A stretch of 64,000 nt of DNA, from the NCBI GenBank assembly GCA_041661795.1, contig JBAZTS010000002.1, positions 36,263 to 100,262 on the forward strand. Direction: 5' to 3'. Position numbers and translations under genes: made by a program. The stretch is from Minisyncoccota bacterium (GTDB lineage: Bacteria; Patescibacteriota; Minisyncoccia; UBA6257; JAGOQP01). Numbering within the stretch: the first letter of the stretch is position 1; each line of letters starts with the position of its first letter. The notes under the pieces are model-generated. The model did no database searches and was not told the DNA's origin. It was given only the letters and a program-made list of their open reading frames with translations. Shown here in pieces: positions 1 to 64,000 of this stretch.

Positions 1-1
1 A

Positions 2-1468
2 GAAGTTGAGGAAAAAAGGGCTCATTTGATTGAAAAAATAGTTGAAAAAGATGAGGTCTCAATGGAAAAATATTTAAACGGCCAAGAGGTTGATTTGGAT
101 ACTTTAAGAAAAATTATGCGCAAGGCCACCATTGAAAATGAAATTTTTCCGGTTTACTGCGGTTCAGCTCTAAAAAATAAAGGAACTCAATTGGTTCTGG
201 ACGGAGTAATTGATTATTTGCCTTCTCCTCTGGACATAGGTCATTTAAAACCGATAAAAGGAACAAATCCGAGTACGGGAGAAGAAATAATAAGAAAACC
301 AAGCGATGAAGAACCGTTAACGGCTTTGGCTTTTAAAATAGCCACTGATCCATTTGTCGGAAATCTTACTTATTTTAGAGTCTACAGCGGAATAATAAAA
401 AAAGGGACTTATATTCTTAACTCTTCAAAAGAAAATCAGGAAAGAATCGGTAGAATAGTCCGTATGCATGCCAATCACAGAGAAGATGTGGAGGAAATGT
501 ACGCTGGAGATATCGGCGCTATTGTAGGATTAAAAAATACATCCACGGGGGACACTCTTTGTGACCCTGAAAATCCAATAATTCTTGAAAAGATCATTTT
601 CCCAGAACCGGTTATTAATCTTAAAATTGAACCTAAAACCAAAATTGACCAAGAAAAAATGGGCATGGCTCTTAGGCGTTTGTCCGAAGAAGACCCAACC
701 TTTAGAGTTACGGGAGATTCGGATACTGGAGAAACTATTATTTGGGGAATGGGAGAATTACATTTGGAAATTTTGGTGGAAAGAATGAAAAGAGAATTTG
801 GAGTTGAAGCCGACGTAGGAAGGCCTCGGGTTTCTTATAAAGAAACTATCAAGGGGTCTGCCGAAGCGGAAGGTAAATATATCAGGCAATCGGGAGGACG
901 TGGTCAATATGGACACGTTAAGGTAAAAATTAAACCTCTTGAAAGAGGTAAGGGTTTTGTTTTTGCTAATCAGATCAGAGGAGGTGTTATTCCTCAAGAA
1001 TTTATTTCAGCCGTTGAAAAAGGTATAAAGGAATCTATGGAAAAAGGAGTTGTGGCAGGATATACTTTAACTGACTTTGAAATAACTCTTTTTGATGGTT
1101 CTTATCATGAGGTTGACTCTTCGGAGGCAGCTTTCAAAATTGCCGGGTCTATGGCTTTGCAAGAAGCGGCTAAACAAGCTCAGCCGGTTATATTGGAGCC
1201 AGTTATGAAAATTCAGGTTACTATGCCCGCTGATTTCTTGGGAGACGTTACAGGGGACTTGAACTCAAAAAGAGGTAGAATAGAATCGTTGTCTGACAGG
1301 GCTTTTGCTAAAGTTATTGATGCCAAGGTGCCCTTGTCGGAAATGTTTGGATATGCTACAAAGTTAAGATCAATTACTCAAGGAAGAGGGTCTTTTACCA
1401 TGGAATTTGACCATTATGAAGAGGTTCCTAAAAGCGTTGAACTATTAATTATAGAGGGAAAAAAATAA
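2..1468 (+). CDS. fusA: Elongation factor G, C-terminal ~490 aa (5' end cut by window start)
   Basis: Frame continuous from nt 2 ([12 protein letters not shown]...); EF-G domains II-V motifs; followed by rplM-rpsI. Confidence 0.88.
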
Positions 1469-1472
1469 ATTT

Positions 1473-1814
1473 ATGGAATATACAATTGATTGCAAGGGGA
1501 GGAGTTTAGGAAGAGTGGCTTCGGAAGTTGCCTCTATTTTGCAAGGTAAAAGGGATCCTTCTTATGAACCGAGATTAGTCGGGGACGATACGGTTGTTAT
1601 CAAAAATGTTGACCAAATTAAACTTACCGGCAATAAGGGTCAGCAAAAAATTTATTATTCTCATACAACTCAGCTGGGACATCTTAAAGAAAGAAAAATA
1701 AAAGACGTTATCCAAAAACACGGAATGAAATTTATTTTGAAAAAATCGATTGTTAATATGCTTCCTAAAAATAAATTGAGAGTTGCGAGAATTAAAAAGA
1801 TGTCATTTGAATAA
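1473..1814 (+). CDS. rplM: 50S ribosomal protein L13
   Basis: LGRVASEVA..LQGK..P.Y.P..GD.VVI.N...TG.K..K.YY.H pattern; 113 aa; precedes rpsI. Confidence 0.9.
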   Translation: MEYTIDCKGRSLGRVASEVASILQGKRDPSYEPRLVGDDTVVIKNVDQIKLTGNKGQQKIYYSHTTQLGHLKERKIKDVIQKHGMKFILKKSIVNMLPKNKLRVARIKKMSFE

Positions 1815-1819
1815 AAAAT

Positions 1820-2245
1820 ATGGAAAAGAAAAAAACAACCAAAAAGGCGGAGAAATATTTTGAGGCGGTCGGGAGAAGAAAAACTTCTACAGCCAGAATC
1901 AGAATATATCTTTCTAAAAAAGGAGACGACGGGTTTTTGATAAACGACAAGAATATATCTTCTTATTTTCCCATAAAAAATCATCAAGATACTGTTTTGA
2001 GCCCATTTAAAAGGTTGGATAATTTAGGCGATTTTTCCTTAACCGTTAAAGTTTCAGGTGGAGGAGTTTCTTCACAAGCCCAAGCTATAAGGCATGGTAT
2101 TGCCAGAGCTTTAATAATATTCAACCCCGATTTTAGAAAAAAGCTAAAATCTCTTGGATACCTTAAAAGGGATCCTCGTATGGTTGAAAGGAAGAAATAT
2201 GGATTGAAAAAAGCCAGACGAGCCCCTCAGTGGTCAAAGAGATAA
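1820..2245 (+). CDS. rpsI: 30S ribosomal protein S9
   Basis: GRRKTSTARIRI...GGG.SSQAQAIRHGIARAL...KRDPRMVERKKYGLKKARRAPQWSKR C-terminus. Confidence 0.92.
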   Translation: MEKKKTTKKAEKYFEAVGRRKTSTARIRIYLSKKGDDGFLINDKNISSYFPIKNHQDTVLSPFKRLDNLGDFSLTVKVSGGGVSSQAQAIRHGIARALIIFNPDFRKKLKSLGYLKRDPRMVERKKYGLKKARRAPQWSKR

Positions 2246-2320
2246 TTGGTATCTTGTAGCTTGTGATGTGTATTTTGGATGATAACCAGATACGAGCTAC
2301 TAAATACTAGCTACTAATAA
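2246..2320. repeat. Intergenic repeat element (GTATCTTGTAGCT ... GATACGAGCTAC); inverted copy at 21523-21600
   Basis: Reverse complement of 21523-21600 aligns over ~70 nt with shared blocks gtatcttgtagct, agatacgagctacta, atac.agcta. Confidence 0.45.
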
Positions 2321-2321
2321 C

Positions 2322-2756
2322 ATGACTGTTTCCCTAAAACCAATAGTTATCTTTTTTGTTGTTGTATTTATCATCTATATACCCACAATGATTTTTCAGT
2401 GGTATGTAGATTTACCTTGGATTGATATCCCTTTGCACCTAATGGGTGGAGCTTGGGTAGCTTTGCTTTTCTTTCGTCTTTTTGGAGACCTGTTTTTTGA
2501 GAAACTCTATGAACACAAATATGAGGCGGCTAGAGTTTTAATTTTGGCTGTGGCCTTTAGTGTATTAATAGGAGTTTTTTGGGAATTCTTTGAATATCTA
2601 CTCACTCAATATACCCCCATTGAATTTCAAGGGAGCTTGACTGATACCATGGGAGATCTTTTAATGGATATATTAGGTTCTCTGGCTATGGCTTATTTTA
2701 TCCTTTTTTATCTTTTCCCCAAGAAGAGGCAGGTCGTCTCTCAATTAGAAGGATAA
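2322..2756 (+). CDS. Hypothetical integral membrane protein
   Basis: 144 aa, 4 predicted hydrophobic helices; no family recognised. Confidence 0.5.
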   Translation: MTVSLKPIVIFFVVVFIIYIPTMIFQWYVDLPWIDIPLHLMGGAWVALLFFRLFGDLFFEKLYEHKYEAARVLILAVAFSVLIGVFWEFFEYLLTQYTPIEFQGSLTDTMGDLLMDILGSLAMAYFILFYLFPKKRQVVSQLEG

Positions 2757-4019
2757 ATTAACTGAAGAAATCTTTCCTTCCTTAAGAAGATAAACAACTT
2801 CTTCTTCTTTGTCGTAAACCCAGGATCCCGGGTTATTTTTTATAGTAAACTTGTTGGCCGGCTTATATATACTTAGGTCTGAAATATCCAGAGTTTTTGA
2901 GGAATAATCTATAATGAAATGAAACGAATCATCAAGCCACTCAATCTGCTTGGTTTTTAGGGCGTCTATTATCTCAATTTTCATAATTTCTCCTTTTTTC
3001 TTTTCCAGTGTTACAATTTCGTCTTCAATAAAATAAATAAACGACTTTCCGTCTTTATCCTGATAAAACACTTTCTTTTCGTCAGGAGATATTTTAGCTG
3101 TTTTACCTGAGTGAGCCAATTGGAAAAAATTCTCATCTTTATTATTATAAAACCATATGCTTCCGTCTTTTAATATAAACAGTTGATAATTTTGACTGAC
3201 ATCAATGTTTTCTATTTGATTTCCGTTGAACGGGAGTTTTATTCTTCTGGTTTCTTCAATTAAATTCAAATCAGTGGTGGTGATAAAAGAGTCGGTTGAT
3301 GTGGAATTTTTTTGTTTTGTTGGTAATTCCACCAAATAAAGATTATTTCTTGCCACTGTCATTTTTTCTAAAATTCCCTCTTTTATTGTTTTAAAACTCT
3401 GTTTATTTATGTCTATCCAATAAATCCCCGTAGAAGTCCTGACTATAATTTTGTTTTCTTCTTGAGGATAAATACGAATGTCTTCTATTTTTTGTCTAAA
3501 AAAAGAGGATATTTTTGAATTAAGATTTATTATATTCGGACTATTTAGATTGTATAAGTAATAAATATTCTTTTGGTCGTCCAGAACAATGATTCTCTTA
3601 TCTTTTTTATCTAAAATAATATTTCCCTTAACGTTGTCGATTAATTGTTGTTCATCTATTTTTTGAGGAGCAAGTATGACATTGGAGATTCTGGCAACCT
3701 GAGAAGGGAAAACTTCTATATTTTTTTCATAATCAAGATATCCCTCCTTTTTTAATTCAAGGCGGTATTTTTTAGGCAAGACATTGGAGATTAAAGTCCC
3801 TTTTTGGATTAACCCTAAAGAACTGTCGTATTTTTTATCATTAAGGAATATATCCAAAGATCTTGGTTGCGCCTCAACATAAACAGCCCCAGTTTTAGTG
3901 GCGCTTAGAGTGGAGAAATCAAATCTATATCCTTGGGAATAATAAATAACCCCGGTTCCTATCAATAGGAAAATGACCAAAAAAGAGTAAAAAAGTTTTC
4001 TTCTGAATGGCAGAGTCAT
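2745..4019 (-). CDS. Hypothetical N-terminally anchored protein, PEGA-like segment near N-terminus
   Basis: N-terminal TM (FYSFLVIFLLIGTGVIY); YRLELKKEGYLDYEKNIEV resembles PEGA; remainder unassigned. Confidence 0.45.
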   Translation of the reverse strand: MTLPFRRKLFYSFLVIFLLIGTGVIYYSQGYRFDFSTLSATKTGAVYVEAQPRSLDIFLNDKKYDSSLGLIQKGTLISNVLPKKYRLELKKEGYLDYEKNIEVFPSQVARISNVILAPQKIDEQQLIDNVKGNIILDKKDKRIIVLDDQKNIYYLYNLNSPNIINLNSKISSFFRQKIEDIRIYPQEENKIIVRTSTGIYWIDINKQSFKTIKEGILEKMTVARNNLYLVELPTKQKNSTSTDSFITTTDLNLIEETRRIKLPFNGNQIENIDVSQNYQLFILKDGSIWFYNNKDENFFQLAHSGKTAKISPDEKKVFYQDKDGKSFIYFIEDEIVTLEKKKGEIMKIEIIDALKTKQIEWLDDSFHFIIDYSSKTLDISDLSIYKPANKFTIKNNPGSWVYDKEEEVVYLLKEGKISSVNLSF

Positions 4020-4117
4020 GTTGTAAAGTTGGCTATTTATGAATATTATTAACTAATACAGTTTTAAGCATACCTTTAAGTTGGGCTGTTTTCAATGACG
4101 ATTTATTTGACATTTTT

Positions 4118-5374
4118 ATGAAATTTATAGTAAACGGTAATAAAAAACTCAACGGGAACGTTGATATTAAGGGAGCTAAAAATGCCGCCTTAAAAATAAT
4201 TCCCGCGTCTATTCTGGCTTCTTCTCTTTGTGTTATAAAAAATATTCCACAAATAACCGATATAGAAAAACTTCTGGAAATATTAAAAGGAATAGGGTCA
4301 AAAGTTGAATTTAAAGACGGAGTACTCAAGATAGGTAATAAAGACATTAATTCTTTCCATCCGGATGAAAAATTGGTTAATAAATTCAGAGGATCTATAG
4401 TTCTAATCGGTCCTCTTTTGGCGAGATTTGGCGAGGCAGTTCTTAGTGAACCGGGGGGATGTTTAATTGGTTCAAGACCGATTGATGACCATTTAGATCT
4501 TTTTGAGCAAATGGGAGTTGGTATTGAATATAAGGATAATAAATTTTATTTTCACGGGAAACCAAAAAGCGGTCACATAGTTCTAAAAAAGATGAGTGTT
4601 ACGGCAACTGAAAATGCCATTATGGCGTCAGTTTTTTCCAAGGGTATTACTAAAATTCATATAGCGGCGGCTGAACCGGAAATAAAAGATCTGGCTGATT
4701 TTCTCAATAAAATGGGAGCTAAAATAAAGGGAGCCGGAACCAATGAGATAGAAATAGAAGGAGTGGATGAATTAAAAGGAGCGGAGTATGAAGTTTTGCC
4801 GGACAGAATTGAGATGGGAACATATTTAATAGCCGGTATTTTGACTAACTCGGAAATTACAGTTGGTCCGATTATTTCTTGCCATTCTGACCTGTTTTTT
4901 AAAAAATTAAAGGATGTTGGGGCAAAATTTGAAATAATAGAGAAAGACGGCAAAAAATATGTAAGAACTTTAAAAAGAGGGGATTTAATTCCTCAAAACA
5001 TAGACCCAAGACCATATCCGGGATTTGCCACCGATCTTCAGCCCCAATACGCGGTCTTAATGACTCAGGCCCAAGGCAAAACGGAAATTTTTGATACTAT
5101 GTTTGAAGGAAGATTTAGGTATATTGAGGAATTAAAATTAATGAAGGTTGAAGCCGAAATTTTAAATCCCAATAAAGCCATTATAAATGGTCCCGCTCAT
5201 CTAAAGGGAGCCGAGGTGTCGTGTTTGGATATTAGAGCTGGAGTAGCAGTGGTTCTGGCTTCTCTTATAGCGGAAGGAAAAACAACCATAAATAACATTG
5301 AATTTATAGACAGAGGGTACGAGGATATAGATGGAAAGCTAAGAGAGTTGGGGGCGGATATTAAGAGGGAATAA
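4118..5374 (+). CDS. murA: UDP-N-acetylglucosamine 1-carboxyvinyltransferase
   Basis: MKFIVNG..L.G.V.I.GAKNAALKI; active-site loop EPGGCLIGSRPIDDHL; 418 aa. Confidence 0.92.
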   Translation: MKFIVNGNKKLNGNVDIKGAKNAALKIIPASILASSLCVIKNIPQITDIEKLLEILKGIGSKVEFKDGVLKIGNKDINSFHPDEKLVNKFRGSIVLIGPLLARFGEAVLSEPGGCLIGSRPIDDHLDLFEQMGVGIEYKDNKFYFHGKPKSGHIVLKKMSVTATENAIMASVFSKGITKIHIAAAEPEIKDLADFLNKMGAKIKGAGTNEIEIEGVDELKGAEYEVLPDRIEMGTYLIAGILTNSEITVGPIISCHSDLFFKKLKDVGAKFEIIEKDGKKYVRTLKRGDLIPQNIDPRPYPGFATDLQPQYAVLMTQAQGKTEIFDTMFEGRFRYIEELKLMKVEAEILNPNKAIINGPAHLKGAEVSCLDIRAGVAVVLASLIAEGKTTINNIEFIDRGYEDIDGKLRELGADIKRE

Positions 5375-5378
5375 TAAG

Positions 5379-5990
5379 ATGATTGAATTAGTATTATCTT
5401 GGATTGCCAATATTGTCATAGTAATTATTAACTCTACTGGTTATTTGGGGATTTTTTTGTTAATGGCTTTAGAAAGCGCTAATATTCCAGTGCCTTCGGA
5501 AATTATTATGCCCTTTTCAGGATTTTTGGTTTTTGGGGGAAATTTTAGTTTTTGGTTAGTGGTTTTAGCAGGAACATTTGGAAATCTTTTTGGTTCTCTG
5601 GTTTCTTTCCGGTTTGCCGAGTGGATAGTGGCTAGTCGTTCCAAATTTAAATTAATATCCCATATTTTTTCAGAAAAGTTTTTGTACAAATCTCATGTTT
5701 GGTTTGAGAAGTATGGCTATTGGTCAGTATTTTTTTCCCGTCTCTTACCGGTAGCAAGGACTTTTATTTCTCTCCCAGCCGGATTGGCAAAAATGAACAT
5801 ATGGAAATTTTCCATACTAACTCTTTTCGGGTCGTTTATCTGGTCTTGGATTTTAACTTACATTGGCTTATTTTTAGGGGTTAATTGGCACACTTTGGGT
5901 AAATATTTCAGACAACTTGATTTATTGATATTAGTGATTGTACTTATTCTATTTTTTTGGTGGCTTTATAATCACAATAAACGACACTAA
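5379..5990 (+). CDS. DedA/SNARE-associated family membrane protein
   Basis: GYLGIFLLMALESANIPVPSEIIMPFSGFL core motif of DedA. Confidence 0.75.
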   Translation: MIELVLSWIANIVIVIINSTGYLGIFLLMALESANIPVPSEIIMPFSGFLVFGGNFSFWLVVLAGTFGNLFGSLVSFRFAEWIVASRSKFKLISHIFSEKFLYKSHVWFEKYGYWSVFFSRLLPVARTFISLPAGLAKMNIWKFSILTLFGSFIWSWILTYIGLFLGVNWHTLGKYFRQLDLLILVIVLILFFWWLYNHNKRH

Positions 5991-6043
5991 TGCTCGTGTC
6001 TAAACACCTTTTTTAAAACGATTCTTTCTGGTAAAATTAATAC

Positions 6044-6769
6044 ATGTCTAAATTGGTGGTTTTAAATTGGAAGATGAATTTGCCCGATCTGCCGTCTTGG
6101 AGTGAAGCTTTGAAATTTAAAGGGAATAATAGAATTGTAGTTTGTCCTTCTTTCACTCATATAAATAAGCTAAGGAATTTATTAAAAGGAAAGGGGATAT
6201 ATATTGGGGCCCAAAACGTTTCTTATAAAGAAAATGGAGCTTTGACTGGAGAGGTGTCGGTTGAGATGTTAAAAGATGTCGGCGCTTCATATGCAATTAT
6301 AGGACATTCTGAAAGAAGATATGTTTTTGGAGAAACCGATGAAATTATAGCTAAGAAAGCAAAAGTTGTTCTTGAAGGCAGAATTACTCCTATTCTTTGT
6401 GTGGGAGAAACAAAGAAAATGACTAGAGAAAAATCCTGGAATTTTATCCGCTCTCAACTTCAAAAAGACTTATCTCTTACCCCTTACCCCTTACCCCTTA
6501 CCACTAGTTTAGTTGTGGCTTACGAGCCGGTCTGGTCTATTGGGGGAAATAAAAATATTGATGCGTCACATTCGGCTCATCTAATCGACAGAATAAGAGA
6601 GTTTCTATATACTAACTACAAGATGCGAGCCACCATCTTATACGGCGGAAGTGTTAATAGTAAAAATATTAAATCGCTTTTGTCTGTTGGTGAAATTGAC
6701 GGATTTTTGGTCGGGTCCGCCAGTTTAAAAAAAGAAGAAGTTAAAAAATTATTAAAATTAATAAATTAA
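6044..6769 (+). CDS. tpiA: Triose-phosphate isomerase with in-frame CCCCTTA-type triplet-repeat insertion (TPYPLPLTT)
   Basis: VVLNWKMN, IGHSERR, CVGE, AYEPVWSIG, YGGSV motifs; tandem cttacccc x3 at 6477-6508. Confidence 0.9.
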   Translation: MSKLVVLNWKMNLPDLPSWSEALKFKGNNRIVVCPSFTHINKLRNLLKGKGIYIGAQNVSYKENGALTGEVSVEMLKDVGASYAIIGHSERRYVFGETDEIIAKKAKVVLEGRITPILCVGETKKMTREKSWNFIRSQLQKDLSLTPYPLPLTTSLVVAYEPVWSIGGNKNIDASHSAHLIDRIREFLYTNYKMRATILYGGSVNSKNIKSLLSVGEIDGFLVGSASLKKEEVKKLLKLIN

Positions 6770-6773
6770 TAAA

Positions 6774-7553
6774 ATGAACGAACAATCAAAAAATTCTCTT
6801 TTCGGAGCGCTAACTTTATTTGTCTTGGTTCTCACTGTTATTTTTGTTTATTCAATTTTTTGGGGACCTCTTCACAGATATTCTCAATCTTTAATCTCCC
6901 CAAGAACAATGGCGGTTTCGGCCTCGGATAAAGTAACCGTAAAACCGGATATAGCCAATTTATCTTTTTCGGTGATTACCGAGGGGATGGATACAGCCAA
7001 AGTTGTTGATGAAAACAATAAAAAAATAAATTTAGCCATAGATATTATTAAACAAGAAGGAGTAAGCGAGGAGGATATAAGAACATCAGAATACAATCTT
7101 TCTCCCGTTTATACCTATCCTACCAGGAGCTCTTCTGGCGAGTTTGTCCCAAAAATTGCCAAGTATACTCTGACCCAGTCGGTTTCTTTAAAAATCAGGG
7201 ATTTTACAAAAATCTCTGTTGTTTTACAAAAACTTCCGGCGCTTGGTATAAACAAGATTGAAAATATCTATTTTAGCATTGATGATCCAGATATATTTCT
7301 TTCCAGTGCTAGAGAAGGAGCTTTTAAAAAGGCCTTTGAGAAAGCGGATAAAATGGCCAGACAAAACGGAGTTAGCTTGGGAAGAGTCGTAAGCATTTCG
7401 GATTATTCCAATAACTATTATCCTACCTATGAAAAATATGGAATGGGAGGGGATATGATGTCGTCTTCTGCGTCACCCATCAGCGCTCCTGATATTCAGC
7501 CGGGAAGCAAGGAGTTGACTGTTAATGTTAGTGTCGTTTATGAAATCAAATAG
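6774..7553 (+). CDS. SIMPL/DUF541 family periplasmic protein
   Basis: N-terminal TM then VSASDKVTVKPDIANLSFSV... typical of SIMPL (26 kDa periplasmic immunogenic protein family). Confidence 0.65.
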   Translation: MNEQSKNSLFGALTLFVLVLTVIFVYSIFWGPLHRYSQSLISPRTMAVSASDKVTVKPDIANLSFSVITEGMDTAKVVDENNKKINLAIDIIKQEGVSEEDIRTSEYNLSPVYTYPTRSSSGEFVPKIAKYTLTQSVSLKIRDFTKISVVLQKLPALGINKIENIYFSIDDPDIFLSSAREGAFKKAFEKADKMARQNGVSLGRVVSISDYSNNYYPTYEKYGMGGDMMSSSASPISAPDIQPGSKELTVNVSVVYEIK

Positions 7554-8328
7554 GAAAAAATTTGGAGCTTCTGTTGTTGTTATTTTGGTTGGGTTAATGA
7601 CTATAATCGGACTTTCTGATATCATTTTTATTATTCCCAATCAAAATAACCAAACAGATAATCAAGCCAAAACAATGGAAGAATCCGGTTTCTTAAACGC
7701 CAGCGATGGCAAAAAGATTTCCTATCAATACTTTAAATCTCCAGACCCAAAAGGATGGGTTGTTTATCTACATATGATGCCTTCTACTAAGGAGTCATTT
7801 TTTGATTTAGCCGTAAAACTACAAACTCTTGGATATGAAGGGATAAGTATAGATTTTAGGGGGCATGGGCAATCGGAAGGAGGGCCTGACGGTTATTTGA
7901 ATTTTTCTGATAGTGAGCATCAAAATTATTATAATGATGTTTTGGGAACCGTTGATTTTCTTGTAAGCCAAGGAGCCAAAAAAGAAAAGATATATTTTGT
8001 GGGCGCTTCTATTGGAGCTAATGTTGCTCTAAAATATTTATCTTTAAATAAAGAAACTACAAAAGCAGTCCTGCTTTCTCCTGGGTTTAATTATCGTGGA
8101 ATTACCACAAAAGATTTAGTTGTTAATCTTAGCGAAACAAAAGACATTCTTTTTGTATCCAGCCAAGACGACGAATCTAATTCTGGCGAGGTTGAAGAGT
8201 TATTTTCCTTGGTTCCGCAATCTGCAAAAAAAGATAAAGTTATTTTTGAAAAGGCCGGTCATGGGACTGATATGTTCGCCGTCCAGTCGGATTTATATGA
8301 AAAAATAATTAGTTTTATTACCAATTAA
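7525..8328 (+). CDS. Alpha/beta hydrolase (start may be at 7540, MKSNRKK)
   Basis: N-terminal TM; GHGQSEG and nucleophile elbow GASIGAN. Confidence 0.65.
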   Translation: MLVSFMKSNRKKFGASVVVILVGLMTIIGLSDIIFIIPNQNNQTDNQAKTMEESGFLNASDGKKISYQYFKSPDPKGWVVYLHMMPSTKESFFDLAVKLQTLGYEGISIDFRGHGQSEGGPDGYLNFSDSEHQNYYNDVLGTVDFLVSQGAKKEKIYFVGASIGANVALKYLSLNKETTKAVLLSPGFNYRGITTKDLVVNLSETKDILFVSSQDDESNSGEVEELFSLVPQSAKKDKVIFEKAGHGTDMFAVQSDLYEKIISFITN

Positions 8329-8341
8329 ATTAAAAAATAAG

Positions 8342-8956
8342 ATGGCCATAAAAAAGGATTACTTGTTGGTGTCTCTTATTGGACTGCTCTTTGGGTTGTT
8401 CTCGGCTCCTATTATAAAAAATCTAAATCTCTCATTTTTACCTTTTAGCTGGGTCGCTGTCATTGTTATTGTTGTATTGTTTACTTTGGGAGCTCCCGTT
8501 GCTCTTTTTATAGCGTCTTTTGTCGGCAAGAAAATTCCTGTCATTTTTCAATTTGCCAAATTTGCGGCTGTTGGAGCATTAAATACATTCGTTGATTGGG
8601 GAATATTGAACTTTTTAATATTACTAACTGGAACTGTTACCGGAGTAGGTTTTAGTATTTTTAAAGGAATTTCTTTCCTGTTTTCTGCGTCTAACAGTTA
8701 TGTTTGGAATAAATTTTGGACTTTTGGAGCAACTAATAAAGAAAATTCAGGAAAAGAATTTGGTAAGTTTATTATTATTAGTTTGATAGGATTTCTAATA
8801 AATGTAGGAGTGGCTTCTTTCATAGTAAATTATATATCTCCCTTCGGTGGCTTTTCTTTGACTCAGTGGGCTAACTTAGGAGCTTTGGTGGCTACTTTAG
8901 TGGCTCTTGTCTGGAATTTTGTGGGTTATAAGTTCTTTGTGTTTGACAGTAAATAA
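8342..8956 (+). CDS. GtrA-family membrane protein
   Basis: FAKFAAVGALNTFVDWGILNFL GtrA signature; 4 TM. Confidence 0.7.
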   Translation: MAIKKDYLLVSLIGLLFGLFSAPIIKNLNLSFLPFSWVAVIVIVVLFTLGAPVALFIASFVGKKIPVIFQFAKFAAVGALNTFVDWGILNFLILLTGTVTGVGFSIFKGISFLFSASNSYVWNKFWTFGATNKENSGKEFGKFIIISLIGFLINVGVASFIVNYISPFGGFSLTQWANLGALVATLVALVWNFVGYKFFVFDSK

Positions 8957-9036
8957 AAAAGAGAGTATAATGCCTCTTGAGTGAAGTGCCGAGCAGCCCT
9001 CTGCGATGATATCGATAGAGGATTGCCCTTTCGTTT

Positions 9037-9067
9037 CCCTCCGCCCTCGGGCGGAGGGTTTTGTTTT
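9037..9067 (+). terminator. Rho-independent terminator (ccctccgccc tcgg gcggaggg + T-run)
   Basis: 10-bp GC stem, tetraloop, ttttgtttt. Confidence 0.6.
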
Positions 9068-9175
9068 CATATATGTTTTTTGTTATTATATTAGTGGTGG
9101 TGGGAGAGCACTCACTCATAATAAAAAAACGGAGGTCACCCCCGCCACCATGAAATATAAGGTTCTCATTTAGTT

Positions 9176-10078
9176 ATGTTTATTAGGAAAAATGTTTTGT
9201 TGAAAAATTACAGCGGTTATAAGATCGGAGGACCAGCCGATTTTTTTTGTGAACCCAAATCAAAAAAAGAGCTTTTAACGGCTCTTAATTTTTCACTTAA
9301 AAAAAATATTCCGGTTTATATGTTAGGCGGAGGATTTAATATTTTAATTTCGGATAGTGGTTTTAGAGGTTTGATAATAAAGCCGAAAATAAATTATCTG
9401 GCTGTTAAAAAGAATGGTATGATCGCCGGAGCTGGTGTTGATTTAGGCAGGGCAATTAAATTTTCTTTGAAAAACGGATTGCTTGGACTTGAAGAATTCT
9501 CTGGAATTCCTGGAACTATTGGTGGGGCTCTTTACATAAATATTCATTATTATCAGGCGCTTTTAAATAATTTTGTAGAATGGATTGAATGTGTCGATAA
9601 TAAATTGAATTCGTACTTAATTAAAGCCAAGAACGAAAATTGGAAATATGAATTCTCTCAAATTCAAAAAAGCGGACTTATTGTTGTCAGGGCTTGTTTT
9701 AAACTAAAGAAAGTTAACCAGGAACAAAAATGGAAAGCAATTGGTAAGGCCGAAGAAATTATCCGGACTCGCTTTTACAAATACCCGCAAGAACCGTCGG
9801 CTGGCAGTGTTTTCCAAAACATTGATTCTAAAAATTTTTATGGGGCTCCTTCAATATCAGCGGCTCATTATATTGATCGCTTGGGTATGAAAGGAACGAG
9901 GGTGGGTGGAGCAGAAATTTCCGGGAGGCACGCAAATATGATTATAAATAAAGGCGGAGCTACCGCTAAAGATGTTATTAAGTTAGCTTCTTTAATCAAA
10001 AAACGAGTGAAGAATAAATTTGGAATTGAGTTTAAGCCAGAAGTTCAGTTTATTGGATTTAAAAGTGATCCTTTTTAA
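9176..10078 (+). CDS. murB: UDP-N-acetylenolpyruvoylglucosamine reductase
   Basis: FAD-binding N-terminus YSGYKIGGPADFF; GIPGTIGGA; C-terminal MurB domain. Confidence 0.85.
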   Translation: MFIRKNVLLKNYSGYKIGGPADFFCEPKSKKELLTALNFSLKKNIPVYMLGGGFNILISDSGFRGLIIKPKINYLAVKKNGMIAGAGVDLGRAIKFSLKNGLLGLEEFSGIPGTIGGALYINIHYYQALLNNFVEWIECVDNKLNSYLIKAKNENWKYEFSQIQKSGLIVVRACFKLKKVNQEQKWKAIGKAEEIIRTRFYKYPQEPSAGSVFQNIDSKNFYGAPSISAAHYIDRLGMKGTRVGGAEISGRHANMIINKGGATAKDVIKLASLIKKRVKNKFGIEFKPEVQFIGFKSDPF

Positions 10079-10276
10079 GAAAAAAGTTTAAAAAAGAAAA
10101 AATTTTTAACTGTCGTGAAAGTTATCCACAGTTTTGGTTTCCATTTTGTTGTAAAATGTTCTAAAATTAGATTAGTAAAAGGTTAAAAACTTTTTCAACA
10201 TCATAGTTGAATAGTCGGCGGCTCTGGTGTTGGTAAAATTTATTTTTCTTCCATTAATCTTGGGAGAAATCATAAA

Positions 10277-10363
10277 ATGGCTAAGAAAAAAGCGGCCAAG
10301 AAAGGCAAGAAAGTTGCCAAAAAGGCCAAAAAATCAAAAAAATCAAAGAAATCAAAAAGATAA
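10277..10363 (+). CDS. Tiny lysine-rich ORF (MAKKKAAKKGKKVAKKAKKSKKSKKSKR)
   Basis: GGGAG RBS 8 nt upstream; followed by terminator 10391-10420; not in ORF track (<60 aa). Confidence 0.3.
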   Translation: MAKKKAAKKGKKVAKKAKKSKKSKKSKR

Positions 10364-10390
10364 ATTTTTGAACTAATTTTTAAGATTTAC

Positions 10391-10420
10391 AAAAACCCCT
10401 TTTGGGGTTTTTGTTTTTTT
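10391..10420 (+). terminator. Rho-independent terminator (aaaaacccctttt ggggttttt)
   Basis: Hairpin plus T-run. Confidence 0.6.
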
Positions 10421-10421
10421 A

Positions 10422-10450
10422 CCCCCACACTAATGGAATTAGTGTGGGGG
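10422..10450. repeat. CCCCCACACTAAT-N3-ATTAGTGTGGGGG hairpin/palindrome (family copy 1)
   Basis: 13-bp perfect inverted repeat; related copies at 15335-15361 and 37311-37369. Confidence 0.55.
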
Positions 10451-10469
10451 TTTATGGTAATATACTGGG

Positions 10470-10787
10470 ATGAAGATAATAGTAAAATCAACAGGTTTAG
10501 AGCTTTCTGAGGCGCTAAACGAATTTATAAGTATTAAGCTATCTTCTCTGTCTAAATTTATTGTAAAATTTGAGAAGAAATCAGAAGCTATTTTAAAAGT
10601 TGAAGTGGCTAGATCCACTAAGCATCGCCATAAAGGGGATGTCTATTACGTGGAGTTGTCATTAGCGCTTCCAAAAAATGATTTAAGAATAGAACAATAC
10701 GATGAAGATATAAGATCGGGAATTGATAAAGCCAAAAGAAAAATGGCTCTTGAAATAAAAAAGATTGATGACAAGCATTTTAGATAA
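10470..10787 (+). CDS. hpf: Ribosome hibernation promoting factor (RaiA/HPF, short form)
   Basis: MKI.V...G.ELSEAL.E.I..KL..L.KF... EA...V.V.R......G..Y.VE..L pattern. Confidence 0.8.
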   Translation: MKIIVKSTGLELSEALNEFISIKLSSLSKFIVKFEKKSEAILKVEVARSTKHRHKGDVYYVELSLALPKNDLRIEQYDEDIRSGIDKAKRKMALEIKKIDDKHFR

Positions 10788-13350
10788 AATTTTTTCTCCT
10801 CTTGGTTCTTACCGTAAGAGAGTGGTTAAGATAAATGATTTTGAAAAAGAATTGTCTTTGCTCTCTGATGAGGAAATTAAGAATAAATCTCTTAAATTAA
10901 AAGAGGGTTTTTCCGGTGATCAAGAATATCTGGAAAACAACCTTGAATTGGCTTTTGCTTTAGTTAGAGAATCCTCCAAAAGAAATTTAAAGCAAAGACA
11001 TTTTGATGTCCAGCTTATTGGAGGTTTGGCAATGTCAGATGGAAAAATAGTTGAAATGGCAACGGGAGAAGGAAAAACTTTATCAGCCACACTGCCGGCT
11101 TATCTTTATGGAATCAGTGGAAAAGGAGTTCATGTTATTACTGTCAATGATTATCTTGCCAAAAGAGACGCTGTCTGGATGGGACAGATATATGATTTTT
11201 TAGGATTAACAGTTAGTTGTTTAGTTCATGACGGGGCGTATGTGTATGATTCTAAATATACAAATGAAATTCAAAGTGAAGAAGTGGCAGATGAAAAAAG
11301 AGATGTTGTTGGGGGTTTTAAAGTAATTCAAGAGTTTTTGAAACCAATATCAAGAAGAGAGGCCTATTTGTCAGATATAGTTTATGGAACTAACCACGAG
11401 TTTGGTTTTGATTATCTTAGAGATAATTTGGCTTACAATTCTAAAAATCAGGTCCAACGAGAGCATTATTTTGCTATTATTGACGAGGTAGACAGTATTT
11501 TAATAGATGAAGCCAGAACTCCTTTGATTATTTCAGCTCCAGACGTTGAAGCGGCTCAATACTACAAGGTTTTTGCCAAAGTAGTTAGTTCTTTGGAGAT
11601 TGAAAAGGATTATACAGTTGAAGAGAAAGATAGATCGGCCGTTATGACAGATGATGGTATTGCCAAGGTGGAAAAAATGCTGAATATAGAAAATATTTAT
11701 GATGCTCAATCTGCTTCCCTAGTTCACTATCTTGAAGAATCTTTAAAAGCCAAAGCTCTTTTTAGAAGAGACAGGCATTATGTTGTTAAATCCACTCCTT
11801 CTGGCGAGGGAGAAATTATTATAGTTGATGAATTTACCGGTCGCTTAATGCATGGAAGAAGGTATTCTGGGGGACTTCACCAGGCCATTGAAGCCAAAGA
11901 GGGGGTGAGAATTCAAGAGGAATCAAAAACGTTTGCTCAAATAACTATACAAAATTATTTTCGTCTTTATGAAAAAATAAGCGGAATGACGGGAACCGCC
12001 AAAACCAGCGCTGAAGAATTTAGGAAGGTTTACGGATTGGAAGTTGCTGTTATTCCATCCAATAAGCCCAGAGTAAGAAACGATAAATCGGATTTGATTT
12101 TCAAAACAAAAGAATCCAAATATCAGGCCATCGTGGGTGCTATAAAAGAAATGGTTGAAAAAGGCCAACCGGTTTTAGTTGGCACAACATCAATAGATGA
12201 GAACGAACTTTTATCCTCATATTTTTCCAATGCGGGAATAAAACATGAAGTGCTTAATGCCAAAAACCACGAAAGAGAGGGAGAAATAATTGCTCAGGCC
12301 GGAAGGTCGGAAGGCGTAACTTTAGCCACCAACATGGCTGGAAGAGGAGTGGATATAGTTTTAGGAGGAAATCCTCAAGATGTTTTGGATGCGCAAAAAG
12401 TTAAAGATGCCGGAGGACTTTTTGTTTTAGGAACTCAAAGAAATGAAGCCAGAAGAGTTGATAATCAGTTAAGAGGGCGCTCGGGAAGACAGGGGGATCC
12501 CGGAGAAACACAATTTTTTCTTTCTTTGGAGGATGATATGTTAAGAATTTTTGGAGGAGACAGAATCAAGTCAATGATGAATAGAATGAATATGCCCGAT
12601 GACGTTCCCATAGAATCATCTTTAATCGGAAAAGTAGTGGACGAAGCCCAAAAGAAAGTTGAAGGAATGAATTTTGATATCAGAAAACACCTGTTGGAAT
12701 ATGACGATGTTTTAAACAAACAAAGAAAAGCTGTTTATAGGAAAAGACAAAATATCTTAGAAAGGTTAGAAAAAGGGGAGTTGGAAGATGTTTTAAAAGA
12801 ATTGATTTTAGACGTCCTTAAATTTATTTTTTCAAATCCAACCAAGGATTTGGATTCTATAAAACAATGGTTTGAAGAAGTCGGGTTGGTTAGTAAAGAA
12901 GAAAAAGACAGTTTTAACGTTGAACAAGTGGAAAGCTCAATAAATCAGGGAGTGTTGGATGAATTTATTCTATCTAAAATAAATAACGTCTGTCAGGACC
13001 CGCAAGTTGGATTAAAAATACTTGGGTCCTTGGACGGGTTTTGGACTAATCACTTGGAAAATCTGGAGGCCTTATTGGAATCGGTAAGGATGAGAGCTTA
13101 TGGTCAAAAGGACCCACTGGTTGAATATAAAAGAGAAGGCCATCAGCTTTTTAAGGATTTAATAATTAACGCTCAAGTTTGGGTTGTCTCTAATGTTTTT
13201 AAGGAAATTCAAATCAATCCCAACAAAAATGTTTCTCAGAAATCTTTAGATACGATATACGATATACGAAATACGGATTCCAAATTAGGCCGTAATGACC
13301 CTTGTTATTGCGGAAGCGGTAAAAAATATAAAAAGTGCCATGGAAAATAA
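10765..13350 (+). CDS. secA: Preprotein translocase ATPase SecA
   Basis: 861 aa; MATGEGKTL Walker A; DEAD-like motor; C-terminal Zn finger CYCGSGKKYKKCHG. Confidence 0.95.
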   Translation: MMTSILDKIFSPLGSYRKRVVKINDFEKELSLLSDEEIKNKSLKLKEGFSGDQEYLENNLELAFALVRESSKRNLKQRHFDVQLIGGLAMSDGKIVEMATGEGKTLSATLPAYLYGISGKGVHVITVNDYLAKRDAVWMGQIYDFLGLTVSCLVHDGAYVYDSKYTNEIQSEEVADEKRDVVGGFKVIQEFLKPISRREAYLSDIVYGTNHEFGFDYLRDNLAYNSKNQVQREHYFAIIDEVDSILIDEARTPLIISAPDVEAAQYYKVFAKVVSSLEIEKDYTVEEKDRSAVMTDDGIAKVEKMLNIENIYDAQSASLVHYLEESLKAKALFRRDRHYVVKSTPSGEGEIIIVDEFTGRLMHGRRYSGGLHQAIEAKEGVRIQEESKTFAQITIQNYFRLYEKISGMTGTAKTSAEEFRKVYGLEVAVIPSNKPRVRNDKSDLIFKTKESKYQAIVGAIKEMVEKGQPVLVGTTSIDENELLSSYFSNAGIKHEVLNAKNHEREGEIIAQAGRSEGVTLATNMAGRGVDIVLGGNPQDVLDAQKVKDAGGLFVLGTQRNEARRVDNQLRGRSGRQGDPGETQFFLSLEDDMLRIFGGDRIKSMMNRMNMPDDVPIESSLIGKVVDEAQKKVEGMNFDIRKHLLEYDDVLNKQRKAVYRKRQNILERLEKGELEDVLKELILDVLKFIFSNPTKDLDSIKQWFEEVGLVSKEEKDSFNVEQVESSINQGVLDEFILSKINNVCQDPQVGLKILGSLDGFWTNHLENLEALLESVRMRAYGQKDPLVEYKREGHQLFKDLIINAQVWVVSNVFKEIQINPNKNVSQKSLDTIYDIRNTDSKLGRNDPCYCGSGKKYKKCHGK

Positions 13351-13353
13351 AAA

Positions 13354-13376
13354 CCCCGACACTGTCGGGATTTTTA
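13354..13376. terminator. Bidirectional terminator hairpin (cccgacactgtcggg) between secA and convergent pilin-like gene
   Basis: Stem-loop flanked by A-run upstream and T-run downstream. Confidence 0.55.
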
Positions 13377-13387
13377 TTGATAGAATA

Positions 13388-15280
13388 TTATTGTTCTATA
13401 CAGTAAAGTCTATTAGTCAAGTTGCATGCCTCAATACCAGTGTAAGCCCAGCCACCGATAGCAGTGTTGGTGTATCCATAAGCTCCGTATCCACCCGCAG
13501 AGTTAGTTGTCCAGTTTGAACAGTCACTTGCCCCCTTGTAAAGTCCGGTAAAATCAAAATCTGTCCATACATAATCATTAACAAGAGTTCCATTTTCATC
13601 ATACTCTACTTTATTCATTAGATAATTTGTGCCATCAAATCTTACCCACGGCATTACGTATGGAGAAGTTGTTGTTGCCAAGCTAGAATCGGCGACAACA
13701 TAACCACCCATATTAATTAAACGTATCCAGTTATATCCTATTGTTGTTATTGGTTCTACGGTTGTACTGTATTGTCCAATAATTGCCTCCCACGTTCCGC
13801 CTAAGCTAGCAGCGTTTGCTCGTGCCTGACACTTAGCATGAGCTCCAGAAACTCCACCAAGATTTCCGTCATATAGAGCGGATGTTACAAATACTCTTTT
13901 TGTGAGAGTTGTTGTTGCCGATCCAGAAGCAACAGCCGCGTCAACATAGGCCTTTGTAGTGGCATCGGAATCAGCTGTGGGAGCAGCTAAGTTGGTTAGT
14001 TTGTATGTCGGCGTTGCACCAGTAAGTTTTATATTACCTTTAACTTCAAGCGCTTCTGTTGGAAGAGTTGAAGAAGATAATCCTATCCCAACTTTTGAAT
14101 TAGTTAAGTCCAAAGTCAGTGTTGATGTATCGGATAAAACTTGATAACCGGCAATACAAGGATTTCCAAGACAGATGTCATCTGTAAGAAGAAATTGAAC
14201 ATTTTTTCTACCATAAAATATCATATCATTAAGGGAACTTACTGCCGAAGATGCTCTGCCAAACCACCCTACCGCATAACCTTCATCATCTTCATTGCCA
14301 AAAGAACTTTTTGCTCTACTGGATGAGAATCCATATTGTGGTTCCGATGATACTCCTTCTGCCCACCAATATCCAAAATTATAAGGAGCTCTTGCAGACA
14401 AAACTGATCCGGCCACATCCAGTTTCGCTTTATATGCTGCTGACGTTGATGTTCCTATAACAACTTTATCTCCACTATTACCAACGGTAAAAACAGAAGT
14501 GCTTGAAGCTTTTATTCCCCCTGCGGTTTCTAAACTATAAGACGGAGCTGTTGTGCCTATTCCCACATTTCCTTGCACAATAAGTCCGTTTGAAGGAGCT
14601 GTGCTAGCTCCGGCATATGAAGACCCGATAGCCGCGCCTCCTGCTACGTCCAATTTATTTATTAAAGTTGAAACCCCTATCCCAACGTTTCCGGAAAATG
14701 CAGCGTTCTTCCATCTGGTTGGATTTATTCCAACAGAATATGAGTTGTCCGTTCCGGGAAGCAAATCGGAATCAAATGTCGCTGCCGAAGCTCTGGAAAC
14801 AGCTGATCTCAAACTTCTTGTTACGTTATTTCCTCCAACGTCTTGAGCAGATGATAAAGCCAAATCAATTTGAACCACGTCTTTTCCGGGATATTGAGTT
14901 AACTTCTTAAATTCTAAAGAATCAACCACCACTTTTTCATTAGTAAGCGCTTGAGCTGAATTATTTCCTTCTCTTATGTAAATTTGTCCTCCAGAAAGAT
15001 AAATTGTGGATGTGGTCGTATCTTTCATTCTTAGAACTAAGGAATCAGTGCTGGCTCCCGCTCCTATTTCTATTACGCTGGACTCTTTAACTAATCTTTG
15101 AATGGTATTCATCACAAAATTCAATTGACCCGATAACTCATTTTCAGCAGATTGCTCGACTTGGGTTTTTGTTACCGTTGTCATTATGCCAGTAATAATT
15201 CCTGTAGATATTGCCAAAATACCCACATAAATAAGCACCTCGGTTAAAGTAAAACCTTTGTTTTGTTTGTAGATTCTCAT
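13388..15280 (-). CDS. Type IV pilin-like protein (class III signal GFTLTE) with fibre-like repeats and cysteine-containing lectin-like C-terminal domain
   Basis: N-terminus MRIYKQNKGFTLTEVLIYVGILAI; repeats of the GNVGIGTTAPS..KLDVAG type; C-terminal RVFVTSALYDGNLGG..GAHAKCQ domain (DUF1554-like, tentative). Confidence 0.6.
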   Translation of the reverse strand: MRIYKQNKGFTLTEVLIYVGILAISTGIITGIMTTVTKTQVEQSAENELSGQLNFVMNTIQRLVKESSVIEIGAGASTDSLVLRMKDTTTSTIYLSGGQIYIREGNNSAQALTNEKVVVDSLEFKKLTQYPGKDVVQIDLALSSAQDVGGNNVTRSLRSAVSRASAATFDSDLLPGTDNSYSVGINPTRWKNAAFSGNVGIGVSTLINKLDVAGGAAIGSSYAGASTAPSNGLIVQGNVGIGTTAPSYSLETAGGIKASSTSVFTVGNSGDKVVIGTSTSAAYKAKLDVAGSVLSARAPYNFGYWWAEGVSSEPQYGFSSSRAKSSFGNEDDEGYAVGWFGRASSAVSSLNDMIFYGRKNVQFLLTDDICLGNPCIAGYQVLSDTSTLTLDLTNSKVGIGLSSSTLPTEALEVKGNIKLTGATPTYKLTNLAAPTADSDATTKAYVDAAVASGSATTTLTKRVFVTSALYDGNLGGVSGAHAKCQARANAASLGGTWEAIIGQYSTTVEPITTIGYNWIRLINMGGYVVADSSLATTTSPYVMPWVRFDGTNYLMNKVEYDENGTLVNDYVWTDFDFTGLYKGASDCSNWTTNSAGGYGAYGYTNTAIGGWAYTGIEACNLTNRLYCIEQ

Positions 15281-15334
15281 ATGAGATTATTATATCACAA
15301 TGGTGATTTTTATTCACTAAGATTGTGGATAAAT

Positions 15335-15361
15335 CCCCACACTAATTCTATTAGTGTGGGG
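15335..15361. repeat. CCCCACACTAAT-N3-ATTAGTGTGGGG hairpin (family copy 2)
   Basis: 12-bp inverted repeat between lepB 3' end and pilin-like gene start. Confidence 0.5.
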
Positions 15362-15367
15362 ATAAAC

Positions 15368-15973
15368 TTACCAGACAACCTTGCCTATGATGTTTTCTTT
15401 GGGTATTAAACCAAATCTGGTGCTATCCAAACTTCCTTCCGGAATGTTTCCTAAAATCAAAAAAGTGTCTTTTGGAATAATGGGATAATCTTTGGTATAC
15501 AACTTGAGCATGGCAGATTTTTGAGTAGATAAAACATAAGGAATAGATTGCTGGTTTCTCAATACTTTTTCGTTAACTATTATTTGATATCCGCTGTTTA
15601 TTTTTTTTAAGTTCCAAGAATCTCCATCTATGGCTTTTACTGTTTTTATGAGCGGTTCAGGATTGCCTGCATATTTGTATATGACAATATCATCTCTTTT
15701 GACTGGATTACACTTATAATATCCTTCCAAAACTTTTATTTTAGTTCCCGACTCTATTAATCCGCTCATGGAAGAACCAACTACGATGTCTTCTTTTTCG
15801 TCGTACGCGCAAGAAGAATTATTGGCAGAAACTATTTGTTTATCAGGGTGTTGGTTAATCTGAATCAGCTGGTCCGTGTTGCTTGATATGTTGAAAATAA
15901 TAATCAACAAAAAAATAACCGAGACGAGAACAAATATTTTGAATGTTTTTTTAAAAATCTTTGAATTTATCAT
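15368..15973 (-). CDS. lepB: Signal peptidase I (S26)
   Basis: GSSMSGLI (SM.PT box variant), GNIPEGSLDSTRFG (GDNR.S.DSR box), N-terminal TM. Confidence 0.7.
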   Translation of the reverse strand: MINSKIFKKTFKIFVLVSVIFLLIIIFNISSNTDQLIQINQHPDKQIVSANNSSCAYDEKEDIVVGSSMSGLIESGTKIKVLEGYYKCNPVKRDDIVIYKYAGNPEPLIKTVKAIDGDSWNLKKINSGYQIIVNEKVLRNQQSIPYVLSTQKSAMLKLYTKDYPIIPKDTFLILGNIPEGSLDSTRFGLIPKENIIGKVVW

Positions 15974-16012
15974 AAATTGAACTTGATGCCTATTTAAATT
16001 ATACTTCTTTGT

Positions 16013-18334
16013 ATGTTAAGCGACAATATACGCAATTTTTGTATTATAGCCCACATAGATCACGGCAAATCTACATTGGCTGATAGGTTGCTTGAAATTA
16101 CAGGAACTATAGATAAGAGGAAGATGAAGAACCAATATCTTGATCAATTGGAATTGGAAAGAGAAAGAGGGATAACTATCAAAATGGCTCCTGTCCGCAT
16201 GCTCTATGCGCTGACTAACGCCGACTCTACGCCGACTGACGCAGACAATAAGAAATTAGATAATGCGAGTAGTCAATTATTGTATGAAGATTTAACCTAT
16301 AAAATAAGAGGAGTGTTGTTTGGCGTAAAGAAAAAAATAGGACTTGGTCATAAAGAAGTTATTTACCAAAAGGCCATAGAAGAAGAATTGACAAAAGAGA
16401 ACATACCTTTTGAAAAAGAAAAAATAATTAATATAGAACTTGATAATAAAAGTCTTGGCGTATACAGACCAGATTTTGTTATTGATAATAAAATTATATT
16501 AGAGATAAAATCTTTGCCTTTTATTGGAGATGTTGAGAAAAGGCAAGTTTGGACATATCTTAAGGGATCAGAATATAAATTGGCTTTATTAGTCAATTTC
16601 AATTCTAGAGATATTGATATTAAAAGAGTTGTGTATGATACAGCCAGAGAAATTCAGCGTGAGTCAGCGTTTAGTCAGCGTAAGTCGGCGCAGGTTGAGC
16701 AGTATGTGCTCAACCTGATAGACACTCCCGGGCATCCGGATTTTGGTTATGAAGTTTCCAGAGCTTTGGAAGCGGTTGAGGGGGCAATTTTGTTGGTTGA
16801 TGGAATGCAAGGAATACAAGCACAAACGTTATCTAATTTTTATGCTGCCAAAAAAGCCGGACTTACAATTATTGGCGCGGTTAACAAAGTGGATTTAAAT
16901 ATTCCTGACATAGATAAAGTTGTAATGGAAACAGCGGAGCTAATTGGTTGTGGGCCAGAACAAATTCATAAAATATCAGGAAGAACAGGAGAGGGAGTTC
17001 AACAGCTTTTGGGAGCAGTTATTCTTAGAATCCTACCTCCAAAAGCTGTAATTCCCAATTTCCAATTCCCAATTTCCAATTTTGGAAGGGCATTAATATT
17101 TGATTCTTTTTATGACGACCACAAAGGAATTATAGCCAGTGTCAGGGTATTTAATGGAGAATTTAATCAGTTTGATGATGTGGTTTTGGTGGCTGCTAAA
17201 GAAAAATTTAAAACAAAAGAAGTCGGATATTTTTCTCCGACCCTAAATCCTTCAAAAAGAATTTTAGAGGGAGAGATAGGTTATTTGGTTACCGGGATAA
17301 GAGACCCGTATAAAATAAAAATCGGTGACACGGTAATAGGTCACAAATCACAAGTCGCGCATCACGAATCGTATGCTTTGCCCGGATACAAAGAACCAAA
17401 GCCGGTGGTGTTTGTTTCTTTCTATCCAGACAATCCGGATGAATATGATGATTTAAAAAAATCTTTGGAAAGATTAAAGCTTAACGACTCTTCTTTTGCT
17501 TTTGAGCCGGATTTAAATGAAGTGTTGGGCAGGGGATTTAAAGGAGGATTTTTGGGAAAGCTTCATTTTGAAATAATTTCTCAGCGTCTTGAAAGAGAGT
17601 TTGGAATAAAAACAATCACATCTTTTCCTTCGGTCAGTTATAAAATAAAAACTTCTTCCAAACACTTAGCTCATCTAAAATTGGACGAAGATGGATTTTT
17701 CATAGCGTATAATCCCAAAGATATTCCTGAAGAATTTGAAAAGATATTAGAACCGATGATAAAAGTTGAAATTGTTTCATCACAAAAAATATTGGGAACA
17801 GTTTTGGGACTTAAAGATGCTTTTCGTTGGGAATACATAGAGACCCAACAATTGGGAGAAAAAGTTATTATTAAAACCAGAATGCCCTTGGCTGAGCTTA
17901 TCTCGGATTTTGACGACCAGTTAAAATCGGTTTCAGGTGGATTTGCTTCTTTTAGTTATGAAGAAGACGGCTATCAACAGGGCGATTTAATTAGGATGGA
18001 TATTTTAGTGGCAGACGAAATAGTTCCTGGGCTTTCTAGAATTCTTCCCAAAAAAGACATAGAATATCCGGCCAGGAAAATGGTTGTTCGCTTAAAGGAA
18101 GTATTGCCTCATCAGCAATTTACCCAAGCTATTCAAGCCAAAGTCGGAGGGAGAATTATAGCCAGAGAAACTATTGCGGCTTTAAGAAAAGATGTGACCG
18201 GATATCTTTATGGAGGAGACAGAACAAGAAAAATGAAACTTTGGAAAAAACAGCAAAGAGGCAAAAAGAAACTTCTTTCTATGGCCAAAGTGACCATATC
18301 TCCAGAAAACTTCAAGAAACTTCTTTCAAAATAA
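16013..18334 (+). CDS. lepA: Elongation factor 4 (LepA) carrying an in-frame ~167-aa GxxExxY-domain insertion in the G domain
   Basis: AHIDHGKST ... [insertion] ... DTPGHPDF, NKVDL, LepA C-terminal domain; 773 aa vs ~600 typical. Confidence 0.9.
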   Translation: MLSDNIRNFCIIAHIDHGKSTLADRLLEITGTIDKRKMKNQYLDQLELERERGITIKMAPVRMLYALTNADSTPTDADNKKLDNASSQLLYEDLTYKIRGVLFGVKKKIGLGHKEVIYQKAIEEELTKENIPFEKEKIINIELDNKSLGVYRPDFVIDNKIILEIKSLPFIGDVEKRQVWTYLKGSEYKLALLVNFNSRDIDIKRVVYDTAREIQRESAFSQRKSAQVEQYVLNLIDTPGHPDFGYEVSRALEAVEGAILLVDGMQGIQAQTLSNFYAAKKAGLTIIGAVNKVDLNIPDIDKVVMETAELIGCGPEQIHKISGRTGEGVQQLLGAVILRILPPKAVIPNFQFPISNFGRALIFDSFYDDHKGIIASVRVFNGEFNQFDDVVLVAAKEKFKTKEVGYFSPTLNPSKRILEGEIGYLVTGIRDPYKIKIGDTVIGHKSQVAHHESYALPGYKEPKPVVFVSFYPDNPDEYDDLKKSLERLKLNDSSFAFEPDLNEVLGRGFKGGFLGKLHFEIISQRLEREFGIKTITSFPSVSYKIKTSSKHLAHLKLDEDGFFIAYNPKDIPEEFEKILEPMIKVEIVSSQKILGTVLGLKDAFRWEYIETQQLGEKVIIKTRMPLAELISDFDDQLKSVSGGFASFSYEEDGYQQGDLIRMDILVADEIVPGLSRILPKKDIEYPARKMVVRLKEVLPHQQFTQAIQAKVGGRIIARETIAALRKDVTGYLYGGDRTRKMKLWKKQQRGKKKLLSMAKVTISPENFKKLLSK
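16202..16702 (+). mobile_element. In-frame insertion within lepA encoding a complete GxxExxY-family PD-(D/E)XK domain, flanked by GC-rich AGTC(A/G)GCG-octamer inverted repeats
   Basis: DLTYKIRG...GHKEVIY...PDFVIDNKIILEIKS...LALLVNFN matches GxxExxY family; arms 16218-16262 and 16655-16700. Confidence 0.55.
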
Positions 18335-18349
18335 TTTTTATTTGTGTCT

Positions 18350-18450
18350 TTTTTTAAATAAGCTTTAGGAAAGATTTTGAGGCCATGCGGAAGACGGCGG
18401 TCTGAGCTAGAGGGATTTTTCAGCAGAAAAATACCCGTGCCTAAAAATTT
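18350..18450 (+). repeat. ~95-nt conserved intergenic element (copy A), candidate 5' leader/ncRNA; inverted copy at 46835-46930
   Basis: Near-identical core GAGGGATTTTTCAGCAGAAAAATACCCGTGCC shared with reverse complement of 46835-46930. Confidence 0.5.
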
Positions 18451-18472
18451 TTTCTAAAGCGGATTAGTATTA

Positions 18473-18787
18473 TTGGTTGTAAGTTATTGGCTGTCTTGTT
18501 ATTATTTACTTATGAGTGTTAAGAGGGCTGTTTGGCTGACGGTTTTTGGTTTGTTTTTGCTACTTTTGTGGGTTAATTTATTTGTCATATTTAAAGAATT
18601 AAGAAAGTTGTCTTTGGAATACAAGCAAGTGAGTGAAGATTTTGTGAAACTGGAAGATGAAAACAAGATGATAGAAAGAGATATAGCTTTTTATTCTTTT
18701 CCGGCTAATTTAGAAAAGAATTTAAGAGAGAAATTTAATTATAAAAAAACGGGGGAGAAAATGATTATTGTTGTTCCGGGAAATTAA
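18473..18787 (+). CDS. FtsB/DivIC-like septum formation initiator (possible start at 18512)
   Basis: Single TM then coiled-coil KLSLEYKQVSEDFVKLEDENKMIERDIAF. Confidence 0.45.
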   Translation: MVVSYWLSCYYLLMSVKRAVWLTVFGLFLLLLWVNLFVIFKELRKLSLEYKQVSEDFVKLEDENKMIERDIAFYSFPANLEKNLREKFNYKKTGEKMIIVVPGN

Positions 18788-18789
18788 AT

Positions 18790-19374
18790 ATGATTTTGTT
18801 TTTAAACAAGTACAAAAAATTGACCATTATTTTGTTAATAATGGCTCTTGTTGCGTTCGTTTTTATTTTAATTATCGGATTTGGAATTTATCCTTTGGCT
18901 ATAGCTGATGGAAAAATAATCACATCTCGCCAATACTACAAAAGCTATAATTTGGCTTACAATTATTTTAGCTATTTTAATAATTTTTACGGAGTCAAAG
19001 ATTCTCCCGAATTTGAAAAAGAAATGAAATTAACAGTAATGCAAGGATTAATTGACGAAATTATTGTTGATAAAAAACTTGCGCAGGAATTTAAAAAATC
19101 TGAATTACAGCAAAAAGTGAATGAGAAAGTAAATCAGATGTATGAGGGTGAAAACTTCAAAAAGATATTATCTGAAATCACCAAAGTTTCCGAAGATGAT
19201 ATAAAGAATTATTTTATTGAAAATCAGGCAAAAAATGATATATTGGCCGGTAGGCTGGATTTAGAAGGAAAAAACGTTGTCTCTTGGTTAGTTGAAAAAA
19301 GAAAAGAGATTAAAATTTATCTGTTGGCTCCACATATGAAATGGGAGAAAGGAGAAATAGAATGGAAAGATTGA
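18790..19374 (+). CDS. Hypothetical membrane-anchored protein (SurA-N-like region, tentative)
   Basis: N-terminal TM; no firm family. Confidence 0.4.
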   Translation: MILFLNKYKKLTIILLIMALVAFVFILIIGFGIYPLAIADGKIITSRQYYKSYNLAYNYFSYFNNFYGVKDSPEFEKEMKLTVMQGLIDEIIVDKKLAQEFKKSELQQKVNEKVNQMYEGENFKKILSEITKVSEDDIKNYFIENQAKNDILAGRLDLEGKNVVSWLVEKRKEIKIYLLAPHMKWEKGEIEWKD

Positions 19375-19385
19375 TATATAATTTG

Positions 19386-19456
19386 AGCGGGATACGGGAA
19401 TCGAACCCGCGCTTCAACCTTGGGAAGGTCGTGTATTACCACTGTACTAATCCCGC
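19386..19456 (-). tRNA. tRNA-Gly (anticodon CCC)
   Basis: GCGGGAT acceptor, anticodon arm CGACC-TTCCCAA-GGTTG, T-arm GGGTTCGATTCCC, discriminator U; no encoded CCA. Confidence 0.85.
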
Positions 19457-19477
19457 ACTAAGCATCTAGATAAGTTT

Positions 19478-20668
19478 ATGAAATATCTTAGAAATGTCAA
19501 AATAGAAAAGATAAGAAACAAAACCTGCGTTTTAAGGTTGGGTTTGGATATAAAGGATGGTGAGTTAAAAAATTCGTTGAGAGTTATAAAATCTATCCCG
19601 ACACTCAAATTTCTATTAAAAAACGACTGCAAAGTAGTGATAATTTCACATCGAGGTAGACCTCAAGAGGGGAAAGAGGAAAGTGAAAAGAGGAAAGTGA
19701 AAAGAGAAGAAACTTTAAGATCATTTGTGGAGATTTTTGAAAAACTACTAAAAACAAAGATTAGTTTTGATGACTCTTTTGATTTTAAAAAGATGAGTGA
19801 AAAGATTAAAAAACTTCACTCAAAATCTATAGTTATTGTTGAAAATATAAGATTAGTAAAAGGAGAAAAGGATGATAACGATAAGCTAGGGAGAGAATTG
19901 GCTTCTTTGGGAAATTTTTATGTGAATGATGATTTTTCTACCAGTCACAGAAAAAACGCTTCTTTATGTGCGATAACAAAATTCACACCTTCTTATGTTG
20001 GCCTGCAGTTTGAAGAAGAAATAAAGAATTTAGACAAAGTTCTTAAAAATCAAAGGAAGCCAGTTGTTCTGATTGTAGGGGGAGTTAAATTGTCGGACAA
20101 AGTTGGCGTAATAAAAAATTTCTTAAACAAGGCAGATTATGTTTTGACCGGTGGGGGAGTTTCCAATACTTTCTTTGCTGCTAAAGAAATTCCAGTTGGT
20201 GATTCGTTAATTGATAAAGAAATGATGAAAATGGCAAAAACCTTACTTAAATCAAAAAAAATCATTTTACCCCAAGACGTTAGGATAAAAGGAAAATCTA
20301 TATTGGATATAGGGGATAAAACCATTGAAGAATATAAAAAAATAATAGAAAAAGCAGGGACTATTATTTGGGGTGGACCGTTAGGATATTTTGAGGACAA
20401 AAAATTTGCCAAAGGAACATTTGAAATAGCCAGAGCGATTTTAAAATCAAAAGCTTTTTGTGTTATTGGCGGCGGAGAAACTACAGTCGCCTTTCTTAAG
20501 GCAACTCGCGGACTTACACGGACTTCACGCAGAACTACGCGGAAAACAGTCAGCGTCAGTCAGCGTTCAGTCGGCGTTGGTCAGCGCTTGTTTCTGTCTA
20601 CTGGTGGAGGGGCAATGTTGGAATATCTAGCAGGTAAAAAATTACCGGCTTTGGAAGCGCTTAAATAA
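19478..20668 (+). CDS. pgk: Phosphoglycerate kinase with two in-frame low-complexity insertions
   Basis: VIISHRGRP, FSTSHR, GGGVSNTF, STGGGAMLEYLAGKKLPALEAL; insertions at 19670-19715 and 20511-20588. Confidence 0.9.
   Translation: MKYLRNVKIEKIRNKTCVLRLGLDIKDGELKNSLRVIKSIPTLKFLLKNDCKVVIISHRGRPQEGKEESEKRKVKREETLRSFVEIFEKLLKTKISFDDSFDFKKMSEKIKKLHSKSIVIVENIRLVKGEKDDNDKLGRELASLGNFYVNDDFSTSHRKNASLCAITKFTPSYVGLQFEEEIKNLDKVLKNQRKPVVLIVGGVKLSDKVGVIKNFLNKADYVLTGGGVSNTFFAAKEIPVGDSLIDKEMMKMAKTLLKSKKIILPQDVRIKGKSILDIGDKTIEEYKKIIEKAGTIIWGGPLGYFEDKKFAKGTFEIARAILKSKAFCVIGGGETTVAFLKATRGLTRTSRRTTRKTVSVSQRSVGVGQRLFLSTGGGAMLEYLAGKKLPALEALK
20511..20588 (+). repeat. In-frame GC-rich AGTCAGCG-octamer repeat insertion in pgk (encodes TRTSRRTTRKTVSVSQRSVGVGQR)
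   Basis: cagtcagcgtcagtcagcgttcagtcggcgttggtcagcg; same octamer family as lepA insertion arms. Confidence 0.55.
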
Positions 20669-20673
20669 TTATT

Positions 20674-21522
20674 ATGAAAGATATTGTTGTTTTATATCAT
20701 AAAGATTGCTGGGACGGATTTGGAGCTGCTTGGGCGGCTTGGAAAAAATTTGGCGATAAAGCTCAATATATCCCAGTTGGCTACGAAGAAAATCTACCCA
20801 AGGGTTTAATTAATAAGGAAATATATCTAGTTGATTTTTGCTATGAAGATAATTTAATGAAGAAGATTATTGGTAATAATAAAAAAGTTATAGTTATTGA
20901 CCATCATTTTAGTAGGGAGAAATTTATAAAAAGTGTTAAGGGTTGTATTTATGGAAGAAATAATTCTGGGTCAATTCTCTCTTGGAAATATTTTCATCCA
21001 AACAAAAAAGTTCCCATATTTTTGAAACACATAGAAGACATTGATCTATGGAGTTTTAAATTAAAAGATTCTTACGAAATTATGCTGGCGGTTGATTTAA
21101 AAACTCGCGATTTTAATAGTTGGAGTAAAATTGCCAAAGATTTAGAAGATAAAAAAACAAAAGGTAAATATATAAATGAGGGTAAGATAATTTTAAATTA
21201 TACCAATAGAATCGTAACTGATATTGCAAAAAAAGCTGTTCCTGTTTTGATTGACGGTAAAAAAGCCATGGCGGTTAATGGACCTCATTTTATACATTCA
21301 GAAATAGGAAATGTTTTACACAATAATGAATATCCAATCGGTCTGATTTGGCGAGCGGAAGGAAACAACATTTTTGTTTCTTTGAGGTCAAAAAAAGGAG
21401 GGAAAACAGATGTTTCTAAAATTGCCAAAAAATATGGTGGCGGGGGACATAAATCGGCATCGGGATTCGGGATAAAAAATGGGTTAGGTAAAAAACTTCC
21501 CTGGCGTATTATTAAGCAGTAG
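20674..21522 (+). CDS. DHH-family phosphoesterase with DHHA1 (NrnA-like)
   Basis: VIDHH DHH motif; C-terminal GGGGH DHHA1 motif. Confidence 0.75.
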   Translation: MKDIVVLYHKDCWDGFGAAWAAWKKFGDKAQYIPVGYEENLPKGLINKEIYLVDFCYEDNLMKKIIGNNKKVIVIDHHFSREKFIKSVKGCIYGRNNSGSILSWKYFHPNKKVPIFLKHIEDIDLWSFKLKDSYEIMLAVDLKTRDFNSWSKIAKDLEDKKTKGKYINEGKIILNYTNRIVTDIAKKAVPVLIDGKKAMAVNGPHFIHSEIGNVLHNNEYPIGLIWRAEGNNIFVSLRSKKGGKTDVSKIAKKYGGGGHKSASGFGIKNGLGKKLPWRIIKQ

Positions 21523-21600
21523 CTTGTATATAGTAGCTCGTATCTTGTATAAGAGAAGATTGTATGCCAACTACTAGCTACAAGATACTAGATACAATTT
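21523..21600. repeat. Intergenic repeat element, inverted copy of 2246-2320
   Basis: See 2246-2320. Confidence 0.45.
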
Positions 21601-21604
21601 TATT

Positions 21605-22030
21605 ATGAATAAAATTATCATTTATACTGATGGAGGTTCTCGGGGGAACCCCGGGCCTTCGGCTCTGGGGGTTTATTTTAAGGATTTAAACAAAAAATAC
21701 TCCCAACATCTTGGCAAAGTCACTAATAATGAAGCTGAGTATCAGGCCATTGTTTTTGCTTTAAAAAAATCCAAACAATTAATTGGGAAGAAAAAAAGCG
21801 ATAAATCTCATATTGAAATTAGGTCCGATAGCCAGCTCATAGTCAACCAGTTGAGCGGAGAGTTTAAGTTGAAAGAAAAAGGCCTATGGAAATATTTTAT
21901 AGAAATTTGGAATTTAAAGCAGGAATTTGAGAAGGTGGATTTTGTTTATATTCCACGGGAGGAAAATAAAGTGGCCGATAGATTAGTTAACGAAGAATTG
22001 GATAAAGCGGGTGCCTCTAAATTATTTTAA
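21605..22030 (+). CDS. rnhA: Ribonuclease HI
   Basis: IYTDGGSRGNPGPSALG; AEY.A...AL; DS.....QL; VKADRL pattern. Confidence 0.8.
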   Translation: MNKIIIYTDGGSRGNPGPSALGVYFKDLNKKYSQHLGKVTNNEAEYQAIVFALKKSKQLIGKKKSDKSHIEIRSDSQLIVNQLSGEFKLKEKGLWKYFIEIWNLKQEFEKVDFVYIPREENKVADRLVNEELDKAGASKLF

Positions 22031-22038
22031 TTTTAGCT

Positions 22039-22067
22039 TTGACTTTTTCGATGTTGAGTTGTATTAT
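22039..22067 (+). promoter_or_regulatory. Putative sigma70 promoter for rnpB (TTGACT-N17-TATTAT)
   Basis: Consensus-like hexamers positioned ~7 nt before the start of the P1 helix. Confidence 0.35.
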
Positions 22068-22073
22068 CTTAAA

Positions 22074-22428
22074 AGATAAGTGAGTGATTGCCCTGACATT
22101 TGTTGGGGAGGAAAGTCCGGACTCCCATCTCCGACGTAACGTCGGAGTAAACGTATTCGCTAACAGCGAACTATCGCAAGATAAGAGGTGCGAACAGAGA
22201 CGAGTCCTAATGGAAACATTAGGGGTGAAACGGTCCCGACGCCTATTTCGGGTTAGGGACTCCGACATCCGCAAGGATCGTCGGAGCTAAATCCTTGCGG
22301 GGTGCAAGACCGTATCCGCCCAGGGCGGGTGAGTCGCTTGAACCTGAGAGTAATTGAAGGTCCAGACAAATAATCACTATCCCGACGTAACGTCGGGACA
22401 CAGAATCCGGCTTATAGCTTATCTAAAC
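22074..22428 (+). ncRNA. rnpB: RNase P RNA (bacterial type A)
   Basis: GGAGGAAAGTCCGGACTCC (P4 5' strand), AGGGGTGAAACGGT, ACAGAATCCGGCTTATAG (P4 3' strand), P1 pairing agataag/cttatct; GC-rich versus surroundings. Confidence 0.85.
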
Positions 22429-22500
22429 ATATCAAGAATCTCTCCTTAACGGGGGGATTTTTGATTGATTTATTAAGGGTTTTTTGATACTTTTAACAAG

Positions 22501-23556
22501 TTGCTTATGTTTAAAAAATTTCAAGAAACTCTAAGTTTTGATGATGTTCTGCTGGTTCCGATTTATTCTGAAATTGTTTCCAGAAAAGAGGTTTTGTTAC
22601 AAACCAATCTTTCTTTAAAAAGAAAATTTATTTTAGATATTCCTATTTTTTCGGCTGCGATGGATACTGTTACCGAAAGTAAGATGGCAATTGCTTTAGG
22701 GAAAATGGGCGGGATAGGAATAATTCATCGTTTTATCACAACCGAAAAACAAGTAGTTGAAGTCAAAAAATCTAAATCCGCTGGTGTTAGAGTCGGAGCG
22801 GCGGTAGGAGTTAAAAATGGAGAAATGGAAAGAGCTAAGGCATTGGTCAACGCTGGAGTTGACCTTTTGGTTTTAGATATAGCTCATGGGCATTCCAAAT
22901 ATGGACTTGAAAAAACGAAATTGTTGAGAAAAATGTTTCCTAAAACTTTTATTATTGCCGGAACCGTGGCAACAGGAAAAGGATTTTTGGATTTAGCTAG
23001 AGCTGGAGCTGACGCTGTTAGAGTTGGAATTGGAGCCGGTTCCATATGTACTACTCGCATAGTTACCGGATTTGGAGTTCCTCAAATTTCGGCTATTTTG
23101 GATTGTCTTAGCGCTTCTAAAAAAACGGGAGTGGGTCTAATTTCTGATGGAGGAATAAAAAATTCCGGTGATATTGTTAAGGCCTTGGCAGCTGGGGCTT
23201 GTGCGATAATGACCGGAAATATTTTAGCTGGGACCGACGAAGCGCCCGGCAAGTTAATTACCTATCAGGGAAAGAAATTTAAAGTTTATAGAGGAATGGC
23301 TTCTTTACAAGCCAACCTTTCCAGGTTCGATAAAAAGAATAATAAAAATGAAATTATTGCCGAAGGAGTTTCGGGAGCAGTTCCTTATAAAGGAAGTGTT
23401 GTTGATGTTATTAAAAAAACGATCGGAGGCATCAGGTCGGGCCTAAGCTATGCTGGCGCCAAAGACATAAAAACTTTTCAGAAAAAAGCGTCCTTTATTA
23501 GAATTACTCCTTCTGGGTTTAGGGAAAGTAATTTTCATGATATATTTGTTAAATAG
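22501..23556 (+). CDS. IMP dehydrogenase/GMP reductase family protein lacking CBS pair
   Basis: [20 protein letters not shown] catalytic Cys loop, 351 aa. Confidence 0.8.
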
Positions 23557-23564
23557 TAAAAATT

Positions 23565-23975
23565 ATGAACAATAACAGTGATAAAAACAGTCCATTTTTT
23601 TCAGACATTTTTTGGAGGTATCTTACTCATATTTGGACAGTTGTTTTCATAATTTTAGTTGTCTGTGATTTTTTATACACCGGTAAATTTGAATATCTTC
23701 TTACTCCATTTTCCATTATCTATGGAGCGATTTTAAGCATTTTTGTTGGTACCAAGGAATTTGATAGATGGTATAACGTTTATAAATCAAAACAGCATCC
23801 TGGGGAATTATTTGTCATAGCTTGGAGCATTGTCGTTTTTGGCCTAGTTATCGCTTCTTGGGCTTTAGGGAAGAATTATCAAATTTCTTCCGATGTAATT
23901 TCCGTCTACATAATGGTACTGACAGTTTTTGCTATTACCCAAGGTTCAAAGAGGTTGCATCACAAAAGGAGGTAA
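23565..23975 (+). CDS. Hypothetical integral membrane protein
   Basis: 4 hydrophobic helices. Confidence 0.4.
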   Translation: MNNNSDKNSPFFSDIFWRYLTHIWTVVFIILVVCDFLYTGKFEYLLTPFSIIYGAILSIFVGTKEFDRWYNVYKSKQHPGELFVIAWSIVVFGLVIASWALGKNYQISSDVISVYIMVLTVFAITQGSKRLHHKRR

Positions 23976-23979
23976 ATTT

Positions 23980-25950
23980 ATGAGTATTTTAAAAAGAACA
24001 TTAATTTTTCTTTTTGGGGCGTTTATTCTTTTTTCTGTCGGAAATTTTGCCTATGCTCAAGGGGCTGATTCTTTAAAATATTACTATTACAAATTAATAG
24101 ACGTTTCTTTGTTTGTTAATTCCGACTCAAGCGTTAATGTAACGGAAAAACAAACGTTCAGTTATCAAGGGAATTTTCATAAAGGATGGAGAAGTATCAA
24201 CTTAGACGGGATTGGCGAAGTGAGTGACGTTTCTATTGTAGATGGAACTACTGGAAAGGCGCTAGAATATTCATATTCAAAACTCAGCCCCGAGGATTCA
24301 TCCAGCTGGGGGAAATTTACTCATTATAAATCTAGTGGAGACGAAGGAGTTTATCAAAATATTGAGTGGTACTATAATCTCTCCGATACTGACCACGATT
24401 GGATTATAAGATATAAAATTGCGGATTCAGTTTCTTTTTATGATAATTATGATCGTCTTTATTTGGATATTTTTTCTGACAGTGCTTATAACGTTCCGAT
24501 AGATCAGGTGGATGTCTCTGTTTATTTCCCCGGGCATACTTTGGACCAAAATTATCAGGCATTATATTACAGGTCTTTTGGCAAAAACGGAGATTTTACA
24601 CTAAATCAAAATAGTAATACTCTCGTGTCAAAGGCCTCCAATTTTTCTTCAAAGGAATTCTTAACTGTTGATGTTAAATTTCCAAAGGGGATTGTTGTTG
24701 AAATTTTTAGACCCAAGGCGTCTTTAGGAGATCTTTGGGGAATATTTGCGTCCATAGCTATCTCAATTATTTGTCTTATCATCGGATTTTTCTATTGGCT
24801 TTTTCAGGAGAAATTTAAAAAGGGCAAAGGAGTTATAATTCCGCAATATGAACCGCCAAAAGGCATTAAGCCGGCCATGGCCGAGTTTGTGATAAAAGAA
24901 TCGGTTGGACCCAAAGGAATATCTGCTACTATTGTGGATTTGATTGTCAGGAAATATATAGAGATTGAAGAAATGCCCGTAAAAAAATCAAAGATGCTTC
25001 TTCTCAAGATATTTGTGGGGATTATTCCTCTTGCTGTTTTAGCATCCTTTCTCGTATCTGTTTTGCTTTCTGACGCCGGAAGTGTTTTTTTTGGACTGTG
25101 GCCCTTCTTTGCCATTATAATTGTTATTTCTTTGGCTAAAATATTTTTCTCTTTTGGAAAGAATTTTTCTAAGACGCGTAAGTCATTTAAAATGATTTTA
25201 ATTAAGGACTATCAAAATGATCTACATTTAAACCATTATGAAAAGAAACTTCTTGATACGATTTTCTCTGAAAATAACAGTTTAATGTTTGGATGGGGTA
25301 TTCCTTTTTCAGAATCCGCAAAGTTTAGAAAAATGTATAGCGGAATTTTGGAATTTAAAAAAGAAGTTGGAGAAGAGTTGGAAAAAATAAGCGGAATATA
25401 CACGGCTTCTCCATCCAAGGAATACAGGTGGAAAGTCAGAGTTTTTCTTTCTTATATATTAGCTACCGGAATATTCATATTTGGTTCGTTCTTTTCTGTC
25501 TTTGTGGGCGGAGTGGAATATTCTCATCAGATGGTAATGTTTTGGGCTTATGGTTTTGCCGCCATTTATTCATTGCGTTCTTTTATAAAATACGAAACCC
25601 GGCTTTCTCACGAGGGGAATATTTTAAAAGAACATCTCTTGGGTTTTAAATATTTTTTGGAAACGGTTGAGGGAAGAAGAATACAGGATCTAACTCCGGA
25701 AATGTTCCAGACATTTTTTCCTTACGCGGTTGTTTTTGGAATAGAAAGCAAGTGGACTAATCATTTTTCATCTTTATTTATTCAAGACCAGCAACTTTCA
25801 GGCGGGTATATTAATCCGTCCATAGCGGTTGGACTTTCTTCGTCTTTGTCGTCTGCTTTTAATGTTGGCGCAACTGGAGGAGGAAGTGGTGGATTTGGAG
25901 GCGGAGGCGCAGGTGGTGGTGGAGGAGGCGGTGGCGGTGGAGCCAGTTAG
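23980..25950 (+). CDS. DUF2207-like membrane protein with Gly-rich C-terminal tail
   Basis: Signal peptide, large extracytoplasmic domain, multiple TMs, terminal GGGSGGFGGGGAGGGGGGGGGG; start taken at MSILKRT. Confidence 0.55.
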   Translation: MSILKRTLIFLFGAFILFSVGNFAYAQGADSLKYYYYKLIDVSLFVNSDSSVNVTEKQTFSYQGNFHKGWRSINLDGIGEVSDVSIVDGTTGKALEYSYSKLSPEDSSSWGKFTHYKSSGDEGVYQNIEWYYNLSDTDHDWIIRYKIADSVSFYDNYDRLYLDIFSDSAYNVPIDQVDVSVYFPGHTLDQNYQALYYRSFGKNGDFTLNQNSNTLVSKASNFSSKEFLTVDVKFPKGIVVEIFRPKASLGDLWGIFASIAISIICLIIGFFYWLFQEKFKKGKGVIIPQYEPPKGIKPAMAEFVIKESVGPKGISATIVDLIVRKYIEIEEMPVKKSKMLLLKIFVGIIPLAVLASFLVSVLLSDAGSVFFGLWPFFAIIIVISLAKIFFSFGKNFSKTRKSFKMILIKDYQNDLHLNHYEKKLLDTIFSENNSLMFGWGIPFSESAKFRKMYSGILEFKKEVGEELEKISGIYTASPSKEYRWKVRVFLSYILATGIFIFGSFFSVFVGGVEYSHQMVMFWAYGFAAIYSLRSFIKYETRLSHEGNILKEHLLGFKYFLETVEGRRIQDLTPEMFQTFFPYAVVFGIESKWTNHFSSLFIQDQQLSGGYINPSIAVGLSSSLSSAFNVGATGGGSGGFGGGGAGGGGGGGGGGAS

Positions 25951-25960
25951 TTTATTATAA

Positions 25961-26000
25961 AAAAATCCCGTCCCGACAATTCTATCGGGACGGATTTTTT
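25961..26000. terminator. Bidirectional terminator hairpin (aaaaaaatcccgtcccga...tcgggacggatttttt)
   Basis: Perfect stem flanked by A-run and T-run; convergent genes either side. Confidence 0.6.
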
Positions 26001-26002
26001 GA

Positions 26003-26257
26003 TTACATCTTTTCCTCTTCTTTTTTGTCTACTTTACACTCTGGGCAATCTTTGCAATCTTTCCAACTCTTACAGCTTTTACATCCGCACCATGAGCAAC
26101 CCCAACCACTTTTACACTTATGTTTGAAGCACAAACTAATTCCAACAACTATCAAAGCTATGGGCCAAATAAACCCCCAAACGCTTCCGGCCACTATTCC
26201 CAATGTTTCCAAAAGGAATACAGCTCCGATGATAACTAATATCAATCCTAAAACCAT
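26003..26257 (-). CDS. Small membrane protein with Cys-rich C-terminus
   Basis: 2 TM + CKSGWGCSWCGCKSCKSWKDCKDCPECK. Confidence 0.4.
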   Translation of the reverse strand: MVLGLILVIIGAVFLLETLGIVAGSVWGFIWPIALIVVGISLCFKHKCKSGWGCSWCGCKSCKSWKDCKDCPECKVDKKEEEKM

Positions 26258-26371
26258 ATTTTTATTTGCTATTACAAACCGCGACCTTTTCTGTTACAAT
26301 ACGTCTAATCTAATGTAGTGATTATACAGAGTCGTCTGTATAAATCAATTATCAATAATAAATAAACAAGT

Positions 26372-27334
26372 ATGAGAAAATTATCAGTATTATCATTAGT
26401 TTTAGCGGGTCTTTTGATGGGAACTTTGGCTTTTGCCCAAAATTCTACCGGTACCAATCCGGCTATTTGGGGCATAAAGCAGGATATAAAAGAAGAAAGG
26501 GAAGATTTTAATGACGATACAAATAAGTTGCGGGAGCAAAACAGGGAGGAAATTAAAAATACTCTCAAAAACTCTATTGAACAAAACAAGGAGTTAAAAG
26601 AACAGTTTAGAGAGAAATTTCTTAAAACTGCTACCGCTACAATTGAAGAGATAAAAGATCAAAGAGAGCAGATGACGAAAGTATTAAAGGATAATAGAGA
26701 AGACGCTAAACAGTTTATTGAAGAAAAGAGAGAAGCTCTTAAGGAAAGTTTTGAAAACAGAAGAGAGGCCTTTAAACAAATGGTTGAACAGAAGAGGGAA
26801 GAAATAAAAGATTTAATAGAGCAACGCCGAGAAGAGTTTAAAAATAAGCTTGAAGGATTTAAAGATGAAAAGAAAAAAGAAGTAGCCCAAAGAGTTGATG
26901 ATAATTTGGACAAAATAAACAAAAATCGTTCCGATCATTTTGCCTCAGTTGTTGATAGGTTGGAAAAGATTTTGGCTAACATTGAATCAAGAACTGACAG
27001 GGCTCAAAGTGCTGGTCTTGATGTGACTTTAGTTAGAACCGCAATTACTGAAGCAGAAAATGTTATAGCTTCTGCCCGAACAGCCATAGAAAAACAAGCG
27101 GGAAATACTTACGTAGTTACTTTAACTACCGAAAACAGCTTGGGTCAGGATTTGAAAACTGCCAGAGAGAAACTTTACAACGACTTAAAAGTTGTTAAAG
27201 AGGCGGTGGAAAAAGCTCGTGACGCTGTCCATAAATCAGCCACCACTCTTGGACAAGTTCAGGGAATAAATGATTTGGATGATGACGATGATGATGACGC
27301 AACTGCAACTTCAACAGCTACATCAACAAATTAA
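26372..27334 (+). CDS. Secreted coiled-coil protein (E/K/R-rich repeats, poly-Asp C-terminus)
   Basis: Signal peptide MRKLSVLSLVLAGLLMGTLAFA; repetitive REE..K.. heptads; DDDDDDDATATSTATSTN. Confidence 0.5.
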   Translation: MRKLSVLSLVLAGLLMGTLAFAQNSTGTNPAIWGIKQDIKEEREDFNDDTNKLREQNREEIKNTLKNSIEQNKELKEQFREKFLKTATATIEEIKDQREQMTKVLKDNREDAKQFIEEKREALKESFENRREAFKQMVEQKREEIKDLIEQRREEFKNKLEGFKDEKKKEVAQRVDDNLDKINKNRSDHFASVVDRLEKILANIESRTDRAQSAGLDVTLVRTAITEAENVIASARTAIEKQAGNTYVVTLTTENSLGQDLKTAREKLYNDLKVVKEAVEKARDAVHKSATTLGQVQGINDLDDDDDDDATATSTATSTN

Positions 27335-27357
27335 AATTAATCAACTCAAATAAAAAT

Positions 27358-27654
27358 ATGGAACAGATGCAAAATCAAACTCCTAATATGGAAAATATGT
27401 CATCGGGAGAAAAATCAAAGTCATGGGTTTATGTAGTTGTTGCTGTAATTGCGATTCTTGTTTTTTGCTGGTTTTTCTTTGGAGAAAGGATAAAGACCTA
27501 TGACTTTAACAACCAATCACTTCTTCCTTCGGAACAGAGTCAGAACACCTCTCCTGATTCTTTAACTTCTATAAATGGTGATTTACAGAGTATTGATTTG
27601 GGAGATTTGAACGTAGAATTTCAGGCGGTGGATAAGGATATAAATTCGTTGTAA
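27358..27654 (+). CDS. Small single-pass membrane protein
   Basis: 98 aa with one TM. Confidence 0.35.
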   Translation: MEQMQNQTPNMENMSSGEKSKSWVYVVVAVIAILVFCWFFFGERIKTYDFNNQSLLPSEQSQNTSPDSLTSINGDLQSIDLGDLNVEFQAVDKDINSL

Positions 27655-27781
27655 TTGGTAGAGGAAAGAGATAAGAGAAAAGGGAAAAGTAATAAGTAAT
27701 AAGCAACAAAACAAGACGCTCTAAACGGGTGTTTTGTTGATATTTATCGGGTTTTGATGTAAATTTTGAAAGGTAACTAAT

Positions 27782-27852
27782 TGGGAGATCGTCTAATGGT
27801 AGGACAGCGGCCTTTGAAGCCGTGAATCGGGGTTCGAATCCCTGTCTCCCAG
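27782..27852 (+). tRNA. tRNA-Gln (anticodon TTG)
   Basis: U1-A72 acceptor pair, anticodon loop CTTTGAA, T-arm GGGTTCGAATCCC, discriminator G. Confidence 0.85.
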
Positions 27853-27856
27853 CAAT

Positions 27857-28315
27857 ATGAACATTGTAGATAAGGCCGAATTGTTTGCTAAAGAAAGATA
27901 TTTAGCAAACGACCCAATTCATCAGTGGAGACATATTCAGAATGTAATGGAAAGGGCTCTTTTGATTGCTCAGAATTTTGATGACATTGATTATGAAACT
28001 CTTAAGTTAGCAGTAATTTTTCATGATATAGATTATCGGTCATATGATACACATGTTGATGCAAGCGCAAAAGTTGCAGAGAAATTTCTAAGTGAGAATA
28101 ATTATCCTAGGGAAAGAATTAATAGGGTGAAGGAAGTTATATTTGATCATTCAACGCCACATCGCGAAAAACAAGGAGAAGCGGAGTCTTTAGAAGGAAA
28201 GATAATTTATGATGCGGATAAATCTATATTTATCACTGACAAAAAAACGTACGATAAATATTATCCAAAATTATATTTAAAAGAAACCAAAAATTTGGTT
28301 GTTATCTATAAATAA
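27857..28315 (+). CDS. HD-domain phosphohydrolase
   Basis: H..RH...V...A..IA ... AVIFHDIDY ... DADK. Confidence 0.7.
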   Translation: MNIVDKAELFAKERYLANDPIHQWRHIQNVMERALLIAQNFDDIDYETLKLAVIFHDIDYRSYDTHVDASAKVAEKFLSENNYPRERINRVKEVIFDHSTPHREKQGEAESLEGKIIYDADKSIFITDKKTYDKYYPKLYLKETKNLVVIYK

Positions 28316-28414
28316 ATTATTAACCAAGACGCGTCGGGGTTTTTGTTGGAATGTATTTAAAAAAGCTTTATAATACTTACGTATTCTAGTCCTAAACTGG
28401 AATACACCGTAATT

Positions 28415-28918
28415 ATGACAAATAAAATATCACATGATAGTGAAACTTTAGCTGATGGACAGCAGGTTATAACTGCTTGTGCTTTTATCCATCAAAAATT
28501 TAATGGAATTGAAAAAGTTTTTTTACCAAAAAGAGCAACGACAAAAAAGTTTTTGCCGGATGTATATGAACTGCCTGGTGGTCACATTAACTACAGAGAA
28601 GATATTGTTGACGGTCTTAAGCGTGAAATAATGGAGGAATTTAATATGAAAGTAAGAGTTGGTGATCCATTTGCTGTCTTTACATATAATAACGACATCA
28701 AAAAATCTCATTCTATTGAAGTTATTTATTTTGCTGAGTTTTCCGATCCAATAGAAAATATCAAGATTCATCCGGAGGACCATTCTTGTTTTGATTGGGT
28801 TGGAGAGAACGAATTGGATAAAGTTTATACAGAGAATAAGAAATCCGATGACCCGGAAATGCAATCTATACAAAAAGGATTTAAAATTCTAAACGGAGAA
28901 TCGCCAGCGTTTAATTAA
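28415..28918 (+). CDS. NUDIX hydrolase
   Basis: Nudix box LPGGHINYREDIVDGLKREIMEEFNMKV. Confidence 0.7.
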   Translation: MTNKISHDSETLADGQQVITACAFIHQKFNGIEKVFLPKRATTKKFLPDVYELPGGHINYREDIVDGLKREIMEEFNMKVRVGDPFAVFTYNNDIKKSHSIEVIYFAEFSDPIENIKIHPEDHSCFDWVGENELDKVYTENKKSDDPEMQSIQKGFKILNGESPAFN

Positions 28919-28920
28919 AT

Positions 28921-29634
28921 ATGAAAAACATCAAAACAAAAAAGCAGAGTTTAAAAAAAATTGGTCCTGACCGCATGACCACAGAGGGGAGAAAAAAATT
29001 CTTTGGTTTTTATAAAACTAATAGATCAAGAGCTCTAATAGGTTTTTTAAAGGATATTGCAAAAAGCAAGACCAACAGAAAAAGAATTTCTGCTTATTTA
29101 GGAAATAGAGAAAAAATAAACTGTTTGATTATGGGTTGTTCACATTGGGCTAATCCTAGAGACACGGCGAATTTTTTGAAAAGTTTTAATAAAAATTTAA
29201 ATATTAATCTTGCGGTTCTGGACGTATTACCCGATGCTCTTTTGGAAAGTGTTAGACATAATATTGATTGTTTGCCCATCATAACTCCCGCGCAAAAAAC
29301 TCCGTTTTTGGATAATTATTTTGATATTATAATCTGTGACTGTCTTTTGACTTGTTGTAGTTTTGACCAGCACGAACCAGTAATCAAAGAAATGAGTAGG
29401 GTCATAAAAAGAAAGGGTCTACTTATACTGGGAATTGTGCATTCTAAACGTAATATCACTTTTAAAATGACGGAACGACCTATTGTGAACTATTGCAGAC
29501 CGTTTAAGGATTATCAGAAACTTTTTGGTAAATATAACTTCATATTTCCGCCAAACTCTTCGGTTGAAACGCAACTTCCGGGAAAATGGAGCCAGATGAA
29601 AATCGCAAATGGTATTGTGATCAAGAGAAAATAA
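28921..29634 (+). CDS. Putative SAM-dependent methyltransferase-like protein (divergent)
   Basis: Rossmann-like CLIMGCS..., FDIIICDCLL, IKRKGLLILG; weak. Confidence 0.35.
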   Translation: MKNIKTKKQSLKKIGPDRMTTEGRKKFFGFYKTNRSRALIGFLKDIAKSKTNRKRISAYLGNREKINCLIMGCSHWANPRDTANFLKSFNKNLNINLAVLDVLPDALLESVRHNIDCLPIITPAQKTPFLDNYFDIIICDCLLTCCSFDQHEPVIKEMSRVIKRKGLLILGIVHSKRNITFKMTERPIVNYCRPFKDYQKLFGKYNFIFPPNSSVETQLPGKWSQMKIANGIVIKRK

Positions 29635-29648
29635 TTAAAAGATTCGTT

Positions 29649-29900
29649 ATGTTCTTTGTTTATATTCTCAAATGCTCCGATAAATCTCTTTACGTAGGAT
29701 GTACCAATGACCTTGAGAAGAGATTAAAACAACACAACGAGTCAAAGCAGGGAGCGCATTATACTAAAATCAGAAGGCCGGTCACGTTAAAATATTCTCA
29801 AAAATTCAGGACTCTGGCTCAGGCAAGAAAAAGGGAAGCCGAAATAAAAACATGGCGCAGAAGCGAAAAAATTAAATTAATAAATTCTATAAAAAAATGA
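29649..29900 (+). CDS. GIY-YIG nuclease-family small protein (UPF0213-like)
   Basis: FFVYILKCSDKSLYVGCTNDLEKRLKQHN; start taken at MFFVYIL. Confidence 0.7.
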   Translation: MFFVYILKCSDKSLYVGCTNDLEKRLKQHNESKQGAHYTKIRRPVTLKYSQKFRTLAQARKREAEIKTWRRSEKIKLINSIKK

Positions 29901-30015
29901 TTATCCTTGGCCGTATCCCGCGTTAGCGGGTAGACTACAACAACGAAATGTTCACCCCCTGACATTTTTATAAAAATTTATGAGGGTTAACAAAGTGATA
30001 TAATAAGAATTAAAT

Positions 30016-30579
30016 ATGAAAAAGGTTTTATTATTACCAGGGTGGATGAGAACTCTTAGATTATACAAAGCTCACAATGATTTTGATGTGCGCATAGGAA
30101 AACTAGATGATGAATCTGTACTAGCTGATTATGTTATTGGTTTGAGTTTGGGAAGTTTAGCTGTATTGCAACAAGTTGAAAGTATCAAAGGAAAAATAAT
30201 TTTAATAAATCCTCCTCTTCCAAAAAAAAGCATTCTAATTTGGTTTGTTAACTGGCTGAAGTTTATTGTAACCGAGGGTCTATTTTTTGAAAGACAAAAA
30301 TTTACCAGAAATCCGATCAAGTTTATTTCCGCGTTAATTGTCTGTGTAAAATTACTTAATGTAGATTTTTCAAAAACGTTGGACAGCATAAAAGGGCGGT
30401 TATTGATAATTAGAGGAAGAAACGATAGATTTTTCTGTAATGATAAGACTATAAAATTTCTGAGTGCCAGGGAAATTAGAATTATAGAAATTAATGGAGG
30501 ACATAATTGGTGTGAAGAAATAGAAAAAACAATAAACGATCTGACTAAAGACACCGGTTCAGAATTATTGCCAAAGTGA
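30016..30579 (+). CDS. Small alpha/beta-hydrolase-like esterase
   Basis: Nucleophile elbow GLSLGS; C-terminal GGHNW. Confidence 0.45.
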   Translation: MKKVLLLPGWMRTLRLYKAHNDFDVRIGKLDDESVLADYVIGLSLGSLAVLQQVESIKGKIILINPPLPKKSILIWFVNWLKFIVTEGLFFERQKFTRNPIKFISALIVCVKLLNVDFSKTLDSIKGRLLIIRGRNDRFFCNDKTIKFLSAREIRIIEINGGHNWCEEIEKTINDLTKDTGSELLPK

Positions 30580-30591
30580 TATAATAAACTT

Positions 30592-30903
30592 ATGAGTTTC
30601 ATAAAAAACTACATTAATTATCTGAAAGATAATCCTAATAAATATTGGTTTAAGAGAAAACTGTATGGATGGGGATGGGTGCCGGTTAGATGGCAGGGAT
30701 GGGTTGTTATATTGGCTTTTATTCTTTTTATTGTATTGAGCGGAATGGATATGGAGTCCAATATAACTCCCACAGACGGCCAGTTAATATTGTTTTTTGT
30801 AAAAATTGTTTTATCTGTAGCGGTAGTGATGTGGATTTGCTACAAAACCGGAGAAAAACCCAAATGGCAATGGGGACCGCCTCAAAATTCAAATCAAAAA
30901 TAA
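30592..30903 (+). CDS. Small membrane protein
   Basis: 2 TM, Trp-rich. Confidence 0.35.
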   Translation: MSFIKNYINYLKDNPNKYWFKRKLYGWGWVPVRWQGWVVILAFILFIVLSGMDMESNITPTDGQLILFFVKIVLSVAVVMWICYKTGEKPKWQWGPPQNSNQK

Positions 30904-30906
30904 ATT

Positions 30907-31602
30907 ATGCAAATAAAAATTCTTTCTTGGAATATATGGTGGGATTGTCAATTTGAGCAAGTTGCCGAGTTTTTGAATTCTTCCAATGCCGATATTATCG
31001 GTCTGCAGGAAGTATCTCCAGAGGATAAAAATAGGGATGTTATCGGCTATCTAACAAAACTTGGTTATCAATATGTATTTTCTCCAATTGTAGATATACA
31101 AAACAAAGGTTATAAAAAAGAACCTGTAGGGAACGCTATTTTTAGCAAGTTTGATATCTTAAAAAGCGAAACCCATATTTTGTCTGAAGTGGATAGTAGG
31201 ATTGCCATAGAGGCAGATTTCAAAATAGGAGATAAAGAACTCAATGTTTTCAACGTTCACTTGCTCCATACTCATCAAAATCCATCAGAGATACAAGCTC
31301 TTCAAGCCGAAAATCTTATCAAAATTCTTCCTGATAAAAATACTGTTGTTATGGGCGACTTTAACGCCACACCAGAAAGCGATGCAATAAAAAGTATGAA
31401 CAGTGTTTTAAAAAATGTTGCTGATGATTCAAATCCGACCTGGAGTTTGGATGAGAAGGGTTGCCCTGTGTGTAAGGTGGGGGACTTAAAATATTGTTTG
31501 GATTATATCTTTGTTAGCAAAGATATCCAATCACACTCATTCAAAATCGAAAATCCTAAAGGATCTGATCATTTGCCGATTTCGGTTATGATTGAAATAT
31601 AA
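30907..31602 (+). CDS. Endonuclease/exonuclease/phosphatase (EEP) family protein
   Basis: ILSWNIWW, IIGLQEV, GDFNATPES, GSDHLPI. Confidence 0.75.
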   Translation: MQIKILSWNIWWDCQFEQVAEFLNSSNADIIGLQEVSPEDKNRDVIGYLTKLGYQYVFSPIVDIQNKGYKKEPVGNAIFSKFDILKSETHILSEVDSRIAIEADFKIGDKELNVFNVHLLHTHQNPSEIQALQAENLIKILPDKNTVVMGDFNATPESDAIKSMNSVLKNVADDSNPTWSLDEKGCPVCKVGDLKYCLDYIFVSKDIQSHSFKIENPKGSDHLPISVMIEI

Positions 31603-31640
31603 GAATTTTGTCATATCTTAAAACAGAGTCAAAAATAAAA

Positions 31641-32186
31641 ATGGAAAAAATAACTCACCAGGGGAAAATAATAGAAGTTGTTCAAAAAGAAGTTGAGCAA
31701 AACGGGAAAGTTAAAACTTTTGAATTTGCGCGCCGTTCTCCCGGGACACGTCTGATTATCCCAAAGGAGGACAAAATTCTCTTGTCAAAAGAATTTAGAC
31801 ATGAAGTAGAAGGATATGACTACCGTCTCCCGGGAGGGAAAGTGTACGACTCTTTGGAAGAATACAATTTGGCTCTTCAATCGGGTGTGGATATTGGCGA
31901 AATGGCAAAAAAGGCGGCCATAAAGGAAGCGCGAGAAGAAACCGGAATTGAAATAAAAGATATTTCATTTATACATAAGTCGGTTTGCGGAGCAACTGTG
32001 GTTTGGGATTTGTTTTATTTTGTTGTAAACGACTTTAGTGAAACATCCAGACAGTTGGAGGATGGCGAAGATATAGAGGTTGAATACGTTTCTCGCGACA
32101 AAGTGAAAGAGATGTGTCTAAACGGAACAATCGGAGAGGAGCGATCCGCCCTTGTTTTGATTAGATATTTGGGTGGTGGATTCTAA
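31641..32186 (+). CDS. NUDIX hydrolase (ADP-ribose pyrophosphatase-like)
   Basis: PGGKV....AA.KEAREETGIEI Nudix box; start taken at MEKITHQG. Confidence 0.7.
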   Translation: MEKITHQGKIIEVVQKEVEQNGKVKTFEFARRSPGTRLIIPKEDKILLSKEFRHEVEGYDYRLPGGKVYDSLEEYNLALQSGVDIGEMAKKAAIKEAREETGIEIKDISFIHKSVCGATVVWDLFYFVVNDFSETSRQLEDGEDIEVEYVSRDKVKEMCLNGTIGEERSALVLIRYLGGGF

Positions 32187-32236
32187 AATGACTATTATAG
32201 AGCTTGTGGAGGTCCAATGTTAGTAGATAAAGATTT

Positions 32237-32863
32237 ATGAGTAAAGAACTATCACATAAAGAAATAACAGACTATTTCCGATCTAATATTTATGAGGCTA
32301 TTTCTTCATATAATGCTTGGAAAATGTTGTCGTATTCTAAATCTAATAAAGTGGTTTCTGATGATATGGCAAAAAGATATCTTGAAATACAAAATTACCA
32401 TCCGGGATTTTTTGCGACAGCAGAGCGTGCCTTTTTAGTTGATTTTGTGATTATGTCACTACATCCATTTGACCACAGAGATGATTCTTATTCACTTTAT
32501 AAAATAAACAAGGAAGATACAGAAGATTTTATTAATAACAATGAGAGTGTGGTAGCCGCTTTACGGAATTTAAGGAATAAACTTTTTGCACATAGAGATG
32601 CTGATATAAATAATACAAAAAACTTAATAATTCCTTCGGTTGTTAATCAAAATAAATATTTTGAAAATTTAATTGATTTTTATAATAAGCTTACTTCTGT
32701 GGTTGACGAGTCATCAACAAATTTCGTTAATGCGAAGGAGATTAAATTAGATATAGAGAATTTATTTATGAATTTATATCGAGGCGAGGCTATTAGGAAA
32801 AAACAAATTGATATTGAATGGTTGTGGGAGAAAGACAATAAAAAAGCTTCAGATATTTTATAA
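32237..32863 (+). CDS. HEPN-domain protein, Abi-like (AbiD/AbiF/AbiU2-type RN..AH motif)
   Basis: LRNLRNKLFAHRD = R-x5-H with RN pair; alpha-helical composition. Confidence 0.4.
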   Translation: MSKELSHKEITDYFRSNIYEAISSYNAWKMLSYSKSNKVVSDDMAKRYLEIQNYHPGFFATAERAFLVDFVIMSLHPFDHRDDSYSLYKINKEDTEDFINNNESVVAALRNLRNKLFAHRDADINNTKNLIIPSVVNQNKYFENLIDFYNKLTSVVDESSTNFVNAKEIKLDIENLFMNLYRGEAIRKKQIDIEWLWEKDNKKASDIL

Positions 32864-32865
32864 AT

Positions 32866-33309
32866 TTGATGAATTTAAATAAAATCCAAGAATTCGCTAA
32901 AAAGATATTAAGAAATTCAACTAAGACAAAGAATTCTTTGTCTAGCTTGGCAAAAGATAATTGTAGTGAACTGACTAGATTAGTGGGGTGTTTTATTCTA
33001 AAATCACAAAGTGGAGTTACTGTATATGTGTTAAAAGGGGACAGAGTTTTTGGTAAGAAACAATCTCATGATATATTGGCTTTACATGATAAAAACGGGG
33101 TTTTTGTTATAGACCCATCCGTTTGGCAGTTTTTTCCAAACAAGAAGAGTATTCTTATATCCAACAGTAAGAATATAAAGGACGCTATTAAATCAGCAGA
33201 AAAGATATATGGCGGAAAGTGGAAAGTATCCGAAAAACTGTCGCTGAAGAAATGTTTGAAAAATCAAAAAAAGTGGATTTCTGTCATCCGTAAAAATAAT
33301 CAAAAATAA
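32866..33309 (+). CDS. Hypothetical protein, 3-nt spaced partner of HEPN gene
   Basis: 147 aa, Lys-rich, no family recognised; operonic spacing. Confidence 0.4.
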   Translation: MMNLNKIQEFAKKILRNSTKTKNSLSSLAKDNCSELTRLVGCFILKSQSGVTVYVLKGDRVFGKKQSHDILALHDKNGVFVIDPSVWQFFPNKKSILISNSKNIKDAIKSAEKIYGGKWKVSEKLSLKKCLKNQKKWISVIRKNNQK

Positions 33310-33311
33310 TC

Positions 33312-33878
33312 ATGAAAACAGCCGTAATCATTCACGGGAGTCCGACTAAAAAAGAATATTTTACACGCAAGAAACCAAGTCAGTCCAATAAACACTGGTT
33401 GTCCTGGATACAAAAAGAACTCAATTTGAAAGGTATTCTTGCTCAAACTCCTGAATTTCCGGAACCCTACAAACCTGTTTACGAAAAATGGTGTTCTGTT
33501 TTTGAGCAATTCAAAATTGATGAAAACACCATGCTTATAGGTCACAGCTGTGGCGGGGGATTTTTGGTAAGATGGCTAAGTGAAAACAAAGTAAAAGTTG
33601 GAAATGTAGTTTTAGTAGCTCCTTGGATAGACCCAAATCATTATTTAAAAACCAATTTTTTTGATTTTAAAATAGACCCAAATTTAGCGAAAAGAACCAA
33701 AAAGCTGATCATTTTTGAATCCAATAATGATTTTAAAGAGATACAGAAAAGCATTGATATATTAAGAACCAAGCTAAAAGGCGCCAATTTTAAAAAATTC
33801 AAAAATATGGGGCACTTTATATCAAGTAGTATGAAAACCGACAAATTTCCTGAATTATTGAAAGAGCTTATAAAATGA
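33312..33878 (+). CDS. Serine hydrolase of YdeN/RBBP9 alpha/beta family
   Basis: MKTAVIIHGSP..; GHSCGG nucleophile elbow. Confidence 0.55.
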   Translation: MKTAVIIHGSPTKKEYFTRKKPSQSNKHWLSWIQKELNLKGILAQTPEFPEPYKPVYEKWCSVFEQFKIDENTMLIGHSCGGGFLVRWLSENKVKVGNVVLVAPWIDPNHYLKTNFFDFKIDPNLAKRTKKLIIFESNNDFKEIQKSIDILRTKLKGANFKKFKNMGHFISSSMKTDKFPELLKELIK

Positions 33879-33891
33879 AGTATATAAAAAT

Positions 33892-34470
33892 ATGAACAAA
33901 TTATTTGATAAAAACAAAACTGCGTTAGTTATTATTGATCTTCAAAAAGGAATAATAAACCGACAAACTTATCCACGTAAATCTTCCGTTGTTGTCTCAA
34001 ATGCCACTAAATTAGCCGACGTATTCAGAGAAAATTCTATGCCTGTATTTTTGATTCGGGTTACTGCATCTCCAGATATGAAGGATGGCTTAAAGCCAAT
34101 TACTGACAGTCCGACTGGAACGGAAAATAAAAAAGATCCTGATTGGGCGGACATTGTTTCGGAGCTCGTTCCAAAAGAAGACGATTTTGTAATAACTAAA
34201 AGGCAATGGGGTGCTTTTTATAACACAGAGCTGGATCTTCAGCTAAGAAGACGTAAAATTGAAACCATTGTGCTTTGTGGCATTTCAACTAATATCGGAG
34301 TAGAAAGCACGGCTAGATTTGCCTATGAGTATGGCTATCAGCAAATTTTTGTAGAAGACGCTATGGCATCAGGAAAATCAAAAGAAGAACACGAAGCAAC
34401 AATAAAGTATATTTTTCCAAGAATAGGGCGTGTACGAAAAACCGACGAGATTATCAATGAGTTTAAGTAA
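33892..34470 (+). CDS. Isochorismatase-family cysteine hydrolase
   Basis: KTALVIIDLQKG; CGISTNIGVESTAR catalytic Cys region. Confidence 0.75.
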   Translation: MNKLFDKNKTALVIIDLQKGIINRQTYPRKSSVVVSNATKLADVFRENSMPVFLIRVTASPDMKDGLKPITDSPTGTENKKDPDWADIVSELVPKEDDFVITKRQWGAFYNTELDLQLRRRKIETIVLCGISTNIGVESTARFAYEYGYQQIFVEDAMASGKSKEEHEATIKYIFPRIGRVRKTDEIINEFK

Positions 34471-34515
34471 ATTACATATAAAAATTTATGAAACGGGTTA
34501 TTATAGTCCATTGTT

Positions 34516-35196
34516 ATGCTGAATAAGATATTTAATAGAATCCCCAAACTTCCATTATCCGCTTTAATATTTTATTTGGTTGTTCTTTTGTTTTGGAAAC
34601 TTGGTATTATTCCCAGCCCAGCCAATGCCCTTACCTTTCTTGAGGGGTTGTATGAATCTTACGGATTGGTAGGTCTTTTTATTGCTTCGTTTCTTGAGGG
34701 AGTAGTTTATCTTGGGCTTTATTTCCCTGGTTCTTTTATAGTTGCTTTGACGGTTATTTTGTCCAACGGTTCGTTTCTGTCCTTGCTTTCCATAAGTTTG
34801 GTCGTAGCTTGCGCGCTAACCATAACTTCTCTGATTAATTATCTTATTGGAAAAAGCTTAACCAAAAATAAACCAAATAGTAGTTCGTTGACAGTCAACA
34901 AACAAATTGTATCTAAAGGTTTAGTCGCTTCTATGCTACACCCCAATTCTCTGGCTTTTTATTTTTTAAACTTGGGAATAAAAAAGGAAAATTTACTAAA
35001 AATAGTATTTGTTCCTATTTTTATGACTCTTTACGGTCTTGCTCTGGGGTACCTGCTTTATTCAGTAAAAGAACCTCTAAAAAGAGCGGCCGATAGTCCC
35101 TACGCTCTTATAACCTTAATTTTTATCTGGATAATAATCGCTTTTATCGTGGAGAGTCGCAGAAATAAAGATCTTGAGAAAGATAAACAATTATAA
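34516..35196 (+). CDS. DedA-like membrane protein
   Basis: LFIASFLEGVVYLGLYFPGSFIV. Confidence 0.55.
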   Translation: MLNKIFNRIPKLPLSALIFYLVVLLFWKLGIIPSPANALTFLEGLYESYGLVGLFIASFLEGVVYLGLYFPGSFIVALTVILSNGSFLSLLSISLVVACALTITSLINYLIGKSLTKNKPNSSSLTVNKQIVSKGLVASMLHPNSLAFYFLNLGIKKENLLKIVFVPIFMTLYGLALGYLLYSVKEPLKRAADSPYALITLIFIWIIIAFIVESRRNKDLEKDKQL

Positions 35197-35201
35197 AACA
35201 T

Positions 35202-35921
35202 ATGAGAAGCATACTAATCAAATCTATTAACGGCAGAAAAATGCCTCTTGTTATGGCGCATATGGGGGGATTGTCTCATGGGAGACCAAATTCCATTCAA
35301 GCTATTAGAAATAGTACAAAATACAATCCTGACATATTTGAAATTGATGTTAGAAAAAGCAGAGACAATATTCTTTTTTGTCACCATGGTTCTTTGCCAT
35401 TCGGTATAATATTTTCTCAAATCCTCTTTCTCTTTCGGTTCAATTTTATAGTTAAATTGCTTGGACAGATAAATACTCTTGATGAGATATTGGAAGCTAT
35501 TCCCCAAAACATTATTGTGTATTTGGATATAAAAAGCGGTTATATTACAAGTGATGACTTATTGAAAGTTATTAACAAATATCCAGCTCATCAAATATGG
35601 ATGGCTGCATATAACTTGAATTATTTAAAAAGATTGCGCGCAAAACTCGGAGAGAATTATGTATATGTTTTTAATCGTCCCATAGTTTTCTTAAATCACT
35701 TTTTAAACAACTCAAAAGGCATTGCTGATATTGTTCAATTGTTTATATGGCAGTGGAAAGAGCGTGTTGTCCAAAAAGTAAACAGTAACGGTATTGAAGT
35801 TCATTTGGCTCACTGGTTCGTTCCTCTGTCCAGAAAATATATAATTGGTAAGAAATATAATAATATATGGCTCACTTATGATGATCTTCGTTTGACACAA
35901 ACATCAAAGCAACTTTCTTAA
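35202..35921 (+). CDS. Glycerophosphodiester phosphodiesterase-like (GDPD) protein
   Basis: VMAHMGG...PNSIQAI..S..Y..DIFEIDVR.S.D..LFCHHG. Confidence 0.5.
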   Translation: MRSILIKSINGRKMPLVMAHMGGLSHGRPNSIQAIRNSTKYNPDIFEIDVRKSRDNILFCHHGSLPFGIIFSQILFLFRFNFIVKLLGQINTLDEILEAIPQNIIVYLDIKSGYITSDDLLKVINKYPAHQIWMAAYNLNYLKRLRAKLGENYVYVFNRPIVFLNHFLNNSKGIADIVQLFIWQWKERVVQKVNSNGIEVHLAHWFVPLSRKYIIGKKYNNIWLTYDDLRLTQTSKQLS

Positions 35922-35979
35922 TTTATTGAATAAAAAATCAACTATTCTTACAATGTCTTCTTTGCCTCTTTTATAGATT

Positions 35980-36627
35980 TTAGTATCTTAATACCTTATT
36001 AATTCTCTCTACCGCCAAATTCATATTCCTCATTCCCTGACCGACAGGATAGTAGGTTGGATAAACTAAAAACTTTTTGTTTCTGACATTTAAAGTTTCA
36101 CCTTCTTTATTTTTATAATTGCTTACTTTTATTTTTTTATCCAAAAGAATCGAACTTACTTGATTCCCAAAGGTTATAATTTTTTTGGGATTGACCGACA
36201 AAATTTCTCGGAACATCAAATCCAGATATTCTCTAAAAATTCTATCATTAAGGGAATGAGCGTCTATTTGGGTGCACTTTGCTAAATTGGTTATATAAAC
36301 TTTGTTTTCGTTAATTTCTTGATAGATATTTTTTGAAAAGTCATAAGTCCAGTCACCAAACTTGATCTTTTGCGTTTTGTCAAAACTGCTTTTGGAAATA
36401 AACTCTAATTTATATAAAAGCTTCCATATATTTTTTGTTCCCAGCCACGGAGCTCTCAACCCTTTCCAATTTTTATCGGCGGATATGTTCCTTGCCGTGG
36501 GATTCATAAAAATAAGCATAATCTGGGGACTTCTAATACACCCGGCTCCGTATACGGAATTGAGATTAGAATGGCCGTGTAGAACCTGTAGTCGGTCAAA
36601 TCTTTTATGTAGGTGCTTTAACTGCAT
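35980..36627 (-). CDS. Uracil-DNA glycosylase superfamily protein (MUG/TDG-like motifs)
   Basis: IMLIFMNPTARNISA...NIWKLLYKLEFI resembles GINPG...NRFWK motif; YITNLAKC resembles UDG motif B. Confidence 0.45.
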   Translation of the reverse strand: MQLKHLHKRFDRLQVLHGHSNLNSVYGAGCIRSPQIMLIFMNPTARNISADKNWKGLRAPWLGTKNIWKLLYKLEFISKSSFDKTQKIKFGDWTYDFSKNIYQEINENKVYITNLAKCTQIDAHSLNDRIFREYLDLMFREILSVNPKKIITFGNQVSSILLDKKIKVSNYKNKEGETLNVRNKKFLVYPTYYPVGQGMRNMNLAVERINKVLRY

Positions 36628-36861
36628 TTGTTTTATTATATACTATCAGTGTACAATATCCCTATGGACCAATTGGACCCAAAAATAACAGAAACACTTG
36701 AACAGAAAATAGATAAACTTCAGCGTTCAATAAGCAGATTAAATAAAATATTTCTTTGGACACTGATAATAGGTGTTGTCTTGTTTGTCTTGCCTTTGAT
36801 TGGACTTTTGTTTGTGATACCTCAGCTGTTTTCAAGTTATAGTAATGTATTGAATTTTTAA
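36628..36861 (+). CDS. Small membrane protein
   Basis: 77 aa, 1-2 TM. Confidence 0.3.
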   Translation: MFYYILSVYNIPMDQLDPKITETLEQKIDKLQRSISRLNKIFLWTLIIGVVLFVLPLIGLLFVIPQLFSSYSNVLNF

Positions 36862-36864
36862 TAT

Positions 36865-37176
36865 ATGAAAATAATAAAAAATGCTTTAGTGAGCGCGGTG
36901 CTGGCGGTTTTGTATATAGGATTAGTCGCCACAGTAATGACCAACATAGAAAAATTATTTGGTGAGGGAGATCCAAAAACTGTTTTGGTTCCGATGTCAT
37001 TTTTGATTTTATTCGTATTCTCAGCGGCCTTGATGGGAATAATTATTCTTGGAAAACCGATTTTGTGGTATCTGGACGGATTTAAGAAAGAGGCGGTTAA
37101 ACTTGTTTTTTATACATTAGGATTTCTGTTCATGTTTCTTGTTGTGGCTTTTCTTGTTCTTGTTTTGTTTTTTTAG
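36865..37176 (+). CDS. Small membrane protein
   Basis: 103 aa, 3 TM. Confidence 0.4.
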   Translation: MKIIKNALVSAVLAVLYIGLVATVMTNIEKLFGEGDPKTVLVPMSFLILFVFSAALMGIIILGKPILWYLDGFKKEAVKLVFYTLGFLFMFLVVAFLVLVLFF

Positions 37177-37266
37177 CCATACTATTCTTTTTACACCATC
37201 CTCTCTGCGCTTTTTATCAGCTCTTCCTTTTTTCTTTTGTTTATTGTATACCCTAATCAGTACTAA

Positions 37267-37291
37267 AAGAGAGCGATAAGGGCTCTTTTTA
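37267..37291 (+). terminator. Terminator hairpin (aaagagagcgataagggctcttttt)
   Basis: Stem plus T-run after 36865-37176. Confidence 0.5.
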
Positions 37292-37310
37292 CAGCTCTTT
37301 GACAGATACA

Positions 37311-37369
37311 CCCCCACACCAATTTTGCTTATTATCGTCAAGTGCGTGTTGGCAGAATTGGTGTGGGGG
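37311..37369. repeat. CCCCCACACCAATT-N31-AATTGGTGTGGGGG hairpin (family copy 3, with compensatory change)
   Basis: 14-bp stem; CTAAT->CCAATT change mirrored in the 3' arm. Confidence 0.5.
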
Positions 37370-37418
37370 TAAATAGCGACTCTGCAAATCAGATTTAATA
37401 GAGTTTTAATGCAAAAAT

Positions 37419-38006
37419 ATGAAAAAAATAGCTTTTCTTACGGCTTTTTTGGTCTTGGGAGTAATCTTAGTATCCGGCGTAGCTAAAGCCGAATCTACTG
37501 ACGGAGTAGTAACAGTTGTAAGTCAGGAAGAGGTTTTAACTCCAGAGCTTTCTCAAATTCTTAAAGATGGATTGGATGCTTTGGAAATTACCTTAAATCA
37601 GGTAAAAGCTCGTCTTGACTCTCAGTTGATCTCAGAAGAGAAAAAACCGATTGTTGACCAAAGTTTGGTGATTATAAAAAATAGCTTGGTAACTATTGAT
37701 TATACTCTTGAAACTTTAAGCTTAGCTCCGTCTGCCGATTCGTCCGTTGCTTCCGATGTAAATCTTTCTCCGATTGTTATTAATCCGGCGGAAAATCAAG
37801 AAACATCCAATGTCGCATCTAAAGATAACTTGCTGACAGGAACAGTGTCTAATAAAACAACTTTGACTGTTGTGGGAGCGATTGTGGGATTAGCGCTGAT
37901 AGGACTAATAATGTGGTTTATTATGCGGAAACCAAAATCTAAAACCCTTCAAACAGTTCAGACGCATCAAACTCAAGAATCTTCAGATATTCCAAAACAG
38001 GCCTAA
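37419..38006 (+). CDS. Secreted, C-terminally membrane-anchored hypothetical protein
   Basis: Signal peptide, C-terminal TM + basic tail. Confidence 0.45.
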   Translation: MKKIAFLTAFLVLGVILVSGVAKAESTDGVVTVVSQEEVLTPELSQILKDGLDALEITLNQVKARLDSQLISEEKKPIVDQSLVIIKNSLVTIDYTLETLSLAPSADSSVASDVNLSPIVINPAENQETSNVASKDNLLTGTVSNKTTLTVVGAIVGLALIGLIMWFIMRKPKSKTLQTVQTHQTQESSDIPKQA

Positions 38007-38011
38007 AAATA

Positions 38012-38045
38012 AATCCTCTCATTTCGAGAGGATTTATTTTTATAA
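38012..38045. terminator. Bidirectional terminator (aaatcctctc atttcg agaggattt)
   Basis: Perfect stem; A-run/T-run. Confidence 0.55.
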
Positions 38046-38168
38046 TATTTTGTGTAATTTTTATATCTATCATTTCTTGCTACAGCAACCAGATTTATAT
38101 ATAACCGGTACTTAATATGTAATTTTTTGTATATAGTATTTGGTATACGGTATACGATATTCGGTATT

Positions 38169-39272
38169 CTATTTTAGATTCTCTATTATAGCTATCTCAA
38201 AGGGCACCAAGGGGAAAGGATTGTATTTCATTTGGGAGTAGGCGGTGATGAGCGCTTTTATAAGTTTTATCTGCTCGTCCGTATCTATTTTAGCCGAATG
38301 TTTTTTTATTTCTTTTATTTGGCTTTCGGCCAATTCCTTTTCAAATATCTTTTCCAGTTCCGGATTAAGATGTAAAGAAAGAACCCTTCTTAAATATTCT
38401 GTCAGATCTTTGTTAAATTGAAAAAGATTGTATCCCTGACTGTTTATTTCGTATAAAAATTCCAGCGACTTTTGTAAGTCCTTTTTTATGACCAAATCGG
38501 CCATTTTTATTGTTTTTAGAAAATCAACTTTTCCCAAGATGCTTTCCACGTATTCAACGGTAATATTCTTGCCCTTCATGGAAACAATCTGGTCAAAAAG
38601 AGATTCGGCATCTCTTAAACTTCCTTCAGCTAAAAAGGCAATCATTTCCAAAGCTTCTTTTTCGTATTCTACTTTTTCTTCTTTGGCGATAAATGAAAGT
38701 TTTTTTATAATCTCCTGTAGTGTCAGCTTTCTAAAATGAAATCTCTGGGTTCGGGAAACAATAGTGGGAGGGAGCTTGTCGTATTCGGTGGTGGCTAATA
38801 TAAAAACGGCATGGGCTGGCGGTTCTTCTAAAGTTTTTAAAAGAGCGTTAAATGCCTGTGGAGTGAGCATGTGAACTTCATCTATGATAAAGATTTTGTA
38901 TTTAAGATAAGAGGGGAGTGTTTTTATGTTTTCTTTGAGATTTCTTATTTCATCTATTCCTCGGTTGGAAGCGGCGTCAATTTCAACGACATCCAAAGCT
39001 CTGCCTTCTTCAACTTGTAAACAGGCGTGACATTCTCCACAGGGCTCTCCTTGCTTGGCAAAGTTTTCGTCCTCTTGTCTTTTCTGGCAGTTAATTATTT
39101 TGGAAAAGATTCTGGCGATAGTTGTTTTGCCGGTTCCTCTTGAACCGTAGAAAAGATAGGCATGAGAAATTTTACCTTCCTTAACTGAATTTTGAAGTAT
39201 GGTAACCGTATTTTCCTGACCGTAAATATCAGCAAGTTTTTTTGGTCGGTATTTTCTATAAATAGCTAACAT
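38169..39272 (-). CDS. dnaX: DNA polymerase III subunit gamma/tau (short form)
   Basis: GSRGTGKTT Walker A, Zn module CGECHAC, DEVHML box. Confidence 0.9.
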   Translation of the reverse strand: MLAIYRKYRPKKLADIYGQENTVTILQNSVKEGKISHAYLFYGSRGTGKTTIARIFSKIINCQKRQEDENFAKQGEPCGECHACLQVEEGRALDVVEIDAASNRGIDEIRNLKENIKTLPSYLKYKIFIIDEVHMLTPQAFNALLKTLEEPPAHAVFILATTEYDKLPPTIVSRTQRFHFRKLTLQEIIKKLSFIAKEEKVEYEKEALEMIAFLAEGSLRDAESLFDQIVSMKGKNITVEYVESILGKVDFLKTIKMADLVIKKDLQKSLEFLYEINSQGYNLFQFNKDLTEYLRRVLSLHLNPELEKIFEKELAESQIKEIKKHSAKIDTDEQIKLIKALITAYSQMKYNPFPLVPFEIAIIENLK

Positions 39273-39278
39273 ATCAAT

Positions 39279-39309
<31 letters not shown>

Positions 39310-39334
39310 TAAAGAGCTATGAAATAAAAAAAGC

Positions 39335-39900
39335 CCGCCGGTGTCTTCCGAGGAAGTCCTGGCGGGGTGGAACAGGTGGTGCGACCTTAGCTCACTCGGT
39401 GCTGTCGAGTTCGCTCGCCCGATATACTCTCCGGGTGATACGAGAGCTCGAATCTGCCGAGACGTGACGCGTGGTCACTTTTTGCTAAGGTTTTTTGGGG
39501 TGCTGCTCCTCTTCCTGTTCGGTACTTTCTAAGAACGGTTCCCACACCGTTCTCGCCGGCGAGCTTAGCTCGCGCAGGGTAGAGGCGCCTCCTAAAGGAG
39601 GCAAAACATGAGTACAAATTCGGAATTGGATTTTTGTGAGTTTCCGGACTCACTATCTCGTTTGGTGCACCTCCCGAGAAGTCCTTTTCCTTCCACTTAT
39701 TATTGGGCCAGTTTGAGATCAGCGGTGGACACTCAAACTGTTTGCGTGCTTTCACCGAGCTTGCCGGATTTACTCGGATCTTTGGTGAGATGGCGCAACC
39801 CCACAGTTTTGACCTCCCTCAGCTGCGCGCGCAACTGAGTTGTCAGCTCACCTAGTGACAGAGGCCCCCTTTTTGACCGTTTTTTCTTCTTGGTCCGGAA
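39335..39900. ncRNA. GC-rich structured non-coding locus (one or two ncRNAs; minus-strand terminator at 39335-39378); identity unresolved, SRP RNA candidate by position upstream of dnaX
   Basis: GC content far above flanks, no protein-like ORF, multiple stems (gtttgag..ctcaaac, ccgag..ctcgg), ccccgccagg...ccggcgggc + T7 on minus strand. Confidence 0.35.
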
Positions 39901-40020
39901 GGGTTTCCGTGCTACATTTTTATGCCTGTATTATACTCCTTTTGTTTTATTTGTCAAGTACCCATAATAAAGTTCTAAAAACCTTGGAATTTAGTGTTTT
40001 TGGCTATATAATTAATTAGT

Positions 40021-40737
40021 ATGTTTGAAATGAAGTCGGTTGAGTTCTCTGGGCCCCTGGACAAGCTTTTGGAACTTATTGAGGGGAAAAAAATGGATAT
40101 AACCAGAATCAGTTTAGCCGAAGTGACGGCTGATTTTTTGACATATCTTAAAGACCTAACGCAGGCAAATCAAGAAAATAAAAATGACTCTCTTTCAAGA
40201 ATAATAGCTGATTTTTTAGTGGTGGCTTCTCAATTGATTTTGATAAAATCTAAAGCTATACTGCCCGAGATAGAACTTTCTGAAGAGGAAGAGGAGAGCA
40301 TTCAAGATTTGGAGAAACGCTTGGAGCTTTACAATCAAATCAAACCGATGTTGGCTGTCTTAAAAAAATCGTGGAAAGAAAACAGTCCCTCTTTTTCAAG
40401 AGAAATGTTTTCTTCAATACAACCGGTTTTCTATCCTCCCTTAAAAATTTCAATAAATGACTTAAAACTTTCACTGCAGTCGCTGGTTGATTCGCTGGGA
40501 TCATTTATTCTGGAAACGGAAAAGATAGAAAGACAAATATTTACGCTGGAGGAAAAAGTGGCAGAACTTTCCCAAAGAATTACAGATGGGATTTCAAAGT
40601 TTTCCCAGGTTATTTCAAAGAAATCAAGACAGGAGGCGATTGTTATGTTTTTAGCCCTGCTTCACTTGTTAAGAGATCAGGTTCTAAGAGTCAAACAATC
40701 GGAAATTTTTAAAGAAATAGAATTAGAAAGAGTATAA
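40021..40737 (+). CDS. scpA: Segregation and condensation protein A
   Basis: LDKLLELIE..KMDIT.ISLAEVT..FL.YL; FLVVASQLILIKSKAILP. Confidence 0.8.
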   Translation: MFEMKSVEFSGPLDKLLELIEGKKMDITRISLAEVTADFLTYLKDLTQANQENKNDSLSRIIADFLVVASQLILIKSKAILPEIELSEEEEESIQDLEKRLELYNQIKPMLAVLKKSWKENSPSFSREMFSSIQPVFYPPLKISINDLKLSLQSLVDSLGSFILETEKIERQIFTLEEKVAELSQRITDGISKFSQVISKKSRQEAIVMFLALLHLLRDQVLRVKQSEIFKEIELERV

Positions 40738-40746
40738 AATAATTTC

Positions 40747-41325
40747 ATGGAAGAAAATAAACAAAATCAAAATAATGTGGCGGCTTTGGAGGCGGTAATG
40801 TTTTTATACGGGGAACCGATGGATTTGGAAAAATTGTCCAAGGTTATGAAAATTTCTACAGAGGAAGCCAAGACGGCTCTGGAGGAATTGAAAAATAATC
40901 TCTTGTCGGAAAATAGGGGACTTATCCTTATTGAAAAAGGAGGGTCTTTTGTCTTGGCCACTAAGCCGGAGTTTTCATCTTTTTTGGATAACTTTGTCAG
41001 AGAAAATTTAAAAGAGGATTTAACTCCCGCGTCCTTGGAAACTCTCTCTTTAATCGCTTATTTTTCTCCAATTTCCAGAGCTCAAATTGATTATATCAGA
41101 GGAGTCAATTCCAGCTTTATATTAAGAAACCTACTAATAAGAGGTCTTGTGGATAGAAAAATGAAAGGTAATATGTATCTTTACGAACCAAGTTTTGATT
41201 TCTTAAAACATCTTGGACTGGAGAACATTTCCCAGCTTCCAGAATTTGTTCGCTTCCAACAGATAAAAGATAATTATTTTTCTGCAGAATCAAGTAAATC
41301 CGAAAATCAACCAGCATTCATATGA
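40747..41325 (+). CDS. scpB: Segregation and condensation protein B
   Basis: ALEAVMFLYGEPMDLEKL; tandem wHTH ETLSLIAYFSPISRAQIDYIRGV. Confidence 0.8.
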   Translation: MEENKQNQNNVAALEAVMFLYGEPMDLEKLSKVMKISTEEAKTALEELKNNLLSENRGLILIEKGGSFVLATKPEFSSFLDNFVRENLKEDLTPASLETLSLIAYFSPISRAQIDYIRGVNSSFILRNLLIRGLVDRKMKGNMYLYEPSFDFLKHLGLENISQLPEFVRFQQIKDNYFSAESSKSENQPAFI

Positions 41326-42269
41326 AATTACAAGCTCTTATTTTAATATTTGTCATTGTGATTTCTTTTTATGTATTAAAGGAAGGATCGTCCATATCCC
41401 AAGGCAAATCCGAAATTGACCAGTCGGTCGGCATGGCTTCTTTGGGGGAAATTAATAATGGTGAACCAATAGTGGTAAAAGAAGAAATTACTGTTATCCC
41501 TGCCAACGCTGTTGTTGAGTCGCCTAAAATAGAAAAAGATGAAGAGCTTCCGATAAATTGCCGGTCGGTTAGTTCTAAAATTTTTGCCATAAAAGATTTG
41601 GATGATAATAAAGTTATTTTAGAAAAAAATCCTGATAACCATTGGCCGGTCGCTTCTATTACCAAGTTGATGACGGCCATAGTTGCTTTAGAAAATCTTA
41701 ATCTTTCCAGTGTCGTGGAAATAACTCAGGAAGCTATTTTGTCGGCTGACGGTTTTAGTACGCTGGCGATAAAAGAAAAGTATTCAGTTGAAGATTTATT
41801 GGAGGCCTCTTTGGTTTTTTCCAGTAACGACGCTTCTTATGCTTTAGCGCAGGGGTTAGGGCAAGATATATTTGTTCAAAAGATGAACGACAAAGCCAAA
41901 GAAATAGGTATGAGTCAAACATCTTTTGTTGAGCCGTCGGGACTCTCTTATCTTAATCAATCAACCGCCAATGATCTGGCTACACTACTATCATATATAT
42001 ACAGAAACCATCCTCTTATTTTAAATATGACCAGGCAGAAAACCGCTTCAATAAAAGAAAGAGTTTCTGGGAAAACAAAAAAGTTTTCCAATATAGATTT
42101 GTTTGCCGGACAATCCAACTTCTTTGGAGGAAAAACTGGGTTTATAGACCAGTCGGGAGGAAATTTGGTTACTTTATTTCAGAAAGGTGGTAAGATGTTT
42201 TTTGTAGGAGTTTTGGGAAGTCAGGACAGATTTGGAGAAGTGAGTAAATTATTAGAGTGTATTGAATAA
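41322..42269 (+). CDS. D-alanyl-D-alanine carboxypeptidase (S11, PBP5-like)
   Basis: ASITK (SxxK), SSNDAS (SxN), GKTGF (KTG). Confidence 0.75.
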   Translation: MKLQALILIFVIVISFYVLKEGSSISQGKSEIDQSVGMASLGEINNGEPIVVKEEITVIPANAVVESPKIEKDEELPINCRSVSSKIFAIKDLDDNKVILEKNPDNHWPVASITKLMTAIVALENLNLSSVVEITQEAILSADGFSTLAIKEKYSVEDLLEASLVFSSNDASYALAQGLGQDIFVQKMNDKAKEIGMSQTSFVEPSGLSYLNQSTANDLATLLSYIYRNHPLILNMTRQKTASIKERVSGKTKKFSNIDLFAGQSNFFGGKTGFIDQSGGNLVTLFQKGGKMFFVGVLGSQDRFGEVSKLLECIE

Positions 42270-42271
42270 TT

Positions 42272-43321
42272 ATGTTAAGTTCCCAGGTCATAAGAGTTTT
42301 AATGTTGATGGGCGTGTCGTTCGTAACGGCTTTGCTTTTAACACCCTTGGTAACCAAGTTTCTTTATCGTTACAAAATGGGAAAGCAAATCAGGCAAAGT
42401 GCCGAAACCCCCATATTTTCCGCTTTACATAAAAACAAAGAAGGAACGCCAACTATGGGCGGAATAATAATTTGGGCAACCGTTCTTGGTTTGTCTCTTA
42501 TCTTTTTTATTCTTAATCTTATTTTTGACGGATTTTGGGATTATTTTAATTTTGTTGACAGAGCGCAAACTTATCTTCCGATTGCAGCTATGTTGATTGC
42601 CGCTATCTTAGGACTAGTAGATGATTTGTTTGGAGTTTTTAAAAGAGGGCCTAATGGCGGGGGAATGTCTGCTAAAAGAAAGTTAATAATTTATCTTGTT
42701 ATATCTTTGATTGGTGCTTATTGGTTTTATTTCAAACTTAACTGGACGATTCTTCATATTCCTTTTTTAGGGAGCTTTGAAATTGACGGATGGTATATTC
42801 CCTTGTTTATATTTATTATTTTTGCCTCGGCTTTTTCGGCTAACGAAACTGATGGCTTAGACGGGCTTTTGGGCGGAGTTTCTCTTTTTTCATTTGGCTC
42901 GTTGGCGGTTGTCTCTTTTGCTTTGGGAAGATACGAGCTGGCGGCTTTTTCTACTGTAGTGGCTGGAGCCCTGTTGGCTTTCTTGTGGTTTAATATTTAT
43001 CCGGCCAAGTTTTTTATGGGGGACACTGGTTCTATGGCTCTTGGTATTACCATGGGAGTTATAGCTTTGCTCACCAATACCATTATATTCTTACCTTTAT
43101 TTGCTCCGATATTGGTTATTGAATCGCTGTCCGTAATAATTCAGATGATTTCTAAAAAACTTTTTAAAAAGAAAATATTTCTTTCCACTCCCATTCACCA
43201 TCACTTTGAGGCCTTGGGGTGGCATGAATCCAAAGTAACAATGAGATTTTGGATTATAACGGCCGTCTCCAACGGCCTGGGACTAGTCCTGTTTTTCCTT
43301 TCAAGAATCGTGTTGAGATAA
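42272..43321 (+). CDS. mraY: Phospho-N-acetylmuramoyl-pentapeptide transferase
   Basis: VDDLFGV, NETDGLDGL, GDTGSMALG; 10 TM. Confidence 0.9.
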   Translation: MLSSQVIRVLMLMGVSFVTALLLTPLVTKFLYRYKMGKQIRQSAETPIFSALHKNKEGTPTMGGIIIWATVLGLSLIFFILNLIFDGFWDYFNFVDRAQTYLPIAAMLIAAILGLVDDLFGVFKRGPNGGGMSAKRKLIIYLVISLIGAYWFYFKLNWTILHIPFLGSFEIDGWYIPLFIFIIFASAFSANETDGLDGLLGGVSLFSFGSLAVVSFALGRYELAAFSTVVAGALLAFLWFNIYPAKFFMGDTGSMALGITMGVIALLTNTIIFLPLFAPILVIESLSVIIQMISKKLFKKKIFLSTPIHHHFEALGWHESKVTMRFWIITAVSNGLGLVLFFLSRIVLR

Positions 43322-43324
43322 ATA

Positions 43325-43930
43325 TTAAAGAAATTCTTTTAGAACTTTAAAATCCTCTTTTAAAGTGTCTTTTGTTTTATTGTTGTAGATAGCAACTGCC
43401 GGGTGGTAGAGAGGAATAATAGTTATTAATCTTCCCGAAAGTGAATTTGTTTTAAAAACTTTCCCATGAAGTTGGCTTATCGGTCCAAGCTCGTTGTGGA
43501 GTCCCATCTTTTCCATTATATAAGCCATAGAAAATCTTCCCAAAGAAGCAATAACTTCTGGTTGAATAATTTCAATTTGTCTGTCTAAAAAAGGTCCATA
43601 TATTTTTATTTCTTCTGGTAACGGGTCTCTGTTTTGTGGGGGTCTGTCTTTAACGATGTTGGTTATGTAAACATTTTCTCTTTTAAGACCTATTGAATCG
43701 CAAAGCTCATCTAAAATCTTTCCTGCCGCTCCGCAAAATGGATGACCTGTTTTTGCTTCGTTTCTTCCTGGACCTTCTCCTACAAACATTATTTTGGCAT
43801 AGTGGCTCCCTTGCCCGATAACGGGAAAGTAATTATTGTCTACCCGATATTGGTAGAGAGGAGAGTCCTTTAAGTCAATTACCTCATCTCTTATCTTTTT
43901 TAATTCTTCATCTCTATTTGTGTCTTTCAT
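43325..43930 (-). CDS. Uracil-DNA glycosylase family 4
   Basis: MFVGEGPGRNEAKTGHPFCGAAGKIL motif A; HPA motif. Confidence 0.8.
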   Translation of the reverse strand: MKDTNRDEELKKIRDEVIDLKDSPLYQYRVDNNYFPVIGQGSHYAKIMFVGEGPGRNEAKTGHPFCGAAGKILDELCDSIGLKRENVYITNIVKDRPPQNRDPLPEEIKIYGPFLDRQIEIIQPEVIASLGRFSMAYIMEKMGLHNELGPISQLHGKVFKTNSLSGRLITIIPLYHPAVAIYNNKTKDTLKEDFKVLKEFL

Positions 43931-43992
43931 ATTTTGGACAAATGCTATTTTTTATGTAATTATACCAGAAAGAGTTCTTTTTCAAAATTTTT

Positions 43993-44721
43993 ATGTATAA
44001 AAGAAGTGATCCTTTCAAACAAGGAGAAGATTTCAAATTAAGCCGAAGCAAACTTGAAGCATTTACACAATGCCCAAGATGTTTTTATTTGGACAGACGT
44101 TTAAAAATTCCTCAGCCCTCAGGGCCGGCCTTTACTCTTAATTCGGCAGTTGATGCTCTTTTAAAGAAAGAATTTGATATTCACAGGGCTAAGGGTTCTA
44201 CCCACCCTCTTATGAAGGAGTATGGAATAAAAGCAATTCCTTTTTCCCATGAAAATATAAATATTTGGAGAGAGAATTTTAAAGGTGTGACTTTTTATCA
44301 CGAGCCCACTAAGTTAACAATTTCAGGGGCTATTGATGATATTTGGCAAGACGATTCTGGAAAACTTTTTATAGTTGATTATAAAGCCACCAGCACTACC
44401 GCTGAACTTTCTTTGGATACCGAATACCGTCAGGCCTATAAGAGACAAATGGAAATATATCAGTGGCTTTTTAGGAGAAACGGATTTGATATTTCTGATA
44501 TCGGATACTTTGTTTATGCCAACGGAAGAAAGGATAAGGAGGCCTTTGACGGCAAACTGGAATTTGACGTTCAAATCATTACTTATCATGGAAATGATTC
44601 ATGGGTGGAAAAAACGATAATTGATGCCAGAAAATGCCTTGATTCAGATGATCTTCCTCAAAGTTCTCCAACTTGCCAGTTTTGTGAATATAGGAAAAAG
44701 GCCGTCAAAGTAGAAGAATAA
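43993..44721 (+). CDS. PD-(D/E)XK nuclease, Cas4/RecB-like with putative Fe-S cysteines
   Basis: GAIDD...LFIVDYKAT nuclease core; CPRC near N-terminus and C...CQFC near C-terminus. Confidence 0.6.
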   Translation: MYKRSDPFKQGEDFKLSRSKLEAFTQCPRCFYLDRRLKIPQPSGPAFTLNSAVDALLKKEFDIHRAKGSTHPLMKEYGIKAIPFSHENINIWRENFKGVTFYHEPTKLTISGAIDDIWQDDSGKLFIVDYKATSTTAELSLDTEYRQAYKRQMEIYQWLFRRNGFDISDIGYFVYANGRKDKEAFDGKLEFDVQIITYHGNDSWVEKTIIDARKCLDSDDLPQSSPTCQFCEYRKKAVKVEE

Positions 44722-44730
44722 ATACATGAC

Positions 44731-45426
44731 ATGAAAGTGCATCGATTTTTTATTGACAAAGATCTGTCGGAATACAATCTAAATCTTTCCGATTCAAAAA
44801 TTATTAATCAAATAAAAAATGTTTTGAGATTGAAAATTGGAGAGGAAGTGTCTTTTTTTAATGGCCGAGATGAAGTTTTGGCAAAGATAAATTCATTGGA
44901 AAAAGATAAAATTCTTTTTTCGTGCAAGAAGATATCCATCAAAAAAGACAGAGGAATTATAGTTTCTTTGTACTGTTCCGTTGTCAAAAAGGACAAATTT
45001 GAATGGATTGTGGAAAAAGCATCCGAAGTGGGGATTTTTAAAATTATTCCTGTCATATCTTCCAGAACAATAAAAACATCTCTTAATCTAAAAAGATTGA
45101 ACGATATATCCAAAGAAGCGTCCGAGCAGTCAGGAAGGATAACCTTGCCTCTTATTAGCGATATAATGACTTTTAGCCAATCCATAGAAGATGCCAAATT
45201 CAATAAAATGAATGTTTTTTTAAACACCGATATTGATGATCGAAAAATTCCCAAAATCGGAGATGGAGAAAGTATTGGAATATTTGTAGGTCCAGAAGGC
45301 GGATGGACTCAAGAAGAATCTGATCTTGCCAAAAAGAATGGGTTTTTGGAAAAGTCCTTAGGGAATAATATTTTTAGAACCGAAACTGCTGCTATTGTTG
45401 CTTCCTATTTATTTGCCAATAGCTGA
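44731..45426 (+). CDS. rsmE: 16S rRNA (uracil1498-N3)-methyltransferase
   Basis: MKVHRFFID; PUA-like N-terminus; SPOUT fold GPEGGW. Confidence 0.75.
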   Translation: MKVHRFFIDKDLSEYNLNLSDSKIINQIKNVLRLKIGEEVSFFNGRDEVLAKINSLEKDKILFSCKKISIKKDRGIIVSLYCSVVKKDKFEWIVEKASEVGIFKIIPVISSRTIKTSLNLKRLNDISKEASEQSGRITLPLISDIMTFSQSIEDAKFNKMNVFLNTDIDDRKIPKIGDGESIGIFVGPEGGWTQEESDLAKKNGFLEKSLGNNIFRTETAAIVASYLFANS

Positions 45427-45448
45427 AGTTTTGTATTAGAATACAGAC

Positions 45449-45901
45449 ATGACAAGAAAAAAATACTTTATGTTGGCGGGCGTGGTGGTGGTTATTTTAG
45501 TAGGTGTTTTTCTGTTTTTAAATAAAGACGGAGGATTTACGGTTTTGGCTTCTTATAATAATCCGATTTATAAATATAGTTTAGGTATACCCAAAGAGTG
45601 GCAGGGAAAATATGAAATTCAAGAATCGTCAGATTTTAGGACGGCCTCTTTTATTTATTCCAACGACCAAAAAAAGAGTCCTATTATGACTTTGGTTATT
45701 TTTAATAAAAATGAATGGGATTTAATTCCGGATAAATCTGGGGCCGGGACAGAGCTTGGAACAAAAGATAATAATGTCTTTCTATATTTGGCTTATCCTA
45801 TTTCTCAAGGCAATCCTTATGAAGGCCAGGCAGGAAAAGAATTTTCTTCTTTTGTAAAACAAGCTAATTTGGTAGCTAAAACATTTAAATTTGCTGAGTA
45901 A
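45449..45901 (+). CDS. Hypothetical membrane-anchored/secreted protein
   Basis: N-terminal TM. Confidence 0.4.
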   Translation: MTRKKYFMLAGVVVVILVGVFLFLNKDGGFTVLASYNNPIYKYSLGIPKEWQGKYEIQESSDFRTASFIYSNDQKKSPIMTLVIFNKNEWDLIPDKSGAGTELGTKDNNVFLYLAYPISQGNPYEGQAGKEFSSFVKQANLVAKTFKFAE

Positions 45902-46328
45902 TTTTATGTGGCTTTTATACGCTTTTTTGGCATCTGTTTTCGCTGCTTTGGTGGCTGTTTTGGGAAAATTAGGCCTGAAAAATATAGACCCGATTTTGGC
46001 AACTACAGTCAGAGGGATAATTATGGCGATCTTTCTTTTTGTTGTAACTTTAGGTTTGAACAAAATAAATCTGACTAATATTAAATCAATTTCTACAAAA
46101 GATTGGGGGTTTATAGCTGCATCGGGAATAGCCGGAGCTTTGTCTTGGCTTTTCTATTTTGTGGCTCTTAAAAACGGCAGCGCTTCAAAAGTTTCGGCTA
46201 TTGACAGGACCAGTATAATTTTTGTCATTTTTTTGTCCGCCTTATTTTTAGGAGAAAGTTTTGGATGGAAAAGCGCTTTCGGGGCTTTGTTTATAGCTTT
46301 GGGAGCGATTCTTATTACTCTTAGATAA
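45891..46328 (+). CDS. EamA-like (DMT) 4-TM small transporter
   Basis: 4 TM, EamA-type pattern. Confidence 0.5.
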   Translation: MLSNFMWLLYAFLASVFAALVAVLGKLGLKNIDPILATTVRGIIMAIFLFVVTLGLNKINLTNIKSISTKDWGFIAASGIAGALSWLFYFVALKNGSASKVSAIDRTSIIFVIFLSALFLGESFGWKSAFGALFIALGAILITLR

Positions 46329-46331
46329 TTA

Positions 46332-46817
46332 TTATTTTATCTTCTGTATTGAAACATCATCTTCTTTTTGAATGGACAATTTGTCTATAGTTCCGGCATT
46401 TATTTCTAAGACCATATCAATTAATTGCTGAGGTAAAATTGTTATCGGATCTTCTCCGTTTTTTGGGTAATCAACATTTTTATCTACTCTCACCACTTTA
46501 TTGTTATTAATCCAGACAAAGTCCAGCGGGAATTTCATTTCTCTCATTGAAAATCCAACCGCCTGGCTTGTTCCAAAAATGAATAACATTCCTTTATCTT
46601 CTTCCATGAAAACTACTCCAGAAAGGCCTTGCGCTTTTTTATATGAAGAAGCCGAAACTTGAGCTTCTATTTCTTTTCCGTTGATTGATATTATGGCCGT
46701 GTTTTCGTCGTTCCATTCTATTTCTCCCTTTTGATAATAATTACTTACGATAAACCAAATCAAAAACAGCAAAGCAACGGAGATTATTATGATGAATAAA
46801 ATAGTAATCATTTTCAT
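46332..46817 (-). CDS. DUF192-family protein
   Basis: N-terminal TM; GMLFIF..., PLDFVWIN..KVV....NV.P typical of DUF192 (COG1430). Confidence 0.65.
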   Translation of the reverse strand: MKMITILFIIIISVALLFLIWFIVSNYYQKGEIEWNDENTAIISINGKEIEAQVSASSYKKAQGLSGVVFMEEDKGMLFIFGTSQAVGFSMREMKFPLDFVWINNNKVVRVDKNVDYPKNGEDPITILPQQLIDMVLEINAGTIDKLSIQKEDDVSIQKIK

Positions 46818-46834
46818 GGGTTTTATTATTTCGT

Positions 46835-46930
46835 TTCAGAAAAGGTTTTGGGGCACGGGTATTTTTCTGCTGAAAAATCCCTCAAGCTCAGCCCGTCGGC
46901 TTCCGCACGGTCCCAAAACCTTTTCTAAAA
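46835..46930 (-). repeat. ~95-nt conserved intergenic element (copy B, minus orientation), in 5' leader of DUF192 gene
   Basis: Reverse complement matches 18373-18450 with the GGGATTTTTCAGCAGAAAAATACCC hairpin core. Confidence 0.5.
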
Positions 46931-46955
46931 CTACAAATATGTTAAAATCATTATT

Positions 46956-47384
46956 ATGAAAAATTATCTATATATAGCAATTGTGTTGGTTTTAGTTATC
47001 GGGGGAATCGTATATAATTCTTATAATAAAAATAACATAAATAATATGAGTAATACACAAGAGGGACTTATTATTGAGGACTTGATAGTTGGCGGTGGAA
47101 AAGAGGCGCAGGTTAAAGATAGTGTGGTGGTGAATTATGTAGGCACTCTTACCGATGGAACTAAGTTTGATAGCTCTTATGATAGAGGTCAGCCATTTCC
47201 TTTTATACTGGGAGCGGGCGACGTCATAAAGGGTTGGGACAAGGGAGTTTTAGGGATGAAAGTCGGTGGTAAAAGAAAATTAACAATTTCTCCCGAACTG
47301 GCTTATGGCGACAGTGGAGCCGGGTCAATTATCCCTCCCAACGCCACCTTGATATTTGAAGTTGAGTTATTAAAAGTTGAATAG
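46956..47384 (+). CDS. FKBP-type peptidyl-prolyl cis-trans isomerase
   Basis: [51 protein letters not shown]. Confidence 0.85.
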
Positions 47385-47386
47385 AA

Positions 47387-48235
47387 ATGAAAATGAGGAT
47401 TGGGGCTCATGTTTCTGCTTCCGGAGGTTTAGGAGAAACGATAAAGAGAGCTAAAGAAATAGGTGCTAACACCATTCAAATTTTTGGCGCTTCTCCTGTC
47501 AGATGGCAAGCGTCTTTACCGGATAAAAAAGAGGCGGAAAAATTTTATTTAGAAGCAAAAGAAAACGACATCTTACCTATTTTTCTTCATGCCCCCTATC
47601 TTATTAATTTACCCAGTCAAAAAGAAAATTTACCCTCTCTTTCAAAAAATCTTTTAAAAAAACATTTGGAAATATCAAATGCCATTAAAGCCAATGGTGT
47701 TATTTTTCATATAGGTTCTAGGGGAGACAGGGAAGAAAAAGAAGGTCTAAAAATTGTAATTGATTCAATTAAACAAATATTAGAAGACGTTAAAGAAGGA
47801 AATCTTCTGATAGAAAACAGCGCTGGAGCTGGAAATTTGGTTGGTGACACCTTAGAAGAGATATCGGAAATCATAAAGAGTGTGAAAAGTAATCGCTTAG
47901 GAATGTGTTTGGATACGGCTCACGCTTTTGAATCGGGAATACTTCCCGACTATTCCAAAAAATCCATTGATGAATTTTCAAAAAAAATTGATAAGTTAAT
48001 CGGATTTGATAAGATTTTGGCTGTCCATCTTAACGACAGCAAAACGCCCTCTTTCTCAAACAAAGACAGACATGAAAATATAGGGGAGGGAATGATAGGA
48101 AAAGAGGGTATAAAGAATTTTATTAACCATAAGGACTTTAAAAAACTCCCATTTCTTCTTGAAGTTCCCGGGTTTGACGATAATGGACCGGATAAAAAGA
48201 ATATTGATATAGTCAAATCTCTCGTGGTAGAATAA
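47387..48235 (+). CDS. nfo: Endonuclease IV (AP endonuclease, TIM barrel)
   Basis: IGAHVSASGG, IFHIGS, NSAG.GN.VG, metal-binding H/D/E pattern. Confidence 0.85.
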   Translation: MKMRIGAHVSASGGLGETIKRAKEIGANTIQIFGASPVRWQASLPDKKEAEKFYLEAKENDILPIFLHAPYLINLPSQKENLPSLSKNLLKKHLEISNAIKANGVIFHIGSRGDREEKEGLKIVIDSIKQILEDVKEGNLLIENSAGAGNLVGDTLEEISEIIKSVKSNRLGMCLDTAHAFESGILPDYSKKSIDEFSKKIDKLIGFDKILAVHLNDSKTPSFSNKDRHENIGEGMIGKEGIKNFINHKDFKKLPFLLEVPGFDDNGPDKKNIDIVKSLVVE

Positions 48236-48240
48236 GCAAG

Positions 48241-48321
48241 ATGAATAAGAAAAGAAAAATTGCCGGCAGGAAACACGCTAAAAAAGCTGGCAAGAAGATA
48301 AAGTCAATTCGTAACCGTTAA
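48241..48321 (+). CDS. Tiny lysine-rich ORF (MNKKRKIAGRKHAKKAGKKIKSIRNR)
   Basis: 26 codons between nfo and HAD gene; weak RBS. Confidence 0.25.
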   Translation: MNKKRKIAGRKHAKKAGKKIKSIRNR

Positions 48322-48326
48322 GGTTT

Positions 48327-48998
48327 ATGAAACCCCTGGCTATATTTGATATAGACGGAACTATATTTAGAAGCTCTTTAGTTATAGAACTTAACAGGGC
48401 TTTAGTTAAATATGGTGTTTTTCCTCCGATAGTGGAAAAGGAGATAGAACATCATTATATAAAGTGGGTGAATAGAAAAGGTGACTATGATGATTATATC
48501 AATCAAGTTATTAAGGCATTTGATAAAAGGATAGAGGGATGTTCGGTGGAGGATATAAAAAGAGTCAGTGAGGTTGTTATCAAGGAACAGAAAGATAAAG
48601 TATATCGTTTCACTAGAGATCTTATAAAAGAAATAAAAAAGAAGTATGTTTTGGTGGCTATTTCCGGGTCTCCTATTGAAATTGTAAAGATATTTGCAAG
48701 AAAATGGGGATTTGAAGTTTTTTATGGAACTTTCCATTATTCTAAAAATGGAAGATATACCGGTGAAATTAACGTGCCGGCAAGAAACAAAGAGAAAGTA
48801 GTTCTTGATTTGAAAAATAAAACTGGTTGGAGTTTAAAAAACTCTATTGGTGTAGGGGATACTGAAACTGATATCGGATTTTTGAAATTAGTTTCTAAAC
48901 CAATTTGTTTTAATCCCAACAAAAAACTTTACAATATCGCTAAAAAGAACGATTGGAAGATTGTTGTTGAAAGAAAAGACATGGTCTACAAAATATAA
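48327..48998 (+). CDS. HAD-superfamily hydrolase (subfamily IB-like)
   Basis: FDIDGT motif I; S(G)SP motif II; GDTETD motif IV. Confidence 0.7.
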   Translation: MKPLAIFDIDGTIFRSSLVIELNRALVKYGVFPPIVEKEIEHHYIKWVNRKGDYDDYINQVIKAFDKRIEGCSVEDIKRVSEVVIKEQKDKVYRFTRDLIKEIKKKYVLVAISGSPIEIVKIFARKWGFEVFYGTFHYSKNGRYTGEINVPARNKEKVVLDLKNKTGWSLKNSIGVGDTETDIGFLKLVSKPICFNPNKKLYNIAKKNDWKIVVERKDMVYKI

Positions 48999-49663
48999 TG
49001 TTATACGTTGTTTCTACTCCAGTCGGTAATTTAAAAGATATTTCGGAACGTGCTTTAGAAACATTGAAAAATGTTGATTTTATAATTGCTGAAAGTCCGA
49101 CCGACTCAATAAAACTTCTTAACGCTTATTCTATAAAAAAAGAAATAGTTAAGTATAACGACAAAAATAACAAGTTGGTTGTTAATAAAATTGTTGAACG
49201 GCTGGAGAATGAAAATGCCGCTTATATAACGTCTGCTGGAACTCCTGGCATAAGTGATCCTGGTGCTGATTTGGTTAAAAAAACAAGAGAAACTGGAGTG
49301 ATAATAAATATAATTCCTGGAGCATCGGCTTTAGTTAGTGCCGTTGCCGTTTCTGGAATAAGAGCCAAGCTGTTTACATTTATTAGTTTTCCGCCAAAAA
49401 AATCGGGGCAGATGAAAAATTTTTTTGATGAATATAAAGAAAGAAAAGAAGTTTTGGTATTTTTTGAATCAACCCATCGTATATTAAAAACTTTAAATAT
49501 TTTAAAAGAAACAGTGCCTGATTGTTATGTTTGTGTAGCCAAAGAAATGACCAAGATATTTGAAAATTATTTTACCGGAAGTCCACAGGAGGTTATTGAT
49601 AAAATTAGTGAATTGCCTAAAAACGTAAGAGGGGAGTTTACGATTGTGATTGACTTTAAATAA
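48998..49663 (+). CDS. rsmI: 16S rRNA (cytidine1402-2'-O)-methyltransferase
   Basis: MLYVVSTPVGNL.DIS.RAL..L..VD.I.AE; tetrapyrrole-methylase fold. Confidence 0.85.
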   Translation: MLYVVSTPVGNLKDISERALETLKNVDFIIAESPTDSIKLLNAYSIKKEIVKYNDKNNKLVVNKIVERLENENAAYITSAGTPGISDPGADLVKKTRETGVIINIIPGASALVSAVAVSGIRAKLFTFISFPPKKSGQMKNFFDEYKERKEVLVFFESTHRILKTLNILKETVPDCYVCVAKEMTKIFENYFTGSPQEVIDKISELPKNVRGEFTIVIDFK

Positions 49664-49698
49664 ATAAAAAGATATTTTTCTGTTAAGGGGGATGGATA

Positions 49699-49926
49699 AT
49701 GGCTAGAAGAAAACCGGCAAGATCGATAACCATAGATAGGATGACAAGGATGATTTGCGGAGTGCTGATTCCGTCAATTATCCTTCCTCGACTACAAGAG
49801 GCGGAAGACATCGCCCTTCGGACTCTGGGGGCTTTAGGAAAGTCCCAGAGTGAAGCTCGTCATCTTTTCTGGGTGGCTATTGAGACACTCGCCAAGAGTG
49901 AGCAGATTTCCAACGGCACGCAATAG
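49699..49926 (+). CDS. GC-anomalous small ORF (75 aa) of unknown function; may instead be non-coding
   Basis: GGGGGA RBS; GC content well above flanks; 9-bp hairpin gactctggg...cccagagtg inside. Confidence 0.3.
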   Translation: MARRKPARSITIDRMTRMICGVLIPSIILPRLQEAEDIALRTLGALGKSQSEARHLFWVAIETLAKSEQISNGTQ

Positions 49927-49942
49927 ACAGCTCTTTCCAACT

Positions 49943-49975
49943 ATAGGCGCGGAACTTGTTCCGCGCCTTCTGCAT
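49943..49975. terminator. Terminator hairpin (ggcgcggaac ttg ttccgcgcc)
   Basis: Perfect 10-bp stem between 49699 ORF and convergent tgt. Confidence 0.55.
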
Positions 49976-51133
<1,158 letters not shown>

Positions 51134-51178
51134 TTATAATAATCATATACCGAATACAGTATACCGTATACCGCAAAA

Positions 51179-52666
51179 ATGACTAAGTATATTAAATCTA
51201 AATTAAATAGTTGCTTTTCTTATCCCGATATACGGTCTACGGTTTACAGTTCCCGTTCCTTCACCCTTGTAGAACTCCTCGTCGTCATAGGTATCCTAGC
51301 AGTCCTTACTACAGCAGTCGTTATCATCCTCAATCCTGCTGATTATCTTGCTCAATCTCGTGACTCTAGAAGAATGAATGACCTCTCTCTCCTCAATAAC
51401 TCTCTCCAGAACTTAGAAGCCATAGACCCTACCATATCTTTTGGAACATCTCTTACCGTCTATATCTCCATCCCAGACGATGCTTCTTCTACCTGTGGAA
51501 CCTTAGGATTACCCAATCTTTCTTCAGGATATACATATAACTGTGTCTCTACAGCTAATCTCACCAAAACAGATGGTACAGGTTGGGTTCCTGTCAACTT
51601 TACTACTCAATCTATTGTTCAATTATCTGCTCTTCCTATAGATCCTACTAATACCCCTACAGATGGACTTTATTATACATATACTCCTGGAGGGAGTTGG
51701 CATCTAAGATCTATTCTTGAATCATCTAAATATCAATCCAAAGCTCTAAACGATGGAGGCACATCAGACAACGCCTTTGAAACAGGAACGAACATGGCTC
51801 TTGCTCCAGCAGTATTCCCCAACAACTGGATAAAGGTTCCCGGAAGCTCCACATACAATACCTCTGATTTTTGGGTTATGAAGTATGAGGCCAAGTATGA
51901 CAAGGATAATGATGGAAAAGGAGATGCAACATCATATTGTAGATACGGTGGTTATAATTCAATTTCTATTGGTTGTGTTACTGGTGGCAGTTTTATATCC
52001 TCAGCTTATGGTTTTCCTGTTGCTACCGCTTATTCTGCTTCTGACGCTAACAATGCCTGTTCTTCTACCGGTGCTCATCTTGTTACAAATAACGAATGGA
52101 TGACGATCGCCAGAAATGTAGAACAAGTTGATTCCAACTGGACAGGCGGTTCTGTTGGTTCCGGAAAATTATTTATTGGCAACTATGGTTATTGTTATGG
52201 AGTTAGTAATTGCTATACCTTTAGTGGCACGTTTCAAGATTATGGAACTAATAGAAACTCAAGAGCAAAGTTGACTCTTTCCAATAAGGAAGAAATATAT
52301 GACTTTTCTGGTAATATGGCCGAAAATGTAAAACTCGGATCTTCTTTTGCTATTACCGAAGCAAATCATCCGGATGCGATCAGTATAGGAGATTGGGCCA
52401 ATAATGATTTTTTATCTCTTACTAGTTATGGAGATTTTTCTTCTTATGATAATCTAGGACCATCTGATGACTCATGGACTAATGCCAGTCAAGGAGTTGG
52501 ATATATGTATCATTGCGATGGATGTTCTTCTGGTGGCGCCTCAACAATAATTAGAGGAGGATCAGTTGATTCTCAAGCCGCTGGAGCTCCTGGAATATAT
52601 ACGATTCGTCTGCGTTATATAGGTGGCGATTATAATGCTTATAGTGGTTTTCGCTGCGCTAAATAA
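51179..52666 (+). CDS. Type IV pilin-like protein with C-terminal FGE-sulfatase (SUMF1)-like lectin domain
   Basis: N-terminal SFTLVELLVVIGILAVL prepilin-type motif; AHLVTNNEWMTIAR and IIRGGSV...IRLRY...GFRCAK FGE-domain signatures. Confidence 0.65.
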   Translation: MTKYIKSKLNSCFSYPDIRSTVYSSRSFTLVELLVVIGILAVLTTAVVIILNPADYLAQSRDSRRMNDLSLLNNSLQNLEAIDPTISFGTSLTVYISIPDDASSTCGTLGLPNLSSGYTYNCVSTANLTKTDGTGWVPVNFTTQSIVQLSALPIDPTNTPTDGLYYTYTPGGSWHLRSILESSKYQSKALNDGGTSDNAFETGTNMALAPAVFPNNWIKVPGSSTYNTSDFWVMKYEAKYDKDNDGKGDATSYCRYGGYNSISIGCVTGGSFISSAYGFPVATAYSASDANNACSSTGAHLVTNNEWMTIARNVEQVDSNWTGGSVGSGKLFIGNYGYCYGVSNCYTFSGTFQDYGTNRNSRAKLTLSNKEEIYDFSGNMAENVKLGSSFAITEANHPDAISIGDWANNDFLSLTSYGDFSSYDNLGPSDDSWTNASQGVGYMYHCDGCSSGGASTIIRGGSVDSQAAGAPGIYTIRLRYIGGDYNAYSGFRCAK

Positions 52667-52668
52667 TT

Positions 52669-54618
52669 TTATGAAGATGCTTTTTTAATTGCCTCCATTT
52701 CTTTTTTTATTTGAGTAGCTTTTTCAAACTGTAAATTTCTCTGTGCCATTTCCAGTTTTTGCCTTAATTCTTTCAAATAATCCCTCTTAAATTCACTGCT
52801 GATATTTTTGAACTCTTCGCTTTTCTCTTCTTTATTATCTAATAATGTATTTTTTATTTCTTTTATTATGGCCTGTGGCTTTTTATTGTGTTTGCGATTA
52901 TATTCCTGCTGAATTTTTCTTCTTCTGTCCATTTCGGATATTGCTCCTTTCATTGATTTAGTAGTTTTGTCGGCATACATAATCACATGGCTGTTTAAGT
53001 TTCTGGCAGATCTTCCGGCAATTTGAATGAAAGAAGTTTTATCTCTTAAAAATCCTTCTTTGTCGGCGTCTAAAATAGCTATTAATGAAACTTCAGGTAA
53101 ATCCAATCCCTCTCTTAATAAGTTTATCCCAACCAGAACATCAAACTTTCCGGTTCTCAAATCAAAAAGAATTTTTGGTCTTTCCAATGTATCAATTTCG
53201 GAATGTAAAAACTCAGCTTTTATTTTTTTATCCTTAAAATGTTGAACTAGGGCTTCTGACAAGCGCTTGGTAAGAACAGTTACTAAAACTCTTTCTTTCC
53301 TTTTTATTCTTTCTTCTATTTCTTTTATTAAGTCAGGGATTTGATTTTCCGTGGGGCGAATCTCAGTTTCCGGGTCCAAAAGATAAGTTGGTCTGACAAT
53401 CTGTTGGGCAACCAAAGATGATTTTTCCAATTCATATTCAGCTGGGGTAGCCGAAGCAAACAAACATTTATTTATTTTTGAATGAAACTCGTTAAATTTA
53501 AGAGGTCGATTATCTAAGGCCGATGGTATGCGAAATCCGTGTTCTATAAGAGTTTCTTTTCTGGCTTTGTCGCCGTGATACATCCCTCTTACCTGAGGAA
53601 GAGTCATGTGGGACTCGTCTATAATCATCAAAAAATCTTTAGGAAAATAATCAATCAAAGTGAATGGGGGACTGTCTGGTTTTCTTCCCTCAAAATAACG
53701 GGAATAATTTTCAATTCCTTTACACCAGCCAACTTCAGATATCAAAGCCATATCATAATTAGTCCTTCTCTTGAGACGCTCGGCTTCTATCATTTTTCCT
53801 CTTTCCTGAAGTTTTTTAACTTGTTCTTCCAAATCCAAACGTATATTGGATATGGCTACTTGTCTTACACTCTCTTCCGATGACCAGAATTTTGCCGGAA
53901 ATAAATTAATTTCTTTTATATCTTTACTTTTTCCAAACGGCGCTTCCATTTCCACTATTTTCTCAATTGATTCGTGGTTTATCTTAAATCTGTATAAAAT
54001 ATCTCCTCCCGGGGGCCAAACATCTATAAACTCGGCCCTCTGTCTAAAATTTCCTCTCCAAAAACCAAATTCGTTTCTCTCAAACTGTAAAGTTAGTAAT
54101 TTTTTTAGAAGTTCTCTTTTAGTTGTTTTTTGACCCACTTTTATTTTTAAAGAAAGATTTTTGTATGCCTCTGGAGAACCCAAATTATAAATACAGGAAA
54201 CAGAAGCCACGATTATGGTGTTTGGATTTTTTAAAACTGATTGGACGGCCGCGTGTCTTAGTTTGTCTATCTCTTCATTAATTTGAACTTCCTTTTCTAT
54301 ATAAGTATCGGATGTGGGTAAGTAGGCCTCTGGTTGGTAGTAGTCGTAGTAGGAAACAAAATAATGGACATTGTCTTTAGGAAATATCATTTTAAATTCT
54401 TCATAAAGCTGGGCGGCTAAAGTTTTGTTATGGGAAATAACTAAGGTGGGCTTGTTAAGTGCCTGAATGGTGTGGGCCATAGTAAACGTTTTACCGCTTC
54501 CGGTAACTCCCAAAAGTGTCTGGAATTTATTGTTTTTACGGAACCCAGAAACTATCTGTTTTATAGCTTTGGGTTGATCGCCAGCTGGCTTTAGTTTTTT
54601 TGATATATTAAATGGCAT
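52669..54618 (-). CDS. uvrB: Excinuclease ABC subunit B
   Basis: GVTGSGKTFTMA Walker A, YFVSYYDYYQPEAY beta-hairpin, helicase motifs, C-terminal UVR coiled-coil. Confidence 0.95.
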   Translation of the reverse strand: MPFNISKKLKPAGDQPKAIKQIVSGFRKNNKFQTLLGVTGSGKTFTMAHTIQALNKPTLVISHNKTLAAQLYEEFKMIFPKDNVHYFVSYYDYYQPEAYLPTSDTYIEKEVQINEEIDKLRHAAVQSVLKNPNTIIVASVSCIYNLGSPEAYKNLSLKIKVGQKTTKRELLKKLLTLQFERNEFGFWRGNFRQRAEFIDVWPPGGDILYRFKINHESIEKIVEMEAPFGKSKDIKEINLFPAKFWSSEESVRQVAISNIRLDLEEQVKKLQERGKMIEAERLKRRTNYDMALISEVGWCKGIENYSRYFEGRKPDSPPFTLIDYFPKDFLMIIDESHMTLPQVRGMYHGDKARKETLIEHGFRIPSALDNRPLKFNEFHSKINKCLFASATPAEYELEKSSLVAQQIVRPTYLLDPETEIRPTENQIPDLIKEIEERIKRKERVLVTVLTKRLSEALVQHFKDKKIKAEFLHSEIDTLERPKILFDLRTGKFDVLVGINLLREGLDLPEVSLIAILDADKEGFLRDKTSFIQIAGRSARNLNSHVIMYADKTTKSMKGAISEMDRRRKIQQEYNRKHNKKPQAIIKEIKNTLLDNKEEKSEEFKNISSEFKRDYLKELRQKLEMAQRNLQFEKATQIKKEMEAIKKASS

Positions 54619-54628
54619 AATTTTCTGC

Positions 54629-54658
54629 CACCTTTTTGGTCAGAAAAAGGTGGCGCCA
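54629..54658 (-). promoter_or_regulatory. 12-bp-stem hairpin in uvrB 5' UTR containing the only SD-like AAGGTGG
   Basis: gccaccttttt ggtcag aaaaaggtggc 9 nt upstream of uvrB ATG. Confidence 0.4.
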
Positions 54659-54842
54659 AAACTGACAACCCTGTATATCCTCTCAAACAAATGAAACAAA
54701 TATCTCGCTTTGTCTTGAACTCGTATCTGCTATACTCACACACTCAAGACACTAAAAGCTCATATTTGCTTTATTTGTTAGTGTTCGGACATACGGGTTG
54801 ATATTTAGCTAATAATAGCCCTAAATCTAGTGTTTGTTAATA

Positions 54843-54871
54843 TTGACTTATTAGTAATAATATGATATACT
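54843..54871 (+). promoter_or_regulatory. Near-consensus sigma70 promoter (TTGACT-N17-TATACT) driving GC-rich gene
   Basis: Hexamers and spacing; ~90 nt upstream of 54963 ATG. Confidence 0.45.
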
Positions 54872-54962
54872 CAAAACAAGTTTCGAAACCGCTTCACTGC
54901 CGTGAACAACACTACAGAAAGAGCGGTCGGAGCACTGCTCTTTCACAGAAAGGGGAACTTCG

Positions 54963-55361
54963 ATGAGTGGGATCGCTTGGTTTTTCGAGGTGTTCGCTCT
55001 GCTGTTTTTCGTGGGGACTCTGGGCGTTGCTTTCATCGGACGCCGCATCCTCAAGGCGGAGCAGGAGTCGTCGGTTCTGATGTCTTTCCTCCAGATCTGC
55101 AGTGGAGCGCTCTTCATCTTCTACGTTTTCGGACTGGGTCAACTCATGGCTCTGTCTGGACTGGAAGGTGCAAGGGCGCCCCGGTGGCTGATTCCGGGCA
55201 CCTACATCACTCTCACCATCTTCAGCGCGTTGACTCGGCTGGCTCTTCCAAGGTGGGGCAGTGACAACAAAGCGATGCAACTCTGGAGTGTCGTCAGCGT
55301 CCTGACGTTCCTACTCGGCACGTTCTGCCTCGGGGCGTACTCGTCCAACTACTTCGAGTAG
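54963..55361 (+). CDS. GC-anomalous (foreign-looking) 4-TM membrane protein, unknown function
   Basis: 132 aa, GC3-rich codons in an AT-rich genome, AGGGGA RBS, own terminator. Confidence 0.6.
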   Translation: MSGIAWFFEVFALLFFVGTLGVAFIGRRILKAEQESSVLMSFLQICSGALFIFYVFGLGQLMALSGLEGARAPRWLIPGTYITLTIFSALTRLALPRWGSDNKAMQLWSVVSVLTFLLGTFCLGAYSSNYFE

Positions 55362-55385
55362 GTCTCCTTCTTCAGCTCTTCAACT

Positions 55386-55421
55386 GGCGGCGTCTCTCAC
55401 GAGGCGCCGCACTGCTTTTTA
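55386..55421. terminator. Bidirectional terminator (gcggcgtctc tcac gaggcgccgc + T-run)
   Basis: GC stem between GC-rich gene and uvrC 3' end. Confidence 0.6.
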
Positions 55422-55467
55422 TATGGTTATAAAATTTATATAAATTTCCCCGTCAATATAAATCCGC

Positions 55468-56607
55468 TTAATCGGTATATGTCCGTGACCGACGTAGTCG
55501 GTGGTATCGTATAGCAAATCTGTGGGCTTCGTTTCTTAACGAAAGTAATGTATTTTTAACATCTTCGGGGATTTGGCTCAAGCTGATAGGGGATTTTGAA
55601 TAGGGACTGTAAATCAATCCTTTTGTTTGTGATCTTTTATATTTCTTGCCAACATCGTTAATTAACTTACCATTACAATTAGAACGATCGTTGTAATTGT
55701 AATGGTGTGGATTATTACCCACAGATTGCAATTTGCCCACGTTTAGTTTTGCTAGAGCTATCATCGGAATCTTAATTGTTTTGAGTTGTGAGATTTGTGA
55801 TTTTCCTCCGTCAATGATAATTAAATCCGGATATTTCCATTCTTTGTGGTTAAGGCGTCTTTCTATAATTTCTTTTATTGAAGCCGGGTCATTGGCTCCT
55901 TTTATCGTTTTTATTTTAAATTTTCTGTAAAGATTTTTATTAGGTTTATTTCCGATAAACGTTACCATTGAGCCAACTGACAAACTACCTTGGGTATTGG
56001 AAATGTCGTAGCACTCAATATGTGTTTTTTCTCCATTATATAAACGAAGAAAAGTTTTTAATCCATTAACCACCTGGATGTATTTTTTTACTTCGATATT
56101 ATGAGCGGAACATAACCCTAAGTGATAATACAAGCACGGCTTTTCCGGTTTATTTTTACATGTGCGATAGGGGAATATTCTTCTGATTATCAATAAGAGA
56201 TGCTTAATCTCTTTTGCGTCTACAAACGGGCCAACAAAATCGGCTTTAAATTTTTTTGTTTGGTGTGTTAAAAGCACTCTGGGGTACTTTTCGTCGGTAA
56301 AAGCTATATACAAAAAATCCTTGTCATCTTTAAGTTCAATGTTATATTTTGGCTGATACTGTCTAACTAATTTTCTTTCTAAAATCAAGGCGTCTTTTTC
56401 AGATGGGGTTTCTATAAAATCTAAGTCAGCTACTTGTTTGTAAAAATTAATAGAAGCATTCTCTTGTCTAGAAAAATGCGATTCTATTCTCTTTTTTATA
56501 TTAATAGCTTTTCCGATATACAAAATCTTCTCATTCTTATCTTTGAAAATATATACTCCCGGTTTCTTAGGAAGTGCTTTTATCTTATTCTTCAGGATTG
56601 TTTTCAC
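55468..56607 (-). CDS. uvrC: Excinuclease ABC subunit C, short form lacking C-terminal (HhH)2 region; GTG start; contains in-frame palindrome insertion
   Basis: GIY-YIG PGVYIFKDKNEKILYIGKA, UvrC Cys-region, RNEAHRFAIRYHR motif near C-terminus; 379 aa vs ~600 typical. Confidence 0.8.
   Translation of the reverse strand: MKTILKNKIKALPKKPGVYIFKDKNEKILYIGKAINIKKRIESHFSRQENASINFYKQVADLDFIETPSEKDALILERKLVRQYQPKYNIELKDDKDFLYIAFTDEKYPRVLLTHQTKKFKADFVGPFVDAKEIKHLLLIIRRIFPYRTCKNKPEKPCLYYHLGLCSAHNIEVKKYIQVVNGLKTFLRLYNGEKTHIECYDISNTQGSLSVGSMVTFIGNKPNKNLYRKFKIKTIKGANDPASIKEIIERRLNHKEWKYPDLIIIDGGKSQISQLKTIKIPMIALAKLNVGKLQSVGNNPHHYNYNDRSNCNGKLINDVGKKYKRSQTKGLIYSPYSKSPISLSQIPEDVKNTLLSLRNEAHRFAIRYHRLRRSRTYTD
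55670..55705. repeat. 36-bp palindrome copy 1 (CCATTACAATTAGAACGATCGTTGTAATTGTAATGG) inside uvrC coding sequence, in-frame
   Basis: One mismatch from perfect symmetry; translated as ...YNYNDRSNCNGKLIN... Confidence 0.6.
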
Positions 56608-56645
56608 TGTTTTTTTATTTTTATCCTTATCTTAATCTTAATCTA

Positions 56646-56681
56646 CCATTACATTTAGAACGATCGTTCTAAATGTAATGG
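56646..56681. repeat. 36-bp perfect palindrome copy 2 (CCATTACATTTAGAACGATCGTTCTAAATGTAATGG), 39 nt upstream of uvrC start and abutting PaaX-like gene stop
   Basis: Perfect symmetry with symmetric A/T change relative to copy 3. Confidence 0.6.
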
Positions 56682-56684
56682 TGG

Positions 56685-57245
56685 CTAGATTTTCTTTATA
56701 GTCCCCATTTTTCCTATTTCCAATATCTCCACGTATTCGTTTATTCTCATTTTTTCTAAATCTTCCACAAACTTTTTAGGAATTTTTATTTTTCCTATCC
56801 AGACACTTTTTTGCAACATTTCAAATCCAATATTCTTTACAGCTGATCTTAACCAAGCCCTCTTCCTTTTAAATTTTTCCGGAACATCAAAAGCTATCAA
56901 AATAACATTGTTTCCGGCTTCTTTCTTATAATCTAAAGCTGGAGATTGATTATTGGATACCCGGTTAATAAGTTTTTTGGCTTTTTTAGTAATCTTGATA
57001 ATCAACCCCTCTTTTTGTTCTATGAGTCCGTCTTTCTTAAGACGATAAATCATTACCCTATATCTGTTTCTTATTTTTTCTTTCTCTGTTTTGATAGTCT
57101 CATTTTTAGTGCCGATTCTATTTAAATTGTCTCTTAATATAGACGTTGAGCCCCAAGAGAATAAAAACGCTTCAAAAGCATTAGAGTATGTTTGTCTATC
57201 TACATTATTTAGAAAACTTATTGTTTCTCTATTTCTTGCCCTCAT
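56685..57245 (-). CDS. PaaX-like transcriptional regulator (wHTH + PaaX middle-domain-like fold)
   Basis: RLKKDGLIEQKEG wHTH; VILIAFDVPEKFKRKRAWLRSAVKNIGFEMLQKSVWIGKIKIP matches PaaX W..LV.S.PE..R..R..LR..L...GFG.LQ.SVWI. Confidence 0.55.
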   Translation of the reverse strand: MRARNRETISFLNNVDRQTYSNAFEAFLFSWGSTSILRDNLNRIGTKNETIKTEKEKIRNRYRVMIYRLKKDGLIEQKEGLIIKITKKAKKLINRVSNNQSPALDYKKEAGNNVILIAFDVPEKFKRKRAWLRSAVKNIGFEMLQKSVWIGKIKIPKKFVEDLEKMRINEYVEILEIGKMGTIKKI

Positions 57246-57270
57246 AACAATATTATATCATCATTTATTA

Positions 57271-57306
57271 CCATTACAATTAGAACGATCGTTCTAATTG
57301 TAATGG
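57271..57306. promoter_or_regulatory. 36-bp perfect palindrome copy 3 overlapping putative leaderless promoter (TTGTAA-N16-TATAAT) of PaaX-like gene
   Basis: CCATTACAATTAGAACGATCGTTCTAATTGTAATGG; TATAAT 6 nt before the ATG. Confidence 0.5.
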
Positions 57307-57417
57307 AGGGAGTATATATGATTAAGAATATTAAATAATTATCATAGAGTTATTATGATTATAGATTGATTTTATCGTTTTAATTAAAGAGTGCCTTATA
57401 AATTAGCACGGACCGCT

Positions 57418-57570
57418 TTATGGGCGGTCCGGGATGGGTGGAGCGGGTGCGGGCTTGACCACTTTGGCCACGAGGCCGATTAATATGGTCAGCATTGAAA
57501 CGGGTACTACGGTGGCGATGATGACGGACGATTCCACCACCACCAGAGACCACTTGACTAGGTAGTGCAT
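57418..57570 (-). CDS. GC-rich tiny membrane protein (50 aa, MHYLVKWSLVVVESSVIIATVVPVSMLTILIGLVAKVVKPAPAPPIPDRP)
   Basis: AAAGGAGG SD; overlaps upstream ORF stop; followed by hairpin cggaccgc...gcggtccg. Confidence 0.4.
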   Translation of the reverse strand: MHYLVKWSLVVVESSVIIATVVPVSMLTILIGLVAKVVKPAPAPPIPDRP

Positions 57571-57689
57571 TCAACCTCCTTTCTTCTGAGAATCTTGGTG
57601 ATCCACAGATAGAGGTTGTATCCTGTTTGAATAACGTGGGCCATCTTTTGGCCCAGTATTGTCGTCCGATGAAACGTTGTTGTAGACAT
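57558..57689 (-). CDS. GC-rich tiny protein (43 aa, MSTTTFHRTTILGQKMAHVIQTGYNLYLWITKILRRKEVECTT)
   Basis: AAAGGAGACGTG-ATG SD; same frame as C-terminal part of listed ORF 57558-57860. Confidence 0.35.
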   Translation of the reverse strand: MSTTTFHRTTILGQKMAHVIQTGYNLYLWITKILRRKEVECTT

Positions 57690-57703
57690 CACGTCTCCTT
57701 TGG

Positions 57704-57949
57704 TTAGGCGATGGCGCCGGGGTATTCTTCGGAGATCTTCTCGATCTCTTTTTCCTCTTTCTTCACTTGGTCTGTGAGCACAAGGAAGAAAAAGATGATG
57801 GCCATGATTCCCACAAGAGTGGCAAAGGCCCATGAAAAGCTCTTGGGGAGTTGGAACCATCGTGATAAGTGATATCCTCCAAAAGTGAGAATTACCACGG
57901 CCACGGTCGCTCCAACTTTACGGAGCAAGTTGAGTAGTCCCGGGAACAT
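57704..57949 (-). CDS. GC-rich small membrane protein (81 aa, 2 TM)
   Basis: AGGAGG SD 6 nt upstream; hydrophobic helices. Confidence 0.5.
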   Translation of the reverse strand: MFPGLLNLLRKVGATVAVVILTFGGYHLSRWFQLPKSFSWAFATLVGIMAIIFFFLVLTDQVKKEEKEIEKISEEYPGAIA

Positions 57950-58193
57950 TACTCTCCTCCTTTTTGGTGTACATCTTTCGAAGTTTCTCCTGTAGAGCGT
58001 TGAGCCCCGTGAAGACCAGGGCTCCGGTCAGAAACCCGATACAAGCCAACGATCCTCGGATCTCCAATCCTGGAGGCAGTGGAACTCGGTCTGCCCATAG
58101 GACCGTGAAGAAACAGGAAGCAGCAGTTGAAAGGCCAACGAAAGTGAACCAAACCACTCTTGCGATCAACTCCAGAACTTTTCCGATTTTCAT
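57918..58193 (-). CDS. GC-rich small membrane protein (91 aa, 2-3 TM)
   Basis: GGAGGA SD 8 nt upstream; hydrophobic helices. Confidence 0.5.
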   Translation of the reverse strand: MKIGKVLELIARVVWFTFVGLSTAASCFFTVLWADRVPLPPGLEIRGSLACIGFLTGALVFTGLNALQEKLRKMYTKKEESNVPGTTQLAP

Positions 58194-58280
58194 GCTCTGA
58201 TCCTCCTCTGTTTTTCACATTATAATAATCATTGAATTTTGTCCATGTTTGATTTAGAATAACCCTTTGGTTGGCATTTT

Positions 58281-61193
58281 ATGAAAAAAGAGAATCAATC
58301 AATAGAAATAATCGGGGCGCGTGTCCACAACTTAAAAAATGTGGATGTTTCTATACCTAAAAATAAATTGGTAGTTGTTTGCGGAGTTTCTGGTTCCGGA
58401 AAATCATCTTTAGCTTTTGATACTTTATACGAAGAGGGACAGAGAAGATATTTAGAAAGTTTGTCCTCTTATGTCAGACAGTTTTTAGGAGGATTTAAAA
58501 AACCAGATGTTGAAAAAATAATCGGCTTGTCTCCGACTATCGCCATCAACCAAAAAAGCGTTTCTTCCAATCCGCGTTCAACTGTGGGCACAATAACTGA
58601 AATTTACGATCATCTCCGTCTTCTCTTTGCTCGAGTTGGAATTCCTCATTGTCCAAATGACAACATTGTCATAACCGCTCAGACACCACAAGAAATCGCC
58701 AATAGAATTATTGACTTGGCTCATAACAACGAAATTGTTTTGCTGGCTCCAATAATCTCGGGGAAAAAGGGTCAGCACCAGGCGATTTTTGACGAGATTG
58801 AGAGGGGCGGATATTCACAGGTCAGGGTTGATGGGTATTTTTATCCCATTGCCGAAGCCAAAAATATTTCTCTGGATAAAAATAAAAAACACGATATCGA
58901 AGTTACCGTAGGTAAGTTTTTTACTGGAGTAAAAATAGATATCCAAAGAAATATATCCAAAATGGAAAGAGAGGCATTGAAAAACAAAAATAAAAAGATA
59001 GATAAGTTGATAAAAGAAGAAAAGTTAGAACTTTTAGAAAACATCAGAAAAGGACTGGCCATGGGGCAGGGAAATATTGTTGCTCATACCAAGGGGAAGG
59101 ATTTTTCCTTTTCCGAGAATTATTCCTGTTCTAAATGCGGATTTTCTTTACCCAAAATTGAACCCAGAACTTTTTCATTCAACAGTCCTTTTGGAGCTTG
59201 TAAAAATTGTCAGGGATTGGGAACTAAACTTGAAATAGATTTGGATTTGATAATCAACCCGGAAATCTCTTTGGAAGCGGGAGCTATAAAGCCCTGGTTT
59301 TCTTTAAGCCGTATGGGAAGAAGAGCTCTTGGCGCCAATTGGCAGAGATTTGTTACTGAGACCATTATTAGGGATTCTGGGCTGTCCCCAAGAACTCCTT
59401 TTGGAAAACTTCCCAAAGAAGTCCAGGATAAAATTTTATATGGTGATAAAGAAAATTATACTCATCTTAAAGACGGCGATTGGGAAGGAAAAACTTTATT
59501 TGAGGGAATTATTCCTCGCTTGGAGCGACTTTATTACGAAACTGAATCTGATTTTATCAGACAGGAACTTTCTAAATACATGCTTGAAAAAACCTGTCCC
59601 GTTTGTAATGGGTCGCGTTTAAGAGAAGAAGCATTGGCGGTAAGAGTGGGAGGAAAGAACATTTCTGAATTGACTTCAATGGCGGTTTTGGATTTTGTTA
59701 GTTTTTGCCAAAAACATATTTATGAAAAAATGTCGGAAAATCAAAAAACGGTTGCTGTTTCAATAATCAAAGAAATTTCCACTAAATCAAATTTTTTAAT
59801 TAACGTTGGTTTGGAATATATGAACTTGGGAAGGTCAGCGACTACTTTGTCAGTAGGAGAAAATCAAAGAATCCGCCTGGCTACCCAGTTGGGTTCTGGA
59901 TTGTCTGGAGTGATTTATGTTTTAGACGAACCGACTATTGGGCTTCATCCTCGCGACACTGACCGTCTCATAAAAACATTAAAAGAACTTAGAGATTTAA
60001 ATAATACCGTGATTGTGGTGGAACATGATGAGAGGGTTATAGAAAGCGCCGATTGGGTTATTGAAATTGGACCATTAGCCGGAGAAGAAGGTGGCAAGGT
60101 TGTTTTTGAAGGAACGCCATCAGATTTGAAAAAATCAAAAACGTTAACTGGATTATATTTTGCCGGCAAGAAAAAAGCGCAATCGGGACTTTCTAAAAAT
60201 AATTCTGAAAATAAAGAATTTATAAAACTGTATGGCGCTTCACAGTTTAATTTAAAAAACATAAATCTTTCCATTCCTTTAAAAAAATTTGTCTGTGTGG
60301 CAGGAGTTTCGGGCTCGGGTAAAAGCACGTTAATGTTAGATGTTTTTGCCAAGGCCCTTCAGAAAGAAGTTCTTAGGATGAGCGTGGCTGTAGGTGAATA
60401 TAAAAAACTTGAGGGGGAAAGAAATATAGACAAAGTGGTTATTATTGACCAAAGTCCTATCGGCAGAACCCCTCGTTCCAATCCGGCTACTTATACGGGA
60501 ATTTTTACTCCCATTAGACAATTTTTCACTCGCTTGGAAGAGTCGCAGATAAGGGGATATGGGCCATCATATTTTAGTTTCAACGTTAAGCCGGGAAGAT
60601 GTGAGGCCTGCAGAGGGGAAGGATTTAAAAAGGTGGAGATGTATTTTTTGCCGGATATGTACGTAGAGTGTGAAGTTTGTAAAGGCACCAGATTTTCTCC
60701 CGAGGTTTTGGATGTTAAATATAAAAACAAAAACATTGCTGATGTTCTTTCTATGAGCGTTAAGGAAGCGCTGGCGTTTTTTCACCAGTTTCCTTTTATT
60801 GGCGATAAGTTAAAAATTCTTGATGAAATCGGTCTTGGATATATGAAACTGGGACAGCCGGCGACAACTTTGTCGGGAGGAGAAGCTCAAAGGATAAAAC
60901 TTTCCGATGAACTTGCCAAAAGAGCTACAGGAAGGACTATTTATATTTTAGACGAACCGACTGTGGGACTTCACTTTGAAGACACAAAAAAACTTTTATA
61001 TATTTTGCGCTCGTTGGTTCTAAAAGGTAATACGGTTTTAGTTATAGAACACAATCCTGATGTTTTAAAAGAATCGGACTGGATTATTGAACTTGGTCCC
61101 GAAGGTGGAGACAAGGGAGGAAAAATAATTTTTGAGGGAACACTGGAAGAGATAAAAAAGAAAAAAACAATGACGGGGAAGTATTTAATATGA
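58281..61193 (+). CDS. uvrA: Excinuclease ABC subunit A
   Basis: Two ABC modules ([20 protein letters not shown]), Zn fingers CSKCGF...[12 protein letters not shown]...CEVCKG; 970 aa. Confidence 0.95.
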
Positions 61194-61411
61194 AGATAAT
61201 AATCATCGTAAAACCAAATAAAAAAGAAAATAAGGTTGTGAAAATAGGAGAGAACATTTTTGAAATTTATACGAATCAACCGGCTAAAGAAAATAAAGCC
61301 AATTTGGATATTATTCAACAAATGTCCAAGTATTTTAAAGTATCAAAATCAAAGGTTTCTATATCTTCCGGATTAAAGTCAAAGAAGAAAATTTTGGAAA
61401 TAAATATATAA
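61190..61411 (+). CDS. DUF167 (YggU/UPF0235) family protein
   Basis: VKPN.K.....I......I....P..E.KAN.....Q..K.F.VSKS.V.I.SGL.SK.K.L.I. Confidence 0.65.
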   Translation: MKIIIIVKPNKKENKVVKIGENIFEIYTNQPAKENKANLDIIQQMSKYFKVSKSKVSISSGLKSKKKILEINI

Positions 61412-61443
61412 AAAAAGGGGGCTCCCGGTGTTGCTGGGAGCCC
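61411..61443 (-). terminator. Minus-strand terminator (gggctcccagcaacaccgggagccc + T7)
   Basis: Perfect stem followed by TTTTTTT on minus strand, ending GC-rich island. Confidence 0.5.
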
Positions 61444-61960
61444 AAAGTGCGGTAAGGAGGTCAATGTACGATGCGGTGCCTGCCGTGCGTCGCTTCGCTC
61501 GTTCGGGTCTTGGTGGTTCAGATCAGGGCCAGTCGTGCCCGAAAACTTAACTTTCTGGCCCATTGCTTCTCGGCACGCATGGTTTCTCCTTGCATGGATT
61601 TTTGGTCCACGCAGCTCTGCCCTCAGCGCTTGACGGTGGCCTCGTCGTTGGTGCGGTGGTTGTTCTGACGCTGTTGCATGGGATTTCTCCTCGCGTGAAC
61701 GTCGTCGGTTGTTGGTGCTAGCTATGGCTCAAGTCAAGCTTTCTTTTCGGTGAGCTTGACGAGCAGTGCTAGCGCCTGTTCTGGGTTTCGTTTTTTATCG
61801 GTATAACCTTCACAAGGTTATACCAGGGTTTCCTTCCTGATTGGCGGTCAAGAAGGTTGTTTAATCATCCAGCATTGTCCTAACTAACGGAACGGCGGTT
61901 CGACGTCCACGTGCATCGCTTTCCTCCTTATGTAGTTTACTTATTTCAGGATAAAACAAA
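61444..61960. other. GC-rich non-coding island (candidate structured RNA or degraded foreign DNA) in convergent intergenic region
   Basis: GC content well above flanks, stops in most frames, hairpins (ggtataacc..ggttatacc), possible minus-strand promoter TTGACT near 61950 and terminator at 61411-61443. Confidence 0.3.
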
Positions 61961-61991
61961 AACGGCTATTAGTCAAATATTTTTGTGAAAC

Positions 61992-62693
61992 TTACTTTTG
62001 ATGCTGAAACACATCTATTATCAAATTTTGGTCGGGGATAATTTCTTTTTTTAATGCTTTGACAATGACCTGAGCAACTTGATTTGGAGTATGTTTTGGT
62101 TCATGGTCGGGAAAACATGTTTTAAACATTCCAGTATCGGTTGAGCCGGGAGTAATTGTAAAAACGTCTATATTGTATTTGGAAAGTTCGTCTTTTAACG
62201 ACTGAGAAAGATTTATAATCGCCGCTTTAGTTAGAGAATAAATAGAGAGTCCTTCAATCCCGTAAAATCCGGCTCCAGAAGAAATATTGACGATTAATCC
62301 GGATTTCTTTTCTTTCATAATTTCAAGAACCCTTTTTATAACATTTAAAGTTCCTTTGATGTTAACGTCTATAATAAAATTCCAGTCAGGATAATCGGTT
62401 TCTTCAAAATTTTTATTCTGGGCAACAGCCGCATTGTTTACTAAAATATCTATACTTCCGAATTTATCAATCGTTTCTTCAATAACTTTTTCAACATCTT
62501 CTTTTGTTCTTATATCGCCTTGAGTAACTAAAAAATTGGGATTTTTTAAAATCACTTCCGTATCCAAATTATCGGGGATATTAATGGAAACCGTAGAAAC
62601 TTTACATCCTTGGTCAAGCAAGAGTTTGGCTGTTTCAAGACCTATTCCCGACGTTGCTCCAGTTATAAATACAACTTTATTTTTTATGTCCAT
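61992..62693 (-). CDS. Short-chain dehydrogenase/reductase (SDR)
   Basis: VVFITGATSGIGLETAKLL; NNAA; catalytic Y...K. Confidence 0.8.
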   Translation of the reverse strand: MDIKNKVVFITGATSGIGLETAKLLLDQGCKVSTVSINIPDNLDTEVILKNPNFLVTQGDIRTKEDVEKVIEETIDKFGSIDILVNNAAVAQNKNFEETDYPDWNFIIDVNIKGTLNVIKRVLEIMKEKKSGLIVNISSGAGFYGIEGLSIYSLTKAAIINLSQSLKDELSKYNIDVFTITPGSTDTGMFKTCFPDHEPKHTPNQVAQVIVKALKKEIIPDQNLIIDVFQHQK

Positions 62694-62743
62694 AAGATTA
62701 GTATATAGTATTTAGTAGTTAGTATATAGTATAATAGAAACAA

Positions 62744-63790
62744 ATGGATACCCAAAGCTTTGTAATTCTCATAATTATCCAAGCCGCTTTTCTTGCGGGT
62801 ATTTATTTTGTATTTAAAAAATTATCTACAAAAAAGCCGGAGGATTCTTCTTTCTTGATGATCCAAAATCAGCTTAATGAGCTGACTAAAAATATGGACT
62901 CTAAACTGGGGGAATCACATAAGGCCGCTCAGCACCAATTCTCCGAGAGCGCCAAAATTATTCGCGATGTTACCGAACGCTTAACCCGTCTTGATGAAAC
63001 CAATAAGCAGGTTATTGATATCACCGACCAGCTTAAGAATCTTCAAGATATTTTAAAAAATCCAAAACAAAGGGGAGTTCTTGGGGAATATTATCTAGAA
63101 ACAGTTTTAAAAAATGTTTTGCCTCCCGGAGTTTTTCAAATGCAATACGAATTTGCCGACGGCAATATCGTTGATGCGGTAGTTTTTGTGAAAGACAAAA
63201 TAATTCCCATTGATTCCAAGTTCAGTTTGGAAAATTACAACAGAATTCTGGAAGCTAAAACGGATGAGGACAGAAAAAGATTTGAAAACGCTTTTTCCCA
63301 AGATTTAAAAAACAGAATTGATGAAACATCCAAATATGTTCGTCCGGAAGAAAAAACGACCGAGTTTGCTTTTATGTTTATTCCATCCGAAGCGGTGTTT
63401 TACGACTTATTAATAAACAAGGTTGGAGTAATGCAATCCAACACCAGGAGCTTGATTGATTATGCTTCGGGAGAAAAGAAAGTGGTAATTGTTTCTCCAA
63501 CAACATTCTTGGCTTATTTACAAACTGTGCTTCAGGGCCTTAAAGCCATGCAGATAGAAGAATCGGCTAAAGAAATCAAAAAAAGAGTTATTGATTTGGG
63601 AAAACATCTGGCCGGTTACGACAGTTATTTTAGTAAGCTTGGAAATCATCTTTCTACGACCGTTAATGCTTATAACTCGGCTTATAAGGAACTGGGAAAA
63701 ATTGACAAGGATGTTTTGAAAATCTCTGGCGTAGCTCCGGGGATAGAAGTCAGCCAGATAGAAAAACCAAGAGAAGAAGAGGAGGAATAA
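62744..63790 (+). CDS. rmuC: DNA recombination protein RmuC
   Basis: N-terminal TM, coiled coil, GVLGEYYLETVLKNVLPPG..QMQYEF.DG..VDAVVFV....IPIDSKFSLENY RmuC core. Confidence 0.75.
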   Translation: MDTQSFVILIIIQAAFLAGIYFVFKKLSTKKPEDSSFLMIQNQLNELTKNMDSKLGESHKAAQHQFSESAKIIRDVTERLTRLDETNKQVIDITDQLKNLQDILKNPKQRGVLGEYYLETVLKNVLPPGVFQMQYEFADGNIVDAVVFVKDKIIPIDSKFSLENYNRILEAKTDEDRKRFENAFSQDLKNRIDETSKYVRPEEKTTEFAFMFIPSEAVFYDLLINKVGVMQSNTRSLIDYASGEKKVVIVSPTTFLAYLQTVLQGLKAMQIEESAKEIKKRVIDLGKHLAGYDSYFSKLGNHLSTTVNAYNSAYKELGKIDKDVLKISGVAPGIEVSQIEKPREEEEE

Positions 63791-63900
63791 ATTTTTGTTG
63801 ACTTTGTTAAGAATTTGAATAGAATTTTGACTGTAAAGAGCAGGGTCGAAAGCTTAACTTTACAAACCTTTAACTTTATAAACTTTAATAACTAATAATA

Positions 63901-64000
63901 TGAATTTAAAACCACTTTCTAATCGTATAGTTCTTGAGCCGGTAGGCGAGGAAAAAGTAACTCAATCGGGGATAGTTCTTCCCGAAAGCTCGGAGGCAAA
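63901..64000 (+). CDS. groES: Co-chaperonin GroES (3' end beyond window)
   Basis: MNLKPLSNRIVLEPVGEEKVTQSGIVLPESSEA. Confidence 0.8.

Follow-up and report, generated by a model that had tools for sequence, protein, structure and literature searches.

Does the short GC-rich stretch that separates a PaaX/Cas2-like gene from uvrA encode proteins, and did it arise in this genome or reach it from elsewhere? The window, by which we mean the whole 64,000-nucleotide stretch of DNA analysed here, derives from an uncultured Candidatus Paceibacterota population (locus tags WC705_ and WCW90_). We read four minus-strand open reading frames (ORFs) of 91, 81, 43 and 50 amino acids from the sequence between positions 58193 and 57418, each overlapping or adjoining the next. 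The first, orf91 (57918..58193), is annotated as hypothetical protein WC705_01895. It is preceded by the Shine-Dalgarno (SD) sequence AGAGGAGGA at 58209-58201, whose GGAGG core lies 8 nt before the ATG. The second, orf81 (57704..57949), starts inside the end of orf91 with an overlap of 32 nt and has the SD GGAGGAG at 57960-57954 (GGAGG core, 6 nt before the ATG). A spacer of 14 nt separates orf81 from orf43 (57558..57689), which has AAGGAGA at 57700-57694 (AGGAG core, 5 nt before the ATG). The last, orf50 (57418..57570), overlaps orf43 by 13 nt, and its SD, AAGGAGG at 57581-57575 (GGAGG core, 4 nt before the ATG), lies within the end of orf43. A preliminary description of this DNA had proposed four small overlapping or abutting minus-strand ORFs, each with an AGGAGG-type SD, and we found all of them where it had placed them. 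It had also stated that two of the ORFs were missing from a program-made ORF list. Only orf43 lacked a separate entry there, and its sequence was present as the tail of a 100-aa ORF.

We next consider whether these ORFs are genuine. Together, the four SD-led ATG ORFs of at least 40 codons covered 762 of 816 nt (93%). We searched 3000 dinucleotide-preserving shuffles of the segment for ORFs of this kind. There were none in 2784 shuffles, one in 216 and more than one in 0 of the 3000, compared to the four observed. A chance origin of the four-ORF pattern is excluded (P < 1/3000). Frame switches in a GC-frame plot tracked the ORF boundaries, plainly so in the 3' half of orf81 and in orf43 and orf50; in the middle of orf91 the plot was mixed. 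GC content by codon position followed the order GC3 > GC1 > GC2 in orf81 and orf50, GC3 was the highest position in orf43, and GC3 was elevated in orf91. The least certain of the four is orf43. It is absent from every public gene call, and its frame is backed by the GC-frame plot over 57726-57535. Public calls of orf50 come from Logan assemblies only.

Other frames of the segment were also considered. Alternative ORFs of 100, 89 and 64 aa on the minus strand and of 78 aa on the plus strand lacked the distribution of GC over codon positions that marks the SD-led frames. GC3 was below GC1 in the three minus-strand alternatives, and no alternative ORF of the four had a correctly spaced SD. It is unlikely that the small ORFs are frameshifted remnants of larger genes, because every fragment has its own SD and ATG.

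The cassette differs from its surroundings in composition and in translation signals. GC content was 0.44-0.57 in the cassette ORFs, compared to 0.13-0.30 in the flanks, in agreement with the earlier claim of sharply GC-rich DNA; the average for the window was 36%. GC3 was 0.52-0.71 in the cassette ORFs and 0.27-0.33 in the adjacent host genes. Across all 67 long host ORFs, GC3 was 0.22-0.39 and typically ~0.3. AGGAG or GGAGG occurred at SD distance before 4 of 4 cassette starts, compared to 2 of the 67 long host ORFs, which is about chance level. A −10-like hexamer ended 5-11 nt before the start codon in 18 of the 67 host ORFs, which suggests that host mRNAs are often leaderless. The host appears to lack SD-based initiation. 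In a published survey, about half of the Parcubacteria had no 16S anti-SD motif that could be detected (PMC9297842). In conjunction with the apparent SD independence of the host, this makes efficient translation of the cassette in the host cell doubtful.

The edges of the GC-rich DNA are narrowly placed. It starts ~7-10 nt downstream of a −10 box, TATAAT (58224-58219), and its 3' end falls at a stable hairpin no more than 20 nt from the orf50 stop codon. With these edges, at the leader and at the orf50 stop, the foreign DNA is trimmed to the interval from the first SD through the last stop codon. We found no flanking repeats and no attachment site around the cassette. When the segment was examined as a possible integron cassette, its 3' end held a 7-bp hairpin only and no attC, and there was no integrase among the called neighbour genes within ~10 kb.

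We also assessed the signals for expression. The −10 box belongs to a putative minus-strand cassette promoter (58219..58245) with a weak −35 element, TGGACA (58245-58240), and a 15-nt spacer. The DNA around this site is AT-rich and of host type, and the site stands back to back with the plus-strand uvrA promoter (58232-58260; TTGAAT-17-TAGAAT). The uvrA promoter was flagged by the promoter scan, and the cassette promoter was left unflagged because of its 15-nt spacer. Transcription would start from the host-type TATAAT. Because the GC-rich DNA begins ~7-10 nt past this box, the predicted leader of ~19 nt would carry the first SD, that of orf91, which was unpaired in the local fold. The overlapping and abutting cistrons would then allow translational coupling. 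A weak antisense promoter-like site (9 of 12 matches) was seen within orf50 at 57495-57522.

At the 3' edge of the GC-rich DNA, a hairpin on the minus strand, GGACCGC-N7-GCGGTCC, spans the orf50 stop and is accompanied by a second small hairpin (57391..57430). The local fold of this region was −18.8 kcal/mol (z = −3.5). It may serve as a weak terminator, although it has no proper U-tract and was not flagged by the terminator scan. A perfect palindrome of 37-38 nt (57270..57306) lies between the cassette and the PaaX/Cas2-like gene (57245-56685, minus strand). This gene encodes 186 aa, matches Cas2 models in PADLOC and is bracketed by 38-nt palindromes. Folded as a hairpin, the palindrome at 57270..57306 reached −21.4 kcal/mol (z = −6.5), and it overlaps the minus-strand promoter-like site of the PaaX/Cas2-like gene (57279-57252; TTGTAA-16-TATAAT). 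The palindrome is context and lies outside the foreign DNA; it could serve as an operator, form a barrier to transcription, or do both. Cassette transcription would end at the orf50-stop hairpin or read through the palindrome into the PaaX/Cas2-like gene and uvrC. The cassette promoter is plausibly the ancestral uvrC promoter, in which case the insertion would have occurred within the former uvrC leader.

To place the cassette in context, we compared the locus with related loci. L004, whose UvrA is 72% identical, has a tight cluster of uvrB, uvrC and the divergent uvrA, in which ~80 nt separate the start codons of uvrC and uvrA. The uvrC-uvrA gap is 54 nt in L008, and uvrB directly adjoins uvrC in L007. 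We found no relatives of the small ORFs in these three loci, and nothing similar to them by tblastn, blastn or nhmmer against 160 related loci. The gaps of 54 to ~80 nt in the closest relatives indicate that the cassette is a lineage-specific insertion in the short divergent promoter region between uvrC and uvrA (58281-61193, plus strand). The preliminary description had called this acquired DNA. That view is well founded, because the segment has foreign composition and foreign translation signals, and the closest relatives lack it at this site.

The cassette is not the only gain at the uvr cluster. Compared to its relatives, the window has also gained the orf132 gene, the PaaX/Cas2-like gene, a GC-rich unit at 61411-61960 and a short-chain dehydrogenase gene. 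The orf132 gene (54963-55361) encodes a membrane protein of 132 aa and has its own promoter-like site and terminator. Its GC3 was 0.74, and the likeness in composition to the cassette that had been proposed earlier was borne out. In L084, whose UvrB is 75% identical, a different GC-rich gene lies directly upstream of uvrC; its product, a secreted protein of 245 aa, matches Gcw_chp weakly. The spot at the 5' end of uvrC thus seems prone to insertions. A conserved link between the PaaX-like gene and small membrane ORFs was not seen in other CPR loci.

We then examined the predicted products. AlphaFold2 models placed helices at residues 4-36 and 43-81 of orf91 (pLDDT 71) and at 3-32 and 36-75 of orf81 (pLDDT 76), and hydropathy gave two hydrophobic segments in each protein. 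Both are predicted to form two-helix membrane hairpins, with a basic C-terminal tail in orf91 and a charged one in orf81. The charge distribution suggests an N-in/C-in topology for both. The product of orf50 has a hydrophobic stretch of ~40 residues and a proline-rich tail (GRAVY 1.08), and is predicted to be a helical membrane hairpin, the third alongside those of orf91 and orf81. The preliminary description had counted three of the four as transmembrane proteins, and our transmembrane check agreed, with two helices each in orf91 and orf81 and one hydrophobic stretch in orf50. The product of orf43 is basic (6 K+R, 2 D+E) and has no membrane segment by hydropathy; it is probably a small soluble peptide. 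The four proteins are not paralogous to one another or to orf132.

Database searches returned no relatives. A word-indexed search of 5.8 billion proteins with orf81, orf91 and orf132 gave self matches only. When orf91 was run exhaustively against 1.84 billion representatives with HMMER, the hits were the protein itself and four long multi-stretch proteins that we judged spurious. Exact-sequence clusters were singletons. Lack of conservation had been named at the outset as a finding that would count against the proposal, and this is what we observed, since orf81 and orf91 have no relative among the 5.8 billion proteins. The small proteins had no significant match in Pfam, PHROGs, PADLOC or NCBIfam; DUF3021 came closest but did not reach its cutoff. 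At E ≤ 1, the PADLOC defence models matched neither the four ORFs nor orf132. A sequence search of the PDB gave no matches, and a Foldseek search of the PDB with the orf81 model gave none at E ≤ 0.001. DNA and translated searches of phages and plasmids, and of IMG/VR viral contigs, also gave no matches. Overall, no donor or homologue was found in the protein, viral, phage, plasmid, genome and metagenome searches. Because these searches found no homologue of orf81, orf91 or orf132, purifying selection is not demonstrable and the donor is not nameable.

Overall, our data favor the view that 57400-58215 is an acquired, genuinely protein-coding four-cistron cassette in a Paceibacterota (CPR) host, to which we assign a probability of roughly 55%. 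It would be a horizontally acquired polycistronic cassette set just behind a host −10 box, TATAAT. The main rival is that the DNA was recently acquired from an SD-using donor of ~50-57% GC, for example after DNA uptake, and is unused by the host. The ORFs would then be intact only through recency, and would be poorly translated and without function in an SD-less, largely leaderless host. We take this possibility seriously and consider it unlikely. Several observations fit it: the host makes essentially no use of SD sites and the anti-SD is often missing in Parcubacteria, the singleton clusters offer no variants and hence no evidence of selection, and the composition has barely drifted toward that of the host. 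The structured, GC-rich mRNA fits it too, as the cassette transcript had fold z-scores of −3.8 (20 shuffles) and −3.0 (40 shuffles), compared to −0.9 and +1.3 for host gene segments. However, a random fragment landing in a streamlined genome would not be expected to run almost exactly from first SD through last stop directly after a −10 box. The four ORFs are intact, as are their four SD sites, and the sequence is fixed and identical in assemblies of several runs.

A native origin would do away with the donor. The cassette would then be a fast-evolving Paceibacterota surface or membrane gene set whose composition is kept by something else, such as mRNA structure or stability. L084 offers a precedent for such a set, namely a 120-aa four-helix membrane ORF of host composition that lies between uvrC and uvrB at the very position of the GC-rich orf132 in the window, and the GC-rich stretch of every island matches the region inferred to be transcribed. 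Yet this ORF has no sequence similarity to ours, the site is empty in L004 and L008, GC3 is 0.52-0.74 in the islands compared to the host range across all 67 genes, and the islands carry canonical SD sites that are found at so few host starts. We regard a native origin as improbable. The fold z-scores would also be expected of a structured non-coding or dual-function RNA gene in which the ORFs are incidental. RNase P is likewise a GC island in the host genome, and two neighbouring ORF-poor GC islands look RNA-like (fold z-scores of −6.0 and −3.9). For those two islands, which hold no convincing ORFs, an RNA is more plausible than for the cassette. Tiling of 93% of the segment by SD-led ATG ORFs, a codon-position GC pattern that follows their frames and products that form coherent membrane helices by hydropathy and AlphaFold2 argue against an RNA here. 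The Rfam 15 covariance models gave no cassette match at the gathering score and chance-level miRNA hits only at E ≤ 5. We give the RNA reading a slim chance. Finally, the sharp change in composition at both edges could reflect an assembly or binning chimera in which higher-GC DNA was joined to a CPR contig. Logan contigs from two unrelated SRA runs spanned both junctions at 100% identity (L001, 57277-63115; L003, 57277-58427); both contigs end inside the 38-nt palindrome. Records of the cassette proteins also exist in two NCBI MAGs and in JGI. Over 16.3 kb, the NCBI contig and the window disagree at only 3 positions, all outside the island. Chimeric assembly had been named as a finding that would overturn the original proposal, and the 100% identity of independent assemblies excludes it; we find a chimera of either kind barely credible.

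The cassette is one of three GC-rich units within 7 kb of the uvr genes. The two others, at 54880-55415 and 61411-61960, each have their own promoter-like site and terminator. We found no sequence or boundary motif common to the GC islands, and a survey of about 12 kb outside the window added no island. One could suppose that the SD-carrying, GC-rich units at 54880-55415, 57400-58215 and 61411-61960, and perhaps 39330-39925, form a small class that sits behind host-type promoter-like sites and whose extent equals the inferred transcribed region. We consider such a class improbable. If it did exist, it could represent a separate expression class in an SD-free, often leaderless host. One possibility would be membrane or secreted effectors captured from a partner organism or its phages, and translated only under special conditions or through a retained anti-SD. 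Alternatively, it could reflect an unrecognised CPR route that captures promoterless, gene-sized DNA at promoters.

What would the acquired cassette mean for its host? Provided it is expressed, it would offer a clean case of a streamlined, episymbiotic-type (CPR) bacterium that captured genes very recently, with donor translation signals still intact in a host that seemingly initiates without SD sites. It raises the question of whether foreign SD-led genes are usable by the SD-less or anti-SD-less ribosomes of Parcubacteria, which bears on the benefit that such organisms could draw from horizontal transfer. The orphan proteins alone add little beyond the label of small membrane proteins. As to their role, the likeliest candidate would be a membrane-acting module derived from a mobile element, for instance a holin/antiholin-like pore-former with its inhibitor or a toxin with its immunity protein. 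We offer this specific role very tentatively and think it rather improbable. The preliminary description had pointed to holin, toxin-immunity, bacteriocin-like or phage-exclusion modules. These assignments were not sustained, as there were no family matches, no phage, lysis or transporter neighbours within ~10 kb and no viral or plasmid matches. The labels are architectural analogies only.

Of the known systems, class II holins and two-component holin pairs resemble orf91 and orf81 as two-helix hairpins of 80-90 aa with charged C-terminal tails and overlapping frames. The two-helix, charged-tail architecture is generic for small membrane proteins. Unlike holin genes, the cassette has no nearby endolysin, spanin or phage gene, no dual-start motif and no viral relatives, and its proteins have no holin family match at E ≤ 1 in Pfam, PHROGs or NCBIfam. 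Its neighbours are uvrA, the PaaX/Cas2-like gene, uvrC and uvrB, rather than a lysis cassette, and the called genes within ~10 kb include no endolysin, transporter, integrase or phage gene. Type I toxin-antitoxin systems (Hok/Sok-like) recall orf50, which is likewise shorter than 60 aa, mostly hydrophobic and carried on a GC-rich structured transcript. The cassette differs from them in being polycistronic, whereas they have a single toxin gene, and it has no family match; its only antisense promoter-like site is the weak one within orf50. Leaderless or class II bacteriocins with their immunity proteins are similar in that a 43-aa cationic peptide lies beside small multi-helix membrane proteins. 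In contrast to bacteriocin loci, the cassette has no bacteriocin or immunity family match at E ≤ 1 and no nearby ABC transporter or processing gene.

The closest description is that of ORFan genomic islets. Like them, the cassette has atypical GC3 and donor-type signals, is orphan and absent in relatives, and is inserted in an intergenic promoter region. It differs in being unusually small and tightly trimmed (~800 nt), in lacking integrase, tRNA or repeat boundaries, and in residing in an apparently SD-independent host. The cassette is an orphan islet of a familiar kind, and its twist is that SD-led, GC-rich cistrons sit in an SD-free, largely leaderless CPR genome.

Genes of this host rarely carry a Shine-Dalgarno (SD) sequence: among the long ORFs of the whole window its use was essentially nil (2/67 genes), and the ribosomal protein genes in the window also lacked one. 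Because a −10 hexamer ended 5-11 nt upstream of the start codon in 18 of the 67 genes, the sequence suggests that leaderless mRNAs are widespread in this bacterium.

We observed that the gap between uvrB and uvrC holds an inserted orphan gene unit on the plus strand (54880-55415; GC 0.57, GC3 0.74). The unit has its own promoter-like site (54843-54871, plus strand) and its own terminator (55387-55410, plus strand), with a fold z-score of −3.3. Its gene, orf132, encodes a predicted multi-helix membrane protein of 132 aa, for which no homologues were found among 5.8 billion proteins searched. A related Paceibacterota contig (L084), whose UvrB is 75% identical, has an AT-rich ORF between uvrC and uvrB that encodes a four-helix membrane protein of 120 aa (L084 2006-2368). 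This ORF matches the GC-rich orf132 in position and orientation, but the two do not show any sequence similarity. The same contig carries its own GC-rich (0.46) gene adjoining uvrC on the upstream side (L084 98-835); it comes with a promoter and a hairpin, and its product is a secreted protein of 245 aa with a weak match to Gcw_chp.

Another GC-rich unit lies on the minus strand, 3′ of a dehydrogenase gene (61411-61960; GC 0.48-0.56). We observed a promoter-like site on this strand at 61976-61948, and the terminator hairpin, at about 61411-61445, is strong. The fold signal of the unit was very strong, at z = −6.0. Within the unit lie three mini-ORFs, each preceded by an SD, that code for 10, 18 and 20 aa; the unit may represent either a structured RNA or an RNA that encodes small peptides.

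Between dnaX and scpA is a gene-free GC-rich island (39272-40021; GC 0.45-0.48). On its minus strand, a sigma-70 promoter (TTGACA-16-TATAAT, 12/12 match; 39957-39930) precedes an inferred transcript at about 39925-39335, and a GC hairpin with a T-run was found at about 39335-39370. The fold z-score was −3.9, and an Rfam search returned no match, even at E ≤ 5. Directly 5′ of an ATG at 39608, the hairpin GCCTCC-TAAA-GGAGGC sequesters an SD. We regard the island as a candidate locus for an unknown RNA about 590 nt long. A short tandem repeat of ACTTTAT (about 5 copies, minus strand; 39279-39312) directly precedes the dnaX start codon and shares positions with promoter-like hexamers. About 4 kb outside the window start, a gene-free gap on contig L164 (4534-5132) has a 230-nt GC peak (0.46) and may be another small RNA gene.

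The PaaX/Cas2-like gene (56685-57245, minus strand) encodes a protein of 186 aa whose N-terminal region is winged-helix-like and which also has a Cas2-like/PaaX_M domain (9.6e-12 in Pfam and 8e-07 with Cas2 models). Neither a CRISPR array nor other cas genes were found nearby. Relatives of the protein at other CPR loci have an N-terminal membrane segment. The gene is flanked on both sides by copies of a perfect 38-nt palindrome, ACCATTACAATTAGAACGATCGTTCTAATTGTAATGGT, which occurs three times in the window (55669-55706, 56645-56682 and 57270-57306) and nowhere else in it. One flanking copy overlaps the promoter-like site of the gene and the other lies 38 nt 5′ of uvrC. The third is within the uvrC ORF, in frame, where about 30 residues are missing from relatives. 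These palindromes look like either Rickettsia palindromic elements or operators of the adjoining winged-helix protein.

What the first reader, a model, noticed from the sequence alone, without database searches (positions are those of the whole stretch)
61412..61960. Second GC-rich non-coding island in a convergent intergenic region, with a minus-strand terminator at its low end
The region between the DUF167 gene and the SDR gene has high GC and stops in most frames, leaving only a 65-codon Cys/Arg-rich ORF. It contains hairpins (ggtataacc ttcacaa ggttatacc). It ends on the minus strand with gggctcccagcaacaccgggagccc followed by T7. A TTGACT motif near 61950 could be its promoter. This parallels the 39.3-39.9 kb island, which suggests the same origin or RNA class.
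Basis: seen in the sequence. Interest (0 to 1): 0.5.

Follow-up and report, generated by a model that had tools for sequence, protein, structure and literature searches.

The report
Orphan GC-rich RNA cassette, function unknown
A 550-base GC-rich insert unique to one tiny-genome (Paceibacterota) bacterium looks like a self-contained unit that makes a folded, mostly non-coding RNA, but it has no relatives anywhere searched, so its role cannot yet be established.

Summary
Window 61412-61960 is 53% GC in a 36% GC Paceibacterota genome (z=+4.3). It has stops in all frames, several individually significant hairpins, a minus-strand intrinsic terminator abutting the DUF167 stop, and a TTGACT-17-TATCCT promoter-like site at 61976-61948.

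It tests as non-coding: no 3-base periodicity, no codon-usage signal, stops at random frequency, and no protein, Pfam or Rfam match.

Folding favours the minus strand (z -4.8 against -2.9). The predicted RNA closes with a 5'-3' helix pairing UAAGGAGG with ACCUCCUUA. The minus strand also carries three Shine-Dalgarno+ATG sites (P~0.002) opening 10, 18 and 20-codon ORFs. This is odd because core genes here lack Shine-Dalgarno sequences.

The island is absent from the closest relatives. They have at this site a 7-nt gap, a 38-nt bidirectional terminator, or unrelated orphan genes. No homologue turned up in phage, plasmid, viral or metagenome collections, so covariation cannot be tested.

It shares no sequence with the 39 kb island. 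"Same RNA class" is unsupported; "same kind of foreign-looking orphan cassette" is plausible.

Best reading: a lineage-specific, acquired cassette making a ~530-nt structured RNA (confidence ~0.4). Interest is modest.

The parts
61948..61976 (-). Sigma-70-like promoter: -35 TTGACT (61976-61971), 17-nt spacer, -10 TATCCT (61953-61948). The inferred transcription start is about 61941. The site begins 16 nt after the SDR stop codon.
   Evidence: Consensus scan, 9 of 12 matches; sequence read. Not shown to be active.
61410..61941 (-). Predicted ~530-nt transcript (the GC-rich island), A/C-rich and U-poor on this strand.
   Evidence: Bounded by the promoter-like site and the terminator. MFE -177.5 kcal/mol, z -5.96 with the terminator. 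Core without terminator: z -4.8 on minus against -2.9 on plus. The same helix set is 10 kcal/mol more stable on minus than mirrored on plus.
61884..61930 (-). SD1 UAAGGAGG (61930-61923), a 6-nt spacer, then micro-ORF1 ATG 61916 to TAG 61884 (MHVDVEPPFR, 10 aa).
   Evidence: SD1 and this AUG are fully paired in the predicted ensemble.
61623..61692 (-). SD2 GAGGAG (61692-61687) then micro-ORF2 ATG 61679 to TGA 61623 (MQQRQNNHRTNDEATVKR, 18 aa).
   Evidence: Enrichment of SD+ATG sites: 3 observed against 0.20 expected, P=0.002.
61518..61591 (-). SD3 AAGGAG (61591-61586) then micro-ORF3 ATG 61580 to TGA 61518 (MRAEKQWARKLSFRARLALI, 20 aa; 25 aa if started at the in-frame ATG at 61595).
   Evidence: All three micro-ORFs share one frame.
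61453..61474 (-). 3' arm of the closing helix: GCAUCGU (61474-61468) and ACCUCCUUA (61461-61453). The latter is an anti-SD-like element identical to the canonical 16S rRNA 3' tail. It pairs with GCGAUGC (61919-61913) and UAAGGAGG (61930-61923).
   Evidence: Pair probabilities 0.97-0.99. Duplex -29.3 kcal/mol, P about 0.01 against shuffles and 0.025 against real GC-rich control windows. No comparative support.
61695..61910 (-). 5' domain, closed by a 10-bp helix GUGGACGUCG/CGACGUUCAC (61910-61901/61704-61695). It encloses hairpins Ha (61856-61832, 9 bp with a U-G pair), Hb (61825-61799, 12 bp) and Hc (61773-61717, 6+4+8 bp, includes two GCTAGC palindromes).
   Evidence: Local z-scores are -4.0, -5.6 and -5.2. 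The U-G pair in Ha would be a C-A mismatch on the plus strand.
61410..61443 (-). Intrinsic terminator: stem 61443-61436/61426-61419, 9-nt loop, U7 at 61416-61410 overlapping the DUF167 stop codon (61409-61411).
   Evidence: dG -17 kcal/mol. On the plus strand the hairpin is followed by AAAGUG, so it is not a terminator for DUF167.
61471..61668 (+).
   Evidence: It has no promoter on the plus strand, no Pfam hit, and is not in the 15-billion protein collection. Its frame has a negative codon score.

Best explanation
The island is a lineage-specific, self-contained expression cassette of foreign-like composition. It was inserted between the SDR stop codon and the DUF167 stop codon, at a site where relatives carry only a short terminator or other orphan cassettes.

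It is transcribed on the minus strand, from its own sigma-70-like promoter and probably also by read-through from SDR. Transcription ends at the strong intrinsic terminator that abuts DUF167.

The ~530-nt product acts mainly as a structured RNA rather than as a protein template.
- Its two ends pair: UAAGGAGG and AUG at the 5' end pair with ACCUCCUUA at the 3' end, which locks the first ribosome-binding site.
- A GC-rich 5' domain of three stable hairpins is closed by a second long-range helix.
- A less structured, C/A-rich 3' domain exposes two further SD+AUG sites that may load ribosomes onto 18-20-codon ORFs.

Shown: the composition, the signals, the hairpins, the absence of a coding signature, and the absence of the island from relatives.

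Inferred: transcription, the global fold, any translation of the micro-ORFs, and the foreign origin. The cellular role is unknown. My guess is an accessory (mobile-element-type) riboregulator or a dual-function small RNA.
For: Composition and boundaries:
- GC is 53% against 36% for the genome, z +4.3.
- Promoter-like site and terminator.

Structure:
- Four local hairpins are each significant against shuffles.
- Core fold z is -4.8 on minus against -2.9 on plus, comparable to RNase P RNA in the same window (-5.1).
- The same helices are 10 kcal/mol better on minus.
- The 5'-3' duplex has P about 0.01-0.025.

Not coding:
- Periodicity chi-square P=0.39, whereas DUF167, SDR, i54, i57_81 and i49 are significant.
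- Codon log-odds are negative in all six frames, as for RNase P.
- Stops number 8, 8 and 4 per frame, against about 6.4 expected at random from base composition.
- There is no Pfam hit reaching its family cut-off (one weak sub-threshold match, E=0.0057), no PHROG-type or protein homology, and no Rfam family.

Insertion:
- L084 has a 7-nt UvrA-SDR gap and L085 a 38-nt bidirectional terminator. L087 and L004 have unrelated SD-led orphan genes at the same site in the same orientation.
- The locus is identical in independent assemblies, so it is not an assembly artefact.
Against: - No homologue was found anywhere, so there is no covariation or conservation evidence.
- All available copies are 100% identical.
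- Coding GC-rich islands nearby also give strongly negative fold z-scores (i54 ORF -3.8), so the z-score alone does not prove a functional RNA fold.
- The three SD+ATG sites (P=0.002) point to translation.
- Cassettes at the same site in relatives, and three of the five islands here, are protein-coding.
- The -10 box is weak (TATCCT).
- No expression data are available.
Confidence: 0.4

Rival explanations
1. It is a micro-protein operon. The transcript is an mRNA whose function lies in one or more of the SD-led peptides (10, 18 and 20-25 aa), like the SD-led small-protein cassettes nearby. The hairpins would serve only mRNA stability or translational control.
For: All three SD-like sites on the minus strand are followed by ATG at 4-8 nt: 3 observed against 0.20 expected, P=0.002. 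SD-led starts are the hallmark of orphan cassettes in this lineage, while core genes lack them. SD2 and SD3 are predicted to be partly accessible.
Against: - The ORFs cover only about 150 of 530 nt.
- Their lengths equal the random expectation of about 25 codons for this composition.
- The peptides are hydrophilic and have no recognisable motif.
- There is no periodicity or codon-usage signal.
- SD1 and AUG1 are fully sequestered.
- There are no homologues to test conservation of the reading frames.
Confidence: 0.2
2. It is the decayed remnant (pseudogene) of an acquired small-protein cassette, with no present function. The promoter, terminator and SD motifs are leftovers.
For: - Relatives carry intact orphan protein genes at exactly this site and in this orientation: L087 145 aa, L004 83 aa.
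- The three SD+ATG sites are in one frame.
- That frame has the least negative codon score.
- GC at codon position 2 is lowest in that frame over 61940-61563.
Against: - No frame is restorable with one or two lesions; stop density is random in every frame.
- Periodicity is not significant.
- Such heavy decay should have eroded GC toward 36% and broken the perfect 11-, 9- and 8-bp stems. GC is still 53% and the stems are perfect.
- No homologue of any frame was found.
Confidence: 0.17
3. It is a long 3' UTR or insulator of the SDR gene. It would not be an independent gene: SDR transcription runs into the island, and the stack of hairpins plus the terminator ends it and shields against convergent read-through from uvrA-DUF167, which lost its own terminator.
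For: - No terminator lies between the SDR stop (61992) and the island.
- The only strong terminator for the minus strand is at 61443-61410.
- L085 has a single bidirectional terminator at the equivalent position.
- The hairpin after DUF167 lacks a U-tract on the plus strand.
Against: A 38-nt terminator suffices in relatives. This reading does not explain the 530 nt of foreign composition, the SD+ATG sites, the closing helix or the promoter-like site. It is compatible with the best explanation rather than exclusive of it.
Confidence: 0.13
4. It is a type I toxin-antitoxin-like locus. A hydrophobic peptide on the plus strand (52 codons, 61563-61721, or 28-40 codons at 61428-61550 behind UAAGGAGGU) would be repressed by the overlapping minus-strand RNA.
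For: The plus-strand ORFs are hydrophobic. A perfect 9-nt SD, UAAGGAGGU, precedes an ATG at 61464. Both strands fold better than shuffles.
Against: - No promoter-like site is on the plus strand.
- SD-ATG spacing is only 2-3 nt.
- The 52-codon ORF has a TTG start and no SD.
- The hydrophobicity is the expected by-product of a G/U-rich strand.
- That SD is simply the complement of the minus-strand anti-SD arm.
- There is no codon signal and no homologues.
Confidence: 0.04

Closest known systems
Unclassified GC-rich intergenic candidates from the GC-IGR ncRNA discovery pipeline (Stav et al. 2019, PMC6429828; Narunsky et al. 2024, PMC11109978)
   Same: A long, GC-rich intergenic region in an AT-rich genome, with predicted structure and no ORF. 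This is exactly the signal that pipeline uses.
   Different: That pipeline ranks candidates by the number of representatives and by covariation. With a single representative, this one would fall in their 'Unnamed: insufficient evidence to classify' bin. No named motif or Rfam family matches.
Dual-function small RNAs that also encode a small peptide (for example S. aureus RNAIII/hld, E. coli SgrS/SgrT, B. subtilis SR1/SR1P; from general knowledge)
   Same: A structured RNA of a few hundred nucleotides with its own promoter and terminator, containing SD-led small ORFs.
   Different: No sequence or structural homology. No known target or partner. Here there are three micro-ORFs, and the first is locked by a 5'-3' helix. 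Neither translation nor base-pairing function has been shown.
Strain-specific orphan (ORFan) gene cassettes at variable intergenic hot spots
   Same: - Foreign-like base composition and absence from close relatives.
- The same site is occupied by unrelated orphan genes in L087 and L004.
- Own promoter, SD and terminator.
- Neighbouring islands i49, i54 and i57 are of this type.
   Different: This cassette (and the 39 kb one) has no ORF with a coding signature. No integrase, terminal repeats or target duplications were found.
Cis anti-SD sequestration elements (RNA thermometers, and translational riboswitch expression platforms)
   Same: An SD and its AUG are base-paired with a CCUCC-containing anti-SD sequence.
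   Different: The pairing partners are about 470 nt apart rather than local. The controlled ORF is only 10 codons. No sensor domain is recognisable. The host's own genes do not use SD sequences.

Membership tests
Any Rfam 15 RNA family (including tmRNA, 6S, SRP, RNase P, OLE, GOLLD, ROOL, HEARO, raiA) | Covariance-model match at or near the gathering score | tested here: not met
   No match in the island at gathering thresholds. At E<=10 only seven noise hits of 9-15 bits, against cut-offs of 37-80. ARAGORN finds no tmRNA or tRNA there. RNase P RNA is elsewhere, at 22072-22430.
Intrinsic (Rho-independent) terminator, minus strand | GC-rich stem-loop immediately followed by a U-tract | tested here: met
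   An 8-bp stem with 7 G-C pairs, a 9-nt loop, then CC and U7; dG -17 kcal/mol, z -3.4. The simple scan missed it because its loop limit is 8 nt. Activity was not tested.
Sigma-70-type promoter | -35 and -10 hexamers with 16-18-nt spacing | tested here: met
   TTGACT-17-TATCCT, 9/12 matches, with the invariant A2 and T6 of the -10 box present. The region has 6 such sites against 1.9 expected in shuffles. Activity is not testable here.
Protein-coding gene or recent pseudogene | Three-base periodicity or codon-usage bias in one frame | tested here: not met
   Chi-square P=0.39 for the whole island and 0.14 for the 5' two-thirds, against P<=0.002 for DUF167, SDR, i54 and i57_81. Codon log-odds are negative in all six frames.
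Protein-coding gene or recent pseudogene | Homology on translation | tested here: not met
   - Pfam: only one weak match far below its cut-off (E=0.0057, 16.9 bits against 33.2, for one plus-strand frame).
- The 111-aa open stretch has 0 hits in 1.84 billion representatives.
- tblastn of both codon-aligned frames against phages: none.
- The six-frame concatenate gave none at E<=10.
Same RNA class or origin as the 39.3-39.9 kb island | Detectable sequence similarity | tested here: not met
   blastn with word size 7 gives only 10-11-nt chance matches. The local alignment score is not above shuffles: P=0.33 for the same strand and 0.15 for the opposite strand.
Same RNA class or origin as the 39.3-39.9 kb island | Shared architecture (promoter, terminator, non-coding, SD/anti-SD pairing) | tested here: inconclusive
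   Both have a minus-strand promoter and terminator, no coding signal, and predicted GGAGG/CCUCC pairings. However, the 39 kb island folds better on the plus strand (z -6.9 against -3.4). No structural alignment was possible.
Structured ncRNA by comparative criteria | Covariation that preserves the predicted helices | not testable with these tools
   No homologue was found in relatives' syntenic loci, phages or plasmids, IMG/VR or JGI metagenomes. All copies of the locus are identical.
Type I toxin-antitoxin | Small hydrophobic toxin ORF with its own promoter, overlapped by an antisense RNA | tested here: not met
   Hydrophobic ORFs exist on the plus strand, but no promoter-like site is on that strand. 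Start signals are poor and there is no coding signal.
Csr/Rsm-type protein-sponge RNA | Over-represented GGA motifs exposed in hairpin loops | tested here: not met
   11 GGA motifs against 9.9 +/- 2.7 expected; most are paired in the predicted fold.
Transposable element / MITE / integron cassette | Terminal inverted repeats, target-site duplication, attC-like site, or a nearby recombinase | tested here: not met
   There is only a 25-nt, 72% AT-rich inverted match at the ends, seeded by a 7-mer that is expected by chance. No direct repeats flank the island. There are no paralogues in 81 kb of the same contig. There is no transposase or integrase among the neighbours.
DGR template repeat | A near-copy (variable repeat) elsewhere plus a reverse transcriptase | tested here: not met
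   No similar sequence is present elsewhere in the window or in the extended contig.

The most novel reading that the evidence does not exclude
i61 (with the 39 kb island) may be the RNA-only cargo of a previously undescribed class of small, exchangeable expression cassettes in Paceibacterota. Each cassette would have an AT-rich sigma-70 promoter, a GC-rich SD-bearing payload and a terminator. They occupy fixed intergenic hot spots around uvrABC-DUF167-SDR.

In a lineage whose core genes do not use Shine-Dalgarno sequences, and where many Parcubacteria lack the 16S anti-SD, an RNA that carries the canonical 16S tail sequence ACCUCCUUA could act in trans on the SD-led mRNAs of such cassettes. 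That would be an RNA-level control of foreign genes.
Probability: 0.06. Interest if true: 0.75.

Novelty: new member of a known kind. Interest (0 to 1): 0.3.

Why it matters
On its own, this is one more unclassifiable GC-rich intergenic RNA candidate. It would matter only if it were shown to be expressed and functional.

The wider pattern it belongs to is more interesting. Core genes in this Paceibacterota lineage lack Shine-Dalgarno sequences. Lineage-specific, GC-richer orphan cassettes inserted at the same intergenic sites in different species all carry strong ones.

If that pattern is general, it would give a simple sequence marker for recently acquired genes in CPR bacteria. It would also raise the question of how, or whether, SD-led messages are translated by ribosomes that may lack an anti-SD.

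Tried and rejected
Known RNA families and RNA-sponge motifs:
- Rfam at gathering and at E<=10 gave nothing, and ARAGORN found nothing.
- A Csr-type sponge is rejected: GGA motifs are not enriched.

Similarity within the same genome:
- Dot-plot-type comparison of the five GC-rich islands and RNase P gave no similarity.
- Local alignment of i61 against i39 was not above shuffles.
- There are no paralogues in the rest of the window or in 17 kb more of the same contig, so a DGR template or repeat element is rejected. No rRNA was found there either, so the 16S anti-SD could not be checked.

Homologue searches, all negative:
- Syntenic loci of five relatives by blastn and tblastx.
- Phage and plasmid blastn.
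- Three exact or degenerate DNA patterns in IMG/VR.
- Twelve degenerate 24-nt patterns covering both halves in JGI metagenomes and IMG/VR.

Protein homology, all negative:
- The six-frame concatenate is unreliable because it did not recover the known self ORF.
- Pfam gave only one weak sub-threshold match.
- HMMER of the 111-aa open stretch against 1.84 billion proteins found nothing.
- tblastn of the stop-masked frames against phages found nothing.

Variant alleles:
- All protein clusters from the locus are singletons, apart from the i49 cluster, which holds two further short sequences that were not examined.
- The contigs from other samples are 100% identical.

Other ideas tested:
- Stop-codon recoding is rejected because TAA, TAG and TGA all occur in the SD frame.
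- Terminal inverted repeats are only a chance-level AT-rich match.
- A faint low-GC2 pattern in the SD frame did not survive a formal periodicity test.

Full report
**Context.** The window is from a Candidatus Paceibacterota (CPR/Patescibacteria) MAG. The UvrA protein encoded at 58281-61193 is identical to an NCBI protein of that name, and the genome is 35.9% GC. The finding lies between DUF167 (61190-61411, +) and an SDR oxidoreductase (61992-62693, -), with RmuC following at 62744 (+). Because SDR is on the minus strand, the island lies directly downstream of SDR. It ends at the DUF167 stop codon.

**Observation check.** The island is real and far from chance.
- GC: 61437-61936 is 53.4% GC, z=+4.3 relative to all 500-nt windows. 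It is the third GC-richest stretch in the window, after 54.9-55.4 kb and 39.3-39.8 kb.
- Frames: every frame has 4-8 stops. The 65-codon Cys/Arg-rich ORF is at 61471-61668 (+).
- Hairpin: the quoted hairpin is an 11-12-bp perfect stem with a 3-nt loop at 61825-61799.
- Terminator: the minus-strand terminator has stem 61443-61436/61426-61419, a 9-nt loop, then CC and U7 at 61416-61410, with dG -17 kcal/mol. The consensus scan did not list it only because its loop limit is 8 nt.
- Promoter: TTGACT lies at 61976-61971. With TATCCT at 61953-61948 it makes a 9/12 sigma-70-like site.
- Assembly: the sequence is 100% identical in independently assembled contigs from ENA and two Logan runs, so it is not an assembly artefact.

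**Coding or not.**
- No frame is open.
- Three-base periodicity is absent: chi-square P=0.39 for the whole island. DUF167 (222 nt, P=0.008), SDR, and the neighbouring island ORFs i54, i57_81 and i49 are significant. RNase P RNA (P=0.19) and the 39 kb island (P=0.93) are not.
- A codon log-odds model trained on the GC-rich island ORFs is negative in all six frames, as for RNase P, and positive in the true frame of real ORFs.
- Stop density (8, 8 and 4 on minus) equals the roughly 6.4 expected from base composition.
- Translations reach no Pfam family cut-off; one plus-strand frame gives a weak sub-threshold match (E=0.0057, 16.9 bits against a 33.2-bit cut-off).
- The longest open stretch (111 aa, 61396-61728 minus) has no hit among 1.84 billion representative proteins.
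- Stop-masked translations of the two codon-aligned frames hit nothing in phages.
- A concatenated six-frame query also found nothing. I discount that search because it failed to recover a 40-aa self ORF that is in the collection.
- NCBI annotates no CDS between DUF167 and SDR, since their accession numbers are consecutive.

**RNA features.**
- No Rfam family matches, even at E<=10, and no tmRNA or tRNA is found.
- The minus strand from promoter to terminator folds at -177.5 kcal/mol (z -5.96).
- Without the terminator, z is -4.8 on minus against -2.9 on plus. RNase P RNA in the same window gives -5.1.
- The minus-strand helix set loses 10 kcal/mol when mirrored onto the plus strand, because several U-G pairs become C-A mismatches. 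This favours the strand defined by the promoter and terminator.
- High-probability helices:
  - P1a UAAGGAGG/CCUCCUUA (61930-61923/61460-61453).
  - P1b GCGAUGC/GCAUCGU (61919-61913/61474-61468).
  - P2 (61910-61901/61704-61695).
  - Hairpins Ha (61856-61832), Hb (61825-61799) and Hc (61773-61717), each significant on its own.
- The bipartite 5'-3' duplex is better than 99% of shuffles and 97.5% of real GC-rich control windows.

One caution applies. A coding GC-rich island (the i54 ORF) also gives z -3.8, so these statistics do not by themselves prove a selected RNA fold.

**Shine-Dalgarno motifs.** On the minus strand every SD-like 5-mer is followed by ATG at 4-8 nt: 3 sites against 0.20 expected, P=0.002. 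They open ORFs of 10 codons (61916-61884), 18 codons (61679-61623) and 20 codons (61580-61518), all in one frame. These lengths are what random sequence of this composition gives.

The first SD and AUG are fully paired in P1. The other two are partly accessible.

This is notable because the host essentially does not use SD sequences. Only 1-2 of 69 non-overlapping ORFs of 100 aa or more have an SD-like motif before their first start, and many starts sit just after a TATAAT-like box. A published survey found the 16S anti-SD motif in only 48% of Parcubacteria (PMC9297842). I could not find this organism's 16S in the 81 kb available.

**Comparative context.** No relative closer than 78% UvrA identity exists in the protein collection. 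The closest relatives show the following at the equivalent site.
- L084: UvrA and SDR are 7 nt apart.
- L085: DUF167 and SDR are separated by a 38-nt bidirectional terminator.
- L087: an unrelated 145-aa SD-led orphan gene (45% GC against 36% background) with its own promoter and terminator sits at the same place and in the same orientation.
- L004: an 83-aa SD-led zinc-ribbon-like orphan sits there.

None resembles i61 by blastn or tblastx. i61 is therefore a lineage-specific insertion into a site that repeatedly hosts orphan cassettes.

Searches for the island elsewhere were all negative:
- phage and plasmid records;
- IMG/VR;
- JGI metagenome contigs, using twelve degenerate 24-nt probes over both halves.

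There is also no paralogue in the window or in 17 kb more of the same contig. Covariation therefore cannot be assessed.

**Relation to the other islands.** The five GC-rich islands share no sequence.
- Three are small protein genes with SD, periodicity, promoter and terminator: 49699-49926 (75 aa), 54963-55361 (132 aa, membrane), and a four-gene operon at 58193-57418.
- None has a Pfam or PHROG match at a meaningful level.
- The 132-aa protein has no homologue at all among 5.8 billion proteins.
- The island proteins I looked up are singleton clusters, except the 75-aa i49 protein, whose cluster holds two further short sequences that I did not examine.
- The 39 kb island resembles i61 in lacking a coding signal and in having a minus-strand promoter and terminator. 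It folds better on the plus strand, and no structural equivalence could be shown.

'Same RNA class' is thus unsupported. 'Same kind of foreign-looking orphan cassette' is a fair description.

**Interpretation.** I favour, at about 0.4, a self-contained acquired cassette whose product is a ~530-nt structured RNA. It would be transcribed from its own promoter and probably also by read-through from SDR, since no terminator lies between them, and it would end at the terminator abutting DUF167.

The argument against a decayed gene is that decay heavy enough to randomise all frames should also have eroded the 53% GC and the perfect stems.

The rivals are:
- a true micro-protein operon (0.2);
- a dead cassette remnant (0.17);
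- a mere 3'-UTR or insulator of SDR (0.13, not exclusive of the best reading);
- a type I toxin-antitoxin-like pair (0.04). This last one is disfavoured by the lack of any plus-strand promoter and by poor start signals.

In the nomenclature of the GC-rich-IGR discovery pipeline this would be an 'Unnamed' candidate, because it has a single representative (PMC11109978).

**Verdict.** The feature is real and accurately observed. It is probably an orphan non-coding or micro-ORF-bearing RNA cassette, but it is unclassifiable without homologues or expression data. Interest is modest (0.3). The accompanying pattern, SD-led GC-richer orphan cassettes at fixed hot spots in an SD-less CPR lineage, is the part most worth following up.

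Noticed in passing
whole window; L004, L084, L085, L087: Core genes essentially lack Shine-Dalgarno motifs: 1-2 of 69 ORFs of 100 aa or more, and many starts sit 6-10 nt after a TATAAT-like box, which looks leaderless. By contrast, every lineage-specific orphan small gene examined, here and in relatives, has a strong SD. This fits the report that only 48% of Parcubacteria keep the 16S anti-SD (PMC9297842).
   Followed up: partly
window 54.8-62.0 kb; L087 3246-3608, 4779-5864, 9453-9890; L004 7398-7649; L085 11139-11381: The intergenic sites uvrB|uvrC, uvrC|uvrA and DUF167|SDR are empty in some relatives. In others they hold mutually unrelated orphan cassettes, often GC-richer than the genome, each with its own promoter, SD and terminator. 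This looks like recurrent insertion hot spots with no recognisable recombinase or repeats.
   Followed up: partly
window 54963-55361 (+): A 132-aa, four-helix membrane protein, 57% GC with GC3 of 74%, has the promoter TTGACT-17-TATACT and a terminator. It is a complete ORFan: the only hit among 5.8 billion proteins is itself.
   Followed up: yes
window 57418-58193 (-): A GC-rich operon of four SD-led small, mostly membrane, proteins (91, 81, 43 and 50 aa) lies between the PaaX-like gene and uvrA. There is no Pfam or PHROG match, and the operon is absent from relatives.
   Followed up: partly
window 39325-39957: The 39 kb island has a near-consensus minus-strand promoter (TTGACA-16-TATAAT, 39957-39930) and a terminator (39365-39335 plus a U-run). 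It has no coding signal (P=0.93). A local CCUCC/GGAGG palindrome lies at 39585-39605. Yet it folds better on the plus strand (z -6.9 against -3.4), and a plus-strand SD+ATG opens a 76-codon ORF at 39608-39838. Its strand and nature remain unresolved.
   Followed up: partly
window 61409-61450 compared with L085 9195-9232: A relative has a compact bidirectional terminator (A-run, hairpin, T-run) between DUF167 and SDR. Here the hairpin after DUF167 has no downstream T-run on the plus strand. The uvrA-DUF167 operon may therefore read through antisense into the island and SDR.
   Followed up: no
window 61397-61421 and 61923-61947: A 25-nt imperfect (72%) inverted repeat brackets the island (GAAATAAATATATAAAAAAAGGGGG / CCTCCTTATGTAGTTTACTTATTTC). 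It is AT-rich and seeded by a 7-mer, so it is probably chance, but it sits exactly at the insertion boundaries.
   Followed up: no
NCBI annotates it as a hypothetical protein (WC705_01860). It is not an RNA island.
   Followed up: yes
tool behaviour: A long concatenated six-frame query to the word-indexed protein search returned nothing, not even the 40-aa self ORF (P0121) that is a cluster representative in that collection. Negative results from such concatenated queries should not be trusted.
   Followed up: yes
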